From: an uncultured Holophagales bacterium
Lineage (GTDB): Bacteria > Acidobacteriota > Thermoanaerobaculia > Multivoradales > UBA5704
Assembly: GCA_963842525.1 (NCBI GenBank)
Contig: CAWJGT010000004.1
Coordinates: forward strand, 206,082-270,081
DNA length: 64,000 bases
Direction: 5' to 3'
The position numbers were made by a program, and so were the translations under genes. Under the pieces are notes generated by a model. It was not told where the DNA came from and searched no databases. It worked only from the letters and a program-made list of their open reading frames with translations. Of the stretch, positions 1 through 64,000 are shown in pieces (position 1 is the first letter of the stretch; each line of letters begins with the position of its first letter).

Positions 1-439
1 CGCCGCCTGCCTCCCGGGCCGGTCCTGGAGCTTCCCCTGGCACACGACTTGGGAGCTGGCGCGCTCCTTCTACGTCTACCAGCAGATCCATGGCCACAGG
101 GTCCTGGTCTCGGCTCCCTACGACTTTCCCCGGTATCCACAAATCCGCTTTCGTAATGAGATCCCTCCCGAGCCGGAGGCGATCCTGAAGAGCCCGGCCC
201 GCACCCTGATCGTCCACCGCGAGCCCTCCCTGGAGGAAGAGGCCGCTCAGGGGCCCGGGAGGCCGCCGCGGCGCGCGGCTCCACGCCACCGCCGGCGGTA
301 CCACCGCGCCGCCCTGGTGACGGCGGAGATCCTCACGAGCACCTGGGGTCCGCCGGACTACGCCGACCCCCTGGTGCAGGCCTGGGACCTGGAGAAGGTA
401 CGGCGGAGCCGGCTGGCCGGTATACGCTTCCGCGGATGA
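1..439 (+). CDS. 3' end of a membrane glycosyltransferase-like protein, paralog of the next gene (partial; apparent frameshift near 31-37)
   Basis: Hand translation gives LPPGPVLE/PWHTTWELARSFYVYQQIHGHRVL...QIRFRN...SPARTLIVH...WGPPDYAD...WDLEKVR, which aligns with the C-terminus of 436..2118. TGA at 437-439 overlaps the next ATG (ATGA). Confidence 0.75.
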   Translation, partial: AACLPGRSWSFPWHTTWELARSFYVYQQIHGHRVLVSAPYDFPRYPQIRFRNEIPPEPEAILKSPARTLIVHREPSLEEEAAQGPGRPPRRAAPRHRRRYHRAALVTAEILTSTWGPPDYADPLVQAWDLEKVRRSRLAGIRFRG

Positions 440-2118
440 TCGGAGAGAGACCTGGACTGGACCCCGCGACGGCCTCCCGGCGCGCCCGGCGGCAGCGCTT
501 TTTCCTCGCCCTGTCGCTCGCCGGCTCGGTGCTGGCGGGCCTGGGGCTCCGGCTCTGGAACCTCCGCAATCAGGTGATGGGCGGCGACGAGCTGCACCTG
601 GTGCGCTCGATCCTCGCCCGGACGCTGCCGGAGATCCTGACCACCTATCCGCCGGTCGATACCTCGATCCCCCTGACCGCGCTCTACCGGGTGCTCTTCG
701 CGGCGGGGACGCAGCTCTCGGAGATCGACTTCCGCCTGCCGGCGCTGCTCTGCGGCTGCCTGGCCGTGATCGTCCTGCCCTGGACCTTCGCGCACCGGCT
801 GGACCGCCCGGTCGTGCTGATGTACGCCTGGCTCCTCGCGATCTCCCCCTGCCTGGTTCTCTACAGCCGGATTGCCCGTTCGTACCTGCCCATGGTGCTC
901 TGCGGCTTCGGCGCCGTGATGGCCTTCGAGGCCTGGTGGCGGACCCGCGCGTGGAAATTCGCCGCTCTCTACGTCGGGCTCGGCGCGCTGGCCGCCTGGA
1001 TTCACCTGGGAGCCGCGCCGCTCGTGGCCGCGCCGTGCCTCTTCGCCGCCGGCGACCTGATCGTCCGCCGCGGGGAGCGGTGGCAGCGCCTGCGCGACCT
1101 GGTGGTCGTGGGGATCGGGCTGACCCTCGGCTTCGCCGCCTTCCTGCTGCCGGCCCGCGAGTCGCTCCTGCGGCTGATCGCCCTCAAGCACCGGGATGTG
1201 CGCATCCCGAAGCACGCGATCTGGAACGTCCTCCGGCTGGAGGCGGGGACCCCGTCGACGACCATCGCCATCCTGTTCTGGATCGCGGCCCTCGCCGGGC
1301 TGGTGCTCCTGCTGCGCGATCCACTGCGGGACCATCGCCGGCTCGGCGCCTTCACCGCGACGGTGGCCGCCGGCCAGATCCTGGGCATCCGCCTCCTCTC
1401 GCCGCTGGGGGCGAACAGCCCGCTGATCCTCAACCGCTATCTGCTGCCGGTCCTCCCCTTCGTCCTCCTCTGGGTGGCCTATGGGCTCGGCCGGCTGTGG
1501 AACCGGAAAGCCGCCGGGTGCGCGGGCTGGGCCGCGCAACGCTATGCGGTGCGGATCTTCGTCCTCCTCCTGTTCTGGACCGGGCCGTTCCTCTCTCCCG
1601 GGTTCCGGGACAGCTCGTTCATGCATCACAACGATTTCGTGGGTTTCTGGGCACCGCGCGCCTCGCTGCCGGACGCGCTGGTGCCGGAGGCCTACCGCCA
1701 TCTGCCGCGCGGGCCGGTGGTGGAGTACCCCTGGCCCGCAATCTGGGAGTTCGGGCGTACCTTCTACATCTACCAGCGCGTTCACGACCGGCGGGTGATC
1801 GGCGCTTCGACCGAGATCCCGTGGCATCCGCAGATCCGCTTCCGCAATGCGCTGCCTCCTGATCCCCAGGCTTTTCTGGCGAGCCCGGCCCGCACGCTCG
1901 TCGTCCACGTCCGCCTCCCCTGGGAGGAGGACCGCGTGCAGACCCCCGGCCGGCGGCCCTGGCGCATTCCCGCGGGAAGGCGGCGCGCCAACTACCGCCG
2001 TGCCGGCGAGCGGCTCGCCAGGCGCCTCACCGCGGAATGGGGGCCGCCGGATGCGGGCGATGACACGGTGCGGGTGTGGGATCTGGAGAGGGTCAGAAAA
2101 GGACAACAAGGACAGTAA
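436..2118 (+). CDS. GT-C fold (GT39/ArnT-like) membrane glycosyltransferase
   Basis: GLRLWNL...GDE motif after TM1, YSRIARSY loop, many TM segments, soluble C-terminal domain. Confidence 0.75.
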   Translation: MIGERPGLDPATASRRARRQRFFLALSLAGSVLAGLGLRLWNLRNQVMGGDELHLVRSILARTLPEILTTYPPVDTSIPLTALYRVLFAAGTQLSEIDFRLPALLCGCLAVIVLPWTFAHRLDRPVVLMYAWLLAISPCLVLYSRIARSYLPMVLCGFGAVMAFEAWWRTRAWKFAALYVGLGALAAWIHLGAAPLVAAPCLFAAGDLIVRRGERWQRLRDLVVVGIGLTLGFAAFLLPARESLLRLIALKHRDVRIPKHAIWNVLRLEAGTPSTTIAILFWIAALAGLVLLLRDPLRDHRRLGAFTATVAAGQILGIRLLSPLGANSPLILNRYLLPVLPFVLLWVAYGLGRLWNRKAAGCAGWAAQRYAVRIFVLLLFWTGPFLSPGFRDSSFMHHNDFVGFWAPRASLPDALVPEAYRHLPRGPVVEYPWPAIWEFGRTFYIYQRVHDRRVIGASTEIPWHPQIRFRNALPPDPQAFLASPARTLVVHVRLPWEEDRVQTPGRRPWRIPAGRRRANYRRAGERLARRLTAEWGPPDAGDDTVRVWDLERVRKGQQGQ

Positions 2119-4599
2119 GGACAATAAGGACGGCAAGGACGAGCGGCTTTTTGGGGTCCTTGGAGTCCTTGTTGTCCTTTGAGTCCTTTCCGGGCCTCGG
2201 CAACCACAGCACCAGCGCAGCCGCCAGCGCGCCAGCCGCCAGCAGCGCCCCCGCCACCAGCCCCCGCGGCCGGTAGAGCAGCTCGACCGCGCGCTCGCCC
2301 GCCGGCAGCCAGGCGGCCACGAAAGGTCCGTTGGCGACGAGGGTCGGATGGCGCTCGCCGTCCACCAGGAGCCGCCAGCCGCCGTCCTGGTAGACGCTGG
2401 AGGCGAGGAGGCGGGGCTCGAGTCAGCCGTGCCCGGGCGCGGATCCACGCCGGGTGGAGCTCCCGGAGGTCGAGCGCAGAGTCCCGCGGGGCCGCGGCCT
2501 CCCAGGGGTCTTCTGTGGACAGCAGCGCGCTCCGGCGCCGGAAGTTGCCGATCGGCTGTGTACACCGGTTCCAGGTCAGCCCGGGCCGGCAGGGGATGGC
2601 GGAGCGCGGCAGGAACAGGCGCGGCAGCGCGCGCTGGTCCTCCCAGACCCAGGCGCTCCGGTGGCGGAGGACCGGCCGCATCGGTCGCGAGAGCCGGGTC
2701 CTCGGCGTGGTCACGAAGTACCGCACGCCCAGGAGCTGATAGAGCGCGTCCTGCGGCAGGATGAAAGCCGTCCGTCGCCCGGAAGGGGAAGCCATGGATG
2801 CGCCGGATCGCCTGGACGACCGCGGTCGGCTTGGCCGGATTGGAGGTCCGCGGGTCGGCGAGGCCGTAGACCGACGGGATGTTGGCGCGCAGGGCCGGGC
2901 CCAGTCCCACCATCCGATGCCAGGGATCGAGGTGCTGGCGCACGAATTCGATGGGACGCACCGCGGGATAGAAGAGCCGCGCCGGCACCGCCGCATTGAC
3001 CGGTCCATGGATGAAGAGGAGCTCGGCACCCACGCAGGCCGCGACTGCCCAGCCGGCGAGGCGGGGCCGGCGCGATCCAAGAGCCGAGAGCAGGACCGCC
3101 GTGGCGGCCAGCGCCGTGAGCTGGACCGCCAGCGAAGCCTTCCGCAGCCCCTCGAATGCCGCGCTCGCTTCCGGGTCCGGATAAGCCAGATAGGTCCACA
3201 CGATCAGGGCACCCAGGCCGGCCGCCGCTAAGCCGGCGCGCCAGAGGCGCATTTCTCCCCGCAGCCACCGTTCCCAGGCGCAGGCAGCGAGGTAGGCCAC
3301 GCAGAATCCGAGGGTCAGCAGGATGCGCCGGTGCAGCGTGAGCGAGTCGCGCAGCACGGGCACGGCGAGGAGAGCCCGGGCGACCCACGGCGCGCGGGTG
3401 AGCACGACCACCGCGAGGAGGCTGGCGCCGAGCACCACGCGCTCCTGCCGGAACCGCCGGCCGCCCCCGGGCAGCAGCGTCAGGAAGGCGGCGAGCAGGG
3501 CGGCGGTGCCCACGAAGGCCGTCGCGTCCTCGTTGCTGTTGCCCTCGCCCCAGTAGGCGCCGAACCTGCTGTCGCCGAAGGCGCGGGGCGCGACGACGGG
3601 CAGCATGCGCTCCCCGAGGCCCGTGCCGCCCGGCGCGAGCTGCTCCTCCGACATGCTCGCCCGCACGATCCGGGCGCGGCGGGATTCGAGGAGCTGCACC
3701 CGCAGGCTCGCCGGCAGGTACCCGGCCGCCGTCAGCAGCCCGGGTCCGGCCAGGCCGGCGCCGATCGCCACGGCCACGGCCCAGCCGAGCAGCGGCTTTT
3801 TCCTCGTGCCGGCCGGACGCGCCGCCAGGCGGGAGAGGGCGAAGGCCGCCGCGAGGAGCGCGAGGTGGAGGATCGTCTCCGGGTGCCCGGCGCCGAGGAC
3901 GGCGAAGGTCGCCAGGGCGAGCAGGGCCTGGTCGCGCCGGGTCCCAGGGTCGTCGACCCGGACGACCGCGTAGAGCAGCAGCGGCAGGAGCGCCGCTGTA
4001 TTCGCCATCGGCCAGTTGAGCCAGAGGAGGAGCCCGCCGCCGAGCCCGTAGGCCAGACTGGCGGCCAGGGAGGGCGCCTCCGAGATCCCCTGCCGGCGCA
4101 GCAAAAGGAAGGAGAAAACGAAGGCGATCAGCACGCGCACCGCGGCCGTGACCGCTACCCCTGCGGCCACGGGGAAGGGGAGGGCGAGCCAGACCAGCGG
4201 CTGGAGCGCCTGCGTCTGCGGGTTGCCCAGCAGCGGCTCGCCGGCCCCGGCCAGATGGTTCCAGAGCGGCCACTCGCCGGCCACCACCGCCTCCCGCACC
4301 CGGATCAGCCAGGGGGTGATCTGGAGGATCAGATCGGTCTGCAGGAGGTTGCCCGGTGGCGGTCCGGCGCCGGCCGGCCAGATCTCGCGAAACGGCGGAA
4401 TCCGGGTCAGGGCCCCGAGAGGGAGCAGGACGCGGCCGGCGAAGAGCGCCGGACCGAAGAGGACCAGCAGCGCGGCCCCCCACACCGCCCAGCAGCGGAC
4501 CGGGACCGGGTCGTACCAGCGCCGCAGCGCCACGGCGAGCAGCGTTGCGAGGAGGGCCACCCAGAGCCCGGGCAGGAGACAGAGGGGGAAGTCGTGCAC
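2093..4599 (-). CDS. YfhO-family membrane protein (GT-C like), split by about two frameshifts (near 2770 and 2410)
   Basis: GEWPLWN...GEPLLGNPQ and GHPET motifs. Continues in a second frame (LLGVRYFV...ALPRLFL) and a third frame (DGERHPTLVANGPFVAAWLPAGERAVELLYRP), as expected for a YfhO C-terminus. Confidence 0.75.
2098..2190. repeat. Inverted pair of 9-bp tandem repeats, (AAGGACNNN)x5 and (GTCCTTNNN)x4
   Basis: aaggacaac-aaggacagt-aaggacaat-aaggacggc-aaggac followed by gtccttgga-gtccttgtt-gtcctttga-gtccttt, at the junction of two convergent genes. Confidence 0.85.
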
Positions 4600-4650
4600 G
4601 ACGGGGCGAATCCTAAACCAGAGCCGCTGGTCGTGGTTGCCCGGCCAGGA

Positions 4651-4721
4651 TCCTCACCCCCTGACCCCCTCTCCCATCTCCCTTCCACCCCCCGCCGGGA
4701 GAGGGGGACAGGGGGTGAGGA
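4651..4721. repeat. REP-like palindrome of the CCTCACCCC..CCCTCTCCC..GGGAGAGGG..GGGGTGAGG type
   Basis: tcctcaccccc pairs with gggggtgagga and encloses ccccctctccc/gggagaggggg. Same motif family as the cores at 18929 and 40329. Confidence 0.8.
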
Positions 4722-4791
4722 CTCCGCGCGTCCTGCGCTAGAGTTCCCGGACCGCTCGGGGCAGACGCTCCGGGCTTGAAAAGGGGAATCC

Positions 4792-6880
4792 ATGCGCCAG
4801 CCGCTCTTCGCTTTTGCCTGCCTCCTCTGCCTCGCCGCCTCCGCGGTCCGGGCCGCGGAGCCTCATCCGTTCACCGCCCGCGACCTGAATGCGATGCAGC
4901 GGATCAGCGATCCGCAGGCCTCTCCCGATGGCCGCTGGGTGGCCTTCGTGGTGCGGACCACCGACTTCGAGGCCAACCGGGGCCGCAACGACATCTGGGT
5001 GGTGGGGGTCGACGGCAAGGGGCTCTTCCAGCTCACCACCGACCCGGCCGGCGACACCAGCCCGCGCTGGTCGGCCGACGGCAAGAGCCTCTACTACCTC
5101 TCGACCCGCTCCGGCTCCAGCCAGGTCTGGCGGGTCCCGGTCCCGGGCACGGACAAGGCGGCGGTCCAGGTGACCGATCTCCCGCTCGACGTGGCGAACC
5201 TCACGCTCGCGCCCGGCGACTCCCGCCTGGCCTTCAGCCTCGAGGTCTTTCCGCACTGCCCGGACCTCGCCTGCACCAGCGCAGCGTCTCGACGACAAGG
5301 CGAAGAGCAAGAGCTCGGGGCAGCTCTACGACGGCGGCTTCGTCCGCCACTGGGACACCTGGAGCGACGGGCGCCGCAACCACCTGTTCGTGGCGCCGCT
5401 CGCGGCGGGCAGGATCGGCACGCCGGTGGACATCAGCCGGACGCTGGCCGATGCCGACGTCCCCTCGCGGCCGTTCGGCGGTGCCGAAGAGTGGACCTTC
5501 TCTCCGGACGGCAGGACGCTGGTCTTCACCGCCCGCCTCGCCGGCGAGAAGAACCGCGAGGAGCCCTGGTCCACCAATTTCGACCTCTGGGAGGTGCCGG
5601 TGGACGGCTCCCGGCCGCCGCGCAACATGACCTCGGCCAACCCGGCCTGGGACGCGCAGCCGGTCTTTGCGCCGGACGGCAAGACCCTGGCCTACCTGCG
5701 GATGGCGCGCCCGGGCTTCGAGGCCGACCGTTTCCGCATCGTCCTGCGCGACCTCGCCACCGGCCGCGAGCGGGTCGTCGCCGAGGAGTGGGACCGCTCG
5801 CCCGCCGGCGTCTTCTTCTCGGCCGACGGCCGCACCCTCTACGCGACCGCGACGGATACCGGCCAGACGCCGCTCTTCGCCATCGACGCCGCCTCCGGCA
5901 AGGTGCGCAAGCTGGTCGCGGAGGGGCATGCGCGCTCGCCGGTGCCGGCCGGCGACCGGATCGTCTTCGGGCTCGATCACCTGCGCGCACCGGTGGACCT
6001 GCACACGGTCCGCGCCGACGGCTCGGACCTGCGCAAGATCACCGACTTCAACCGCGATCTGCTGGCGGCGGTCCGCTTCGGCGAGCCCGAGCAATTCAGC
6101 TTCGAGGGGGCCGGCGGCGACAAGGTCTGGGGCTGGGTGACGAAGCCCGCCGGGTTCCGGCAAGGAGGCAAATATCCCGTCGCCCTGTTCATCCACGGCG
6201 GCCCGCAGGGCTCCTTCAGCAACGAAATGCACTATCGCTGGAACCCCCAGGTCTTTGCCGGCGCCGGTTACGGCGTGGTCTCCATCGACTTCCACGGCTC
6301 GACCGGCTATGGCCAGGCTTTCACCGATGCCATCCGTGAGGACTGGGGAGGCAAGCCGCTGGTCGACCTCCAGAAAGGGCTGGCCGCGGCCGTCGAGCGC
6401 CATCCCTGGCTCGACGGCGACCGCGCCTGCGCCCTCGGCGCCTCCTACGGCGGCTACATGGTGGCCTGGATCGCCGGCCACTGGCCCGAGCGCTTCCGCT
6501 GCCTGGTCAATCACGACGGGATCCTCGATCAGCGGATGATGTATTACGGCACCGAAGAGATCTGGTTTCCCGAGTGGGAGCAAGGCGGGCCGCATTGGGA
6601 GAACCCCGAGGGCTACGAGGCGCAAAACCCGGTGAATTTCGTCGCGCGCTGGAAGACGCCCATGCTCGTCATCCATGGCGGCCTCGACTACCGCATCCCC
6701 GACAACCAGGGTTTCGCCACCTTCAACGCCCTGCAGCGCCGCGGCATCCCCAGCCGCTTCCTCTACTTCCCGGACGAGAACCACTGGGTGCTCAAACCCG
6801 GCAACGCCCTGCTCTGGCACGAGGTCGTCCTGGGCTGGCTCGACCGCTGGCTGAAGGAGGAGAAGCAGACGTCCAGGTAG
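4792..6880 (+). CDS. Secreted S9-family (dipeptidyl/acylaminoacyl) peptidase with a frameshift near 5285
   Basis: Signal peptide, SPDG propeller repeats, IHGGPQ, nucleophile GASYGG, HGGLDYRI and FPDENHW. N-terminus is in ORF 4792 and the remainder in ORF 5390. Confidence 0.9.
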
Positions 6881-7105
6881 CCCGAGCGAAAGCTTTATCG
6901 CGGATTCGTCACATTTTTATGGGAGGAGAAGCCGTCGAATTTTCACCTTTTCTGTGGGCTCGCGGGTTGTCCAGGTTTCTTCCATGATTTTGTCCCGCGA
7001 AACGGCCCAGCGGCAACGTTGTCTATAGAGGGCAGTGCCATTTCTCGTTTAGCTGTAAAGAGATAGCACGGCATAGCTGCCCTCGCAGTAGCAGGAGGAC
7101 GTTGG

Positions 7106-8431
7106 ATGAACACCGCCGCTTTCCCGATGCCGGGCGCCCTGCGCTGGCGCGCCATGATCCCTTTGATCAATGGAGATGGTTCGTGCAGCCTGGTCTACGA
7201 CCTGGAGCGCGCCGCCGTCCTGGAAGTCCCCGAAGAGCTCCAGTTCCATGTCGCTCTGGCTCTCGAGACCGGCGACCCGGACGACGGCCTGCTGACCTGG
7301 CTGGTCAACGAAGACCTCCTCACCGCGGAAGGCTGGGCAGGCTGGAGCGGGGACACGGCAGATGGGAGCTGGTGGGGCCCTGGCTCCGGATCGGCCTGGC
7401 GGGGCTGCGACGAGGTCCGCGCCTGCCTCGGCCCGGTCGCGGACGACGAGGTGGGCACGGCCCTGGAGGCGGTCTTCAAGCAGAGCGCCGGCGCCTCCCG
7501 CCTGCACCTGTCCCTGGACTGGAACGGCGCCTTCCCCGGCAGCCCCTGCCTGGAGCGGATCGTCGTCGAGGCCGGCCGCCTGGCGTCCCTCGCAAAGCAG
7601 GAGGCCTCCTTTACCCTGACCCTGGACGTCCGGCAGGTGACGCCGGTCGCCACGGCGTGCGCGGGCGACTACCCGATCCACCTGCGGGTGCGCTGCGGCG
7701 CCTTCCCGGCGCGGGAGAGCGATCCGGCGAGCCGCCGGGCCTGGGCCTCGGTCACCGCCCTCCTTCTCCGGCTCGCGGGCCTGGAGGAGCGCGTCACCGT
7801 GAGCTGCACCCTCGGCGAGGGAGCGCGGCTGCTCGACCTCTGGAGCTGGGCCAAGCGGGCCGGCATCCGCCACCTGGACGCGGTCCGCCTGTCGGGCAGC
7901 CAGGTCCACGAATACCGCAACGACCTCCTCGCGGTCTCGCAGGAGATGTCGGCAGACCTCGAGGCACGGCGCACCCCGACCGGCTACCTGCCCCTGACCC
8001 GGATCGTCCGCCGGCTCATGAACAGCGAGCCGCTGACCCGGTTCCGCGAGGCTGCCAGCGGCTGGGGCCTGGGAGTGGGTGTCAGCCGGCTGGAGAGCCT
8101 GGCGCTCGATCCGTGGACGAGCACCGAAGACGACGACGAGGCGCCAGGAGAGGCCGCCGCCGGTGCCGCGCCCTGCCTCGGCTGCTGGGCCCGCCAGATC
8201 TGCAACCACAGCTCGCTTCTCGCCACCGCTGTCGAGGAGGACCCGCGGGCGCCCTCCCGCGAGAGCTGTGCCGTCTGGCTCGCCGAGGTCGAGGTGGCTC
8301 TCCGCTTCTACCACCGTCTCGCCCAGTGCGAGCCCATCGAGGTGCTCCGGTTCCTCGGCGAATCGGCCCGCATGGCCACGGAGCCCCTGGGCTGGCGCGA
8401 GGACCTGGGATTCACGAAGCAGCCGAGCTGA
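7106..8431 (+). CDS. Degenerate radical SAM/SPASM-family protein (CteB/QhpD-like layout) lacking CxxxCxxC
   Basis: RRE-like N-terminus (SLVYDLERAAVLEVPE), barrel elements LHLSLDW/FTLTLD/IHLRVR/VTVSCTL, C-terminal CLGCWARQIC...C. RBS GGAGG upstream. Confidence 0.65.
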   Translation: MNTAAFPMPGALRWRAMIPLINGDGSCSLVYDLERAAVLEVPEELQFHVALALETGDPDDGLLTWLVNEDLLTAEGWAGWSGDTADGSWWGPGSGSAWRGCDEVRACLGPVADDEVGTALEAVFKQSAGASRLHLSLDWNGAFPGSPCLERIVVEAGRLASLAKQEASFTLTLDVRQVTPVATACAGDYPIHLRVRCGAFPARESDPASRRAWASVTALLLRLAGLEERVTVSCTLGEGARLLDLWSWAKRAGIRHLDAVRLSGSQVHEYRNDLLAVSQEMSADLEARRTPTGYLPLTRIVRRLMNSEPLTRFREAASGWGLGVGVSRLESLALDPWTSTEDDDEAPGEAAAGAAPCLGCWARQICNHSSLLATAVEEDPRAPSRESCAVWLAEVEVALRFYHRLAQCEPIEVLRFLGESARMATEPLGWREDLGFTKQPS

Positions 8432-8488
8432 GCCCTCTTCCGCTCGCCCGCACAGACCCGACTCCAACCAGGTCAGGAGTGTTGGCCG

Positions 8489-11400
8489 ATGCCCGAATCA
8501 TCCAGAGACAGGTCGTTCCGCGCGCTGGAGCTCCTCGCCTACAAGCTGCCGTTGAGGCCGGGGAGGGAGACGCGGGAGGATCGCAGCCGGAGCATGCTGC
8601 TGCGGGCGCTCGACCAGGGGACGGCTGTCGCCTTCATCGGCAGCGGGATCTCGCGCCCTTTCGGATATCCGAGCTGGACCGGGCTCTCCCTGGAGGTGCT
8701 CCGGCGCACCGTACGAGCGCTCGAGCAGGCGGACCATGTCGCTCCCGGATCCCTGGAGTACATCACGGAGCTGCGCGAGGGTGCCCGTCGCATCGGAAAG
8801 AAGCTGCCGCCCAATGCTCTGATGTTCATGATCGGAGCCTGCAAGAAGGTGCTCGCGCAGAACGATCTGAGCCTCGTCTACGACAGCCTGTTCGAGAAGC
8901 GTTTCGCCCAGGCACCGCGCTCCAACTGCGAAGCCCATGTGTTCCAGGCGCTTCTCGCCATGCCGATCCAAAGGTTCGTGACCACGAATTACGATTGCGA
9001 GATCGAGCGGGCTCTGGCACGTTTCCGCCAGGGTGCGGTGACCCCAAAGGATTTCGGTCTCGGATCGAAGCAGGACAGGCCGGATCGCAAGGGCCGGCTC
9101 TCCTTTACGCAGCACACTGAAAACCTGGGGCGGCTCGCGCTCTTCGCTCTCGCGGGAGCCCGGGGCAATGAGAACATGGTCTTTCACTGCCACGGACGTT
9201 TCGACGATCCGGCATCCATCATCGCGACCGAGGCCGACTATCAGCAGTGGTACCTCGGGCAGGAGGATGGCGCCTTCCGCTCGTTCCAGCAGAGCATCGA
9301 GTTCCTCCTCGGCTCGAACCCGCTCCTCTTCATCGGTTACAGCCTGAGCGACGAGGATCTTTTGCACCCCCTGCGCCAGCTCGGCGTCCTCGATCCGACG
9401 CGCAAGGACTCGCGGCCCATCTTCGCGCTTCTCAAGTGCTCCGCGAAGAATCCGGAGGTGGATAGATACCACCACGACGCATTGTTCGAGCGGTATGGAT
9501 TGCACGTCATCTCCTACCCGCTGGGGGAGAAACCCGACAACGAGACCGATGCGCTGCGCCGGGAGCTCGTGCAGATCCAGGACGACTTGAAAGCGGCGCA
9601 CCGCCGATGGTCCCAGAAGCCTTTTCTGAAGAGGCCGGAGCGTCGTCCGGACGACAGCGAGCCGTACTGCGAGATCCAGGACGCCACGGAAGTTCCAGTG
9701 AAGCGTCTGGACCGCCTGGAGGACGAGGTCCACCGTCCGGGCATTCTGGTCCTGACCGGTCCTTCCGGCGCCGGCAAATCCCTCCATGCGATCCGTCTGG
9801 CGCGGGACTCGGGCTTCCCCAAGGCGTTCTACTGGAATGCCCACTATGCCCACGAGGCGGTGACCGCGATCGACAATGCCCTCGAATACTTCGGCTTCGG
9901 TCCGGCGCCGGAGATCCAGGGCTCGCGGTACGATCGGATCGCCGAGTGCCTGCAGAAGAACCGCTACCTGTTGATCATCGACGGCTGTGAGAGGCTGCTG
10001 CGCAAGGGGGAGAAACCGGGTGAAGGGGTCTCCTACAGCGTCACCTTCCGCCGTCTGCTGAGAGCTTTTGCCGATCCGAAAAGCCAGAGCACGGTGGTCC
10101 TGACGAGCCGGCTGTGGCCGGCCGACCTCGACCAGCTCCGCTGGGAGGATGGGGGCAGGCCCATCATCCGGCGCCTCCCGGTCCTGCGTGTGGAGGCGCG
10201 CGACCTCGTGAGCAACGAGCTCTTTGCCGGCCTGCCGGAGCCCGATCTCTCGGCCCTCTGCTCGCTCTTGCGGGGACACAACTACGGGTTGTTCCTCGCG
10301 GGCAGGTATCTGCGGGCCCAGGAGGGGAACGAGGAGCGGCGGCAAGCCCTGCGAGAGCTCAATCAGCAGCTCGCCGACCAGCTCCGCGACGAAAGGCTCC
10401 AGGAGATGGTCTGCCGGCAGATGAGGTGGATTGACGAGCACATGGGCGGAGGAGTGGTGCTGGCCTTCCTGGAGAGGCTCTCGCTTTTCCTCGGCGCGGT
10501 TTGTCAGGAGACCCTCGACCTCTGCTACGAGGAGGCCTGCCCGGCGGCGTTGTCGCAGGAGAAGCGGTCGTGCAACGTCGTGCGCGACCGCCTGATCGAA
10601 GCCGGTCTGCTCTTCCGGATGCGTCCGCGGGACTCCGGGGAAATTGCCGAGGCCTACACGGTGCACTCGACGGCCCGTGAAGCCTTGTTCCGCCGCTGGC
10701 ACGGCCTTGCCTCCGAGTCGCTTCCTGCCTTCGGTCTGTCCGGATTCACCTCGGGGCGCGTCGGCGTCGATCCGGATCGGGCTCGTGGCCCCCTGATTCA
10801 AAGGCTTTTCAACCGCCTGATCGAAGTCGCCGAGCTGCGGCTCGACAGGGCGGAGAAGGCGAAGGAGGAGGGCCAGGGGAACGCGGAAGAGGACGCGAGG
10901 AGAGTGGCCCGCGGCCTCTGCCGTGACGCCTTCGGTCTGGTGCGGACCCGGATGGAAGCGAACACGGCGCCGCGGTGGACCACGTACGACAAATACGTTC
11001 AGCTCCCGCTCGCCGTCGCGGTGCTGGCGAAGCGGGCGGCGCCGGGCTTCTGGAGCTACTGCGAGCACGCCGATGCATACGACCTCGCCGAAAGGGAGAA
11101 CGCGCCTCTCTATCCGGCCGAGTTGGCCTGGCTCTACAACGATATCGCTCTCGCGCTGAGCGCCTCGGGGGATGTCCTCGATGCTTGCTCGTTCTGGGAG
11201 CAGGCCTACGAGATCAGCCGCCTCATCGAGCACCCCGGTACAGGCGGCGGGTTTCACCTGGAGATCCTGTTGAGCCTCGCCTTCACCACCATCGAAAGCG
11301 GGCGGATTCCCGCAGCCATGAGATACCTGGATGACGCCGAGCGCCTCCTGCGTGAGTTTCATGACGAGGATTACGCGGCGCGGCTCCTCGGTCTTCGCGG

Positions 11401-12034
11401 CCTCATCCTCCATCTCCGCGGCGACCTGCAAGGGGCCGACGACCTGTACGATCGGTGTCTCGACCTGCTCCGCAGAGGGAGCAACCTCCGCGCCCAGAGC
11501 GTCTTCCTCAAGCACCGTGCCGACGTGAAGATCTCGATGCAGGCGCTCGAAGAGGCGGACCTCCTGATTCGCAACAGCCGCGCCCTGGCGGAGTCCGGGG
11601 TCTTCCCCGAGCTCGTCGCCAATGCGCGCATGTCCGAAGGGCACCGTCTTGCCCGCAGCGGACAGGCGGTCAAGGCCCGCCTGGAGTACACCGCCGTGCT
11701 GCGCGAAGCGCGGCGGATCGGCTTCCGCAAGCTCGAGGTGAGGGCGATGACCGCGCTCGCCCGTCTCGCCTTGGATCAAAAGGACGCCGATGGTGCCCGC
11801 GACCAGGCGATGAGAGCTCTCAGCATCGCCAACGAGCTCGGCCTGGGGTTGCGACAGAGCCATGCCCTCGTCGTGCTGGGGCTTGCCACTCTGGAGGCGG
11901 GGCAGAAGGATCTGGGCGTCGCCTATCTCCGGCGCGCCAAACGGCTCGCCGACGACCAGGAGTACTGGTCCCGCAGCCGCGAGGCCGAGAACAAGCTGCT
12001 GGAGCTGGGTGTGAATCCGGCTCTCGAAGACTGA
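8489..12034 (+). CDS. SIR2-like domain + P-loop (STAND-like) NTPase + TPR protein; probable NAD+-consuming defence or signalling protein
   Basis: AFIGSGIS, FVTTNYD, FHCHG and LLFIGYSLSDED (SIR2_2 motifs). GPSGAGKS Walker A and LLIIDG Walker B. Helical TPR-like C-terminal repeats. Confidence 0.85.
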   Translation: MPESSRDRSFRALELLAYKLPLRPGRETREDRSRSMLLRALDQGTAVAFIGSGISRPFGYPSWTGLSLEVLRRTVRALEQADHVAPGSLEYITELREGARRIGKKLPPNALMFMIGACKKVLAQNDLSLVYDSLFEKRFAQAPRSNCEAHVFQALLAMPIQRFVTTNYDCEIERALARFRQGAVTPKDFGLGSKQDRPDRKGRLSFTQHTENLGRLALFALAGARGNENMVFHCHGRFDDPASIIATEADYQQWYLGQEDGAFRSFQQSIEFLLGSNPLLFIGYSLSDEDLLHPLRQLGVLDPTRKDSRPIFALLKCSAKNPEVDRYHHDALFERYGLHVISYPLGEKPDNETDALRRELVQIQDDLKAAHRRWSQKPFLKRPERRPDDSEPYCEIQDATEVPVKRLDRLEDEVHRPGILVLTGPSGAGKSLHAIRLARDSGFPKAFYWNAHYAHEAVTAIDNALEYFGFGPAPEIQGSRYDRIAECLQKNRYLLIIDGCERLLRKGEKPGEGVSYSVTFRRLLRAFADPKSQSTVVLTSRLWPADLDQLRWEDGGRPIIRRLPVLRVEARDLVSNELFAGLPEPDLSALCSLLRGHNYGLFLAGRYLRAQEGNEERRQALRELNQQLADQLRDERLQEMVCRQMRWIDEHMGGGVVLAFLERLSLFLGAVCQETLDLCYEEACPAALSQEKRSCNVVRDRLIEAGLLFRMRPRDSGEIAEAYTVHSTAREALFRRWHGLASESLPAFGLSGFTSGRVGVDPDRARGPLIQRLFNRLIEVAELRLDRAEKAKEEGQGNAEEDARRVARGLCRDAFGLVRTRMEANTAPRWTTYDKYVQLPLAVAVLAKRAAPGFWSYCEHADAYDLAERENAPLYPAELAWLYNDIALALSASGDVLDACSFWEQAYEISRLIEHPGTGGGFHLEILLSLAFTTIESGRIPAAMRYLDDAERLLREFHDEDYAARLLGLRGLILHLRGDLQGADDLYDRCLDLLRRGSNLRAQSVFLKHRADVKISMQALEEADLLIRNSRALAESGVFPELVANARMSEGHRLARSGQAVKARLEYTAVLREARRIGFRKLEVRAMTALARLALDQKDADGARDQAMRALSIANELGLGLRQSHALVVLGLATLEAGQKDLGVAYLRRAKRLADDQEYWSRSREAENKLLELGVNPALED

Positions 12035-12079
12035 GACTGTGCGCTATCCTGGCACCCGGCGACGGCGCCTTTCCTCATC

Positions 12080-12682
12080 ATGCCTCCGAACCCCTGGCAA
12101 CGCCTCCGCTACACGATCTGGGCTCCCCATTACGACCGGGTTACGAAGCTCCACCGCGAGCGCCGGCGATCGATCGAGCTGCTCGCTCCGCAACGCGGGG
12201 AGCGGCTGCTGATCGTCGGCTGCGGGACGGGGGCGGATATTCCGTTGATTCCGGAGGGGGTCGAGGTGCTGGCGATCGATCTGACGCCGGCGATGCTGCG
12301 GCAGGCCCGGGCGCACGCGCGGCCCGGCGTTGAATTCCGGGTGATGGACGGCCATGCCCTGGAGCTGCCGGACGGCTCCTACGACTGCGCCATCCTCCAT
12401 ATGGTCCTGGAGGTGATCCCGGAGCCGGCGCGCTGCCTGCGCGAGACCGCGCGGGTCCTGCGGCCGGGAGGACGCATCGCCGTCTTCGACAAGTTCCTGC
12501 CCGATGGGGCCCGGCCGGGGCCGCTCCAGCGCGCCGGCCTCGCGCTGCTCGACCTCGTCTACACGAGCACGAACCGGCGGATGGGGGAGATCCTGGAGGA
12601 ATCCGGGGCGCCCCTCGAGGTCGCTTGCGACGAGCCCTCCGTCGGGTCCTACCGCCACCTGATCCTGCGCAAGGCGCGATAG
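12080..12682 (+). CDS. Class I SAM-dependent methyltransferase (PmtA-like)
   Basis: WAPHYD, LIVGCGTG, AIDLTPAML and RVLRPGG motifs. Confidence 0.85.
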   Translation: MPPNPWQRLRYTIWAPHYDRVTKLHRERRRSIELLAPQRGERLLIVGCGTGADIPLIPEGVEVLAIDLTPAMLRQARAHARPGVEFRVMDGHALELPDGSYDCAILHMVLEVIPEPARCLRETARVLRPGGRIAVFDKFLPDGARPGPLQRAGLALLDLVYTSTNRRMGEILEESGAPLEVACDEPSVGSYRHLILRKAR

Positions 12683-12736
12683 ACTCTCCCGCGCGGAAGC
12701 GACGACGGGCGCCGCGGGCGCCGGGAGGGCACCATC

Positions 12737-13132
12737 ATGGAGGGTACGGGCCTGCGCGGGCCGGGTGGCACGCCGGGAGGTCTGGGACAGTTCCTCTTCG
12801 GGCTGGCCATGGCGGCCGCCGGCGGTTACATGCTCACCAGCCGGGTCTCGGTCACGAGCGGTTTCTGGCACTTCTGGGGCTACAACGCCTTCGGGCTCAC
12901 CCTGGTGCCGTTCATCCTGGGGATCGTCCTCCTCTTCTTCAATGGCCGGTCGCTCGCGGGATGGCTGCTGCTGTTCGTCGGGGTCGTGCTGATCCTGGCC
13001 GGCGTGATCCTCAACCTCCAGATCTATTTCCAGCACACCAGCCTGTTCGAGCTGATCGTCATGCTGGTGCTTCTCTTCGGCGGCATCGGGCTGCTGGCCC
13101 GGTCTCTCAAGTCCCACGGAAGGACGGCATGA
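12737..13132 (+). CDS. Small multi-TM membrane protein of unknown function
   Basis: GPGGTPGG N-terminus, about four hydrophobic segments, stop overlaps the next start. Confidence 0.75.
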   Translation: MEGTGLRGPGGTPGGLGQFLFGLAMAAAGGYMLTSRVSVTSGFWHFWGYNAFGLTLVPFILGIVLLFFNGRSLAGWLLLFVGVVLILAGVILNLQIYFQHTSLFELIVMLVLLFGGIGLLARSLKSHGRTA

Positions 13133-14517
13133 ACCGGCGCACTTTTCTCAAGACCGTGACCCAGACCGCCGCGGTGGCCGCGGCGGCGCGCTATCTCCCG
13201 CAGCCGGCCGCGGCGGCGTCCGGCCGCCTCACGCTGGCGCTGTTGGGCGACTGCATCGTTTCCCGCCGCATCTCGGACCTGCGCGATCCGGATTTCCTCG
13301 CGGTCGTCGAGCTGCTGCGCGGCACCGACTGCGTCTGGGGCAACTGCGAGGTGGTCCTGGCCGATCCCGACGAAGTCCACCCCGCCCCGAAAGATATCGA
13401 TCCCCACGCCATCTGCGAGCCCTGGGGCGCGGACGAGCTGGCTTGGATGGGCATCCGGTTCGTCGGCACGGCCAACAACCACATCATGGACTTCGGCAGC
13501 GAAGGGTTGGAGTCGACCCTGCGCAACCTGGAGCGGGTCGGCATCCGCCACGCCGGGTCCGGGGCCGACCTGGCGCAGGCGGCACGGCCGGCCTATTTCG
13601 ATGGCCCAACGGGCCGGGTGGGCCAGGTCAACTGCGCCTCCACCTTCCCCCGGTTCTTCGCGGCCGGGCCGGACCACCCCTATCTCCAGGGCCGGCCGGG
13701 GCTCAACCCCCTACGCGTGGAGGAGATGGTCCAGGTCGAGCCGAAGCTGTTCGAGGAGCTCAAGAAGGTCCAGGCCGAGCTCGTACAACTGATGGGCTGG
13801 GGCGAGTTCAGCGACTTCCTGGAAGACCTGGATGCCGGCAAGCCGCAGAACACGACCCTGTTCTTCGAGACCATGGTCGCCTCGGGGCCGGAGACCGACA
13901 TCCTGATGACCGCCGTCCCCGAGGACGTGGCGCGGATCACCGAGGCGATCCAGGTCGCCCGCAACGGCTCCCGCGTCGTGATCGCCTCGATCCACTCCCA
14001 CGAGTCGCGGCGCAAGCTCGACCTCAATGCGCCGTTCCTGCAGCCGTTCGCGCGGGCCTGCATCGACGCGGGAGCGGATGTCTTCGTCAGCACCGGGCCC
14101 CATGTGCTGCGCGGCATCGAGATCTACAAGGGGAAGCCGATCTTCTACAGCCTGAGCAACTTCCTCTTCCAGTACGAGACCCTCCAGCCGATCCCCCCCG
14201 AGGCCCTCGCCGGCCTGGGCATGGACCCGCGGACGATCGACCCCTGGCTGTACTACAAGAAGATCCCCTACCACCGCAACAAGCGCTTCTGGCAGACCGT
14301 GGTTCCACGGCTGACCTATGAGGGGGACGCCCTCGCCGCGGTCGAGCTCCACCCGGCCACGCTCGGCTTCGGGGAGCCGCAGTACGCGCGGGGCGTGCCG
14401 GTCCTGGCCCGCGGCGAGGAGGCGCGCGAGATCCTGGACGGGCTTGCCCGGCTCTCGCAGCCGTTCGGCACGGCGATCGAGGTGCAGGACGGGATCGGGA
14501 AGATCCGGCTCGGCTGA
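13129..14517 (+). CDS. CapA-family metallophosphoesterase-like protein with a Tat signal
   Basis: MNRRTFLK Tat motif; GD, GNCE, ANNHIMDFG, SIHSHE, GPHVLRGIEIYKGKPIFYSL. True start is ATG 13129, not 12625. Confidence 0.9.
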   Translation: MNRRTFLKTVTQTAAVAAAARYLPQPAAAASGRLTLALLGDCIVSRRISDLRDPDFLAVVELLRGTDCVWGNCEVVLADPDEVHPAPKDIDPHAICEPWGADELAWMGIRFVGTANNHIMDFGSEGLESTLRNLERVGIRHAGSGADLAQAARPAYFDGPTGRVGQVNCASTFPRFFAAGPDHPYLQGRPGLNPLRVEEMVQVEPKLFEELKKVQAELVQLMGWGEFSDFLEDLDAGKPQNTTLFFETMVASGPETDILMTAVPEDVARITEAIQVARNGSRVVIASIHSHESRRKLDLNAPFLQPFARACIDAGADVFVSTGPHVLRGIEIYKGKPIFYSLSNFLFQYETLQPIPPEALAGLGMDPRTIDPWLYYKKIPYHRNKRFWQTVVPRLTYEGDALAAVELHPATLGFGEPQYARGVPVLARGEEAREILDGLARLSQPFGTAIEVQDGIGKIRLG

Positions 14518-14519
14518 GG

Positions 14520-14580
14520 CTGCTGCAGAGGATCAGAACCAGAGATGTCGGTCGAGGGTAGACATCCCCCGCCGAATCAA
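14520..14580 (-). pseudogene. Remnant of a MazF/PemK-type toxin 5' end
   Basis: TTG overlapping the antitoxin stop reads (M)IRRG then DVY in the adjacent frame, the usual MazF N-terminus. The sequence then runs into the convergent capA gene. Confidence 0.5.
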
Positions 14581-14798
14581 AGCCCGTCGAGCTCCACGCT
14601 CGTCCAGTCCTCGTCCAACGAAGAGGACTCGGCTTCCGCCCGATAACCGGCTTCCATCTCCCGAGCGAGGCTCTCCCGCTTGAGCTGCTCCAGCCTCTCC
14701 CGGATCGCCTCGCCGGCAAAGTCGCTGAACGCCCTCTCTCCCAGCATCGCCTTAATCTCCGTAAAGAGCTCGTCGGGTATCGAGATTGTGGTGCGCAT
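14577..14798 (-). CDS. Ribbon-helix-helix type II antitoxin
   Basis: MRTTISIPDEL...SDFAGEAIRERL...MEAGY, acidic tail, AGGAGG RBS. Confidence 0.8.
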   Translation of the reverse strand: MRTTISIPDELFTEIKAMLGERAFSDFAGEAIRERLEQLKRESLAREMEAGYRAEAESSSLDEDWTSVELDGL

Positions 14799-14808
14799 AC
14801 TGCACCTC

Positions 14809-14823
14809 CTACTGCATCAGTAG
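14809..14823. promoter_or_regulatory. Palindrome CTACTG-cat-CAGTAG, putative antitoxin operator
   Basis: Perfect 6-bp inverted repeat abutting the antitoxin RBS. Confidence 0.45.
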
Positions 14824-14889
14824 AATCATACGATGAAGCCTAGGGGCTGTAAAATCTCCGTCCTGGCTGGAGACAAGCCTAGCCATAGA

Positions 14890-15115
14890 ATGGCGCCCGC
14901 GGCCGCGCGAGCGGACCGGAGGAGCCGTGACAGCGGTCGACGGCATCTCCTTCGACCTCCGGCGCGGCGAGATTCTTGGCCTGCTCGGCCCAACGGCGCC
15001 GGCAAGACCACGACGAGCCAGCGCCACGATCCAGCTCCTGATCGGCTGCCTCACCACACCCACCGCGGGAGAGGTCCGCATCTTTGGCCTCGACCTTGAA
15101 ACGCATCGGCGCTGG
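14890..15115 (+). pseudogene. Truncated, frameshifted ABC-transporter ATP-binding gene fragment
   Basis: AVDGISFDLRRGEILGLLGP / NGAGKTT (Walker A in a shifted frame) / TPTAGEVRIFGLDL. Similarity stops where the AT-richer island begins. Confidence 0.75.
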
Positions 15116-15183
15116 GACCTAGATCTTGTAGGCCTAGACCCGTGGTCGGCTTGGACGAAACCCCGGGCTCTGGCCAAGGAAAG

Positions 15184-15384
15184 CTACTTCTTGCCGGTCC
15201 CTGATCCGTTGCGCGTACGATCAACCAGCCGGTATGTACTGCCAGTGTTAGGGGTCGGGGGCAGAGTGGACCCTGCCGGTACGGTACGCTCTGGGCCGCG
15301 CCCTCCGCGCGGGCCTTCAATCTGATACTGACCGGAGAACGGGGCTGGCTGCCCCGGGCGGAGGCCGGAAGTTGGCTTGGACAT
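15184..15384 (-). CDS. YjzC-like small protein
   Basis: LRPGQPAPFSGQY...GPRGG...ERTV...TLPPTP...YRLVD pattern; AAGGAG RBS. Confidence 0.75.
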   Translation of the reverse strand: MSKPTSGLRPGQPAPFSGQYQIEGPRGGRGPERTVPAGSTLPPTPNTGSTYRLVDRTRNGSGTGKK

Positions 15385-15408
15385 GTGTTATCTCCTTGAA
15401 TAACTGCG

Positions 15409-15603
15409 TTACCGATACGCTGCCTGCACGGTTAGGTCGTACACCGGAGCCGTAGCAGCATGGGCCTTGAGGAGCTGAATGGCATATAGGCAGCTTTGTT
15501 TGGTGGTGTACCCCTCGCCAACGGCCACAATCTCGCCATTGGGGGCCTTAAAGCGCCAACGGTACTCCTGGATACGGTCTTGGTAGATCTCGAACGAATA
15601 CAT
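15409..15603 (-). CDS. YegP/DUF1508-family protein
   Basis: FEIYQD...YRWRFKAPNGEIVAVGEGY..KQSC..AI motif; AAGGAG RBS. Confidence 0.85.
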   Translation of the reverse strand: MYSFEIYQDRIQEYRWRFKAPNGEIVAVGEGYTTKQSCLYAIQLLKAHAATAPVYDLTVQAAYR

Positions 15604-15663
15604 GGCCTTTGACTCCTTTGGGCTGTCCCGCTTTGCCCGGGTTACACCACCTTACCGGTTAGC

Positions 15664-15736
15664 AGCACCGCTCTTGCAACTGCGGTGCTACACTCGAACT
15701 GGGAGGAGTATGCCAAAGATCGAACTGGATTGCAAT
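15664..15736. promoter_or_regulatory. Divergent promoter region with operator-like repeats
   Basis: AGCACCGC-N10-GCGGTGCT inverted repeat (15664-15689), TCGAACTGG direct repeats (15694 and 15720), two TTGCAA hexamers. Confidence 0.5.
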
Positions 15737-15759
15737 AGTCAAATTGGAGGAGGTTAGCT

Positions 15760-16158
15760 ATGTCTCGGGGTACCTTTGATGCCGAGGCGTTCTACGCCGC
15801 ACTCGATGCCGAACGGGGGTCTCGGAAGAAGACTTGGAAGCAGGTGGCGCGGGAGGCAGGAATCAGCGCGTCTACCCTGACCCGAATGGCCCAGGGCAAG
15901 CGCCCGGACGTGGACAGTCTTGCCGCACTGGTAAGTTGGTCAGGGCTGCGGTCAGACAACTACATGGCCCGTGCAAAAGGAGCCCCCGAGGCTCCTAACA
16001 CACTGACCCAGATCGTTGGCTATCTTCGCGCTGATGCCCACCTGTCGCCCGAGGCGGCGGACGCTATTGAGCAGGTGCTCCGGGTCACGTACAATGTTTT
16101 GGTGAAAGGTGAACCGAGCGATGCCAAGAGCACTACTACGGAGGGGGTTCAAGACTGA
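15760..16158 (+). CDS. XRE-family HTH repressor
   Basis: TWKQVAREAGISASTLTRMAQGKRPDVDSL; GGAGG RBS. Confidence 0.88.
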   Translation: MSRGTFDAEAFYAALDAERGSRKKTWKQVAREAGISASTLTRMAQGKRPDVDSLAALVSWSGLRSDNYMARAKGAPEAPNTLTQIVGYLRADAHLSPEAADAIEQVLRVTYNVLVKGEPSDAKSTTTEGVQD

Positions 16159-16729
16159 CGCCGAGGAGTACGCGTTGGAGTTCCGTGCTGAACTGGATCT
16201 AGAAGATGACGCACCGCTCTCCCCTCGGCGGCTCGCCGAACATCTAGCCATTCCGGTTTACCCCTTGAGCTTGCACCGGAAGAATATCCCGGAGGCAGTC
16301 AACTGCCTCTTCGGGATCGAACGGCATGCCTTCTCGGCAGCCACAGTTTTCGACGGTTGCCGTAGAGCGATCATCTATAACGACGGCAACAGCCCGAATC
16401 GCCAGACGAGCGATATTGCGCACGAGTTGGCACATGGAATCCTTGGACACCCGCTGTGTCCACTCCTTTCAGAGGAAGGATGCCGCAACTTTGATCCTGA
16501 GTTGGAAGCTGAGGCGGACTGGCTTGGCCCCACTCTTTTGGTGTCAAGACCTGCTGCGCTGCGGATCGCGTGGCGGGGACTGACGGTACCGCAAGCAGCG
16601 TTGGAATACGAAGTAAGCGAAGCCGTTGTTCAAATGCGTCTCAACTTAACCGGCGCACTTCGAGTGGTCAATCGGACGCTGGCGCGACGATCGGACGCCC
16701 GATTCAGGCAGTCGGCCGGTCGTCGCTAA
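16121..16729 (+). CDS. ImmA/IrrE-family zinc metallopeptidase
   Basis: RQTSDIAHELAHGILGH (HExxH) and EAEADWLG..LL. Overlaps the XRE gene. Confidence 0.88.
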   Translation: MPRALLRRGFKTDAEEYALEFRAELDLEDDAPLSPRRLAEHLAIPVYPLSLHRKNIPEAVNCLFGIERHAFSAATVFDGCRRAIIYNDGNSPNRQTSDIAHELAHGILGHPLCPLLSEEGCRNFDPELEAEADWLGPTLLVSRPAALRIAWRGLTVPQAALEYEVSEAVVQMRLNLTGALRVVNRTLARRSDARFRQSAGRR

Positions 16730-16775
16730 CTGCCCTCTGCCTCAAGTCCTCGCTTCCTGCCAAACGGGCTGGTCG

Positions 16776-17151
16776 CTACAACTCTTTCACGTACTTCTCA
16801 AAGAGACGGAATACCGCGGCCACGGTCGCCGCAGCTTGCCCGCCTCCCATGCCCAGATCGTCGTCGGGTCAAGGCCGAGCCTCCGGCCAAGCTCCTGCTG
16901 GCTTATCCCCTGCCGCTGCCGTGTCCTCTTGATGCGCTCTCCCAAAGAGGCGGCCGGATTTGCCTCTACCGGGTCGTACCCGAGGAAGTCGATGATGGCG
17001 GGAAAGAAGCGTAGCTCCGGCTCGCTCCTTCCCCTCTCCCAGTTGCAGAGCGTCCCGTGCTTGCCCCGAGCCTTGGAGCCACGTCCCGCTGAAGCAGTCG
17101 AAGGTCAAACGAGGAGGCAGGGACTCTTTCCGAGATTGCCCTCGGGCTCAA
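16776..17151 (-). pseudogene. Tandem XRE-HTH protein, frameshifted near 17070
   Basis: Hand translation: LRLLQRDVAPRLG / TLCNWERGRSEPELRFFPAIIDFLGYDP...SLGERIKRTRQRQGISQQELGRRLGLDPTTIWAWEAG...KEL*. Not captured intact by the ORF track. Confidence 0.7.
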
Positions 17152-17408
17152 GATCGGGATGCCCGGTCGTCTATCTCAAGGCCTGGGAATTCCTCCATGC
17201 CCAGCCCGCCTTCACCGCAGACTGGGCCTCTGCTCCGGAAGAGGCGGTGGAGATCGTTTTCCGGAGGATCGGTGCCGAGCCGGGCGCTCTCCTTGACCGG
17301 CCTCTCCGCTATCCCGCTCTGACTGATCAGACGGACCAACGGAGGACTCTCGAAGACTCTCTGGCAAGTCCTAACCAGCGAACAAGATCGGCCGGCTGGT
17401 GATCCGAG

Positions 17409-17538
17409 CCCGTCGTGTCATCCTGAGCGCAGCGAAGGATCTGGGCGGTGGAAACGGCCGGAGTCCAAGACCAGAGCGGGCTCGCGGGCGGCCTCCTTCC
17501 CCCAGATCCTTCGCTTCCGCTCAGGATGACACGACGGG
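17409..17538. repeat. REP-like long palindrome of the GTCATCCTGAGCG..GAAGGATCT / AGATCCTTCG..CGCTCAGGATGAC type
   Basis: 21-bp perfect outer arms (cccgtcgtgtcatcctgagcg / cgctcaggatgacacgacggg) plus inner arms agcgaaggatctggg / cccagatccttcgct. Confidence 0.85.
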
Positions 17539-17542
17539 GCCT

Positions 17543-18001
17543 CAGCGTAACGCTCCGCAAAACCAGCGTGAGCTCACGCTGGCGCAGCGTGTCGGGACGC
17601 TGGCTCAGCGTATGCTCCGCAAAACCAGCGTGAGGTCACGCTGGCGCAGCGTGTCGGGACACTGGTCCAGCGTACGCTCCGCAAACCCAGCGTGAGCTCA
17701 CGCTGGCGCAGCGTGTCGGGACGCTGGCCCAGCGTACGCTCCGCAAAACCAGCGTGAGCTCACGCTGGCGCAGCGTGTCGGGACGCTGGCCCAGCGTACG
17801 CTCCGCAAAACCAGCGTGAGCTCACGCTGGCGCAGCGTGTCGGGACACTGGCCCAGCGTCCGCTCCGCAAAACCAGCGTGAGCTCACGCTGGCGCAGCGT
17901 GTCGGGACACTGGCCCAGCGTACGCTCCGCAAAACCAGCGTGAGCTCACGCTGGAGCAGCGTGTCGGGACACTGGCTCAGCGTACGCTCCGCAAAACCAG
18001 T
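17543..18001. repeat. 62-bp tandem repeat, 7 full copies and 1 partial, each full unit with a 20-bp palindrome
   Basis: Units start at 17543, 17606, 17668, 17730, 17792, 17854, 17916 and 17978. Core CCAGCGTGAGCTCACGCTGG. Confidence 0.95.
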
Positions 18002-18029
18002 GCGACAGCCGCCGGCTACAATCCCTATC

Positions 18030-18893
18030 ATGCGCAGGCTTCTGATCCTCCTCCTCCTCCTCTGGCCCGCCCTCGCCGCGGCGCAGGCCGACCCGACGTC
18101 GCGTTCCTGGAACCAGCCCGTCGAGCCCTTCCGGATCGCCGGCAACCTCTACTATGTAGGTGCAAGCGACATCACCTCCTACCTCATCGCGACGCCGGAG
18201 GGGCACATCCTCCTCGACAGCGGCTTCGAAGAGACGGTGCCGCTGATCCGCGAGAGCGTGAAAAAGCTCGGGTTCCGGCTGGAGGATGTGAAGGTCCTCT
18301 TGAACAGCCACGCCCATTACGACCACGCCGGCGGTCTCGCCACCCTGAAGGAGCTGACCGGCGCGAAGCTGGCGGCGAGCGAGAAGGACGCCCCGCTCCT
18401 CGCCCGCGGCGGCAAGGGCGACCCGGCCCTCGGCGACACCTTCCTCTTCAAGCCCGTCCAGGCGGACCGCATCGTCAAAGATGGGGAGAAAATCACGCTC
18501 GGCGGCTCTACGCTGACCGCCCACCTCACGCCGGGCCACACGCCCGGGTGCACCTCCTGGACGATGCAGGTCGAGGACGAGGGGAAGCGCCGCGATGTGG
18601 TCTTCGTGTGCAGCACCACCGTCCTTCCAGGCGTCAGCCTGACGGCCAACCCGAAGTACCCGGAGATCGCGAGCGACTTCGCCCATACCTTTGAGGTGCT
18701 CAAGGCCCTCCCCTGTGACATCTTCCTGGCCGCGCACGGCGCGTTCTTCAACCTGTCGGAGAAGAGCGAGCGCCTGCGGAAGGGGGGCGGATCGAACCCG
18801 TTCGTCGATCCCGCGGCCTACCGGGCCTATGTGGAGCGCAAGGAGGGGGATTTCCGGAAGCAGCTTGCGGAGGAGAAGGCGAAGAAGCCGTAA
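18030..18893 (+). CDS. Subclass B3 metallo-beta-lactamase
   Basis: Signal peptide, WNQPVEPFRIAGNLYYVG, SHAHYDH, PGHTPG and LAAH metal-ligand motifs. Confidence 0.9.
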   Translation: MRRLLILLLLLWPALAAAQADPTSRSWNQPVEPFRIAGNLYYVGASDITSYLIATPEGHILLDSGFEETVPLIRESVKKLGFRLEDVKVLLNSHAHYDHAGGLATLKELTGAKLAASEKDAPLLARGGKGDPALGDTFLFKPVQADRIVKDGEKITLGGSTLTAHLTPGHTPGCTSWTMQVEDEGKRRDVVFVCSTTVLPGVSLTANPKYPEIASDFAHTFEVLKALPCDIFLAAHGAFFNLSEKSERLRKGGGSNPFVDPAAYRAYVERKEGDFRKQLAEEKAKKP

Positions 18894-19104
18894 GAGGGTG
18901 TCTCGAAAGGTTGAGGCGGCCCAGGAAGGCCCTCACCCCCGGCCCCTCTCCCATCCGCCCTCCCTTCCCCCGGGAGAGGGGAGAAAAGCATGATCAGGAA
19001 GCTCCTGGGTGGAGGCTCCCCTCGCCCGGGCGGGTGTGAGTGCGGATGGGAGAGGGGTCGGGGGTGAGGGGCCAGGGCTCGCGCAGGAATTTCCAGACAC
19101 CCTC
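18894..19104. mobile_element. 211-bp MITE-like element with 15-bp terminal inverted repeats, TAA flanks and a REP-type hairpin core
   Basis: TAA|GAGGGTGTCTCGAAA ... TTTCCAGACACCCTC|TAA (14/15 match). Near-identical core at 40329-40504. Confidence 0.7.
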
Positions 19105-19119
19105 TAAGTGCTCACGGGT

Positions 19120-21111
19120 TCAACGTTGCAGCCGCAGCCCGATCCGCACCATCCGCGGCGGCCCCAGGGTCGTGAGCGGGGTCTTGCCGATCTCGTAGCG
19201 CTCGTCCGTCAGGTTCTCTCCGGCCAGGAAGGCGGTGAGCCCGTGCCCGACAGCGCGGGAGGCGACAGCGTCGAGCGTGGCGAAGCTGTCCAGCCGGAAG
19301 CGGTTCTGGTCGTCGTCGGGCTGCTCGCCGGTCCAGCGCGCCTGGAGGCCCAGCGAGGCGATCCGCGGATCGTCGAAGCGGAGCTGGAAAGTGACCTGGT
19401 GCCGTGGCACCTGGGGAATGCGGAGTCCCACCAGGCCGGGCTCTCCCGGCGCGCTTGCCACTTTGGCGTCGGCCAGGAGATAGCCGCCGGAGAGCGTCCA
19501 GCGGTCGCCGGCGCGGGCGGTCAGCTCCGCCTCGATCCCCCGCGAACGGGTTTTCCCCAGGTTGCGCCGCTGCCGGGTGATCAGGCCCGGCGCCGTCGAG
19601 AGGGTGACATTGGCGATCGTCCGGTTGACGTCCATCCAGAAGAGCGTGCCGCGCGCAGTGAGCCTGCTACCTGATGAGGTGAAGAGGCCGCCGGTCTCGC
19701 CGCCGGCCAGCCGCTCGGCCCGCAGCTCCTCGTTGGCCAGGGTCAGCACGTCGCCGACCCGGAAGGCGCGGTAGAGCTCGTTGAGGGTGGGAGCCCGGAA
19801 GCCGCGGTACGCCGAGGCGGTCCAGGCCCAGCGGTCGGTGGCCTGGAAGAGGAGGGAGGCCCGGGGGCTGAACGCGGACTCTTCGCGCTCGGGACGCTGC
19901 CCTCCGGCGTTGCGCCAGAGGTCGAACCGCCCGCCCACGGTGAAAGACAGGCGTGGCGTGGCGCGGACCACGTCCTCCAGATAGGAGCCCGCGGCCCGTT
20001 GCTCTCCACCGGCCGAAGTGAAGGTCGAGCCGCCGGTCGCCGTGAACGCGGTCTCGTCGCTCGACCCCTGCACCTCGCGCAGATCGAGCCCAACGACCAG
20101 CGCGTGCAGCGCGTGCCGGTCTCCGAAAGGATGCGACGCCTGGACGCTGCCGCCCAGCGACTCGGCCGGAACGTGCTGGTCCCGGATCAACCGCTCGCTC
20201 GCCCGGTCGCCCGCCACGGCCGTAAAGGTCTGATGGAAGTCCTGGTCGGAGCCATAGGCCCGGACAGCGAGGGAGCCTCCGCCCAGGGGGCGGTCGAGCC
20301 CCGCGCTCCACTGGCGGACCTCGGTGTCGTTGTCCTGGAGCCGGGTGCCGTTGTCCCGCGTTTCGTCGAAGATGGAGCCGCGGACGAACGCCCGTCCTCC
20401 TTCCTGGCTTCGGTGCTCCACGGTGGCGTCGGCCGTGGTGTGGCGCGAGGCGACCGGTGTGTCGACGGGGCCGCGCTCGGCCGGGTCGATCTGGACATAG
20501 CCGTCCGTGCTGAACCCTTCGGCGGCGAGGCGCGCGCCCCAGGACCCCCAGTCGTGCGCGGCGAAGAGAGAAGCCTCGGGAGTCTCGAGCTCGCCGTACG
20601 ACGCCTCGGCAACCAGGCGCGGCCCGCGAGCGCCATGGGTGAGGAGCTGGACCACGCCGCCCAGGGCCGCGCTACCGTAGAGGTCCGAGCCGGCGCCCCG
20701 CAGCACCTCGATGCGTTCGAGCGAGGCCCGCGGCACCCGTCCCCAATAGATCCATCCGCCGAAAGGATCGTTGAGCGGGATGCCGTCGGCGAGGACGAGC
20801 GCCCGGCTCGCTCCGCTCGCTCCCAGGCCCCGCAGCGAAACGCCCTGGGAGGTCGGATTGGCGAAGCGGCTGCCCGAGCGCCGGAACAGGCTGAACCCCG
20901 GCACCTGGCGCAGGGCATCGTCCACGGTCGGAGCCGCGGTCGCCGCGAGCTCCTCGGACGAGAGGACCACCACGCTGGCCGGCGTCTCGCCCAGCCGCCG
21001 CTCGGTCCGGGTGGCGGTGACGGTCAGCTCTTCGGCGACCGTTGGCAGGGGAGCTTGGGGAGGTGGGTCGGCCGGCGCGAAGGACAGCAGGAGAGCTACG
21101 AAGACCGTCAA
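19120..21111 (-). CDS. TonB-dependent receptor
   Basis: EELTVTATR TonB box, plug (LRQVPG, VSLRGLG, LERIEVLRG), RAPTLNEL, GENLTDERY. Probable TTG start at 21111 after GGAGAGG. Confidence 0.9.
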   Translation of the reverse strand: MTVFVALLLSFAPADPPPQAPLPTVAEELTVTATRTERRLGETPASVVVLSSEELAATAAPTVDDALRQVPGFSLFRRSGSRFANPTSQGVSLRGLGASGASRALVLADGIPLNDPFGGWIYWGRVPRASLERIEVLRGAGSDLYGSAALGGVVQLLTHGARGPRLVAEASYGELETPEASLFAAHDWGSWGARLAAEGFSTDGYVQIDPAERGPVDTPVASRHTTADATVEHRSQEGGRAFVRGSIFDETRDNGTRLQDNDTEVRQWSAGLDRPLGGGSLAVRAYGSDQDFHQTFTAVAGDRASERLIRDQHVPAESLGGSVQASHPFGDRHALHALVVGLDLREVQGSSDETAFTATGGSTFTSAGGEQRAAGSYLEDVVRATPRLSFTVGGRFDLWRNAGGQRPEREESAFSPRASLLFQATDRWAWTASAYRGFRAPTLNELYRAFRVGDVLTLANEELRAERLAGGETGGLFTSSGSRLTARGTLFWMDVNRTIANVTLSTAPGLITRQRRNLGKTRSRGIEAELTARAGDRWTLSGGYLLADAKVASAPGEPGLVGLRIPQVPRHQVTFQLRFDDPRIASLGLQARWTGEQPDDDQNRFRLDSFATLDAVASRAVGHGLTAFLAGENLTDERYEIGKTPLTTLGPPRMVRIGLRLQR

Positions 21112-21796
21112 CGTTGCCCCTCTCCAGGCAATCCCGCCAGCTTCGCATCGAGCTCCGTGACAAGCCGCTCGATCGCATGCGCAGCCGTGCGGCCGATCTT
21201 CAGGTTGCGGGGCAGCTTGTGGCCGGGCTGGACGCGCCAGATCTCGCCATGCAGACGCGCGAACTCCTCGTCCACCAGGCCGCCGTTGTAGACGTACAGG
21301 TCGCGCATGGCGAGATAGGCGTGGGCCTGGCGGCCGGCGTCCGGATCGAGCTCGATGCCGGTCGCCTCGAGGATCCGGCCCACGAGCTCGTCCGCGCCGT
21401 CTCTTCCCTTCGAACCGCTGGACGATCTGCTCCCAGGAGACTCCGTTTTCCGCTCCCCCGGTGAGGGTGTGGAGAGGATGGCGCAGGTGGACATCGACCA
21501 GCACCGTGCGCAGGTACTCCAGGAAATGGACATGGAAAGCGAGGAGGGCGAGCTCCAGGTTTTCACCCCGCGAGAAGTTGCAGACCTGGCCTGCCTGCCG
21601 GGCCGGGACCTGGAGGGTCTCAGGCTTGCCGGTCACCCCAGCGCTTTGAGAAGCGGTTGCTTCGGGTCCGGGGGCGTTTCGCGGTTTCCTCGACCAGACT
21701 CAAGGCAGCGTCGACCAGCTCCAGATGCTGGAGGCTCGACCGCAGCCGCGTGCGCAACGTGCGCAGGGCCGGTGTCTCGGTATCGACTTTCGCCAC
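21108..21796 (-). CDS. Hypothetical all-helical protein, HEPN-like (frameshifts near 21660 and 21410)
   Basis: Three in-order segments: MAKVDTETPALRTLR..., ...LALLAFHVHFLEYLRTVL..., ...YLAMRDLYVYNGGLVDEEF... The last resembles the RNxxxHNGG HEPN motif. Confidence 0.5.
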
Positions 21797-21815
21797 GGGG
21801 CGCTCAAGCCTCTGT

Positions 21816-22809
21816 TCAGTCTTGAAGGCTGCCGAACAGGGTCCCTGAGCCGGCGGCGACGCGACGGCCAGTGCTTTGAAGCCGCGGTAGCAGTCCAGAA
21901 CCGCCTCACTGTAGCCGCCAATGGCGCCGTCGGCAGGCCGCAGGAGGAACATGGGCTTGCGGGCGTCCCTGGCTAGCGCCAGAAGACTGCGGTAGCTCTT
22001 GAGGGTAGCCAGGTGGTAGGGATCTGCGTCCGGCAAAGGCGCATCGTTGCGTTGTCCAAGGATCTCGCGATGAAAGGCGGCGGGAATCCGCTCGATCCAG
22101 CGCTGAGATTTTTTCCCGGGGCGATCGGAAAAAACGACATAGCCGATCGATCGCATTTCGCCGAAGGGGCTCGACAGATCCATCGAGACGTCTTCCAACC
22201 GCGCCTTCCAGCCATGGCGCCACTCGGAGAGCGTGGGGCCAATCGTTTGCAGGCTCTGGAGCGAGTAGAAGTCGGCTTCCAGCGGCATCACGATCGCATC
22301 GCAAGCGACCAAGGCTGCTCTGGTGAGCCCATCCAGGCTCGCTCCACAGTCGATCAGCACGAGCTCGGCATTGCGAGCCCGTGCCGCCCGTTCGGCGGCC
22401 TGGTAGAACGCGGTCATGAGGCGGAATGCTTCAGAGCTGCCGAGCTCGGTCTTCCCACTGGCAACGAGCCCAGGCCTCGGCGAAACGTTCCTCGAACCGG
22501 CCCAGAGCGAGATTTCCTGGTAGCAGAGCCAAGCGGTCACCAACGACCTGCAATTCCGGCTCGGCGAGATCGCCCAGAGGTTCGAGCAGGGGTTGGATCA
22601 CCTCGACGACGGTCCGGGGGCCGCTCCCGCCGAGCCATGAATCCACCAGAGCCTCCTCTTCCAGGAAGGAGGCTGTCAGATCTGCCTGCGGATCGAGATC
22701 CATCGCCACGACGCTGATCCCGAGACTCCTGATACATCCAGGCGAGGTTGTACACGAGGGTGGTCTTGCCAACACCTGCCTTGTTGTTGAAAAACGCCAC
22801 CGCCTTCAT
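21816..22809 (-). CDS. ParA/AAA_31-family ATPase, multiply frameshifted (3' end approximate)
   Basis: FFNNKAGVGKTT deviant Walker A, DLDPQADLT, LIDCGA and ARKPMFLLRPADGAIG, spread over several frames. Confidence 0.8.
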
Positions 22810-23991
22810 GGCCGTCTCGGAACCCTGACCAGGAAGTGATTGGAGCCGATCTCGAAAGCCGGCGGCGGCGAGTCATTTCGCGTGAGCTCGGCTTGGGCGA
22901 TGGCAATTCCCCGCCCGTACCGGTTGACGAAGCCAAGGGTCTTCGCCGCTTCGGCGAGGACTGGATTTCGGTAGGCGGTACCGCGGGGAAACTGTTCGAA
23001 CAGTAAGGTCACCAAAGAGCCCGCCCGGGCTGAGGATCTCGATCCGATCCTCGAAGTGGTTGACCAGGATCGGAGTGTTCGAACCGTCATAGCTTCGGTG
23101 GATCACGGCATTGACGAACAGCTCATGCAGGGCGCGCGGCGGATAGTCGTAGATCATGCGCTCCGACAGGCCTTCGCCGGGAGCCGGGCGGGCGTCGGCA
23201 ACGTCTTCGGCCAACTGATCAAGGCCGCGGAGGACCGAGAGAAGGTCGCCCGAAAAGCGGCGGTCCCGCAAGGGCTCATCGACCTGGGTCATCCCCCCAT
23301 ACCGTACGTATTGGACATAGGCGCCGGGCACAAAGAAAAGAGGATCCCTGCCGAATAGGAGGACTGCTGCGTGGGTCGGGCAACCGCGCTTCAAATCAAA
23401 AAAGCGGAGAGCCGCGAGTTGCTCGGTCGTGCTCCGATTGTTTTCCTCAATGACCTCCGGAGCGACAGCGAATTGCCGATAGCCCACCAGGAAGAGGTCG
23501 AGGACGAGGTCGCCGAGCCCTGCCTCGTGGCAGGGGCGTGCATCCCAGGTGCGGGCGAGGGCCAGCCGGCGCTCCGCGAGAATCCGCTCCTCGGTCTCGC
23601 TGGCAATCGCACGCCGCGGACCGACCCGTATCCAGATCTGGCCTTTGTAACGCACGGGCGGCAGGTCGGACGGAAGCACCTCGACCACTGCGACATCCCC
23701 TCCGGGAGCCACAAGGCGCTGCACGGCCATGGCAGGGAGCGGCTGGATGTTGCCGTCCGCCCGAATAGCCGCAAGGTTCTGCAGAAGCTGGTCCGTGATG
23801 GCGGCCCCGGACGGTACTCCGTCGTCGCGCACTCCTACGAAGAGGTAGCCGGGCTGGCGGTTTTGCGGCATATCGTTGGCGAACGCACAGATCGCCTTTG
23901 CGAATTTGTCGGTATCCGTAAGAGAGGTGGTGCGCTCGACCCGATCGGATTCCAGATCCTCCATCAGCCGCAGGGCTTCGTCGCGATCCAT
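22806..23991 (-). CDS. AlbA_2 (Schlafen-like) domain + HATPase-like/RecG-C domain protein, frameshift near 23005
   Basis: ESDRVE, ICAFAND, LFVGVRDDG, ELFVNAVIHRSY, DRIEILSPGG, then YRNPVLAEA..LGFVNRYGRGI in the next frame. Confidence 0.85.
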
Positions 23992-24042
23992 GGGCTGAGC
24001 CTAACATGCCCTATTCACCCTCCCGCGGATGTCGAACCAGCG

Positions 24043-26772
24043 TCACAATCCGGCGAGAGGGAGCGCCCACAGCTCGCGGCCGTGGGTCCCGTCGTCGGCG
24101 CCGAAGAACAGCAGCTTGTCCGTGGCCGTGAAGCTGGACGGTGAGGAGGCATCCGGCCCGGGAGCGAGATCGCCGAGACGGCGGGTGCCGCCGGGCGTGC
24201 CGTTGCTGATCCAGGGCTCCAGGCCGGCCTCGCCGTCGTCCGCGGCGAAGAGCAGCCTGCCGCCGATCGCCGTCAGAGCCTGCGGGTAGGAGCCCTTGGG
24301 ACCCGGCCGCAGCTCCAGAAGGCGGGTGCCGCGGAAGGTGCCATCGCTGACGAACAGCTCCGGGCCGGTCGTCTCGTTGTCCACGACGAAGAAGAGCAGG
24401 TTGCCGGCCACGGTCAGGTCGTGTCCTCGCGAGGGCACGCCCTGCAAGGCCAGGCGGCGGATCAGGACGGTCCCGGCCGCGGTGCCGTCCGTGCGCCAGA
24501 GCCCCTCCCCGGTGCCGGTCTCCGCGAGGAAATAGACCTTGCCGCCAAGCGCGACCAGCTCGCGGGGCGAGGAGCCGGCGGCCCCGGGCAGCAGGTCGCG
24601 GACGAGCCGCGTTCCCGCGGGCGTGCCGTCGCTTCGCCAGAGCTCGCGGCCGGCTGTTTCCTCTCCCGCGGCGAAGAGCACGGTGTTGCCGAGGCGCAGC
24701 AGGAATTCGGGATTGGAGCTGTGGGTCGACGTCTCGCCATCCTGCGCATCGACGCGCGGGTCGATGTCGAGCACCGGCCGGGTGCCGGGGGCGGTGCCGT
24801 CGGTGGCCCACAGCTCGCGGCCGGTGAGGCCGTCGTCGGCCGCGAAGAGGAGCTGCGAGCCGATCCGTACGGCTCCGCTGGGGCTGGACGAGCCGATGAC
24901 GGGCGGAGAGGTGATCGGCGGCTGATAGATCTGCCGATTGAGGTCGTCTAGGAGGTGGGTTCCGGCGGGCGTGCCGTTGCTGATCCACGGCTCGTGCCCG
25001 CTGCCCCTGAAGTGGCTGTCCTCCGTGCTGGCGCTGAAAAAGGCTCCGGTGCCGTCGGGCGTGATCTCTTCGATGTTGAAGACCTCGGTCATCCGTGCGG
25101 TCCCATGGGCCGTTCCATCGGTCCGCCAGAGGCCCTGGTGCAATCCCGGTTGTTGCGGGTTTGCGCCGCTGAACCAGAGGCGGCCCCCGCCACGCGCAAA
25201 GGCCTGCGGCCAGGCCACCTGGCGGTTCACCGGCCTGGTCCGCGCGGCAGTGCCGTCGCTGCGCCAGAGAAACGCGGCTTCGTCGCCGCTGCGGGCCGAA
25301 AACATCGCCCAACGCCCCAGAGCCGCGATGTCCGACACGGCAGACCCGGGGCCCGCATGGATGTCGCGGACCAGCGCGGTGCCGGCCTCGGTGCCGTCCG
25401 AGCACCAGAGCTCTGCGCCGGTCTCCGCGAGACGCAGGTTGAAGCACACCCTGGCGCCTGTTGCGATCAGGCGGCTTCCTTCGGAGTAGCCGGTGTAGAA
25501 AGGCGGTCCGGGCGAGAGGCAGCTCCGTTGAGCTCCGCACAAAGCGGCAGCGTTCCGCGCCTGGCAGGTGTCGCCCGCGATCTCCCACAGGTCCACGGAG
25601 CTGCCTTCGCGGAAGAGGAAAAAGGCGCGGTCGGCGACGCTCTGCAGATCGAAGATCCAGCCTTCTGAGCCGGATTGCCAGACCTGCCGGGTCGTGGCCG
25701 TCGTCCCCTGGCTGGACCAGATGGAGAAGCGGCCGGTCGCAGGCTCTCGCATCCAGAGAAGAGCGCCGCAGCCCGAGGAGGCGATCCGGTCCACCCAAAA
25801 ACCCGGCCCGAAATGGTGCACCATGGAGGTTCCCGCCGGGGTGCCGTCCGAGCGCCAGAGATCTCCGTCGTGGAAATAGAACAGCAGGTCGTTCCAGGCC
25901 GCAGGCATCCACGGGGCACTGTCCGGGCGGACCGCGAAAGTTCCGGCGCGGGTGCCATCCGTCACCCACAGGTCTTTTTTCGCGCTCAACGGTTCTTCCG
26001 AAGCCCAGAAGAACGCCCGGCGGCCCGCTGCCGTGAGATCCAGGAGGTACTTCAGAGTCCCGCCAGGATTGAAGTCGATCCGATAGGTTCCGAGGGATGT
26101 GCCGTCGCTGCGCCAGAGCTGGTAGGAGGAGTAGTCGTAGGTCACTGTGAACAAGAGGGCGTCCGGCAGGGAGACCAGAGGTCCGGCCATGAAGCCAGGC
26201 GCCGAAGCGGGATCGAAGGCGACGCGCGTGCCTTCCCGGGTGCCGTCGGTCACCCAGAGCTTCTCGTTCCCCGAAGCGGGATTGGCGCGGAAAAAGACCC
26301 GGCCGCCCGCGGCGGTGAACGAGGAGCGATCGAGGTAGGACGAGCAGGGGCCTGGACAGACGTCGCGGAGCATCCGGGTGCCCTGGCGGGTGCCGTCCGA
26401 GGTCCAGGCCTCCTGGCCGAACACACCGTCCGACGCGATGAAATAGAGCCGCTTCCCATCCGAGAAGAGCTCCTGAATGAAGGAGCCTACGGGTCCAGGC
26501 CAGATGTCGGCCACCCGCCGGGTCCCTGCGGCTGTCCCGTCGCTGCGCCACAGCTCGCTGCCATGCGCAGGGTCGGCCGCGGCGAAGTAGAGCACGCCCC
26601 CGAGGTCCGCTGCCTGGACATGGCTGAACGACGCCTCCGGGAGCGCGCTGCCGTTGATCGAGGCCTGGTTGAGGTCCGCCACCAGATAGGGAGATTGCGC
26701 GCCGGCGGCAGCCATCGCGCAGAGGACCAGCACCACAGCCAGGGTACAGCTCGACCGCCACAAAGTGCTCAT
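24043..26772 (-). CDS. Secreted ELWxxDGT-repeat beta-propeller protein
   Basis: More than 12 LW(R/V)(S/T)DGTxxGT repeats; signal peptide after ATG 26772, preceded by GGAGG. Confidence 0.92.
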   Translation of the reverse strand: MSTLWRSSCTLAVVLVLCAMAAAGAQSPYLVADLNQASINGSALPEASFSHVQAADLGGVLYFAAADPAHGSELWRSDGTAAGTRRVADIWPGPVGSFIQELFSDGKRLYFIASDGVFGQEAWTSDGTRQGTRMLRDVCPGPCSSYLDRSSFTAAGGRVFFRANPASGNEKLWVTDGTREGTRVAFDPASAPGFMAGPLVSLPDALLFTVTYDYSSYQLWRSDGTSLGTYRIDFNPGGTLKYLLDLTAAGRRAFFWASEEPLSAKKDLWVTDGTRAGTFAVRPDSAPWMPAAWNDLLFYFHDGDLWRSDGTPAGTSMVHHFGPGFWVDRIASSGCGALLWMREPATGRFSIWSSQGTTATTRQVWQSGSEGWIFDLQSVADRAFFLFREGSSVDLWEIAGDTCQARNAAALCGAQRSCLSPGPPFYTGYSEGSRLIATGARVCFNLRLAETGAELWCSDGTEAGTALVRDIHAGPGSAVSDIAALGRWAMFSARSGDEAAFLWRSDGTAARTRPVNRQVAWPQAFARGGGRLWFSGANPQQPGLHQGLWRTDGTAHGTARMTEVFNIEEITPDGTGAFFSASTEDSHFRGSGHEPWISNGTPAGTHLLDDLNRQIYQPPITSPPVIGSSSPSGAVRIGSQLLFAADDGLTGRELWATDGTAPGTRPVLDIDPRVDAQDGETSTHSSNPEFLLRLGNTVLFAAGEETAGRELWRSDGTPAGTRLVRDLLPGAAGSSPRELVALGGKVYFLAETGTGEGLWRTDGTAAGTVLIRRLALQGVPSRGHDLTVAGNLLFFVVDNETTGPELFVSDGTFRGTRLLELRPGPKGSYPQALTAIGGRLLFAADDGEAGLEPWISNGTPGGTRRLGDLAPGPDASSPSSFTATDKLLFFGADDGTHGRELWALPLAGL

Positions 26773-26924
26773 CGGGGCCCTCCTCTTTATGCTGTTATAG
26801 CTTAGCACAGTCCAGGGATGCCGCGCCGCGTTATCGGCTTGCCGCAGCTTGACGTAATCGCCGTCCTGTGGCACGCTGACCAGCGACCGTCGCCGGGTCT
26901 CCGGCGACCTGATGGAGCTTCAAC

Positions 26925-28490
26925 ATGGCCATCCTCAGCGAAACGATTCCGACCCCCGTCAAGCTGGACGACCTGGCGGCCCGGGTGACGACCGCAGGCC
27001 CGCGCGAGGCCCTGGCGGTCCATGCTCCTGCGACCGGGCAGCTCCTGGGCGAGGTCCCTCTGTGCACCCCTGACGACGTCCGGGAAGCGGTGCGCCGGGC
27101 TCGGACTGCGCAGGAGGATTGGGCGCACCGCACCTTCGAAGAGCGGGCGGAGGTGTTCGTCCGCTTCCACGACCTGCTGCTCGAGCGCCAGGAGGAGATC
27201 CTGGACCTGATCCAGCTCGAGTCCGGCAAGGCACGGAAGCACGCCTTCGAGGAGGTCGCGGACACGGCCATCGTGGCCCGCTATTACGCCTTGAATGCGG
27301 AGGATCACCTGGCGCCGCGGCGCCGGAGGGGAGCCCTGCCCGGAATCACCGTGGCCTGGGAGCACCACCACCCGGTGGGCGTCGTGGGGATCATCGCGCC
27401 CTGGAACTATCCGCTCTCGATGGCCGTGACCGACGCCATCCCGGCCCTGATGGCCGGCAATGCCGTCGTCCTCAAGCCGGACCAGAAAACCCCGTTTACG
27501 GCGCTCTGGGCCGTGGACCTGCTGGCCGAGGCGGGGCTCCCTGCCGGGCTCCTCCATGTCGTGACCGGCGAGGGAGCGGTGCTCGGGACCCCCCTGATCG
27601 AGAGCTGCGATTTCCTCGGCTTCACCGGCAGCACCGCGACCGGCCGCAAGGTGGCGCGACAGGCCGGCGAGCGCCTGATCGGCTGCTCGCTGGAGCTGGG
27701 TGGCAAGAACCCCATGCTCGTCCTGGCCGACGCCGACCTCGAAGCGGCGGTCGCCGGGGCGATCCGCGGCTGCTTCAGCAGCGCCGGGCAGCTCTGCATC
27801 TCGATCGAGCGGCTGTACGTCCACGACGCGATCCATCACCGCTTCGTCGACCTCTTCGTGCGCGAGACGAAGGCCCTGCGGCTCGCCGCCAGCCTCGACT
27901 ACGAGGCCGACATGGGCTGTCTGATCTCGGTCGACCACCTCGCCAAGGTGGACGGGCACGTGCGCGATGCCGTGGCCAAGGGCGCGACCGTCCTTGCCGG
28001 CGGCCAGACGCGGCCTGACCTCGGCCCGACTTACTACGAGCCGACCATCCTGACCGGCGTCACACCGGACATGACGGTCTTCGCCGAGGAGACCTTCGGT
28101 CCGGTCGTATCGGTCGAGCGTTTCGAGTCCGTTCACGACGCCATCGAACGGGCGAACGCCAGCCGGTACGGCCTCAACGCCAGCGTCTGGACGCGCGACC
28201 TCGACCATGGCCATCGGATCGCGACCCGCCTCCAGGCCGGCACGGTCAACGTCAACGAGGCCTATGCCGCGGCCTGGGCCTCGGTCGACGCACCCATGGG
28301 CGGCTTCAAGGATTCCGGCCTGGGCCGCCGTCATGGCGCCCAAGGCATCCTCAAATACACCGAAGCACAGACCGTCGCCATCCAGCGCGGCCTGCCGCTC
28401 GCCGCTCCGGCGGGAGTCGCCGACGAGATCTTCAGCCGGGCGCTCAGCATGACGCTCAAGGCCCTGCGTCACATCCCCGGCCTGCGCTGA
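26925..28490 (+). CDS. NAD(P)-dependent aldehyde dehydrogenase (succinate-semialdehyde dehydrogenase-like)
   Basis: PWNYP, FTGST, LELGGKNP, AGQLCIS, EETFGP and PMGGFKDSGLG. Confidence 0.92.
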   Translation: MAILSETIPTPVKLDDLAARVTTAGPREALAVHAPATGQLLGEVPLCTPDDVREAVRRARTAQEDWAHRTFEERAEVFVRFHDLLLERQEEILDLIQLESGKARKHAFEEVADTAIVARYYALNAEDHLAPRRRRGALPGITVAWEHHHPVGVVGIIAPWNYPLSMAVTDAIPALMAGNAVVLKPDQKTPFTALWAVDLLAEAGLPAGLLHVVTGEGAVLGTPLIESCDFLGFTGSTATGRKVARQAGERLIGCSLELGGKNPMLVLADADLEAAVAGAIRGCFSSAGQLCISIERLYVHDAIHHRFVDLFVRETKALRLAASLDYEADMGCLISVDHLAKVDGHVRDAVAKGATVLAGGQTRPDLGPTYYEPTILTGVTPDMTVFAEETFGPVVSVERFESVHDAIERANASRYGLNASVWTRDLDHGHRIATRLQAGTVNVNEAYAAAWASVDAPMGGFKDSGLGRRHGAQGILKYTEAQTVAIQRGLPLAAPAGVADEIFSRALSMTLKALRHIPGLR

Positions 28491-28516
28491 GGCGGCCGGG
28501 AGGAGGGATGTTTCTC

Positions 28517-29605
28517 ATGCCCACGCACTTCTTCACGGGTTTTCCGGGATTCCTGGGCTCGGAGCTCGTGCCGCGCGTCCTCGCGCGTTCCGCGGCGGAT
28601 GACGTCGTCTGCCTCGTCCAGCCCAAGTTCGCCGACCTCGCCCGCCAGCGCGTGCGGGAGATCGAGGCCCGCGAGCCGCGCTACGCCGGCCGCATCCGCC
28701 TCGTCGAAGGGGACATCACTCGCCCCGGCCTCGGCCTGGAGAGTCCGAGCGCCCTCCAGCAGGGCATCACCGAGGTCTGGCACCTTGCCGCCGTCTACGA
28801 CCTGAGCGTCCGCCGCGGCGTGGGAATGAAGATCAATGTCGAAGGCACCCGCAACGTCCTCGACTTCGCCGAGGGTTGCGACGGGCTGACGCGGTTCCAG
28901 TACGTCAGCACCTGCTACGTATCAGGCCGCTACGCCGGGATCTTCCGCGAGACCGACCTCGCCAAGGGGCAGACCTTCAACAACTTTTACGAGGAGACCA
29001 AGTTCCTCGCCGAGGTGGAGGTCCAGGAGCGGATGAAGAAGGGCCTGCCGGCGACCATCTACCGGCCGGCGATCGTGGTCGGGGACAGCCAGACGGGCGC
29101 GACGCAGAAATACGACGGCCCGTACTTCGCGATCCGTTGGCTCCTGAAACAGCCGGGCCTGGCCCTGATGCCGGTCGTGGGGGATACCCACCGCACGCGC
29201 CTGAACCTTGTGCCGCGGGACTTCGTGATCGGAGCCATCGCCCATCTGAGCGGCGAGGACAAGTCCCTGGGCAGGGTCTACCAACTCGCCGATCCCGAGC
29301 CGTTGACGATCGACGAGATCCTCACCGCCGTCGCCCGCGCCACGGGCCGCGTCGTCGTCCGTGTGCCGCTGCCGGTCGGGATCGCCAAGACCGCCATCGA
29401 CTGGCTGCCCGGGGTCTACCGCCTGATGCAGATCCCCTCGGCGGCCATCGACTATTTCGTCCACCCGACCTACTACGACACCTCCCACACCGTCGCCGAC
29501 CTGGCCGGCAGCGGCCTCCAGGCGCCGCCGCTGCGCTCGTACCTGCCGACCCTCGTCTCCTTCATGAGAGGGCATCCCGAGCTGAGCTCGGAAGCGATGG
29601 TGTGA
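28517..29605 (+). CDS. Extended SDR / fatty-acyl reductase-like oxidoreductase
   Basis: TGFPGFLG, WHLAAVY, YEETK and YRPAIVVG. Start is 28517 or 28508. Confidence 0.88.
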   Translation: MPTHFFTGFPGFLGSELVPRVLARSAADDVVCLVQPKFADLARQRVREIEAREPRYAGRIRLVEGDITRPGLGLESPSALQQGITEVWHLAAVYDLSVRRGVGMKINVEGTRNVLDFAEGCDGLTRFQYVSTCYVSGRYAGIFRETDLAKGQTFNNFYEETKFLAEVEVQERMKKGLPATIYRPAIVVGDSQTGATQKYDGPYFAIRWLLKQPGLALMPVVGDTHRTRLNLVPRDFVIGAIAHLSGEDKSLGRVYQLADPEPLTIDEILTAVARATGRVVVRVPLPVGIAKTAIDWLPGVYRLMQIPSAAIDYFVHPTYYDTSHTVADLAGSGLQAPPLRSYLPTLVSFMRGHPELSSEAMV

Positions 29606-29634
29606 GGGGGGGCGCCCCGGCCGGGGCAGGTCCG

Positions 29635-31290
29635 TCAAGCCGGCCGGCGGCGCGCCAGCAGCAGCGTCCGGTCATCAGCGAATGGGATGCCGCCAGCGAA
29701 CGCCTCCAGGTCGTCCGCAAGAGCCGCTGCGATCTCTTCACAGCTCGCTGACCGGTGCCGGAGACAGGCTGCGGTCAGCCGCTCCAGGCCGTACTCCTCG
29801 TCATCAGGATTCACCGCCTCGACGAGCCCGTCCGTGTAGATCACCAGCATGTCCTCCGGGCCGAGGAGCGTCTCGGCCAGGCGGTACGGCGCGGCGACGA
29901 GGAGCGCGATGGGGATGCCCGTCGGCCCCAGCCGTTCCACCTCGCCCGTAGCGCGGACGAGGAGGGGCGGGTTGTGGCCGGCGTTGGTGTAGCGGACGAT
30001 GCCGCTCGCCGTCTCGAGCACGGCGACGAAGGCGGTGGCGTACTTCTCGGGCGGTGTGCGGCGGTGGAGCTGGCGGGAGAGCCGGTCGCAGATCTGGTCG
30101 GGCGGCAGGCCGTCCTCGATCGGTCCGGCGGCAAGGGCTTCCAGGCTCGCCGTCAGCAGAGAAGCCGCCATTCCCTTGCCGGCGACGTCGGCCACCAGGA
30201 GGACGCACTCCTCGCCGGAGCGCCGGACGAGGACCTGGTAATAGTCGCCGGACACGCCGCGCGAGGGGACCGTGCCGCCGTGGAGCTCATAGCCGGCGAC
30301 CTCCGGCAGGTGGTCGGGGAGCAGGGCGAGCTGGATGCGCCGCGCCAGCGCCACCTCCTCTTCGAAACGTCGCCGCTCGGCTGCTTCGAGCGCGAGGGCC
30401 GCGTTGCGCAGGTGGAGAGCAGCGACCGAAGCGAGAGAGATGAGGAGGTCCATGTCCTCCTCGGTGAACTGCCGTACCAGGAGGCGCGAGTCGAGCGCGA
30501 TCATTCCCAGCGGACCCTCCGGGCCGAGCATGGGGGCTGCGACCAGGCTCCGCACGCCGAAGATCCGCAGGCTCTGGGCCTGTGAGAAACGCTGGTCGGT
30601 CTGCACGTCGAGGACGAGGGCCGCCAATCCTTTGTCCGCGACCTCACGGACCAGGCTGCGGGAGCAGGGCAGCTCCTCAAGGGTGCCCACAGCGGAGCGG
30701 CTGGCGGCACGCCGGTGCCCGCCGCCGGCGGTGCGGAGAAAGATGGCGCCGCGCTCGGGCCGCAGGTGGTCGAACACCCGGTCGAGGATCAGCTCCAGGA
30801 GCTCGTCAAGGCCGAGCGACCGCCCCAGGGCCTGGTGGACCTCGTTGACGAGCCGTAGCCGCTCGGCGTAACGACGCAGGGCCTCCTCACCCTCGACTCG
30901 GGAGGGGTCCCGCGAAGCGTCGTCGAGGATGTCCGCGGCCCGGCGGAACACGGTCGCACCGTCCAGCGGAGTCTCGCTTTCCTCGGCTGTTTCCGGCGCA
31001 TGGAGCGTGATCGTGAAGTCGGAGATCCGCACCACGTCTCCCGGACGGACCGGCGTGGCGCTCCGCACAGCCTGGCCGTTGAGCAGCGTGCCGTGCCGGG
31101 AGCCCAGGTCCTCGAGGAACAGCTCCGACCCGCTGCGAAAAAGCCGCGCGTGCTGGCGGGAGAGCAACGGATCGGCGAGCACCAGCCCGGCATTCGTAGA
31201 ACGGCCGATGACGAGCGATTCGCCGTCGAAGAGCTGCTCAAATGGGGAGCCATGGGCCGGGGCGACCTGGAGACGGAGCATCGGCGTCAC
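29635..31290 (-). CDS. FHA-GAF-PP2C (SpoIIE/RsbU-type) phosphatase
   Basis: IGRS...SRQHA...DLGSRHGTLLNG (FHA), GAF region, SGDYY, ADVAGKG, YTDGLVEA, DDRT. Confidence 0.92.
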   Translation of the reverse strand: MTPMLRLQVAPAHGSPFEQLFDGESLVIGRSTNAGLVLADPLLSRQHARLFRSGSELFLEDLGSRHGTLLNGQAVRSATPVRPGDVVRISDFTITLHAPETAEESETPLDGATVFRRAADILDDASRDPSRVEGEEALRRYAERLRLVNEVHQALGRSLGLDELLELILDRVFDHLRPERGAIFLRTAGGGHRRAASRSAVGTLEELPCSRSLVREVADKGLAALVLDVQTDQRFSQAQSLRIFGVRSLVAAPMLGPEGPLGMIALDSRLLVRQFTEEDMDLLISLASVAALHLRNAALALEAAERRRFEEEVALARRIQLALLPDHLPEVAGYELHGGTVPSRGVSGDYYQVLVRRSGEECVLLVADVAGKGMAASLLTASLEALAAGPIEDGLPPDQICDRLSRQLHRRTPPEKYATAFVAVLETASGIVRYTNAGHNPPLLVRATGEVERLGPTGIPIALLVAAPYRLAETLLGPEDMLVIYTDGLVEAVNPDDEEYGLERLTAACLRHRSASCEEIAAALADDLEAFAGGIPFADDRTLLLARRRPA

Positions 31291-31448
31291 CGCAACCCTT
31301 CGACCAGGTAGAGCTCGGAAAGCAAACGGCCATAGGTGTAGGCGACCGCCTTGGCCTCGCGGGCGCGGTAGACCTCTCCCATGCCGCCGGAGCCGAGCGG
31401 CGCAACGATCTCGTAGCAGCCGAGACGGGTACCGGGCGAAATGGTCAC
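31287..31448 (-). pseudogene. Ser/Thr kinase gene reduced to fused N- and C-termini (53 aa)
   Basis: MTISPGTRLGCYEIVAPLGSGGMGEVYRAR (kinase Gly-loop) joined in frame to KAVAYTYGRLLSELYLVEGLR*. Confidence 0.75.
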
Positions 31449-31499
31449 AGGGGGCACCGGAAAGAATAAATCAGATGCTAATACGAGGGGGTTGAAGAA

Positions 31500-31702
31500 G
31501 CCGACCCCCTTGGTGACCGCGGGCGCGGCTACCGGCCCGGGTGCGGAGACCGGGTCGGGTCGGGGGGTCGGCGCATCCGCGGAAAGGAATCCCACGGCGA
31601 TGGCAGGTTCGAACGCGCAGGGCTCAACCGGAGGTTGAGGTACCCGCGCGCCGGAGTCCGGCGATCGTCCGCCCCCGGCTTGTGCGGGGCCGGAACGACC
31701 GG
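31500..31702. other. Intergenic segment with three consecutive stem-loops (possible structured RNA or leader)
   Basis: gccgaccccc/gggggtcggc; cgcgc..ctcaacc/ggttgag..gcgcg; gcccc/ggggc inside a further stem. Confidence 0.3.
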
Positions 31703-31759
31703 CCATGTATGCATGGTACTCCTATCGCAGAGATCTCGCAAATCCCCGTGCCAAAATTC

Positions 31760-32110
31760 TCAATGGACCCCGACCGCTGACATGTGCCGGCAGGACTCGG
31801 CGCACTGGCGGCAGGTCTCCGCGCACTCCCGCATCCGGGTGTCGTTGCCCAGCCGCTCACAGTCCTCGGCGCAGCGCTCGCAGACCTCCGCGCAGGCGCG
31901 GCAGGTCTCGGTGTGCAGCTCTGAGCCCCGGACCATGAAATTGGCGCTGGTCTGGCAGATCTCGACGCAGTCGAGCAGCAGCCGGATGTGCGCCGGCTCC
32001 GCATGGGCTCCCCCCTTCTGCAGGCAGTAGCCGACGGTCGACAGGCAGACGTCGTGGCACTCCTGGCAGAGCTCGATGCAGCGCCCCATCTCCTGGGATG
32101 AATGGGCCAT
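31760..32110 (-). CDS. Four-helix-bundle copper-storage protein (Csp3/DUF326-like)
   Basis: 116 aa with 16 Cys in CxxC/CxxxC arrays, GGAHAEPAH motif, GGAGG RBS, no signal peptide. Confidence 0.9.
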   Translation of the reverse strand: MAHSSQEMGRCIELCQECHDVCLSTVGYCLQKGGAHAEPAHIRLLLDCVEICQTSANFMVRGSELHTETCRACAEVCERCAEDCERLGNDTRMRECAETCRQCAESCRHMSAVGVH

Positions 32111-32245
32111 GGTGGTACCTCCTTTGAATCCTGGCCGGTTTCTTCCGGACGGTTCCAGGCACAGAATCTGTGCAAGCCGCGAACCACATCCCGGCTGAGG
32201 GCCAGGGGTTGCCCGGGAGCCGAAAGGCACAGGAGAATGCAGGGC

Positions 32246-33154
32246 ATGAGCGCTGGGCACGGGCACCACCACCGGCATCACCACGGCCGGGCGAGCCGGA
32301 ACCGGCGGCGCCTCCTCCTGACGCTGGCCCTCACGGCGGTCTACATGCTGGCCGAGTTGGTCGGCGGGCTCGTCAGCGGGTCCCTGGCCCTGCTCGCGGA
32401 CGCGGGGCACATGCTGTCGGATACCGCGGCCCTCGGCTTGTCCCTGTTCGCCATGTGGGTGTCGCAACGTCCGCCGACCCCCCGGCGCACCTGGGGCTAC
32501 TACCGGACCGAGATCCTCGCCGCTCTCGCCAACGGCGCGACCCTGGTGGCGATCTCCGTGTTCATCCTGCTCGAAGCGTTCGAAAGGCTGCGCAACCCTC
32601 CCGAGGTGGACGCCCCCCTGATGATGGCCATTGCCGGGGGAGGCCTGATCGTCAACCTGCTCGGCCTCTACGTGCTGAGCGGTGGCCGGTCGGAGAGCCT
32701 GAACGTGCGGGGGGCCTGGCTGCACGTGCTGACCGACGCCCTGGGTAGCGTGCAGGCCATCGCCGCCGGTGTCCTGATCTGGGCCTTCGGATGGAGTTGG
32801 GCCGACCCCGCCGCCTCGATCCTCATCGCGCTGCTGGTCGTCTACTCGGCTTGGGGCCTGCTGCGCGAGACCGTCAGCGTCCTGATGGAGGGGACGCCGC
32901 ACCACATCGACGTCGACGAGGTTCGCGACGCGCTGATGGAGGTCCCGGAGGTCATCGGGGTTCATGACCTCCACTGCTGGACGATCACCAGCGGCATGGA
33001 GTCGCTGTCCGCCCACGTCGTCGTGGAGGAGGGATGCGCGGAGTGCGCCAAGCTGGTGGAGGTCCGCGCCCTGCTCCACAACCGCTTTGGGATCGACCAC
33101 CTGACGATTCAGATCGAGTCCGAGGAGTTCGAGGAGCACGGGCTGCACGCTTGA
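32246..33154 (+). CDS. czcD: Cation diffusion facilitator (CzcD/ZitB-like)
   Basis: His-rich N-terminus, SLALLADAGHMLSD, HVLTD, VHDLH and HLTIQIE. Confidence 0.9.
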   Translation: MSAGHGHHHRHHHGRASRNRRRLLLTLALTAVYMLAELVGGLVSGSLALLADAGHMLSDTAALGLSLFAMWVSQRPPTPRRTWGYYRTEILAALANGATLVAISVFILLEAFERLRNPPEVDAPLMMAIAGGGLIVNLLGLYVLSGGRSESLNVRGAWLHVLTDALGSVQAIAAGVLIWAFGWSWADPAASILIALLVVYSAWGLLRETVSVLMEGTPHHIDVDEVRDALMEVPEVIGVHDLHCWTITSGMESLSAHVVVEEGCAECAKLVEVRALLHNRFGIDHLTIQIESEEFEEHGLHA

Positions 33155-33176
33155 ACGGTAAGATGGGGACACGCCC

Positions 33177-35135
33177 ATGCGCCCGCGTCTCCAAAGGCAC
33201 CTGCCCGCCCCGATCCTCCGGACGCTTGTGATCCTGGCGGTCCTGGCGCCTCCAGCCTTCGCGCAGGAACGGACGCTCTACTGGCCCGAGATCGCCGTCC
33301 AGGCCCGCCTGGACGCCGACGGGCGCCTGCACGTCGCCGAACGGCAGACCATGGTGTTCACCGGCGACTGGAACGGCGGCGAACGCGAATTCTTCGTAGG
33401 GATCGGACCCAAGCTCGACTTTCAGAAGCTGTCCCGGATCGACCCCGGGACGGGGGAGGCGGAGCCGCTCGTCGAGGGGGACCTCGACCAGGTCGACCAC
33501 TACGACTGGACCGACGGCTCGACGCTGCGCTGGCGGAGCCGTCTGCCTACGGATCCGCCCTTCGACCGCACGCCGATCACCTACCTCCTCGAGTACACGA
33601 TTTCGAACGCGATCTACCGGGATGGCGACGTCTACTATCTCCGCCACGACTTCGCCTTTCCGGATCGGGTCGGTGTCATTGAGCGGTTCGTGCTCGACCT
33701 CGACTTCGATCCAGTCTGGCAGCCACGCGCCGGGATTCCCTCGCATCTGGAGAAAAAGAACCTGGAGCCCGGGCAAAGCGTCATCGTGCCGGCGGCCCTG
33801 GAGCGGTCTCCGGGAGCGCCGCGGCTGTTGGCAGTCCGCGCGGTCACCCCGGCGCCGCTCCGCGCCCTCTTCTTCCTCGGAGCCCTGGCGGCCATGGCCT
33901 GGCTTTATCTCGACTTCCGCCGGCACGAGGCGGGCCTCGGCCGGTATGAGTCGCCGGACGTCCCGGAGCGGCCGGACCCGGAGTGGCTGCGGGAGCACCT
34001 GTTCGACCTGCGGCCCGAGGAGGTCGGCGCCCTCTGGGACCGCAAGGTAGGGCCGCCCGAGGTCGCGGCTACCCTGGCGCGCCTGGTCGCGGAGGGGAAG
34101 CTCGCGAGCGAGGTCGTGCGCCGCGGTCTGCTCTTCAAGAAAGAGGCCCTCCGGCTGCGGCGGATCGCGCCACTGCACGAATTCGTGGGCTACGAGCGCC
34201 ACCTGATCGAAAAGCTGTTCTTCGGCGGGCGCGCCGAGGTCGACACCGACGAGATTCGGGCGCACTACCGGAAGACGAAGACCGGCCTCGATCCTGCGTC
34301 GCTGATCGAGAAGGAGCTGTGGCAGCGCCTGGAGCGGCAGCCCGACGTCCGCAAGACCACGCCGAAGCCGGGCTGGCGCCGCTCCCTGTTCCTCCTGCTC
34401 GCAACGCTGGCTCTGGTGGGGCTCGACGCGATTCCGCAGTGGAAGCAGACGCTGGTCCTGGCCGCGATCGTGATCTTCGGAGTCACCTGGCTCTACGTCG
34501 GAGGCATTCTGGCGGCTTTCTCCTGGCGCCACCGCACCGAGCGACTCGATGTCGCCTCCCTGGGCTTTCTGCTCCCCGCGCTCGGCGTTTTCGGGCTCGG
34601 CGTGCTGGCGAGCTTTTACGCCGACTGGTTTTTCGAGCCCGGCAGGATCTTGCCGCGCATGGGCCTCTTCGGCAACCTCGCTCTCGCCCTGCTGCCGGTC
34701 ACGGTCCTGAGCAGCCTGCTCCACAACGCGCGGACGCGGGAGAGCCTGGAAGGGATCCGCCACCGGAAGGTCCTGGCCGCGATCCGGCGCTGGCTCCGCC
34801 AGGAGCTCGCCCGTTCGGAGCCCGACCTGCGCGATGAATGGTTCCCCTACCTTCTTGCTTTTGGCCTCCAAAGCGAAGTCGACCGCTGGTTCCGGGCCTT
34901 CGGCGGTATGACGCAGAGCACAGGTTCTTTCTCTGGAGGCGGCTCCTCTTTCGGCGGCTCGGGAGGAGGGGGCTGGACCGGAGGGGGTGGCTCGTTCGGC
35001 GGCGGCGGAGCCACCAGCTCCTGGGCCGCCGCCGCCACCGGCCTGGCGGCGGGCGTCTCCGCGCCCAGCTCCAGCGGCGGGGGAGGGGGTGGTGGAGGCG
35101 GCAGCTCGGGTGGGGGTGGCGGCGGAGGGTGGTAA
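33177..35135 (+). CDS. DUF2207-family membrane protein
   Basis: Signal peptide, DG.LHV.E N-terminal domain, PYLLAFGL, C-terminal GGSFGGGG...GGGGGGGW. Confidence 0.85.
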   Translation: MRPRLQRHLPAPILRTLVILAVLAPPAFAQERTLYWPEIAVQARLDADGRLHVAERQTMVFTGDWNGGEREFFVGIGPKLDFQKLSRIDPGTGEAEPLVEGDLDQVDHYDWTDGSTLRWRSRLPTDPPFDRTPITYLLEYTISNAIYRDGDVYYLRHDFAFPDRVGVIERFVLDLDFDPVWQPRAGIPSHLEKKNLEPGQSVIVPAALERSPGAPRLLAVRAVTPAPLRALFFLGALAAMAWLYLDFRRHEAGLGRYESPDVPERPDPEWLREHLFDLRPEEVGALWDRKVGPPEVAATLARLVAEGKLASEVVRRGLLFKKEALRLRRIAPLHEFVGYERHLIEKLFFGGRAEVDTDEIRAHYRKTKTGLDPASLIEKELWQRLERQPDVRKTTPKPGWRRSLFLLLATLALVGLDAIPQWKQTLVLAAIVIFGVTWLYVGGILAAFSWRHRTERLDVASLGFLLPALGVFGLGVLASFYADWFFEPGRILPRMGLFGNLALALLPVTVLSSLLHNARTRESLEGIRHRKVLAAIRRWLRQELARSEPDLRDEWFPYLLAFGLQSEVDRWFRAFGGMTQSTGSFSGGGSSFGGSGGGGWTGGGGSFGGGGATSSWAAAATGLAAGVSAPSSSGGGGGGGGGSSGGGGGGGW

Positions 35136-35205
35136 GGAGGACGCAGGGCTCTCCATTCTCGTAGAATGATCGGAAGGGCTGCCTAGCTAGGCGCAGGCCA
35201 TACCG

Positions 35206-36462
35206 ATGAGCCACCCGATTACCGAGGAGAGCCTGAGGCGCTTCGCTGCGAGGACCGCCTCTCCGGAGGAGGGCCGCACAATTGTGGCCCATCTTCTGAA
35301 GGGATGTTCGTCTTGTGCGAAGCGGCTGAGATCCCTCGAACGACCTGGTATACCGGATGGTGCTTACGATGCGATGTTCGCTCGATTGGAGAGAGCTTCT
35401 GCTTCTCACGGATCTACGAAGGTTCCGGGGGCCGCGGGGAATTCGAGAGAGCTGCTGGCCGAGTTGGATGCTCAACCTGAGGCTCGCCAAGAAATCCTGG
35501 TACGCAACAGCCGCCGGTACTGGTCCCCTGAGCTCGCCGAGTTACTGTGCGAGCGCAGCTACTTTCGACGCTTCGAAGACCCGCGGAGGGTGCTGCATTG
35601 GGCTCGGCTGGCCGTGCTGATCGGGGAGCATTTCGAAGAGCCGGGCTCCAGCAGAGAGGCACTCGCGGACGTGAGGGCACTCTGCTTCGCTCAATTGGGC
35701 ACTGCGCTTCGGATTTCGGGTGATCTAGAGGCCGCTGATCAGTCCATGATGACCGCGCGAAATTGGATGCGTCGAGGGACTGGCAATGCAGAGCTGAGGG
35801 CCAAGATCTATGGGCACCTCGCGTCCTTACGGACTAATCAATTCCGTTGCAATGAAGCCGAGCATCTCTACGCTCAGGCTGCTGAGATCTGGCGGGATCT
35901 GGGCAAGCCGCACATGCTAGCTAAAATCCTGATAGGACAGGCGATCGCTGTTCTCTACCGAGGTGACCCGGATAGTGCCCTCTCGCTCCTCATGGAGGCA
36001 ATGCCCAAAATCGACGGTTCCAATGACCCTCGTATGACGTTCGCTGCGTGTCACGCGGTGATTCGATGCCAGATCGAGCTCGGTCAAATAGAGGAGGCCT
36101 CGCTCAGATGGGTGGAGTTGAGGTCCCTTTACAGCAGGCTTAAAGATCCCATCCTGCACACCCGTGGGAAGTGGCTCGAAGGAAGGCTCATGATCGGACA
36201 AGGGATGATTTCCGCAGGCTTGAAACTCCTACAGGATGCGCGCGAGGAGCTGGCGCAGAAGGGACTTGAGTACGATGCTGCCCTCGTCGCCCTTGAAATC
36301 GCTGGCAGCTACATGGGACTCGGCCGGTCGGAGGAAGTGCGGCGTCTTTTGGCCGAGATTCTCCCGGTTTTCAGGAACCGCAAAGTCGAACGCTCGGCAC
36401 TCGCCTCGGTCCTCTTTCTTGGAAGAGTAGTGTCATGCGTTCCTTCAGCCTCTTCTCCCTGA
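35206..36462 (+). CDS. TPR protein with an N-terminal HLLxGCxxC (zf-HC2-like) domain
   Basis: HPITEESLRRF...AHLLKGCSSC, TPR-like helices, KWLEGR...DAALVALEIA. Homologous to 45539..46885 and visibly AT-richer than its flanks. Confidence 0.8.
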   Translation: MSHPITEESLRRFAARTASPEEGRTIVAHLLKGCSSCAKRLRSLERPGIPDGAYDAMFARLERASASHGSTKVPGAAGNSRELLAELDAQPEARQEILVRNSRRYWSPELAELLCERSYFRRFEDPRRVLHWARLAVLIGEHFEEPGSSREALADVRALCFAQLGTALRISGDLEAADQSMMTARNWMRRGTGNAELRAKIYGHLASLRTNQFRCNEAEHLYAQAAEIWRDLGKPHMLAKILIGQAIAVLYRGDPDSALSLLMEAMPKIDGSNDPRMTFAACHAVIRCQIELGQIEEASLRWVELRSLYSRLKDPILHTRGKWLEGRLMIGQGMISAGLKLLQDAREELAQKGLEYDAALVALEIAGSYMGLGRSEEVRRLLAEILPVFRNRKVERSALASVLFLGRVVSCVPSASSP

Positions 36463-36565
36463 TAAGTCGGCAAGCTTCTTGCTCTTATCCCTCTCCGAGA
36501 CGGAAGCCGCTGGAGGACAGCGGCTCCGGGAATCGCTGGCGGTGCGGCGCCAGGGGAGGGATGCT

Positions 36566-36841
36566 ATGAATCATCCGGTCTCGGAACACAGTCTGCAACG
36601 CTTTGCCGAGGGGACCTCTTCGTATGCGGAGAGCCGCTCGGTTGTCCTCCATCTGCTACAGGGCTGTCCGGAGTGCGCGGGTGCGGTGCAGTCCTACCTG
36701 CGTCCCGAGGTTCCGGCCATGGCCTATGACAGGGTCTTCGATCGGCTGCAACGGGTCCAGGAGGGCGCCAAGCTGTTGACCTTCCACAAGCCGCAGGCCC
36801 CGGCGCCGCGGCTTGAACGGCGATCGCGCGTCCGTTCGTGA
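36566..36841 (+). CDS. Small stand-alone HLLxGCxxC domain protein
   Basis: MNHPVSEHSLQRFAEGT...HLLQGCPEC...AYDRVFDRL aligns with the first ~65 aa of 35206..36462; GGAGG RBS. Confidence 0.75.
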   Translation: MNHPVSEHSLQRFAEGTSSYAESRSVVLHLLQGCPECAGAVQSYLRPEVPAMAYDRVFDRLQRVQEGAKLLTFHKPQAPAPRLERRSRVRS

Positions 36842-36880
36842 TCTGACACGATCTGACACACCGACGTGACACGTCCGTCA
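36840..36880. promoter_or_regulatory. TGACAC repeats, putative operator of the downstream TA pair
   Basis: GATCTGACAC twice in tandem, a third TGACAC at 36867 and an inverted GTCA at 36877. Confidence 0.4.
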
Positions 36881-36925
36881 GGTTGGAATCTGGGTTACGA
36901 TGCGGGCCTGACGGGAGCCCCTGCC

Positions 36926-37156
36926 ATGGCCCATCTGGTGCTGCACGACGTCGATCCCAAAGTCATCGAGGAGCTGCGCAAGCGGGCTGACCCGCACGGC
37001 CGCTCCATTGAGGACGAGGCGAAGGTTGTCCTCGAAGAGTCTCTCGGCGTGTCGCGGGCACGGGCGCTGCGCGCGGCGCGGCGCATCCGGGCTGAGATCC
37101 CCGGCCCGTTCAACGACAGCGCCGAGCTTCTGCGGCAGGACCGGGACCGCCGCTGA
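36926..37156 (+). CDS. FitA-like RHH antitoxin
   Basis: MAHLVLHDVD...LRKRA..HGRSIEDE...DSAELLRQDRDR; stop overlaps the toxin start. Confidence 0.85.
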   Translation: MAHLVLHDVDPKVIEELRKRADPHGRSIEDEAKVVLEESLGVSRARALRAARRIRAEIPGPFNDSAELLRQDRDRR

Positions 37157-37581
37157 TGATCCGCCATTACGTCGTCGACGCCAGCGTGGCGGCCAAGTGG
37201 TACTTCCAGGAGGAGCATTCGGACCGCGCCGATGCCCTCCTCGAGCAGAGCAACGAGATCCTCGCGCCGGACGTCCTGCTCGTCGAGGTCGCCACCTTGG
37301 CCTGGAAGCGGGTCCGGCGCGGCGAGATCAACGAGGCGACGGCGGACCGCATCGTCGCCGAGCTGCGCAAGGTTCCGTTCAACCTCCGGCCCACGGCCGA
37401 GCTGGTCTCGGCGGCCCTCCCCCTGGCTCTCCAGAACAGCCTGACCCTGTTTGACGGCTTCTACATCGCCCTCGCCGTCCAGTCCGGCTGCCCTTGGATC
37501 ACGGCGGACCGGCGCCTCTATGATTCCCTGCGCAACGGTCCGCTCGCCGAGCACGTCCTCTGGATCGGCGACTTCGCCTGA
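37156..37581 (+). CDS. vapC: PIN-domain VapC toxin
   Basis: VVDASVAAKW, E, FDGFYIALA and ITADRRL. Confidence 0.9.
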   Translation: MIRHYVVDASVAAKWYFQEEHSDRADALLEQSNEILAPDVLLVEVATLAWKRVRRGEINEATADRIVAELRKVPFNLRPTAELVSAALPLALQNSLTLFDGFYIALAVQSGCPWITADRRLYDSLRNGPLAEHVLWIGDFA

Positions 37582-40239
37582 TCAGGCCTCATTCCGCAGC
37601 GCGATCATCGGGTCGACCCGCGTGGCCCGCCAGGCCGGGAGCCAGGAGGACAGCGTGGCGACCGCCATAAGCAGGAGCGGGATGACCGCGAAGGTCACCG
37701 GGTCCGCGGCGGTGACGCCATAGAGCGAGCTGCGCAGCAGGCGTCCGGTCAGGAACGCCAGGACCAGGCCGGCCCCGGCTCCCACCGCCGCCAGCGTCAG
37801 ACCCTGCCGCAGGATCAGCCGCAGCACGCCTTCCCGTTGTGCGCCAAGAGCCATGCGGATTCCGATCTCGTGCGTCCGTTCGGTCACCGCGTAGGAAAGC
37901 ACACCGTACAGGCCGATCGCGGCGAGCACCAGGGCCAGCACTGCGAACAGCCCCAGTAGTGTCAGGTTGAACCGCCGGCCGGCCACCGAGCTGGCGAGCC
38001 GGTCTTCCATGGTGCTGATGTCGAACACCGGCACGTTGCGGTCGAGGGCGAGGATCTCCCGGCGCACCGCGGGAGCGAGCGCGGCGGCATCGCCCTGCGC
38101 ACGCACCTCCAGGGTGCCGGAGGGCAGCGGCTGTTGCAGGTAGGGACGGTACATCTGGAGACGCCGCGAGGTGGTCTCGAGGCCGTCCTGCTTGACGTCG
38201 GGAACCAGGCCGACCACCAAGGCACCGTCGCCCAACGGGCCGCCGGTGAGGCGCCGGCCGAGCGGATCCTCCGAGCCCCAGAGCCGCTTGGCCATGCCTT
38301 CGCTGACGATCGCCACCGGCTGGCCGCCTGCGCTGTCGCTCTCCTGGAAAGCCCGGCCGCGCAGCAGACGGATGCCCATGGTTTGGAAGTAGTCGGGACC
38401 GACCGCGGCGACGCCGATCTCCGGGGCCTGCCCCGGCTCGAACGGCGGACGCCCCTGGGCGTTCATGCCCCGCACGATCATGGAAAAGCCGAGGAGCGGC
38501 AGGGAATCGGAGTAGGCGACCGATTCCACCCCCGGTACCCCGCGCACGCGGCGGGCGAGCTCCTGGAAGAAGGCAGCACGGGAGGCGTCCGACGAGTACC
38601 GCTGTGGATCGAGGTCGAGCCGCAGCGTGAGCAGGCCCTCGGGATCGAAGCCGGGATCGACCGCCTGCAGACGCAGGAAGCTGCGCAGGAGCAGCCCCGC
38701 GCCGATCAGCAGGACCGCGGCGACGGCCACCTCCGCGGCGACGAGGAGACCTCGCGCCACGCCCGAACGGCCGCCGCCCCGCTGCCCCCCTTCCTTGAGC
38801 GGGTCCTGGAGGTCGGGCCGGCTGGCTGCGAGGGCCGGTGCAAGACCGAAGAGCAGGCCGGTCGCCACGGAAAGCCCCAGCGTGAACAGCAGCACGGGAG
38901 CGTCGAGGCCGATCTCGGTCTGGCGGAACACCCCGGCGCCGAGCTCGGCGGGGATCCTGGACACCAAGGGCCGCACCCCTGCGAAGGCCAGCAGCAGGCC
39001 GCACACGCCGCCGAGGACGCCGAGCAGCGTGCTCTCGGTCAGGAGCAGGCGGGCGATGCGCCAACGGTCCGCCCCAAGGGCCGCCCGGACCGCGATCTCC
39101 TGGCGTCGCGCCGTGGCCCGGGCGAGGAGCAGGTTGGCCACGTTGGCGCAGGCGATGAGCAGCACGCATCCGACGGCCCCGAGGAGGAGCAGCAGCTCGA
39201 GGCGGACATCCCCGACCAGCCACTCCCGGACCGGCTTGACCTCGAGCACGGTCTCGGGCAGCCCGGAGGGACCGCCTCCGGGTCCACCGCCCGGTCCGCC
39301 GCGGCGAGGCCCTCCTCCCGGTCCTCCTCGGGGTGGGCCACCAGGCCCTCCAGGACCGCCCGGCCCGCCAACTGCGATGCGGACCATCCGGCCGCCGCCG
39401 CCCGGTCCACCCACTCCAGGCCCACCCTGGGGAGGCTCTCCCGGTCCCGGAACGGCGCCCTCTTGTGCCTGCGGAGCCTCCCGGGCAGCCGCCTCACGCG
39501 CGACCGCCTCGGCCCGCTGGCGGATGCCGTCGAGCTCGGTACGCGCCTGGACCGGCGTGACCCCTGGATTCAGGCGGCCGATCACGTCCACGATCGTCAT
39601 CCGCTGCCGGCCGCGCTCCACTGTCTCGTCGAGCGTCATCGGCACGAGGATTTCGACCTCCGCATCCCGCGGGAAGAGGAAGCCGGGTGGCAGCACGCCC
39701 ACGATGGGATGGACCTGGCCGTCGAGCCGGACCGTCTGTCCGTCCAGCCGGGCACCGGTGCCGAGCAGCCGGGTCCAGAAGCGCTGGGTGACGATGGCCG
39801 CCGGCCCGCCGTTGAGCTTCTCCTCCTGCGGCAGGAAGTTCCGTCCCTGCGCGAGCTGGACTCCGAGGGTCGGCAGGAAGCTCGTCGAGACGCGGCCCAC
39901 GCGGATGCGCTCCGGCTGGTCCTTGCCCTGCAGCGTGAGCCGGGTGGTGTCGAAGGCCGCGACCGAGGAGAGGAGCTGGCTCTGGTCTCTCCAGTCGAGG
40001 TAGTCGGCGCCGGCCGTGAGCTCGAAGGCGGCTTCCGGGACGACGTTCGTCGCCCGCACGAGCCGGTCGGCGTCCCGGTACGGCAGGGGCCGCAGGAGGA
40101 TGGCATGGACGACGCTGAAGATGGCCGTGTTGGCGCCGATGCCCAGAGCCAGCGTGAGGACGGCTACGGCGGTGAAGCCCGGCCGGCCGGCGAGCATCCG
40201 GATGGCCGAACGGAGATCCGACGACAAGCTTCCTGCCAT
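37582..40239 (-). CDS. ADOP/MacB-FtsX-type ABC permease with a Gly/Pro-rich insertion
   Basis: [41 protein letters not shown] and VDPMIALR. Confidence 0.93.
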
Positions 40240-40328
40240 GAGGTTCCCTCCTCGAAGACCAGAGCGCAGGGAGCGGTGCTCCCTTTGTGGACCTCTAACG
40301 CGTGAGGGGACGGGAAGTTCCGTGCGGA

Positions 40329-40504
40329 GCCCTCACCCCCGGCCCCTCTCCCATCCGCCCTCCCTTCCCCCGGGAGAGGGGAGAAAAGCATGATCGGGAA
40401 ACTTCTGGGTGGGGGCTCCCCTCTCCCGGGCGGGTGTGAGTGCGGATGGGAGAGGGGCCGGGGGTGAGGGGCCAGGGCTCGCGTTGGACTTTCCAGGCAC
40501 CGTC
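40329..40504. repeat. Second, degenerate copy of the MITE/REP element
   Basis: Core nearly identical to 18929-19083. Right end TTTCCAGGCACCGTC|TAA; left terminal repeat not recognisable. Confidence 0.85.
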
Positions 40505-40537
40505 TAAGATAGGCCGATGCGACGGCTCGGTGAAGCC

Positions 40538-41002
40538 ATGACTGGACCCCGACGCGAAGACGTGGAGTCGATCGACGCCATCATCACGGCCATCTACGAT
40601 GTCATCTCCGGTCCGGCAGGGGAGAGGGATTGGGAGCGGGAGCGGTATCTCTTCGCGCCCGGCGCCCACCTGATGCCGGCGCGTCCGCGCCCTGGAGGGG
40701 GACACGGGCTGGAGGTCTTCGACGTCGAAGGCTACATCGCCTCACGAACCCCATACTTCGCGGCCAACAACCTGTACGAGCGCGAGATCGCCCGCCGCGA
40801 GGAGCGCTTCGGCAACATCGTCCATGCCTGGAGCACCTACGAGGCGCGGCACTCGCCCGACGGCGAGCCCGCCTTCCGCGGAATCAACAGCATCCAGCTC
40901 TTCCACGACGGCGAGCGCTGGTGGGTCCTCTCAGTCCTCTGGGACAACGAGCGGGAAGAGAATCCGCTGCCGGAGAAGTACCTGCCAGTTGCCGATGGGT
41001 AG
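40538..41002 (+). CDS. NTF2/SnoaL-like fold hypothetical protein
   Basis: DVESIDAIITAIYDVISGPAG...FGNIVHAWSTYE...RGINSIQL...WD. Start is 40538 or 40517. Confidence 0.75.
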   Translation: MTGPRREDVESIDAIITAIYDVISGPAGERDWERERYLFAPGAHLMPARPRPGGGHGLEVFDVEGYIASRTPYFAANNLYEREIARREERFGNIVHAWSTYEARHSPDGEPAFRGINSIQLFHDGERWWVLSVLWDNEREENPLPEKYLPVADG

Positions 41003-41094
41003 AACGCCGCGTTATGATCTCCCGCGACCGACGGCACGGGTTGACGGTCTCCGACTGGGGCCGCTAATCTCATCTCTGGAGCAAGGAGGACCCG

Positions 41095-41712
41095 ATGGCC
41101 GAGCCGGTGCGACTCATCCTTCCGGAACGCGAAGATGCCCGATCCTGGCCCAGGCAGGGGCAATGGACATATGCCGACTACTGTCTCCTGCCCGACGACG
41201 GGCAGCGCTACGAGGTGATCCGAGGTCATCTATACGTGAGCTCTGCCCCCTCGTTCATTCATCAGCTTACCGTGAAGAGATTGTTCCGAAACCTCGACGG
41301 CTTTGTTGTCAGCCGCCGCCTCGGAGAAGTGCTCACGGCGCCCTTTGATGTCCTGCTCCCGTTCGGCATCGGCACGCCGGTGCAGCCGGATGTCATCTTC
41401 TTCCGCAAGGGGAACGTGCCTCGCATCGATGCCTTGAATTTCCAGGGGGTGCCGGACCTGGTGATCGAGGTCCTTTCACCGAGCACTCGCCGGCTCGACA
41501 GGATCAAGCTCGCTGCCTATCTGGATGCAGGTGTGCCGGAGGTCTGGCACCCCGATCCGAAAGCGCTGACCCTCGTAGTTTATGGCCTGAGCGCCGACCG
41601 CAAGAGCTATGAAGTGGTGTCCCGAGGAGGGGAGGGGGAGTCGGTCGTCTCGCGCATCCTGCCGGGCCTGCGGACCGACGTCAGCGAGATCTTCGCGCCA
41701 CCGTTGGAATAG
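41095..41712 (+). CDS. Uma2-family endonuclease-like protein
   Basis: WTYADY..LPDDGQRYEVI.G, VQPD, PDLVIEVLSPST and K..AY..AGVPEVW. Confidence 0.9.
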   Translation: MAEPVRLILPEREDARSWPRQGQWTYADYCLLPDDGQRYEVIRGHLYVSSAPSFIHQLTVKRLFRNLDGFVVSRRLGEVLTAPFDVLLPFGIGTPVQPDVIFFRKGNVPRIDALNFQGVPDLVIEVLSPSTRRLDRIKLAAYLDAGVPEVWHPDPKALTLVVYGLSADRKSYEVVSRGGEGESVVSRILPGLRTDVSEIFAPPLE

Positions 41713-41720
41713 AGGCGACC

Positions 41721-44705
41721 CTACGCCACCGGCTTCAAATTCATGATCGGCATTTCCGGCCGGGTCCCACCGGCCACGGAGCCTGCGCAGACTCCGTTCC
41801 GCCCGCGGGTCTTGGCCCGGTAGAGCGCGAGGTCGGCTGCCTGAATGAGGGTTTCCGGCCGCTGGCCCTGCTCCGGGATCACGGCGGCGACGCCGAAGCT
41901 TGCGGTGACATGGCCCCGGGGAGTCGCCTCGTGCGGCAGCGCGAGCGCCTCGATCCCCTGGCGGAGCTGCTCGGCGAGCTCCAGCGCGCCGGGGAGGTTG
42001 GTGTCGGGCAGGAGCACCGCGAACTCCTCGCCGCCATACCGTGCGACCAGATCCCCGGGCCGCTTGATGGCCTCGGCCAGATAGCGCGCCAGGGCCTTCA
42101 GGCACAGGTCCCCTTCGGTATGGCCCCGGGTATCGTTCAACAGCTTGAAGTGGTCGAGGTCGAGGAGGACGAAGGCGATCGGCAGGCCCTGCCTCCGGGC
42201 GCGGCTCCATTCCTCCTCCAGCACCTGCTGCAGCCGGCGCCGGTTGGCGATGGCGGTGAGCTCATCCTGGTGCGACAGCTCCTGGAGCCGCGCGTTGGCC
42301 GCTTCGAGGTCGGTGGAGGTCCGGCGCAGCTCCTCGACCGTATGCCGCAGCTCTTCAGTCTGCGCGGTAACCCGGGCCTCCAGCCGCGCCGTCCGCAGGG
42401 CCAGGGTGCGGCTGCGGAGACCGCTGAAGCCGATCATTCCAAGGATCAACAGGAGGGCCCAGAGCGCAATCGCCCAGGACGTCTGGTACCAGGGCGGCAG
42501 GACGCGGAACGGCCACGAGGCCGCTTCGCTCACCTCGCCCAGGGGGCCGACCGTACGCACGTGGAAGGTGTAGTCGTCCGGCGGCAGCCGCGTCAGCTCG
42601 GTGAAGGGCTCCGCCGTGGGCTCGCCCCAGCCGGCATCGAGTGGCTCCAGGCGGGTCTGATAGCGCAGGCCGGCGCGGAAGGAGACCGGTCCGACCTCGA
42701 TCCGCAGGCGCCGCGCGTTCGACGGCAGCTCCGCCGCCGCAGGCGCGACACCCGGAGCGCCGCCGAACAGGACAGAGCCGCCACCCACGGTCATCCGCGA
42801 CAGGAGCGGCGCCGGCAGGGTCTCTCCCTTGCCGCGGATGCTCCCGGCGAAGCGAACGAGCCCATTTTCCGCCGCCAGCCAGACTACGCCGTCCGGCTCG
42901 GCCAGGATTTCGCCGATGCTGCGCACCGGCACCTCGATCGTGCGCGCCTCCGTCTCCCAGCCGTCGCCCTGGCGGACCGCCACAGACGGGGGGCTGGTAT
43001 TCAGCCAGAGGTTTCCCTCGGCGTCCAGGACAGCGAACGAGAATTCCTTGCCGAGAGCCGTAAAGTCCGGATCCTCGGCCAACGTTCCCTTCCGTTCGTC
43101 GAGACGAAACGTCTGCTTGCCGTTCGTCACGATGAGCCGGCTGCCGAGGCGCAGCACGTTCCTTGGCTCGGCCGGTTCGATCCGGCGCACCTGGGAACGC
43201 CCCCTCCGGGGCCATCCTGCCGGGATCTCCACGCGCGCCACGCCGTCGAGCGCGCTGCCCAGCCAGAGAACGCCGTCGTCCCTCTCGATGACCGTGCGCA
43301 CGTCGCTCGGCGCGCCCTCGACCTGTCCTTCCACGCGCCACTCCCGGCCTTCGCGGCGCAGCGCGAAGAGCCCCTTGTCCAATCCTGCCCACACGCGCTC
43401 CGGATCCTTCCGGGAGCGCGCGAGGACGTACACCGTGCTCCCCAGGCCGGGCACCTCGACGGCGTTCCCGTCGCGAAGCCAAACGAGCCCATACGCCGTA
43501 CCGACGAGGAGATCCTCTTCCATGGAGAGCAGGCTCCAGGCCGAGATCTTCACCTCCGGCACCGCGTGCATCCTGAGAGCCGGGCTCCCCGGAGTGGTGG
43601 TGAAGAGGCCGGCCGCGGTGGCGACCCAGAGCTCCCCCTGGTGCCGGGCCATCGAGTAGACGCTCCCCTGGAGCCCCAGACGCCGGTCGATGATCGACAG
43701 GCGCGAAGCGATTTCGATCCGTGCCAGCCCGTTGTTGAGAGCCAGCCAGAGTGCGCCTTCGCGGTCGATCACCGTGCCGTTCACAAAGTCGTCGGACAGC
43801 CCGGCCGACGAATCGATCACCTGATCCACCTCGCCATCCGGCTTCAGGAGCAGGAGGCCGCCCAGGATCGACCCCATCGCCAATCGCCCGTCGGCCAGGC
43901 GGCTTCCCGCGAGAAGCTTTTTCTCCGCGGCCCATCGCGACGCCTCGGGGGCGAACGGCACGCTCCGTCCGTTCTCCAGGAGGAAGAGCCCTTCGCCGCG
44001 GACGGACACGAGCAGCCTCTCCGCGTCCGACGGGCCCGTCGGCAGGATCAGGTCCACGCGCCGGTCGTGATACTCCTCTCCGCCGGGCACCGGCTCGAGG
44101 CGGGACCCGGCCAGCCGGAAGATCCCGGCGCGCGTCCAGACATAGACCGACCTCCCGACGTCGAAGCTCATCGCGTAGGGCCGGTCGCCCGGGAACGTGG
44201 CCACCGTGGTAAACCGGGCCCCGTCCCAGAGCAGAAGCCACCGTGTCGTCATGAAGGCGAAGCCCTCGGGCGTGGGATTGATCCGCATCGCCTGGCCGAG
44301 CTCCCGCTGCTCCGGAGGGAGAAGGCCGACGAGCGACTTGTACCGGAGCGCTCCGTCCGGGCCGGGCGTGAGGAGCCCGACCTCGTCGACGCCGCCGACC
44401 GCCACCTGTCCTCCCGGATTGCTGGCGATCGAGAAGCAGGTGCCTTTCTTCCCGACCGGGATCGTCCGCCACCAGGCGCCGTCGTAGACCAGGGCGCCGC
44501 CGGCGTTGGCCACATAGAGGATGCCTTGCGGATCGCGGGTGATGCCGTAGCTCTGCGTGTACGCGTCGGGAGGAGCGTACGTCTGGATCAGAGGGAATCC
44601 GCGCTCCGCGGTGGAGCGGGGAGCGGCCGCGGCCAGGGGGAGGCAGGCCAGCAGGAGCAGGCCGGCGAGAGAGCCGATGCAACGCGGACGGAAGCCAGGG
44701 CGCAT
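41721..44705 (-). CDS. Membrane diguanylate cyclase with a periplasmic beta-propeller/Y_Y_Y sensor
   Basis: Signal peptide, propeller repeats, VLPPWYQT + TM, coiled coil, DLDHFK..ND..GH..GD, RPGD I-site and RYGGEEF. Confidence 0.93.
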   Translation of the reverse strand: MRPGFRPRCIGSLAGLLLLACLPLAAAAPRSTAERGFPLIQTYAPPDAYTQSYGITRDPQGILYVANAGGALVYDGAWWRTIPVGKKGTCFSIASNPGGQVAVGGVDEVGLLTPGPDGALRYKSLVGLLPPEQRELGQAMRINPTPEGFAFMTTRWLLLWDGARFTTVATFPGDRPYAMSFDVGRSVYVWTRAGIFRLAGSRLEPVPGGEEYHDRRVDLILPTGPSDAERLLVSVRGEGLFLLENGRSVPFAPEASRWAAEKKLLAGSRLADGRLAMGSILGGLLLLKPDGEVDQVIDSSAGLSDDFVNGTVIDREGALWLALNNGLARIEIASRLSIIDRRLGLQGSVYSMARHQGELWVATAAGLFTTTPGSPALRMHAVPEVKISAWSLLSMEEDLLVGTAYGLVWLRDGNAVEVPGLGSTVYVLARSRKDPERVWAGLDKGLFALRREGREWRVEGQVEGAPSDVRTVIERDDGVLWLGSALDGVARVEIPAGWPRRGRSQVRRIEPAEPRNVLRLGSRLIVTNGKQTFRLDERKGTLAEDPDFTALGKEFSFAVLDAEGNLWLNTSPPSVAVRQGDGWETEARTIEVPVRSIGEILAEPDGVVWLAAENGLVRFAGSIRGKGETLPAPLLSRMTVGGGSVLFGGAPGVAPAAAELPSNARRLRIEVGPVSFRAGLRYQTRLEPLDAGWGEPTAEPFTELTRLPPDDYTFHVRTVGPLGEVSEAASWPFRVLPPWYQTSWAIALWALLLILGMIGFSGLRSRTLALRTARLEARVTAQTEELRHTVEELRRTSTDLEAANARLQELSHQDELTAIANRRRLQQVLEEEWSRARRQGLPIAFVLLDLDHFKLLNDTRGHTEGDLCLKALARYLAEAIKRPGDLVARYGGEEFAVLLPDTNLPGALELAEQLRQGIEALALPHEATPRGHVTASFGVAAVIPEQGQRPETLIQAADLALYRAKTRGRNGVCAGSVAGGTRPEMPIMNLKPVA

Positions 44706-45008
44706 AGGAATCAGGACTCGAACCCGGAGTCTACTCTCGCTCTAGAGTGTCGGGGAAGGCGAGAACGTTTCGCGAGGCGTTAGAATCCCGCAGCCGTCCC
44801 TGCCTGGCGGCCATGCAATGAGCCTCGAAGACGTCGACCTGGCCCTCCGTGAGGAGTTCCCCTTCCTGCACAGCGGCGATCCGACCCGTTGTCGAATCGC
44901 GAAACTTCGATTACGCTTCTCCGGGTCGGGAGGTCCCGGCTCGTAGAAGTATCTCGAACGCCCCGGTTCCAGATTGGATGAAATGGTAGGGTACGCTAAA
45001 CTATTGAT

Positions 45009-45500
45009 ATGACCATCGAAGACGAGGTACGCCGGGCTACCAAGCTGCTCGAGACCGTCATGCAGGCGGCCGGGCTCACCCGCAAGGATCTCGACCAGCG
45101 CCTTGGCGCCGGTCCAGGCTATATCAGCCAGGTCCTCACCGGCAGGATGGAGCTGAAGTTCCGCCACGTCCTGGCCATCCTTCGCGCTCTCGACGTAGAT
45201 CCCGGTATCTTCTTCCAGACCCTCTATCCCGACTCCCGCCCGGTCAGCGACCAGGCCGTGATGGAGGAGTTCCTGCGCCGGTTCCAGCGCCTCGGCTTCA
45301 ATAGCAGCGGCCCGGTGCCGCCGTCTCCTCCGGCTCCCGCCGCGTCCTCGTCGCCTGTAAAGCCGACCGTCGACCCCGGGGAGCTCGAGCGCCTGGTCCG
45401 CAAGGCCGTGCGGGAGGCTCTGTCCGACGAGGATCTGCAGCAGGACAGGGGGGAGTCGAACGTGCCTGAAGGCGACAAGCCGAGACGAAATCGGGGCTGA
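45009..45500 (+). CDS. XRE-family HTH protein
   Basis: GLTRKDLDQRLGAGPGYISQVLTGRMELKFRHVLAIL, Pro-rich linker and short C-terminal helix. Confidence 0.85.
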   Translation: MTIEDEVRRATKLLETVMQAAGLTRKDLDQRLGAGPGYISQVLTGRMELKFRHVLAILRALDVDPGIFFQTLYPDSRPVSDQAVMEEFLRRFQRLGFNSSGPVPPSPPAPAASSSPVKPTVDPGELERLVRKAVREALSDEDLQQDRGESNVPEGDKPRRNRG

Positions 45501-45538
45501 CGAGAGCTAGAGGCCCCACGCGATGAGGAGTGCGGAGC

Positions 45539-46885
45539 CTACTTCCGCCGCGCGGGCTCGAGGCGCTCGAGCTCGGCGGCGACGGCTTGGAGCAGCGCTA
45601 CAGTGGCCTGCTGCTTTTCGCAGGCCTCGCGCAGCATGAGAAGCGCGCCGATGGCCTCGCGCCGCATCTTGCGTGCCCGGAAGATCGCCACGGTCTGGTC
45701 GATCAGCTCCCGGATCTCGCAGGTCCGGTCCTGGCGCAGCCAAACCGCCGCGAGGTCGAGCGCGACGAGGGCGGCTTCGCAGGGGAGCTCGCCCCTCTCG
45801 AAGCCGGCCCGCACTTCGAGGAACGCCTCCTCGGCCCTAGCGTCGTCCCCCAGGGCCGCCGCGATCCGGCCTTCCACCCAGCGGGCCTTGAGCTGCTCGA
45901 AGCGCTCGCCGTACGCCGCATAGAGCTCGCGGCTGAGGTCGATCAGCTTGCTTGCCTCGGCGAAGCGCGAGCCGTCGACGAGGAAGTTGATGAGGCTGTG
46001 CACGCCGACCAGGACGAGCCCCGGATCGCGCCGGGGATCGATCAGGCGCAACCCCTCGCCGATCAGGCGGATGGCCGCGTCGGCGTCCAGCGCGTAGCCG
46101 GCCGAAATACCCTTGCTGATCAAGGTCCGTCCGGCCCAGTGCTCGTCGCCTTGTGCCAGGTAGATCGCATGGGTCCAGTCGAGGAGCCGAAAGGCTTCGT
46201 CGAAGCGGCGCTGGCCGGTGTAGACGGAGGCGCTGAGGTCCATGATGCGGGCGAGGAGCAGCGGGTCTCCCGTGCCCAGTCCGGCCCGCTCGAGGGCGCG
46301 GGCGAGGTCGGTCTCCGCACCGGGCAGGTCGCCCGCCACGCGGCGGGTGTTGCCGAGCTCGGCCAGAGCGCGGGCCTGGAGGTCGACGATGGCCCCGGCC
46401 TCTTCGGCGGTCTCCGCGGTGAGGCGCTCCGCGACGGTCACCGCCAGCCGCGCCAGGAGCACGGCGCCCTCGGGGTCGTTGTGGCGCAGGCTCCGGCACT
46501 GCTCCAGGAACGTCTCGCAGCGCAGCCGGTCGCGCGCGCTCCGTGCGGCGGGGGAGAGGGGAGCCGGCGGTGGGACTTCCCGCGGCCGGGCCTGCTCGTG
46601 CCGCGCCTCGTCCCGCTCCTGGACACGGGCCGCTGCGAGCCGCCGGACGGCGGCGAAGGCCCGGAAGAGGGGAAAGTCGTACTCCGTGCCACTGCCGGCG
46701 GCAGGCTCGGGAAGAGTGCCACGGCCGAACACCACCCTCGCGAGGGGGGCCATCTGCTCCTTGCAGGCCGCGCAGCCGGCGAGCAGGTGGACGACGATGG
46801 GAACCGCCTCGCGGGGCGTCAGACCTCCCCGCAGAAAACGGTCCAGCGCCGCGGGGGTGGGGTGCTCACGGTCTCCTCCGGCCAT
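45539..46885 (-). CDS. TPR protein with an N-terminal HLLxGCxxC (zf-HC2-like) domain
   Basis: HPTPAALDRF...VHLLAGCAAC, AELGNTRRVAGDL, RWVEGRIA, EAALVALDLA; GGAGG RBS. Confidence 0.85.
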   Translation of the reverse strand: MAGGDREHPTPAALDRFLRGGLTPREAVPIVVHLLAGCAACKEQMAPLARVVFGRGTLPEPAAGSGTEYDFPLFRAFAAVRRLAAARVQERDEARHEQARPREVPPPAPLSPAARSARDRLRCETFLEQCRSLRHNDPEGAVLLARLAVTVAERLTAETAEEAGAIVDLQARALAELGNTRRVAGDLPGAETDLARALERAGLGTGDPLLLARIMDLSASVYTGQRRFDEAFRLLDWTHAIYLAQGDEHWAGRTLISKGISAGYALDADAAIRLIGEGLRLIDPRRDPGLVLVGVHSLINFLVDGSRFAEASKLIDLSRELYAAYGERFEQLKARWVEGRIAAALGDDARAEEAFLEVRAGFERGELPCEAALVALDLAAVWLRQDRTCEIRELIDQTVAIFRARKMRREAIGALLMLREACEKQQATVALLQAVAAELERLEPARRK

Positions 46886-46954
46886 CCCGATTCCCTCCTG
46901 AGCTTCAAATGAGACCGCCTCATTGTCGCACAGAACGTGGTGGACGCCGGAAGA

Positions 46955-47272
46955 TCAGCGCCGGCCGTTGGGATCGAGAGCCGGACCGTAGTCTCTGCCA
47001 GAAGCCTGAAGGGACTCCGGCTCTCCGACTCCATCATGGGAGACATCGGCTGTGGGCGCGGCGCTCACCTGGCTCTGCCCGAGCAGACCGCCCCCGCTCC
47101 AGATCTGCCCAATCCATTGCGAGAGCCCGGACAGCCATCCGATCTCGACGCTCTCGATGGCCGGCGAGGCCCCCTCGCCCTGCGGAGCGGCCGACGCCGG
47201 CATGCCCGTCAGGCAGAGCACGGCGGCCAGGACGAAGGCGGGGGTCAGGGAGCGAAACGTCTTGTACCGCAT
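46955..47272 (-). CDS. Small secreted protein (105 aa) ending in DYGPALDPNGRR; candidate peptide precursor
   Basis: GAGGAGGAG RBS, Sec signal peptide ending ASA, WLSGLSQWIGQIW amphipathic segment, low-complexity spacer and terminal GxxxDPNG. Confidence 0.75.
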   Translation of the reverse strand: MRYKTFRSLTPAFVLAAVLCLTGMPASAAPQGEGASPAIESVEIGWLSGLSQWIGQIWSGGGLLGQSQVSAAPTADVSHDGVGEPESLQASGRDYGPALDPNGRR

Positions 47273-47508
47273 GGATCTCCTCCTCTCCGCGAGCCAACGG
47301 GAGCCTCCATGGAGCCCGTGCTCGCGGAAGTAAACGGATTATGGAGCTAGATTTCACTAGATTCTCAAGCATCCATCTGGAAATAACCTTTCGAAAGAAG
47401 AGTAGCATGTGGTGGCGCACCCCAGACCTGGCGAGGAGAGGGGATCTGCGGCAAAAGATCTCGGGAGCCGCCCTCTCCAAGACGGACTCGGAGACGGCTT
47501 TCACCGCC

Positions 47509-48921
47509 TCAAGGTCGGCGACGCGCCGGTCCCCTGGGCACCAGCCGCCAGACGAACGCATCGCTCTTGCCCGCCGCCTTGACGGGCTCGGCCCCGGTCT
47601 CCGGCAGCGCGTCCGTCTGCCCCTTGAAGGCGCCGGCGACATAGGGCGTCTCGTCGGCCCCGAGCGCGACGGCCAGCGCCTCGAGGCCGTCCGACGCGCT
47701 CAGGCGGAGACTCCAGATCTCCTGTCCCTGCGGCGAGTACTCGACGGCGAAGGCGAAATCGTCCCTGCCGCCGAGATGGCCGGTGGCCACCACGGTCCCT
47801 TCCCGGTTGCCCGCCACCGCAACCCCCTGGTCGGACCCATTGCCTCCGAGCTGCTGGGCCCAGGCGAGGCGTCCTGTGCCCTCGAGCCGCATCACGAACG
47901 CGTCGCCCCCTCCCGCGGCGGCCCGGGAGAAGGAGCCCGGCCCGGAGTCGAAGTCGACCGTGCCCGCGAACCGGCCGGTCAGCGCGAGGCCGCCCGAGCC
48001 CGCGGCGGAAGCCGACCCGAGAGATTCCTCCTGCGGGCCTCCGATCCGGCCGGAGGAGACGAGCGTGCCGGCGGCGTCGAGCCGCAGCACGAAGATGTCC
48101 GACTTCCCCGCGCTCTGCAGCGCGAGGCTGCCTCCGCCAGGGCCGATCCCTGCTGTCTCCTCGAAGTTGCCGGCCACCCAGACCTCGCCGTTGCGGCCGG
48201 CCGCGACCCCGCGCGCGTCGTCGTCCTTGAACCCGCCGATCCGCCGTGCCCAGGTGAGCGCGCCGGCGGCATCGAAACGGGCGAGGAAGGCGTCGGTCTT
48301 CCCGGCGCTGTCGAACAGCTCCGTCGAGCCCTGGAAGGACCCCGCCACCCATGTCTCACCCTGGGATCCGGCGGCCACCCGCATTCCGGCGTCGCCGAGC
48401 TTCCCTCCCAGGCGGCGGGCCCAGGCGAGGTCCCCGTCCGGCGTCAGGCGGAGGAGGAAGGCGTCGGAGCTGCCGGCGCTCGTGAGCTCGGTGCGGCCCG
48501 GGCCCGGGTCGAAGTCCACCGTCCCGAAGAAGGCCCCGGTGGCCACGACGCTCCCCGTGCTGTCGACCGCGATGGCGCGCCCCTCGTCCGCACCGGGCCC
48601 GCCGAAGGCCCGCGCCCAGAGGACCTGCCCCTGGCGGTCGAGCTTCGCCACGAAGACGTCCGTCAGCCCGGACCCCGCCAGGGGGATCGTGCCGAAGGCG
48701 GTGCTCCCCTGGAAGTGGCCGGTCACATAGGAGCTGCCCTGGCCGTCCACCGCGATCCCCAGGGCAGTCTCACGATCGGGGCCGCCGAGCGCGCGCGGCC
48801 AGGCGCTCACGGGACCGCCGGCGGTATCTGCAGCAGACAGCGAGGCAGACCCCGCGAGATGCAGGCCGAGGAGCAGGACGATCCCGCCAGTGGTCCATTT
48901 TCTGCTTGAAGCTGCGGGCAT
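47509..48921 (-). CDS. Secreted SBBP-repeat beta-propeller protein
   Basis: Repeated IAVD..G..YVTG.F.G / D.FV.KLD..G..LWA motifs; signal peptide. Confidence 0.88.
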   Translation of the reverse strand: MPAASSRKWTTGGIVLLLGLHLAGSASLSAADTAGGPVSAWPRALGGPDRETALGIAVDGQGSSYVTGHFQGSTAFGTIPLAGSGLTDVFVAKLDRQGQVLWARAFGGPGADEGRAIAVDSTGSVVATGAFFGTVDFDPGPGRTELTSAGSSDAFLLRLTPDGDLAWARRLGGKLGDAGMRVAAGSQGETWVAGSFQGSTELFDSAGKTDAFLARFDAAGALTWARRIGGFKDDDARGVAAGRNGEVWVAGNFEETAGIGPGGGSLALQSAGKSDIFVLRLDAAGTLVSSGRIGGPQEESLGSASAAGSGGLALTGRFAGTVDFDSGPGSFSRAAAGGGDAFVMRLEGTGRLAWAQQLGGNGSDQGVAVAGNREGTVVATGHLGGRDDFAFAVEYSPQGQEIWSLRLSASDGLEALAVALGADETPYVAGAFKGQTDALPETGAEPVKAAGKSDAFVWRLVPRGPARRRP

Positions 48922-49088
48922 CGGTGGCCTCCGGCTGCTGGTTTCTGTACAGAAACTCTAGCAGAGGCTCCCCCGGGGACGCCGGATCGGAATTCCACGA
49001 ACGGCTCTGGGCGGCCTTCGCCTTGACACCCTCCCGCCTCCCAGGTATACAGAGCCCGGCCGTTCAGCCGTAGAAGGGAAGGCAGCTC

Positions 49089-50018
49089 ATGAGGATGCCG
49101 CAGCCCCCCCGGTTGTGGGTTCGTGCCCTTCAACGGATCGCTCCGGACGCTGCGCCCTGTCCGATGCCTTTCGTGGTCGGAGTGGCCCGTTCGGGGACGA
49201 CGCTGCTCCGGTTGATGCTCGATGCGCATCCGGACCTGGCGATCCCTCATGAAACCCATTTCATCCCGGCGGCCATCGCCCTCGAGGCCTCCGGGTCCGC
49301 CAGCCGCGAGGCCTTCCAGGAGCTGCTCACCACGTATCCGACCTGGAAGGATCTTGCGACGCCGGCGGCGGCGCTGTGGCAGGTTCTTCTGGACGTGGAG
49401 CCGTTTTCCGTCGCCGAAGGGCTGCGGTCGTTCTACCGGCTCTATGCCGGCCGGCGCGGCAAGCGCCGCTTTGGCGACAAGACGCCCCCGTACTGTCTGC
49501 ACCTGGCCGGCATCCGCCGCATCCTGCCGGAAGCGTGCGCCGTCCACATCGTCCGGGACGGCCGGGATGTGGCTCTCTCGCTGCGGCCGCTCTGGTTCGC
49601 GCCGGGCACAGACATGGCAAGCCTGGCCCGGCAATGGTCGAGCCAGATCGCCGAAGCGCGGCGGCAGGGCGAGATCGCGGGAGGGTACCTGGAGGTCCGC
49701 TTCGAGGAGCTGATCGCCGATCCGGAAGGGGAATTACAGCGGATCTGCCGCCACATCGAGCTTTCCTTCCACCGCGGGATGTTGCGGTATCACCGCCGGG
49801 CGCGTTCGCGCCTGGAGGAGGTCGAGAGCCGGTACGCGCCCGATGGCACGCTGATCATCAGCAAAGAAGAGCGGTTGCACCTGCACCGGCTCACCAGCGG
49901 ACCGCCCGAGCCCGCACGCACTGAGCGCTGGCGCCGCGAGATGACCCGGGACGAGCGGCGGGCCTATGAACGAATCGCCGGACCGCTGCTGGAAGAATTG
50001 GGGTATTCGACACGGTAG
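49089..50018 (+). CDS. Sulfotransferase (Sulfotransfer_3-like)
   Basis: FVVGVARSGTTLL (PAPS loop), GDKTP and HIVRDGRDVALS. Confidence 0.9.
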   Translation: MRMPQPPRLWVRALQRIAPDAAPCPMPFVVGVARSGTTLLRLMLDAHPDLAIPHETHFIPAAIALEASGSASREAFQELLTTYPTWKDLATPAAALWQVLLDVEPFSVAEGLRSFYRLYAGRRGKRRFGDKTPPYCLHLAGIRRILPEACAVHIVRDGRDVALSLRPLWFAPGTDMASLARQWSSQIAEARRQGEIAGGYLEVRFEELIADPEGELQRICRHIELSFHRGMLRYHRRARSRLEEVESRYAPDGTLIISKEERLHLHRLTSGPPEPARTERWRREMTRDERRAYERIAGPLLEELGYSTR

Positions 50019-50068
50019 AATCCGCTCGCGCACCCGGGAGATCCCCGGTTGCAGATAGACTGGCTCCC

Positions 50069-50860
50069 GTGATGGCTTCTCCGTCCGGTACCTCCTCCTC
50101 AGCGTTGATCGTCGCCCATCCCGGACATGAGCTGCGAGTCCACGGTTGGCTGGAGCGTGAGCGCCCGCTGGTCTGTGTTCTCACGGACGGATCGGGGCAC
50201 ACCGGGACCTCGCGGATGTCCTCGACCTCGGAGGTCCTCTGCCGCGCCGGCGCCCGGCCGGGGCCTGTCTTCGGACGCTTCGCCGACCGGGAGCTCTACG
50301 AGATCGTCCTGGAGGGGAAGATCGACATCCTGGTCGGGCTGGCCCGCGAGCTCGCCGAGGCCCTGATCGGACAGCGGATCGAGCAGGTGGCGGGAGACGC
50401 CATCGAGGGGTTCAACCCCTCCCACGACCTCTGCCGGGTGCTGACCGATGCCGCGGTGGCGATCGCCTCCCGCCGCACCGGCCGGCCGATCGAGAGCTAC
50501 GACTTCCTCCTGGAAGGGCCGCCCGACGGTTGTGCGGAAGGAGGCCAGCCCTGCGCCGTCCGGCTGGAGCTCGAGACGGAGGACCTGGAGCGCAAGCTTG
50601 CCGCGGCCCGTTCCTATCCCGAGCTGCGCGACGAGGTCGAGAGGACCTTCGCGCGGCACGGCGCCGATGCGTTCCGGGTCGAATGCCTGCGCCGCACCGA
50701 CCCCGCGGCGGACCTCGAGACCCTGGTGGCGGACCCGCCCTCCTACGAGCGCTACGGCGAGCGGCAGGTCGCCGCGGGGCATTACGACCGGGTCCTGCGT
50801 TTCCGCGAGCACTTCCTGCCGCTCGCCCGGACCCTGCGGCAGCTCGGGCGCACCGTATGA
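50069..50860 (+). CDS. PIG-L/LmbE-like deacetylase-fold protein
   Basis: LIVAHPGHE, VLTDGS, EGFNPSHD and ERKLAAARSY. Confidence 0.6.
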   Translation: MMASPSGTSSSALIVAHPGHELRVHGWLERERPLVCVLTDGSGHTGTSRMSSTSEVLCRAGARPGPVFGRFADRELYEIVLEGKIDILVGLARELAEALIGQRIEQVAGDAIEGFNPSHDLCRVLTDAAVAIASRRTGRPIESYDFLLEGPPDGCAEGGQPCAVRLELETEDLERKLAAARSYPELRDEVERTFARHGADAFRVECLRRTDPAADLETLVADPPSYERYGERQVAAGHYDRVLRFREHFLPLARTLRQLGRTV

Positions 50861-52129
50861 GCCGGCCGTTGCGGGTTCTCTTCACCAACATCACCCTCGC
50901 CTCGCGTACCGGCACGGAGCTCTACGTCAAAGAGGCCGCCCTCGGGCTGCTGCGGCGCGGGCACGCGCCGGTCGTCTACACCCCCGACCCGGGGGAGGTC
51001 GCCGAGGAGATCCGCGCCGCCGGCATCCCGGTCGTGTCCGACATCGACCGGTTCGCCGTCCGCCCGGACCTCATCCACGGCCACCACCACCAGCAGACCA
51101 TGGCGGCCCTGCTGCGCTTCCCGGGCGTGCCCGCTGTCTTCGTCGTCCACGACTGGGCGGCCTGGCACGACGCGCCGCCGGTCTTTCCGCGCATCCTCCG
51201 CTACGTGGCGGTGGACGGAACCAACCGCGATCGCCTGGTGGTGGAGAACAGCGTTCCGGAGGAGAAGGTCCGGGTCCTGCACAACTGGGTCGACCTCGAG
51301 CGTTTTCGGCCCCGCAGCCCCCTGCCCGAGCGTCCGCGGAAGGCCCTGGTCTTCAGCAACTACGCCAGCCGGGACACCCACCTGCCGGCAGTCGAGGAGG
51401 CCTGCCGCCGCGCCGGCCTGGAGCTGGACGTTTCCGGCTCCGGAGCCGGGAAGGCGCTGGCGGCGCCGGAGACGATGCTGGGGGAGCACGACCTGGTTTT
51501 CGCCAAAGCGCGCTGCGCGCTCGAAGCGCTCGCCGTGGGCACGGCCGTGGTCCTCTGCGACTACCGCGGGCTCGGTACCCTGGTCACCAGCGCCGGGCTG
51601 GACGAGCTCCGCTGGCTCAACTTCGGCCTCCGGACCCTGACACGGCCGCACAGTCCCGACCTCCTGCTCCAGGAGATCGGGCGCTACGACCCGCGCGACG
51701 CCGCCGAGGTCTCCCGCCGGGTCCGTGCGACGGCCGGCCTGGAGCCCGCCCTCGACGGCCTCGTCGGCCTCTACCGCGAGGTGATCGCCGAGGCGGAGCG
51801 GCTGGGACCACCCGATCCGGAAGCCGAATCCCGTGCCGTCGCCGCCTACCTTCACACCTGGTCCGGCTGGCAGCCCCACCTCCGTTCCCTGGTGGACGAC
51901 ATCGACGGGCAGCGGCAGAGGCTCGACCTTCGAGTGCGCGAGCTGGCGGCGGAAAGCGGACGGTTGCAGGACGAGAACCGGCAGCTTCAGGGAGCTCCGG
52001 GTGCAGCGGGACCACCTGGAGCACGACCTGCGCCAGGTGACGGGGACCGTGACCTGGCGTGCGCGGGAGGCGGTCCTCCGGCTGCCCGGCCTGCGGGCGG
52101 TCTGGCGGTGGCTGCGGGCTATCCCGTGA
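50857..52129 (+). CDS. GT4-like glycosyltransferase with a C-terminal coiled coil (frameshift near 51995)
   Basis: LRVLFTN...[21 protein letters not shown] and LEALAVG. The tail [15 protein letters not shown] lies in the adjacent frame. Confidence 0.8.
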
Positions 52130-52802
52130 ACTTGTAGCCCAGGCGGTGCACCGTGACGAGGTGCCGGGGGTCCGACGGGTTGTCCTCGATCTTCTTACGC
52201 AGCTTGGCGATGTGCATGTCCACCGTGCGGGTGAAGGGGATGGCGTTGTAGTCCCACACCGTGTCGAGGAGCTGCTCGCGGGTCACCACCTCGCCGCGGT
52301 GCTGGATGAAATAGGCGATGAGCTGGAACTCGCGAGGGGAGAGGTCGAGGAGCTCGCCTCCCTTGCGCGCCTCGTGGGCCTTGAAATCGATCGCCACGTC
52401 TCCGAAGCGGCAGGTCTCGACCGGCGCGGCCTGGCTCGAGCAGCGGCGCAGCACCGCTTCCACCCGGGCCATCAGCTCCATGAAGCCGAACGGCTTGGTG
52501 ACATAGTCGTCCGCGCCGAGCTTCAGGCCCAGGACCTTGTCGATCTCCTGGCCGCGAGCGGTCAGCATGATGATCGGCACCGCATTGCCGTCTCCCCTCA
52601 GCTTCTTGCAGATGTCCAACCCCGTGATCTTGGGAAGCATCACGTCGAGCAGGATCAGGTCGGGAGAGTCGGCGGCGGCGTGGCGCAGGCCAGCCTCGCC
52701 GTCGGTCGCCAGGGTCACCGCAAAACCTTCATATTGGAAGCCGTCGCGTAGCGCGACCGACATCGCCTCGTCATCTTCGACGATCAGGACCTTGCGCATC
52801 AT
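52119..52802 (-). CDS. OmpR/PhoB-family response regulator
   Basis: [23 protein letters not shown] and [15 protein letters not shown]. Confidence 0.95.
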
Positions 52803-54461
52803 TCAAGCCTCGGAAGGAGTCAGCACCCCGGGAGCCGGAGATTCCATTGGATCGATCGGCAGATAGACGGAGAACGTGCTTCCCTCGCCCGCGCGGCTCT
52901 CCACCGACACCCGGCCGCGGTGGGCCTGGACGATGTGCTGCACGATCGAGAGCCCGAGGCCGCTCCCCTTGACGTCGTGGACCAGCCCGGTGCTTACCCG
53001 GTGGAAGCGCTCGAAGATCTTCGCCTGGTCGTCCTTCGGGATGCCGATCCCCTGGTCGCGCACCCAGATCACCGCCCAGTTGCCCTCGCGCCGAAGCCCG
53101 ACGGCGATCTCCTTCGAGCCGTTCGAGTACTTGACCGCGTTGTCGAGCAGATTGCTGAGCGACTGGGCCACCGCCGCGGCGTCGAAATAGAGGCGGGGCA
53201 GCGGCACGCCGGGTCCTTCGAACCTGATGCAGAAGCCGTTCTGGCGCAAGCGGACGCCGAACGTCTTGAGCGTCTCGGAGATGACCTCCTCGAGGTCGGC
53301 CCGTTCGAAGCGGTAGCTCTTGCGGCCGGACTCGATGCTGGCGAAATCGAGGATGTTGTTGATGAGCTGCGTCAGACGGCGGCTCTCGGTCTCGATGTAG
53401 TCGCCGTACTCGCGCATCTTTTCCGGGCTCTCCACGCGGCCGAGGCGGAGGAACTCGCCGAAGACGCGGATCGAGGCCAGCGGCGTGCGCAGCTCGTGCG
53501 AGACGTTCGAGACGAACTCGTTCTTCATCTGCGACAGCTTCATCTGGCGCGAGGCGGTCTGGAACGACAGGACGAGGCCGCCGAGGAGCACGGCGGCGAG
53601 GACGGCCGAGAGCGCGATATTGAGCAGGAAATTGCGCCGCGCCACCACCGCGGCGGGCGCGCGGCTCGCGAGGCTGATCGTCCAGTCGGTGAACACCAGG
53701 GGAAAGGCCCTCTCGATCTCGATCGTCCCCTTCTTCTTGTCGAGCTTCTCGCTGCGGTAGACCGGCTGGCCATGGCTGTCGCGCACCGTCACGATCGGAC
53801 GCTGTGCCTCCCCGGCGAAGAACTTGGACAGCAGGTGATCGACCGACTCGGGCAGCAGCTCATGCTGGAAATACGCCTCGTCGAGAACCATCCCGGCGAC
53901 ACCGACGACCCGCCAGGAGTCGTCCGTGATCGGGTTCATCAGGATGCGGTAGTCGGGATGGCGCTCGTCCACGGCGAGCGTGGCGCGCTGGAGAGTCCCT
54001 CCCTTGAGAGCGAGCGAGCGCCAGGGGGACGTGGCCGTCCAGACCGCGAACACGTCCGGCGACCAGGCGGGAGGCTCGAACGTCTTGCAGGTCGAGTCGA
54101 AGTAGAGGGGATAGCCGATGTCCTCCTTCTTGTCGACGAAGCTCATCACGAACAGGTGCTTGGCGCCCTTGATCCCCTTCTTCTTGAAATGATGAGCCGC
54201 CTTTTCCCGCAGCCGGCCCTGAGTGAACCACACAGAGGGGAGATTGAGCGCGCGCTCGGCATTGCTGGTGTAGGCGGTCCGGATCTCTGTCGAGACCCCC
54301 TCGACGAAAGTGATCAGCGTCGCCTTGTGAACCTTGGCAGCCGTATGGTCCAGCTTGACCAGCCAGCGGTACTGGAGGGCGAGAAGGACCAGCAACGGCA
54401 CCAGGACGGCGAAGAAGCCGACCCAGAGCGTGTGGCGGCGGATGGAACGTGCGAGCCTCAT
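52803..54461 (-). CDS. Membrane sensor histidine kinase
   Basis: Two TM segments, SHELRTPL, NLLDNAVKY, DQGIGI and GSGLGL. Confidence 0.95.
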   Translation of the reverse strand: MRLARSIRRHTLWVGFFAVLVPLLVLLALQYRWLVKLDHTAAKVHKATLITFVEGVSTEIRTAYTSNAERALNLPSVWFTQGRLREKAAHHFKKKGIKGAKHLFVMSFVDKKEDIGYPLYFDSTCKTFEPPAWSPDVFAVWTATSPWRSLALKGGTLQRATLAVDERHPDYRILMNPITDDSWRVVGVAGMVLDEAYFQHELLPESVDHLLSKFFAGEAQRPIVTVRDSHGQPVYRSEKLDKKKGTIEIERAFPLVFTDWTISLASRAPAAVVARRNFLLNIALSAVLAAVLLGGLVLSFQTASRQMKLSQMKNEFVSNVSHELRTPLASIRVFGEFLRLGRVESPEKMREYGDYIETESRRLTQLINNILDFASIESGRKSYRFERADLEEVISETLKTFGVRLRQNGFCIRFEGPGVPLPRLYFDAAAVAQSLSNLLDNAVKYSNGSKEIAVGLRREGNWAVIWVRDQGIGIPKDDQAKIFERFHRVSTGLVHDVKGSGLGLSIVQHIVQAHRGRVSVESRAGEGSTFSVYLPIDPMESPAPGVLTPSEA

Positions 54462-54503
54462 GGCGGGGTCAATATAGAGCAGCCGCGGCCTGGCGGAGCG
54501 CCG

Positions 54504-54560
54504 TTTACAAACGATTTACACCCGTTGCGGGATTTTACCCCGTGTTGTAGGAGTTTTACA
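54504..54560. promoter_or_regulatory. TTTAC(A/C) direct repeats, OmpR/CpxR-type boxes in a divergent promoter
   Basis: TTTACA at 54504, 54515 and 54555; TTTACC at 54534. Confidence 0.5.
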
Positions 54561-54638
54561 GGGGATCTCTCTACTCTGAAGGTCGAACGGGACGCGGCAC
54601 TCCGCCGCGGGCTCCGGCCCCCGACCAGGAGGTCACCC

Positions 54639-55088
54639 ATGAAGAAGACAGTCTCCCTGCTCGCCCTCGCCCTGGTGCTCGCACTCGTCCCGGCGGTCTT
54701 CGCGGGAGGCGAGCAGTGCGCCCGTGACGCCAAGAAGGCCAAGCTGGCGGCGCACGGCTGGCTCGGCCTCGACATCGAAAAGACCGGGGACGGCGCCCAT
54801 GCCGTCAAGTCGGTCGCTCCCGGCAGCCCGGCGGCGCAGGCCGGCTTCCGCGCCGGCGACGTCCTGGTGGCCGTCAACGGCGTCTCCCTCCAGGACAAGG
54901 AAAGGGTCAAGGCGGCCAAGGCCAACCTCAAAGTGGGCAGCCAGTTGACCTACACCGTCGCCCGCAACGGCGCCCGGCAGCAGCTCACCGCCACCCTGGC
55001 CCCGGTCCCCGAGGCGGTTCTGGCCAAGTGGATGGCCGACGAAGAGAAGGCCGAGAAGGAAGCCGCCAAGGTCGCGAAGAACGACTGA
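54639..55088 (+). CDS. Secreted stand-alone PDZ-domain protein
   Basis: AGGAGG RBS, signal peptide, GWLGL and GSPAAQAGFRAGDVLVAVNG. Confidence 0.88.
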   Translation: MKKTVSLLALALVLALVPAVFAGGEQCARDAKKAKLAAHGWLGLDIEKTGDGAHAVKSVAPGSPAAQAGFRAGDVLVAVNGVSLQDKERVKAAKANLKVGSQLTYTVARNGARQQLTATLAPVPEAVLAKWMADEEKAEKEAAKVAKND

Positions 55089-55117
55089 ACGGCTCCGAGC
55101 AGAGCAGCCTCCCTCCT

Positions 55118-55162
55118 GCGCGGGGCCGGATCAACTCCCTCTCCCCGACCCCGCGCTTTTTT
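55118..55162 (+). terminator. Intrinsic terminator after the PDZ gene
   Basis: gcgcgggg...ccccgcgc stem followed by T6. Confidence 0.7.
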
Positions 55163-55196
55163 ATTACTTCATGGTACTTCATGGCAAAGCTTGAGA

Positions 55197-56688
55197 CTAA
55201 AACTGCCGCTCGTCCTTCAGCAACTCCCGATAGGTGGCGAGATCGTGCTCAAATGATCTCCGGACCCTATCCGCTTCCGACGTCTGATTGAGGACGCGAT
55301 GGATCTCGATGAGCTCGGAAGCCCAGCGCCCCTTCGCCATGCGATTCCTTTCTTGCTCAAGAGCGCGATAAAGCCCTTCTGTTGCCTGGCGGATGTTTCT
55401 CCTGGCCATCGCAGGAGAGCCGGAGCGCCGGAAGGCCCGCTGCTTTGCAACTCGCGAGACGCAGGCCTGCAACGGGGCAGCCAGAAGCCCGGGCTCCAGC
55501 TCCCTGAGCAGCGCATGGACCCGCCGGTGGGCCGCCCGGAGGTGGCCGGCTCCGCGGAGATACAGGTAGCGGCCGACCTCTGGATCGAGCAACCGCTCAA
55601 GGGTGGCAGGCTCGACGCCCCTGGGCCGCACGACTTCGATACGCAAGGAAGCGGCGGCAAGCCAGGCACGCGGGTCTTCGGTCGCGACGAAAGCCCGCAG
55701 AGAGTAGCTTCCAGGTCGGGGAATGACAAATCCGGCACGATCGTAGAAAACCCACTCCGTCCAGGTAATGAGCTCCCCCGGCCCGATCGCATGGGTAGCC
55801 AGAGAGCCTCCACAGGCGACCATGGGAGGGCAGATCCGGCGCTTGTTTCCTTGGCCGATCTCCTCGATCTCGAAAATCACGGTACCCGCCTCGATAGACG
55901 GAGCTGCGGGGATCCTCGACACCTCGGTGCCGCGGTTCTGGATCTCGATCGCGACCTCCAGGGGCTTTCCGAGGGGAAACCGATCCGGCTCCAGCCCGTC
56001 GGCGAGACGCAACCGGACTTCTGCCTCCGAGATGGGAGAGGGCGGGATGTCGGCTCCCTCGTCCTGGTTGGACCCACGGAAGCGGACGGAGGTCCCGGGT
56101 TTGCACTGCAGTGGATTGTCGCGGCGGAACTGGACATCGGGAGACGAGTAGTCGAACCGGATCTTCTGTCTCCAGTCGGGGTCGCGCACCAGACGCGCCG
56201 TCTGGGTCATGAGGCCGAGGTCCTGGGAGGAGCCGGGCGGATGGATGAGGTTGAGCAAGTGCCCGATCTCGTGTAGGGCCGTCCGGCTGCGCAGGAGGTC
56301 CGAAAGGCCCGGGTGTCCGGCGCCGAGGTTGTCGATGGCCTCTACGAAGATGGCGCAACCCTCTCTCTGGATGTCGTCGAAATCGAAGTCGAACATCAGT
56401 CCCAGGAACCCGTCCGGATGCGAGCGGGCGACGAGGAGGTGCAGGTACCAGGCGTCCTGTTCTCTCGCATCCGCTCGCAACTCGGCAGCTCCGCGCCGTG
56501 GTCATCAAACGGTGCAGATCCGCGCGCGAAGCGATCGGGCCGTCCTCATCGACCGGATCGGAGCCCAGGACGATCCTGGTCTCCAGATCGAGCTGAGAAA
56601 GAGCGGCCGCAAGCCTCTCCGTCCAGGAGAAATCGTCGCCGGCCTCCCTGAGGCGGTCGATCTCGACGAACAGGCGTTGCGCCGGCAT
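55197..56688 (-). CDS. Putative zincin metallopeptidase (HEIGH), frameshift near 56485
   Basis: TALHEIGHLLNLIH plus a GLM Met-turn-like motif. N-terminal part MPAQRLFVEIDRL... is in another frame. Confidence 0.65.
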
Positions 56689-56702
56689 GGCCCTGGTGCA
56701 CC

Positions 56703-59105
56703 CTAATTCAGGAGGTCTTCCAGAGAGAGCAGGCGCTTGAAGAAATCGATGTCGACCGTGAGCGAATAGAACGCGGCGTCGTCCCAGGTATCGGTGGTCC
56801 GTATGGGAACGTCGTTCTCGCGGACCAGCTCCTCTCCGCGCCCGAGGTGCCGGCCATACATCAAAGTCAGGCCGCTGTACGGCTCGAAACCTACGCCTCC
56901 GAACAGATGATCCTTCGTGCTCTTCATCGATAGCCCCAGATAGAGCACGGGAATCCACCGGTCCCGTTCACTCCGGATGTCACGCCGTCGCCAGGGATAG
57001 ACCTGAACCCCGAATGTACCGTCGACTCCGTGCTTCTGGATCGTCTCGGTGGACTGGCCGTTCGTCACCGTGAAGTCCCGCGTTTCGAGCTCACTGTAGA
57101 GAAGGCCTGTGCGGAAGCGCACCGCGTAGAGCTTGTTGAACCGGTACGTGCCCTCTCCGACCTGGGTCTCCGTTCCATCTTTCTCGACTTTGATGACATA
57201 GGCAGTCTGGGCAGGCGCGCGGCTTGGCGCGTCGTGGGGGACGATCCGGCTCACCAGCACCGGGGTGGTGTCGGGAGTGGGCTTGAGCGGGAAGGGGGAA
57301 GCGGCGGCCAGTCGTCGCAGGAGCTCGGTCCGGCCGACGAGCTGTTGGAACTTCTCCAGGAACTGCTGGATGAGCTCGATGCGCTGGAGGCTCAGCTCCT
57401 TTTCCCGACCTTCGGACGCGGATACAACCATCTCCTCTGCCAGGGTGAACACGGAATCTGCCGCAGCCAATTCGCGGTTGGACAGGGCCAGCTCCTCGGC
57501 GAGCACGGACAGATCTTCCTGGATCGGAGTGATGGTCACGGCCAGCTTGAGCCGGGTCTGGGGAGCTTCGTTGGCCACGAGCACGAACATGCGGCGGTCC
57601 TCGGCAATCTCCACCACAGGGATGCGGTCCATCAGGATATAGCGGTTTTGCGCGTCGTGATGCCGCATCATGGCCTTCCCATCGGCCGGGAAGAGCCCCT
57701 GGTAGAGCAGGGCGTCAGGGAGCTGCAGATCGCTCGCCTGGGCGACTTTGTTTTCGAGGGCCTGGACCTCTTTCGCAAGCGTGTCTCGCTCGTTTTTCTT
57801 GGCGCCCCAGGGAGCGAGAATGAGATCCAGCCTGGTGGCGTCGGGAATGCTGAATCCGTCATTCGAGGCGATCAGCTCGAAGTGACGGAGCTCGGCCTCG
57901 ACGCGCGTGAGCTCCTTGCGTTTGGCCTCGAGCGTCGCCGCGTCCGACGGCGCATTGAACGGATCGATCGAGGGGAGCCCGCGGCTCAGCCAGAGCCAAT
58001 GTTTGGTCCACCCTGAACTGGTCGACTCCTGGTGCAGCGCTTGCAGCGCCTGGAGGACTTCTCCGGAGGCTGACTCGATCTGCTCGATGGCCTTCTGGAT
58101 CGGGGCGTCGGCCAACAGCTTTTGCCGCTGGTCCGCAGGCAGGTCCTTGTCCGGCGCGAGCGCGCCGAGGGCCGTGGCCAGGGCCTTCATCGTATCGCCG
58201 AACAGCTCCTTTTCCTGCTCCGTAGTCAGGTCTTCACCCCTTCTGAGCCGTTCGAGCGCTGCCTTGGCGACCTCTGTGGTCTTGCGCCACCTCTCGATCA
58301 CGGCCGGGAGGGGATCCCTGTCGGCCACTGGTTTCTTCGTCAGGACGAGAGCGGCTTTCTCCTGGGCCTGGACAATGGCGGGCGTCAGGAGGGCACGATG
58401 GGTATCCCACCAGGAGCTCATCGCCGTGAAGAGGAGATTGGCCCGGCGGAGCTCGTAGTGCAGTCGAGAGCAGTCGGCAGGAACCCGAAAGTCGAACGGG
58501 TTTTGAGGATTCGGCGGCGCGAGCGAGCTGACTGCCCCGGAGCCGGACATGCAGGTCAACTCCATATTGAGCTTGAGATCGGCCAACTGGCCTGAGTTGG
58601 GAACGAAGCGGGGCGGTGGCGGCGGTTTAGCGGATGGCGCCGGGCAGCCGAGGGCATTCAGGCGATCGGAGAAAAAGCTCGCCATTTGAGCGCTTCCGGC
58701 CGAACCTTTAGCATTCAGCTTGATGATGAGGTCCCGGGCTTGCGCGCAAAGCTCTCCCTGAACCGCTTGGAGATCGGCGTCGGTGACGCCAAAATGAGGC
58801 TGTCCCCAGAGCTTCTCGTTCTCTTCTTTTCTCGGGAGCTCCTCCTTAATGCCGGTGATCGCCTCCAGATAGTGCTGGAGCGCCGAGAGCTGAGGTGCCT
58901 CGATGTCCCGGTCGCTGAGGGGGACGTCGAAGCGGAGGCAGTCTTTCGGGCCAAGGTGCGAGGGCATGGGGGAGATGAGCTTCCCGGACGTGTCGAACGT
59001 GATCCGGGGATCTTCGGCGGTGCAGGACTGGGCATAGGCGTGTTCAGCCCAGTACCCGAGCATCAGCACAAAGGACAGGATGACAAACCACCGGAAGCGC
59101 TCCAT
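56703..59105 (-). CDS. Large secreted hypothetical protein with a helical middle and a beta-strand-rich C-terminus
   Basis: GAGGAG RBS, signal peptide (AYA-Q), 800-aa ORF with normal protein composition, aromatic alternating strands at the C-terminus. Confidence 0.75.
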   Translation of the reverse strand: MERFRWFVILSFVLMLGYWAEHAYAQSCTAEDPRITFDTSGKLISPMPSHLGPKDCLRFDVPLSDRDIEAPQLSALQHYLEAITGIKEELPRKEENEKLWGQPHFGVTDADLQAVQGELCAQARDLIIKLNAKGSAGSAQMASFFSDRLNALGCPAPSAKPPPPPRFVPNSGQLADLKLNMELTCMSGSGAVSSLAPPNPQNPFDFRVPADCSRLHYELRRANLLFTAMSSWWDTHRALLTPAIVQAQEKAALVLTKKPVADRDPLPAVIERWRKTTEVAKAALERLRRGEDLTTEQEKELFGDTMKALATALGALAPDKDLPADQRQKLLADAPIQKAIEQIESASGEVLQALQALHQESTSSGWTKHWLWLSRGLPSIDPFNAPSDAATLEAKRKELTRVEAELRHFELIASNDGFSIPDATRLDLILAPWGAKKNERDTLAKEVQALENKVAQASDLQLPDALLYQGLFPADGKAMMRHHDAQNRYILMDRIPVVEIAEDRRMFVLVANEAPQTRLKLAVTITPIQEDLSVLAEELALSNRELAAADSVFTLAEEMVVSASEGREKELSLQRIELIQQFLEKFQQLVGRTELLRRLAAASPFPLKPTPDTTPVLVSRIVPHDAPSRAPAQTAYVIKVEKDGTETQVGEGTYRFNKLYAVRFRTGLLYSELETRDFTVTNGQSTETIQKHGVDGTFGVQVYPWRRRDIRSERDRWIPVLYLGLSMKSTKDHLFGGVGFEPYSGLTLMYGRHLGRGEELVRENDVPIRTTDTWDDAAFYSLTVDIDFFKRLLSLEDLLN

Positions 59106-59224
59106 ATCGGGTCTCCTCTCGAAAGGAAGGACCTTGCGATCCGTCCTCTTGGACGGACATGGCAGCGACTTTTCTCGGCAGGGCTGAAGCGATTCGTGGG
59201 TTCTTCGTCAACCCCTGAGCTGGT

Positions 59225-59650
59225 TCAGGAGCTCTTTGACGGCACGGCCGTCGATCCCCTCCGCGGATCCGGCACCGGGCGCAGGTCGAGGTCCGGCATG
59301 GGATAGTGGCGGGGATTGCAGGTATAGAGGGGAATCGAGGCGAGCAGAGCCGTGGCCCCGATCAGGGCATCGGGAAGCGAGAGAGTAATCCCCTGGCTTC
59401 GGAAGCTGCGGAAGATCTCACCGGCACGATCTGCAGTCGCTGCCGTGACGGGCAGCGTCGTGCAACTGTCGAGGAAGGGAAGGGTGAGCTCCCGCTCGGG
59501 CTCGCGCATCCCGAGAAGAACTTCGGCCCGCGTGATCGCCGACAACCCGAGGCGACCCCTCCTCGCCAGACCAAGGACAAGCTCCACGACCGTGGTGTCT
59601 CCTCGAAGGTGCCAGATCACCACGTCGGAATCCAGGAGGACATCAGCCAT
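59225..59650 (-). CDS. vapC: PIN-domain VapC toxin
   Basis: LLDSDVVI, SAITRAEV, LPDALIGATA and LYTCNPRHY. Confidence 0.9.
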   Translation of the reverse strand: MADVLLDSDVVIWHLRGDTTVVELVLGLARRGRLGLSAITRAEVLLGMREPERELTLPFLDSCTTLPVTAATADRAGEIFRSFRSQGITLSLPDALIGATALLASIPLYTCNPRHYPMPDLDLRPVPDPRRGSTAVPSKSS

Positions 59651-59903
59651 CGACCGAACCCGGCTCAGTCCGGCGCTGCCGGTTTCCCCACGCGTGCCGG
59701 CTTTCCTCGATCTCCTGAGACGGTTCTCCGCGACCCTCACCGCTCCATGCGCCCGCCGCAGCCTCGGCCGCCCGGATCTGCCGCAACTGCGCAAGCCGCG
59801 CCCGTACGGCTTCTTCAACAAATCCGCTACGCTGCCGCGAGGGTACGAGCTCCCGCATCTCTTCCAGGAGAGCATCTTCGAAGACCACATTCATGCGTGC
59901 CAT
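59643..59903 (-). CDS. RHH antitoxin (VapB-like)
   Basis: RMNVVF...RSGFVEEAVRARL...AGAW; overlaps vapC. Confidence 0.85.
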   Translation of the reverse strand: MARMNVVFEDALLEEMRELVPSRQRSGFVEEAVRARLAQLRQIRAAEAAAGAWSGEGRGEPSQEIEESRHAWGNRQRRTEPGSVDG

Positions 59904-59980
59904 TCAGGTGCCTCCAAATACACACAGGAAGGTACCTCCGTATGTGCGGAGTGTCAAGGTAACAAGGACGAGGCGAGGAT

Positions 59981-62947
59981 CTACTCGAAATAGCCGCTCA
60001 CGTCGATCACCAGGTGGACCTGCCCCGAGCTCGGGATCACGGCGACGGCGGAAAGGCCGCCGGCTCCGAGCAGGAGGACCGCGTTGTTGGCGCGCACCTG
60101 TCCGGCCCGGAAGCTGATCGAGCTGGTGGCCGGGGCCGGCGAGCCGCCCGGATACACCGTGACGTGCCCGGCGGCCGAAGGTGCCACCACCGTCAGGTTG
60201 ACGGCTACGGCCCGCGCCGTGTGCGGCACGCCGCAGGAGCCTGCCACCGGGAACAGCCGTGGCGCGCCGGACGCGAGAGGGGCACCCGCGCGGGTGTCAG
60301 CGATCCGGCAAGGGGGAACCGTGTAGAAGGACGCTGGTGACGGCGGAGCCGGAGGAGCAGTCAGGCGGGCGACCGCGGCATGCAGCCGGGCCAGATAGAG
60401 CCCCTGGATCTTGCCCAGCGGCTGGACCTCGGCCAGGGCATCCGCGATCGCCTGCCGCGTGAGGTCCTCACCCATCGCCAGCAAGTCGGCTTCGCCGGTC
60501 GCGTCCACGGCGCGGACCAGCGCGGCGGTCAGGCAGGCCTTGCCGGTGCCATAGATCAGAGGATCGCCACCGCCGAGATTTGCCGTGACGCTCTGCAGCG
60601 TGCCGTCGATCCGGGGGCCTGACCAGGTGAAGAACAGCGCGTTTGGCCAGTTTCCCGCAGCCGTGCCGTTGCCGCCCGGCGCCGTCGTCGGCCCGAGGCC
60701 CGCCAGCGTGCGCGCCCAGGAGGCCAGGACCGCGGACGGCGGCAGAGCCGGATTGCCGATCGCAGTGTCTTCGGTGGCGCGCGCCAGGCGGTACAGCGCA
60801 TTCATGTCATAGAGAGAGACCATCCAGAGCTGGTCGGTCGCGTCCGTGCCCGGCCCGTCCACCGGGTCGCCGCCATACATCCAGAAACCGTAGCTCCGGC
60901 CGCCCTGCCGCGGCTGGACAAAATGCTGCGTCGCGGCGCGGGCGAGGCCCGAGCGCCAGTCGTCGAGAAAGCCCGGGTCGTCGCTCGCCAGGCCCAGGAA
61001 GCGGAAGGCCTCGAACCACTGCATGGCCGCACGGCCGGTGAGGTGCGCCCACTCATCCGCCGGCGGGTCGTCCGGCAGACAGGGAGCGGCCGGCCGGCGC
61101 GAGCAGAGATAGGCGCGCATCGACTCCCCGCCCCGCCGCAGGGTCTCGATCACCGTCGAGTCGCCGGTCTGCCAGTAATAGAAGAACAGGTTGTCGAAGT
61201 AGGCGTGCGAGCTGTTGAAGTCGGCCCGGTAGCCGCCATAGCCGGCCGGCGCCTGGCCGCAATAGAACCAGGGATCACCCGGAGCGCACTGCATCACCTG
61301 GGTGTGCAGCATGCGCAGGGCTCCCGGGAAGGCGATCTCGTCGAGCCAGGCTACCTCGCCAGTCCGCATCGCGCGGACGTCCGCAGCCGTGAGCGCGTTG
61401 TGGTAATCCGTCCAGGTGGCGCACCAGTAGGGATTGTCCCAGGCCTCCCCCGGCGTCGGATCGGCGCCGGGCGCGCAGTCGATCTCGTCCGACCACCGTC
61501 CCCACTCGCGCGGGTAGAGGCCGAACGTGGCAAGCCCTGCGAGCCCCTTCTCGTCGATCCCGGCGAGCGTGTGGGCGAGCACCTGGCCGATCAGGTCGTC
61601 GTACCCCTGAAGGCCGGCGGGAAGAGGACCGACAGGGAATTCGTCCACCGCCTCCGAAGCAGCGAGCCATGCGGGGGAGGGCCAGCCGCGCAGCGGATGG
61701 TTGAGCGGAGCCCAGACCCGGCGGTCGAGATCGGACCGCGACGGCGCGGCGGGCAGCGCGGCGACCGCGAGCGAGGCGAACACCCCCTGGCGCGCCCCGA
61801 GCCAGACCCGGTCGTCCGCCAGGTCGATCGCGAGGCGGCCATCCGACAGGAGACGAAGCGCCTGCGGCTCGGACCGGTGCATGCGGGCGAGCGCCACCGC
61901 GACCGCACCAGCCGAGGTGCCGACCGCGAGCAGACCGCCGTCGGCCTTCGTGCCGGCCGCCGTCACAACACCAGGCACCACGACCTCAAAAGAGAGCGGA
62001 TCGCTGCGCAAGGCGCGCAGCCGCTGGCGGACCCGGGCCTCTTGCCCCGCAGCGGCATTGCCGGCGAGGGCGGGCGCAGCAAAGCTCCCCACCGCCTGCA
62101 CCGAACGGGGAAAGCCGAGGTCGAGCGTCAGGGCATCGCGGGCGCGCTCCACGAGCACCCCGTTCGGGGCACCGCCGCACGAGAGGTTGCCCGCCCCGCA
62201 GCGGTCCCCCTCCCAGGCCACGGCATGGCGGACCACCGCCGCCGGCGATCCCGCGGTGAACACATACCGCCGCACCGACCCCAGCCCGCCCCCGCCCACG
62301 GGCGCCGTCCCGTAGGCTCCCTCGACCACCACCGCCGCGGAGAGGGGATCCGCGTGCTCAATCCTCACCCGCCGCATCGCCGGATGCCCCGCGTCCGTGC
62401 CACCGGTGCGGACCGTCATGTCGCTCCCCGACACCAGGCGCGTACCGTTTGCCAGACGCACCTCGTCGAACAGAGCCCCGGGATTGCCGCCCAAGACGAA
62501 CGTGGCCGCGCCGGTCTCGACCGTCACCTGATTGCCGGCCTGGGTCAGCCGCAACGGAGTCGCAGGAGGTGGATTGACGCCGGCCGAGCCATTGGTCACC
62601 AGCCGGAACATGACCGAGCCGCCGGCCGGTACCGTGGCCGGAAAGGCGACCAAAAGCCACTGGACCGGCGCCGAGACATCCGTAAGGCCGGCGTTCCAGC
62701 GCGCCAGCACCCGGAATTCCGCCGGCACCGGGAGACCGGAAGCATCAACGACCGTGAGCCCGGCCGGATCGAAAACTCCGAGGCTGCGCGGGAGAGGGAC
62801 CCCAGTGCGAACCACCTCGGCCATCCGTGCCACGCCAGCCGTCTCGCGCACCGTGAGCACGAGCTGCGACGGCACCGGCGGCGGCCAGGCACCCTGGGCC
62901 TCCGCCGCGGCGAAGGCACAGAGGCCGGCGGCGATCCAGCGCTTCAT
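59981..62947 (-). CDS. Secreted YetA/exo-rhamnogalacturonan-lyase-like protein with a C-terminal 'PCR..DTR' domain
   Basis: Signal peptide MKRWIAAGL, E.VRTGVPLPR...DVSAPVQWLLV N-terminal module, aromatic helical core, FYTVPPCRIADTR...IDVSGYF tail. Confidence 0.65.
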   Translation of the reverse strand: MKRWIAAGLCAFAAAEAQGAWPPPVPSQLVLTVRETAGVARMAEVVRTGVPLPRSLGVFDPAGLTVVDASGLPVPAEFRVLARWNAGLTDVSAPVQWLLVAFPATVPAGGSVMFRLVTNGSAGVNPPPATPLRLTQAGNQVTVETGAATFVLGGNPGALFDEVRLANGTRLVSGSDMTVRTGGTDAGHPAMRRVRIEHADPLSAAVVVEGAYGTAPVGGGGLGSVRRYVFTAGSPAAVVRHAVAWEGDRCGAGNLSCGGAPNGVLVERARDALTLDLGFPRSVQAVGSFAAPALAGNAAAGQEARVRQRLRALRSDPLSFEVVVPGVVTAAGTKADGGLLAVGTSAGAVAVALARMHRSEPQALRLLSDGRLAIDLADDRVWLGARQGVFASLAVAALPAAPSRSDLDRRVWAPLNHPLRGWPSPAWLAASEAVDEFPVGPLPAGLQGYDDLIGQVLAHTLAGIDEKGLAGLATFGLYPREWGRWSDEIDCAPGADPTPGEAWDNPYWCATWTDYHNALTAADVRAMRTGEVAWLDEIAFPGALRMLHTQVMQCAPGDPWFYCGQAPAGYGGYRADFNSSHAYFDNLFFYYWQTGDSTVIETLRRGGESMRAYLCSRRPAAPCLPDDPPADEWAHLTGRAAMQWFEAFRFLGLASDDPGFLDDWRSGLARAATQHFVQPRQGGRSYGFWMYGGDPVDGPGTDATDQLWMVSLYDMNALYRLARATEDTAIGNPALPPSAVLASWARTLAGLGPTTAPGGNGTAAGNWPNALFFTWSGPRIDGTLQSVTANLGGGDPLIYGTGKACLTAALVRAVDATGEADLLAMGEDLTRQAIADALAEVQPLGKIQGLYLARLHAAVARLTAPPAPPSPASFYTVPPCRIADTRAGAPLASGAPRLFPVAGSCGVPHTARAVAVNLTVVAPSAAGHVTVYPGGSPAPATSSISFRAGQVRANNAVLLLGAGGLSAVAVIPSSGQVHLVIDVSGYFE

Positions 62948-63129
62948 AGGAAGGCTCCTGCCTGAGAGTATAGCCCGACCTCTATCTTCGCGGGCCCTGC
63001 TGTCCCTGTCCTTCTCGATCCGGACCGGACAGCGGATGACCCTCCTCGCAGACAGGACGGTCCGCCGTCCACAGAGAGCGGCGCCGGGCGCAATCCGGTG
63101 GATCGAGGTGGGGTTCGGGAGGAGCCTGT

Positions 63130-63485
63130 CCGCGCACAGGATGGTTTGGAGCGCATTGCGGACGGTTCTGAGTGGACACCGAACCGTCCGAAACGCAGAT
63201 CGAACCATCCTGAACGCGTTACGGACGGTTCTGAGCCGGCAGTGAACCGTCCGGAGCACACTGCGAATTGTCCGAAGCCCGTGCAACACCATCCGGAACG
63301 CATTGCGGACGATTCTCAACGGCCAACGAACCGTCCGCAGCGTGTTGCGAAACGTCCGGAATGCGCTGCGGACGGTTCGAAGCCGGCAACGAACCATCCG
63401 GAACGCGTTGCGGAACATCCGGAACGTGCTCCGAACCATCCGGAACGCACTCAACATCATCCTGAGCACGGTCCGAACCGTCCGC
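63130..63485. repeat. Degenerate 21-bp tandem array (about 16-17 units)
   Basis: Cores CGAACCRTCCG and its reverse complement CGGACGGTTC recur in a 21-bp register, seen as a 7-aa period in spurious ORFs on both strands. Confidence 0.9.
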
Positions 63486-63560
63486 TGCGAGGACGGGAAA
63501 ACCCGGAGACCGCTCGACGCCGGCCGTCCTCCCCTCGTATTCTAAAGCCAGGAGGACACC

Positions 63561-64000
63561 ATCACTCGCAGCGAGTACGAAGCGCGCCGGCGCGCGCTCG
63601 AAGAGCAGGTCCGCGCCGACATCGCGCTGATCCAGGCGGCCCACGAGACCCGGATCCGTTCCCTCGAGCGCCTCTGGCAGGCGGCCAACGAGGGAGACAC
63701 ATTCTACCCCGGTCCAATCCAAGCCGCAGGCACGCCATCCGTGGCCGAGCTGACACACCCGGCGGTCCCCGTTCCGCCAGCCGCGAAGCCGGCCCGTCGG
63801 AGGGGGCAAGTCCTGGCCGACCTGTGGGACGTCCTGCCCGACCTCCCCGAGGTCTTCGAGAGGCCTGACATCATCAAAGCCCTCGGCTACGAGCCGAGCC
63901 GGTCGAGCCTCTACCGCGCGCTCCAGCGCCTCCTGGATGCAGGGAAGATCGCCGTCGAAGACCGCAGCGACGGCGGGGTTCTGGCATCGTATCGGCGGGT
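63561..64000 (+). CDS. Hypothetical protein with an N-terminal coiled coil and a probable C-terminal winged helix (partial; ATC at the expected start)
   Basis: GGAGG-N5-ATC, then an open frame TRSEYEARRRALEEQ...LPEVFERPDIIKALGYEPSRSSLYRALQRLLDAGKI running to the window end. Confidence 0.7.
   Translation, partial: MTRSEYEARRRALEEQVRADIALIQAAHETRIRSLERLWQAANEGDTFYPGPIQAAGTPSVAELTHPAVPVPPAAKPARRRGQVLADLWDVLPDLPEVFERPDIIKALGYEPSRSSLYRALQRLLDAGKIAVEDRSDGGVLASYRR

Follow-up and report, generated by a model that had tools for sequence, protein, structure and literature searches.

The hallmarks of RRNPP systems are an exported pro-peptide gene lying beside the gene of a cytoplasmic receptor, and a C-terminal TPR sensor in that receptor (consulted parts of PMC7425212). 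These systems have been described from Bacillota, and the introduction of PMC10075063 treats genetically encoded peptide signals that cytoplasmic TPR receptors read as a speciality of Bacillota and of their phages and plasmids. In the Alo systems (Voichek et al. 2020), secretion, processing and activity of the peptides have been shown by experiment, and a count of more than 25 pairs per genome is termed a record number (consulted parts of PMC7425212). Here we describe a locus in a 64,000-nt stretch of DNA from an uncultured acidobacterium (the window), where a gene for a small, predicted secreted precursor adjoins genes for a TPR protein and an XRE-type protein. Taken together, peptide/TPR pairs of this kind have the look of an extensive, hitherto undescribed family of peptide signals in diderm bacteria, and we consider the chances evenly balanced that the locus belongs to a big set of lineage-specific peptide/receptor cassettes that function analogously to RRNPP pairs. 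Full-text literature searches, which covered articles without their supplements, found no description of this peptide/TPR family.

The precursor gene (46955-47272, minus strand; GC3 0.81) encodes 105 aa and was recognised as an open reading frame with a GGAGG-rich ribosome-binding site, GGAGAGGAGGAG, that ends 5 nt from the ATG. Its product is laid out as a signal peptide, a Trp-rich helix, a variable linker, one C-terminal decapeptide unit and a final RR. The predicted Sec signal peptide (residues 1-28; 47189-47272, minus strand) was assigned by reading of the sequence and by hydropathy: K/R residues are followed by a hydrophobic core and by A-S-A ahead of residue 29, after which cleavage would occur, and the Kyte-Doolittle maximum in a 19-residue window was 1.72, at residues 12-30. 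The decapeptide DYGPALDPNG (residues 94-103; 46964-46993, minus strand), followed by RR, stands out in the conservation profile and is the candidate signal. The ORF, its strong ribosome-binding site, the signal peptide and the DYGPALDPNG-RR end were all found where a preliminary description of this DNA had placed them. The Trp-rich amphipathic helix, IGWLSGLSQWIGQIW (residues 44-58; 47099-47143, minus strand), is common to the peptide family; a simple pheromone model gives such a conserved helix nothing to do, which is a point against a signalling reading.

The precursor had no match in Pfam or NCBIfam, and the sole return from the ESM Atlas was a set of unnamed Acidobacteriota clusters of about 100 aa. 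Peptide orthologs were collected from 8 loci and from 157 database matches, and any name given to them was hypothetical protein. Among the matches listed, DP[ND]G was kept in all 120 peptide orthologs, a signal-peptide-like N-terminus was detected by regex in 116 of the 120 and the W motif in 104, and over the same set the Trp-rich helix, which is found in paralogs too, was moderately conserved. The C-terminal decapeptide tail was the most conserved stretch of the mature protein, the linker being variable and gappy, and D100, P101, G103 and W53 were invariant in 8 orthologs (from several genera in the case of D100, P101 and G103). The tail is therefore conserved, as the idea of a C-terminal peptide signal had supposed.

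The 105-aa ORF belongs to a set of about 50 paralogs, small and predicted to be secreted and mostly about 60-110 aa long, in a genome of 9.95 Mb that source names assign to Thermoanaerobaculia. Each member of the family combines a signal peptide with a Trp-rich helix and ends in 1-4 units of the form [D/E]-x-G-x-x-[I/L/M]-D-P-[N/D/H/S]-G, a consensus built from 107 units in 51 paralogs in which 0-6 residues follow the motif. With these roughly 50 paralogs, and with DP[ND]G endings throughout the listed orthologs, the remark in the preliminary description that small proteins ending in DPNG or DPDG recur in this lineage proved correct; the family counts are lower bounds, as the first regexes missed DPLG, DDNG and DPHG endings and long tails. 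At the variable positions of the unit, identity was 49% within one precursor vs 19% between precursors, a within-precursor similarity that was reached by none of 2000 permutations, and the unit flavours track clades of the TPR tree, peptides and TPR proteins having diversified together. A large subclass of the peptides has paired Cys around each unit. No conserved cleavage sites were identified, which is a further point against a signalling reading.

The peptide stop codon is separated by 69 nt from the start of the TPR gene (45539-46885, minus strand), whose 448-aa product consists of a Zn-finger-like N-terminus, a linker and an all-helical TPR superhelix. The N-terminal domain (residues 1-55; 46721-46885, minus strand) contains H8 together with the cluster H33-LLAG-C38-AA-C41, and the TPR sensor domain (residues 113-448; 45542-46549, minus strand) is supported by hhalign and VIA-align. 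Pfam TPR_12 matched the protein at 31.6 bits (cut-off 30.1), and the AF2 model consists of all-helical repeats with a pLDDT of 87.1. Hydropathy gave neither a signal peptide nor a membrane-like segment (maximum 1.34), and the protein is predicted to be cytoplasmic and all-helical. It was present in 28 of 31 related genomes, and its paralogs occupy 94 loci in this genome. Throughout 46 orthologs H33, C38 and C41 were invariant and H8 was at least 90% conserved. Pfam zf-HC2 (PF13490) found nothing in the N-terminal 140 aa of the window protein, even at E<=10; it matched 3 of the 46 orthologs weakly (best E 0.0027), and one paralog exceeded its cut-off (32.5 bits vs 22.2).

The XRE-type gene (45009-45500, plus strand; 163 aa) is convergent with the TPR gene, 38 nt apart from it, and encodes a Cro/C1-type HTH (HTH_31, 32.8 bits, cut-off 27; HTH_3, 31.2 bits, cut-off 23). 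Its ortholog is convergent in 8 of 9 relatives' loci. The 69-bp gap, the co-oriented TPR gene with an HLLxGCxxC N-terminus and the convergent XRE gene all agree with what had first been described.

A regex search of the whole genome for short ORFs with the motif at their end returned 46 candidates, 37 of them family members by eye, and 35 of these 37 lay within 1 kb of a TPR paralog. In the curated set this held for 48 of 51 peptides vs 2.8% expected, with 37 of the 48 situated upstream of the TPR paralog on the same strand; the 48 linked pairs include two pairs of identical copies at contig ends. An XRE paralog was found within 2.5 kb in 11 of the 51 cassettes. In other genomes, 60 loci matched the TPR protein over its full length and extended far enough upstream, and the peptide was upstream in 56 of them; an XRE homolog was present in 45 and was downstream and convergent in 42. 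In three MAGs the peptide and TPR genes carry neighbouring NCBI locus tags. The linkage proposed in the preliminary description is thus far above chance in this genome (48/51 peptides) as well as elsewhere (peptide 56/60, convergent XRE 42/60). Zn-finger-TPR genes without a detectable peptide also occur (13 of 27 by the first regex, with 2 later rescued) and are a point against a signalling reading; two TPR homologs in a sister family were likewise without a peptide.

Clustering of the flanks of 40 cassettes recovered XRE genes at 11 loci, a protein of about 135 aa and unknown function at 7 loci and a pterin-dehydratase-like protein at 4. These flanks contained no recurring exporter, protease or importer, which again counts against a signalling reading, and no recurring modifying enzyme, C39-type peptidase, ABC exporter or immunity-like membrane protein. 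Elsewhere the genome encodes three Opp-type binding proteins (SBP_bac_5), one of them about 3 kb from a cassette, and given these proteins uptake of a peptide is possible.

The N-termini of the TPR proteins are modular. The TPR domains of the Zn-finger and HTH types are homologous (hhalign E 2e-56 over 329 columns), and an XRE HTH is fused to the TPR domain in 8 of 34 paralogs by Pfam and in 19 of 94 by a local HMM, with 13 of these 19 adjoining Cys-loop peptides. One further TPR paralog has a C-terminal HTH_8 domain. At locus L064, an ECF sigma gene (759-1481) overlaps a Zn-finger-TPR gene (1447-2820), and a peptide-like ORF comes after the latter. Of 47 matches to PF04542, none fell on the window's contig, where no ECF sigma gene was found. 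The preliminary description had offered two outputs for the TPR protein, DNA binding by the separate HTH protein or an anti-sigma role of the N-terminal domain, and both are indirectly supported, by the 19 of 94 paralogs with a fused XRE HTH and by the one paralog that overlaps an ECF sigma gene. A gene-fusion argument for the standalone XRE protein was considered and dropped: its similarity to the fused HTH domain is just generic (E 6e-4), so that the fusions do not argue that XRE and TPR proteins act together.

Directly 5' of the peptide start codon, a 57-nt block (47275-47331, minus strand) is conserved, with invariant columns across 8 orthologous loci. By nhmmer it occurs once in the genome, and it is a candidate operator, promoter or leader. 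An RNA structure in this block was rejected, the RNAalifold energy being -6.8 kcal/mol with no covariation support, and Rfam returned nothing for the conserved upstream block at E<=1. The two CTAGATT copies that the preliminary description had singled out in the promoter region do form a direct repeat, AATCTAG-N3-AATCTAG (47347-47363, minus strand), which is unique in the window (1 match vs 0.01 expected from shuffles); when 7 orthologous upstream regions were aligned with it, none contained the repeat, and a functional role for it is not supported. Scans for sigma-70 promoters and terminators over 44700-47700 found nothing. One soil RNA-library run gave three contigs of 93-97% identity, all of them confined to the TPR gene (45725-46785); because these matches are contigs, they are no proof of transcription, and the lack of a contig over the peptide gene carries no information.

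In structure comparisons by VIA-align, the window TPR model was closest to LGN (LGN/NuMA, 3ro2; Z 27.1, rmsd 3.6 A, 295 residues); its LGN matches ranged over Z 24-27, followed by RapI (22.0), NprR (21.9) and RapJ (21.4), with phage Rap also present at Z 21-22; these values are to be read knowing that repeat proteins score high Z generally. For the HTH-type TPR model, phage Rap (21.9) and RapJ (21.8) came out on top, tied with LGN (21.1). The window fold is about 5 Z units closer to LGN than to any RRNPP receptor, which is a point against an RRNPP reading. The best-matching TPR superhelices were solved with bound peptides, and on the strength of the model the likeness to LGN would indicate only a long TPR superhelix of that kind. 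Foldseek ranking by E-value alone put generic TPR proteins first and Rap at ranks 11-27, and PlcR, AimR, Rgg and PrgX were not among the matches listed in the structure searches. At the sequence level, an HMM profile run against PDB sequences gave generic TPR matches only (RapF E 0.45, DdvA E 1.6). Neither RNPP_C nor Rgg_C, curated Pfam families of RRNPP receptors, was found at E<=0.01 in the window protein, in 34 paralogs or in 45 of 46 orthologs, and one TPR ortholog matched Rgg_C at E 0.007. The only NCBIfam AimR match was to the HTH of the XRE protein, at 18.9 bits vs a cut-off of 70. Of the RRNPP-analogous circuit first suggested for this locus, the tail conservation and gene linkage were borne out, and no RRNPP sequence family was matched.

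Covariation between peptides and TPR domains, which the preliminary description had raised, could not be told apart from phylogeny controls in an exploratory scan of 95 pairs, another point against a signalling reading. An apparent signal, in which 16 of the 25 top TPR columns fell in A helices vs 108 of 292 in the background (p 0.004), was discarded, with controls giving 8-14 of 25. A weak covariation hint links unit positions -3 and -2 with TPR residues about 249-268 and 292-304.

If these cassettes signal, Sec would export the precursor, and the C-terminal unit D-x-G-x-x-[ILM]-D-P-x-G (DYGPALDPNG here, with 1-4 copies in paralogs) would be set free and come back into the cell. There it may bind the groove of its cognate cytoplasmic TPR domain and alter the action of the receptor's N-terminal output module. 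In the window cassette, the zinc-finger domain might then hold or release a transcription factor, either the XRE protein next to it or an ECF sigma factor whose gene lies elsewhere, and in a sister clade the fused XRE HTH would bind DNA directly. The variable positions of the unit would be each cassette's own address. In a diderm such a peptide would need to make two outer-membrane crossings, which is a point against a signalling reading. A fuller version, which we put forward tentatively and hold to be somewhat less than an even bet, is a network of about 50 parallel peptide channels per genome in soil Thermoanaerobaculia, where an address of 4-5 residues on the D-x-G-x-x-[ILM]-D-P-x-G scaffold is read by cytoplasmic TPR receptors that diversify along with it and have three interchangeable outputs; these may be a zinc finger of anti-sigma-like type, an XRE HTH (fused or in a partner protein) or a Fis-type HTH.

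The same gene arrangement could arise without any feedback if the TPR, Zn-finger and XRE proteins respond to a different cytoplasmic cue and turn on the neighbouring gene for a secreted cargo. That cargo might work in the periplasm or at the cell surface, be adhesin-like, or act on membranes through its Trp-rich helix, and the peptide would never meet the TPR domain. A regulator and the gene it controls would be expected to show linkage and co-duplication just as much, conservation of the Trp-rich amphipathic helix suggests a role of the protein itself, and both the cassette-specific conserved block upstream of the peptide gene and the TPR paralogs without a peptide fit such an arrangement. 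We nevertheless regard it as unlikely, since it leaves unexplained why conservation peaks in a short C-terminal unit and the remainder of the mature protein drifts, why precursors contain 1-4 copies of that unit in a flavour of their own, and why each of about 50 similar cargo genes should have its own co-diversifying TPR sensor.

Other explanations start from the small protein or from the zinc finger. The paired Cys around the units in a large subclass, the several unit copies per precursor and the diversifying, lineage-specific character of the family would suit secreted bioactive peptides, which could be bacteriocin- or RiPP-like with C-x-x-D-P-x-G-x-C disulfide loops or could be calcium-binding turn peptides, the TPR protein being a dedicated regulator, chaperone or immunity factor. 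The Sec-type leader, the transcription-type N-termini of the TPR proteins and the 40 flanks, in which modifying enzymes, C39-type peptidases or ABC exporters and immunity-like proteins did not recur, make this improbable. Alternatively, the Zn-finger-TPR protein might be a soluble anti-sigma factor that binds unexported precursor in the cytoplasm, for example through its signal peptide or Trp-rich helix, and so reports secretion load or serves as a targeting factor. Such a role is in keeping with the conserved ZAS-like motif, with the one paralog in a sigma/anti-sigma arrangement and with two proteins made in the cytoplasm from genes 69 nt apart; yet a general secretion sensor would not need about 50 copies with diversified C-terminal units, and with no ECF sigma gene (PF04542) on the window's contig we think it very improbable.

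Should the fuller network version be true, peptide quorum sensing of the RRNPP-like kind would for the first time be known from beyond Bacillota and from a diderm, and it would include the first pheromone-gated zinc-finger module of the anti-sigma type. Such a genome would have about double the pairs of the published record; the copy number here is above the >25 pairs named in the consulted parts of PMC7425212. If the signalling reading holds, peptide quorum sensing or kin discrimination would extend to diderms, signalling would explain some of the very heavy load of regulatory genes in these genomes of 7-10 Mb, and synthetic biology could draw on a natural library of orthogonal peptide/receptor pairs, about 50 in each genome, in which peptide and receptor are short and soluble. 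The genomic logic of RRNPP systems is seen here in uncultured, abundant soil Acidobacteriota, together with an output domain that is new for such receptors and with a peptide that is repeated and built on a scaffold. If the signalling reading is false, a large, unannotated and strongly conserved gene pair still needs explanation.

Among described proteins, the TPR domain of LGN/Pins is the closest structure, and the titles of the matched entries identify them as complexes with partner peptide segments; unlike the window protein, LGN/Pins is a eukaryotic polarity protein, without functional relation to it and with a sequence identity of 15-18%. The N-terminus resembles the ZAS proteins (zf-HC2; RsrA, ChrR, DdvA) in its conserved His and its His/Cys-x2-Cys cluster, and among the paralogs one exceeds the zf-HC2 cut-off and one overlaps the end of an ECF sigma gene. 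The canonical ZAS spacing is H-x3-C-x2-C, whereas the window protein has H-x4-C-x2-C, a TPR C-terminal part, no transmembrane segment and no adjacent sigma gene. As in RRNPP systems (Rap/Phr, NprR/NprX, PlcR/PapR, PrgX, Rgg/SHP, AimR/AimP), a small gene for a putatively exported precursor adjoins a cytoplasmic TPR gene, the HTH(XRE)+TPR architecture is present (in 19 paralogs), Rap and NprR rank high in the fold comparisons (Z 20-22) and there are many paralogous pairs per genome. Unlike those systems, the host is a diderm acidobacterium, the N-terminus of the window protein is Zn-finger-like rather than an HTH or a Rap-type domain, and the precursors carry a Trp-rich helix with 1-4 copies of a common decapeptide scaffold; the peptide gene lies upstream of the receptor gene or on the opposite strand, in contrast to most RRNPP operons, which counts against the likeness. 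The Alo systems of Paenibacillaceae were established by experiment, whereas the present system is a predicted one, and its 48 linked pairs differ from Alo in phylum, cell envelope, peptide scaffold and receptor N-termini. With Alo it nonetheless shares the character of a strongly expanded family of TPR receptors and pro-peptides found by genomic context, not through homology to known RRNPP members (consulted parts of PMC7425212).

The small gene of the cassette (46955-47272, minus strand), recognized as an open reading frame with its ribosome-binding site (RBS), encodes a predicted secreted precursor of 105 aa. The purine-rich RBS GGAGAGGAGGAG ends 5 nt from the ATG, and the N-terminus has a basic n-region followed by a hydrophobic core and then A-S-A, with a Kyte-Doolittle maximum of 1.72 over a 19-residue window. 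The protein ends with the decapeptide DYGPALDPNG (46964-46993, minus strand) and RR. On the same strand, 69 nt downstream, begins the gene for a 448-aa zinc-finger-TPR protein (45539-46885, minus strand), which carries H33-LLAG-C38-AA-C41 near its N-terminus, lacks a membrane-like segment (hydropathy maximum 1.34), and has TPR_12 as its sole Pfam family above cut-off. An XRE-type HTH gene (45009-45500, plus strand; 163 aa) converges on it. The region reads as in the preliminary description, from the open reading frame, RBS and DPNG tail to the TPR and XRE genes. Neither the 105-aa protein nor the TPR protein matched any NCBIfam model, and the 105-aa protein matched no Pfam model.

The genes around the cassette encode a 994-aa Reg_prop/Y_Y_Y/GGDEF diguanylate cyclase (41721-44705, minus strand), a secreted SBBP beta-propeller protein (47509-48921, minus strand) and a sulfotransferase (49089-50018, plus strand); of the three, SBBP alone recurs, at a single ortholog locus (L003). 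Three contigs from a soil RNA-seq library, 93-97% identical, fall on a close relative's TPR gene (window 45725-46785); they are no demonstration that the TPR gene is transcribed, and the peptide gene is covered by none of the three. The window also holds a second zinc-finger-TPR paralog (35206-36462, plus strand; 418 aa, motif HLLKGCSSC), near which no peptide ORF was detected. It is directly followed by a 120-aa ORF with the zinc-finger N-terminal domain only (36479-36841, plus strand; HLLQGCPEC), perhaps a free-standing domain or else a truncated copy. At 36866-37581 (plus strand), a 96-aa ORF and a 141-aa ORF overlap and by eye have the look of a VapB/VapC-type antitoxin and PIN toxin.

Across eight orthologous loci from several genera, the upstream small ORF was kept with an overall identity of 26-39% and with W53, D100, P101 and G103 invariant. 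The convergent XRE gene was kept in 8/9 relatives' loci (47-72% identity). When each species was represented by one genome, 78 loci came up, and 60 of them were kept as full-length matches with at least 450 nt upstream: a DPxG ORF lay upstream on the same strand in 56/60, and an XRE homolog was present in 45/60, downstream and convergent in 42 of those 45. A profile of the eight peptide orthologs found 157 proteins at E<=0.01, called 'hypothetical protein' wherever they were named. Among the 120 matches listed, 116 were signal-peptide-like, 104 had the W motif and 50 ended at the G of the motif. The proposed conservation of the DPNG tail was borne out, as DP[ND]G was found in 120/120 of these listed matches (DPNG in 109, DPDG in 11), always in the last 45 residues. 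Along the protein, these orthologs are most conserved in the tail; the signal peptide is also well conserved and the Trp helix moderately so, whereas the linker varies and has many gaps.

The upstream region had been noted for a CTAGATT repeat. This element, AATCTAG-N3-AATCTAG at 47347-47363, is indeed present and occurs once in the window against 0.01 expected, but it is not conserved in the orthologous loci. The 57-nt block that immediately precedes the peptide's ATG (47275-47331, minus strand) has invariant columns across the eight orthologous loci and exceeds most of the coding sequence in conservation; it carries imperfect inverted repeats with CCATGG as core. RNAalifold gave no convincing structure for the block and Rfam no match. 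As nhmmer found one match only in the genome, the block is specific to the window's ortholog group. Its conservation makes it a better operator or leader candidate than the non-conserved AATCTAG repeat; it may serve the XRE protein as operator, or be a promoter that depends on a sigma factor.

The peptide belongs to a family within its own genome. A strict genome-wide scan for open frames with DP[ND]G no more than 4 residues from the stop gave 47 hits, most of which share one anatomy: a signal peptide, an amphipathic stretch rich in Trp (for example LWSFLSAIW), a low-complexity linker, and one to four copies of a C-terminal unit. A looser scan, blind to neighbours, gave 46 candidates, 37 of them family members by eye, and with variants added we curated a set of 51, which is biased in that it came partly from scanning beside TPR genes. 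The DPNG/DPDG-ending small proteins that the preliminary description had named as recurrent in this lineage are plentiful here, at 37 members by eye and 51 curated. Later scans added variants (DPLG or DDNG endings; a motif with 18 more residues after it) as well as two additional DPNG-stop sites, so the family counts are lower bounds. The 51 include two identical-copy pairs near contig ends (C9:3995-4408 and C18:2594-3007; C18:42469-42825 and C19:528567-528923), each the product of recent duplication or of redundancy in the assembly. Across 21 genomes from the family, DPNG codons followed by T[AG][AG] occurred 133 times, whereas the reversed control pattern occurred 15 times.

Together the 51 proteins contain 107 units, which follow the consensus [D/E]-x-G-x-x-[I/L/M]-D-P-[N/D/H/S]-G, of which DYGPALDPNG is exactly one copy. 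Numbered around D-P-x-G, D or E occupies position -6 in 90/107 units, G occupies position -4 in 88/107, and one of I, L and M occupies position -1 in 93/107. One unit was found in 15 proteins, two in 17, three in 18 and four in one; the final G is the protein end in 25/51. A large subclass has cysteines around each unit, G-C-x-x-D-P-x-G-x-C.

With the window TPR protein as tblastn query, we found 94 merged loci in the genome. Nearly every peptide lies beside one: 35/37 members of the neighbour-blind list were less than 1 kb from a TPR locus, as were 48/51 of the curated set within 1 kb, compared to the 2.8% of the genome that is that close. Of the curated peptides, 37 lie upstream on the same strand, eight downstream-facing on the opposite strand, and three upstream on the opposite strand. 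An XRE paralog was found within 2.5 kb in 11/51 cassettes against 1% expected. The suggested peptide-TPR-XRE linkage is thus above chance in this genome and holds elsewhere as well (peptide in 56/60 loci, convergent XRE in 42/60).

We also clustered all called genes around 40 cassettes. The recurring families were TPR (37 loci), XRE (11), a protein of about 135 aa (7) and a pterin-4a-carbinolamine-dehydratase-like protein (4). The ~135-aa protein has no Pfam family and a conserved ...RNE.LV.FG..P.R.R... (loci L017, L024, L025, L027, L032, L039 and L047). No recurring exporter, protease, modifying enzyme or importer was found in these flanks. The genome has three Opp-type (SBP_bac_5) binding-protein genes, one of which (C9:403765-404823, minus strand) lies about 3 kb from a peptide/TPR/XRE cassette (C9:407994-409882).

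The TPR proteins themselves proved to be modular. In the N-terminal domain, H33, C38 and C41 are invariant among 46 orthologs and H8 nearly so, a His/Cys pattern like that of zinc-binding anti-sigma domains; the canonical anti-sigma zinc motif has one residue fewer between His and Cys, and the TPR family has the extra one. Pfam zf-HC2 did not match the window TPR protein, matched weakly in 3/46 orthologs, and passed the cut-off in one paralog (32.5 bits vs 22.2). In 8/34 paralogs scanned with Pfam, an N-terminal XRE-type HTH replaces the zinc finger. One of the 34 carries a C-terminal Fis-type HTH_8 (L041:3652-4881, plus strand), and an HTH-type homolog from the database (P0192) has GGDEF fused to the TPR domain. 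Family alignments of the two types matched each other with an hhalign E of 2e-56 over 329 columns, and judged by sequence the TPR sensor domain is common to both. A rapidly built maximum-likelihood tree of 59 TPR domains gathers the HTH type into one clade (15 HTH rows and two unclassed; SH-aLRT 99) nested among zinc-finger types; the tree is midpoint-rooted and gives no direction of change.

This architecture tracks the peptide class. The 94 loci comprise 19 of the HTH type (local HMM), 27 with the zinc finger (regex) and 48 others that are fragments or unclassed. Cys-loop peptides on the opposite strand accompany 13/19 HTH-TPR genes and a linear peptide 0/19; 14/27 zinc-finger-TPR genes have a same-strand upstream peptide, linear in 12 of those 14. 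Some Cys-loop arrays place one peptide gene between two opposite-strand HTH-TPR genes (for example C7:90941-94388, C9:1870552-1873964 and C14:51540-57768), and in the C14 array three TPR genes alternate with three peptide genes. The sole cassette found with a sigma/anti-sigma layout is a four-gene run of an ECF sigma gene, a zinc-finger-TPR gene, an IDDNG-ending peptide-like ORF and a second ECF sigma gene (C34:43373-46503, equal to L064:759-3889), in which an ECF-type sigma gene (regions 2 and 4) overlaps the TPR start by 35 nt. On the window's contig, PF04542 had no match, so that all 47 sigma-70-family candidates of the genome lie on other contigs.

At the variable unit positions, identity was 49% within one precursor and 19% between precursors; 0/2000 permutations reached the observed within-precursor value. 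Unit flavours go with TPR clades, such as an x-M-D-P-x-G clade, a ...GSILDPNGRP pair and a C-I-D-P-N-G pair. Cassettes duplicate and diverge as units; contact between peptide and TPR protein does not follow from the flavour pattern. An A-helix enrichment in mutual information (16/25 top columns, 95 pairs) was dropped as evidence, as control traits behave similarly.

The assembly comprises 9.95 Mb in 34 contigs with a G+C content of 67.8%. Homologs of both proteins, where named, come from metagenome-assembled genomes of Thermoanaerobaculia or Acidobacteriota, a diderm phylum. The TPR family is present in 28/31 relatives searched, with at least 54 matches in each of 5/5 same-genus genomes. In an even phylum sample of 151 genomes, a TPR match at E<=1e-20 was found in only four: the genome itself, two further members of its order and another from its class.

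Together, these data establish the secreted peptide, zinc-finger-TPR and XRE genes as a conserved triad that belongs, as one branch, to a very large family. Its members have a TPR sensor in common, connect it to differing transcription outputs, and with few exceptions lie beside a gene for a secreted protein whose C-terminal unit is repeated and flavour-specific. The main rival to a signalling role is a regulator next to the secreted cargo it regulates. Such an arrangement accounts for the linkage, but it leaves unexplained why the C-terminal unit of the secreted partner is conserved, repeated and flavour-specific, and why each peptide has one sensor. The simplest model covering all of the data is an RRNPP-like circuit of peptide and receptor, and we would give it about an even chance of being correct. 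Sources name these proteins as hypothetical, TPR-repeat or HTH-domain proteins, and our full-text literature search found no published description of the peptide/TPR family. Confirmed peptide-TPR binding would make the system of high interest.

Structural models show the sensor as a TPR superhelix. The window TPR protein (pLDDT 87.1) is modelled with 16 helices over residues 112-442, a less confident N-terminal domain and disorder at residues 54-71. The best VIA-align match of its TPR domain was LGN/NuMA (Z 27.1, rmsd 3.6 A, 295 residues), followed by a second tier of RapI (Z 22.0), NprR (21.9 and 21.4), RapJ-PhrC (21.4) and a phage Rap-pheromone complex (21.3). The HTH-type model (pLDDT 90.4) was topped by phi3T Rap (21.9) and RapJ (21.8), tied with LGN (21.1), RapF (21.1) and NprR (20.9). 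Z scores of this size between repeat proteins are no proof of common descent. We do not claim RRNPP membership, because the window protein has another module in place of a domain that defines the group, none of the RRNPP sequence families was matched, and the fold comparison does not clearly favour either side (LGN at 27.1 ahead of RapI at 22.0 for the window model, LGN tied with Rap for the HTH type). Published work presents peptide systems of the RRNPP type as a Bacillota feature (PMC10075063) and regards more than 25 pairs in one genome as a record (PMC7425212). LGN, Rap and NprR, the structures closest to these sensors, share the long TPR superhelix, and many of the solved structures include a bound peptide.
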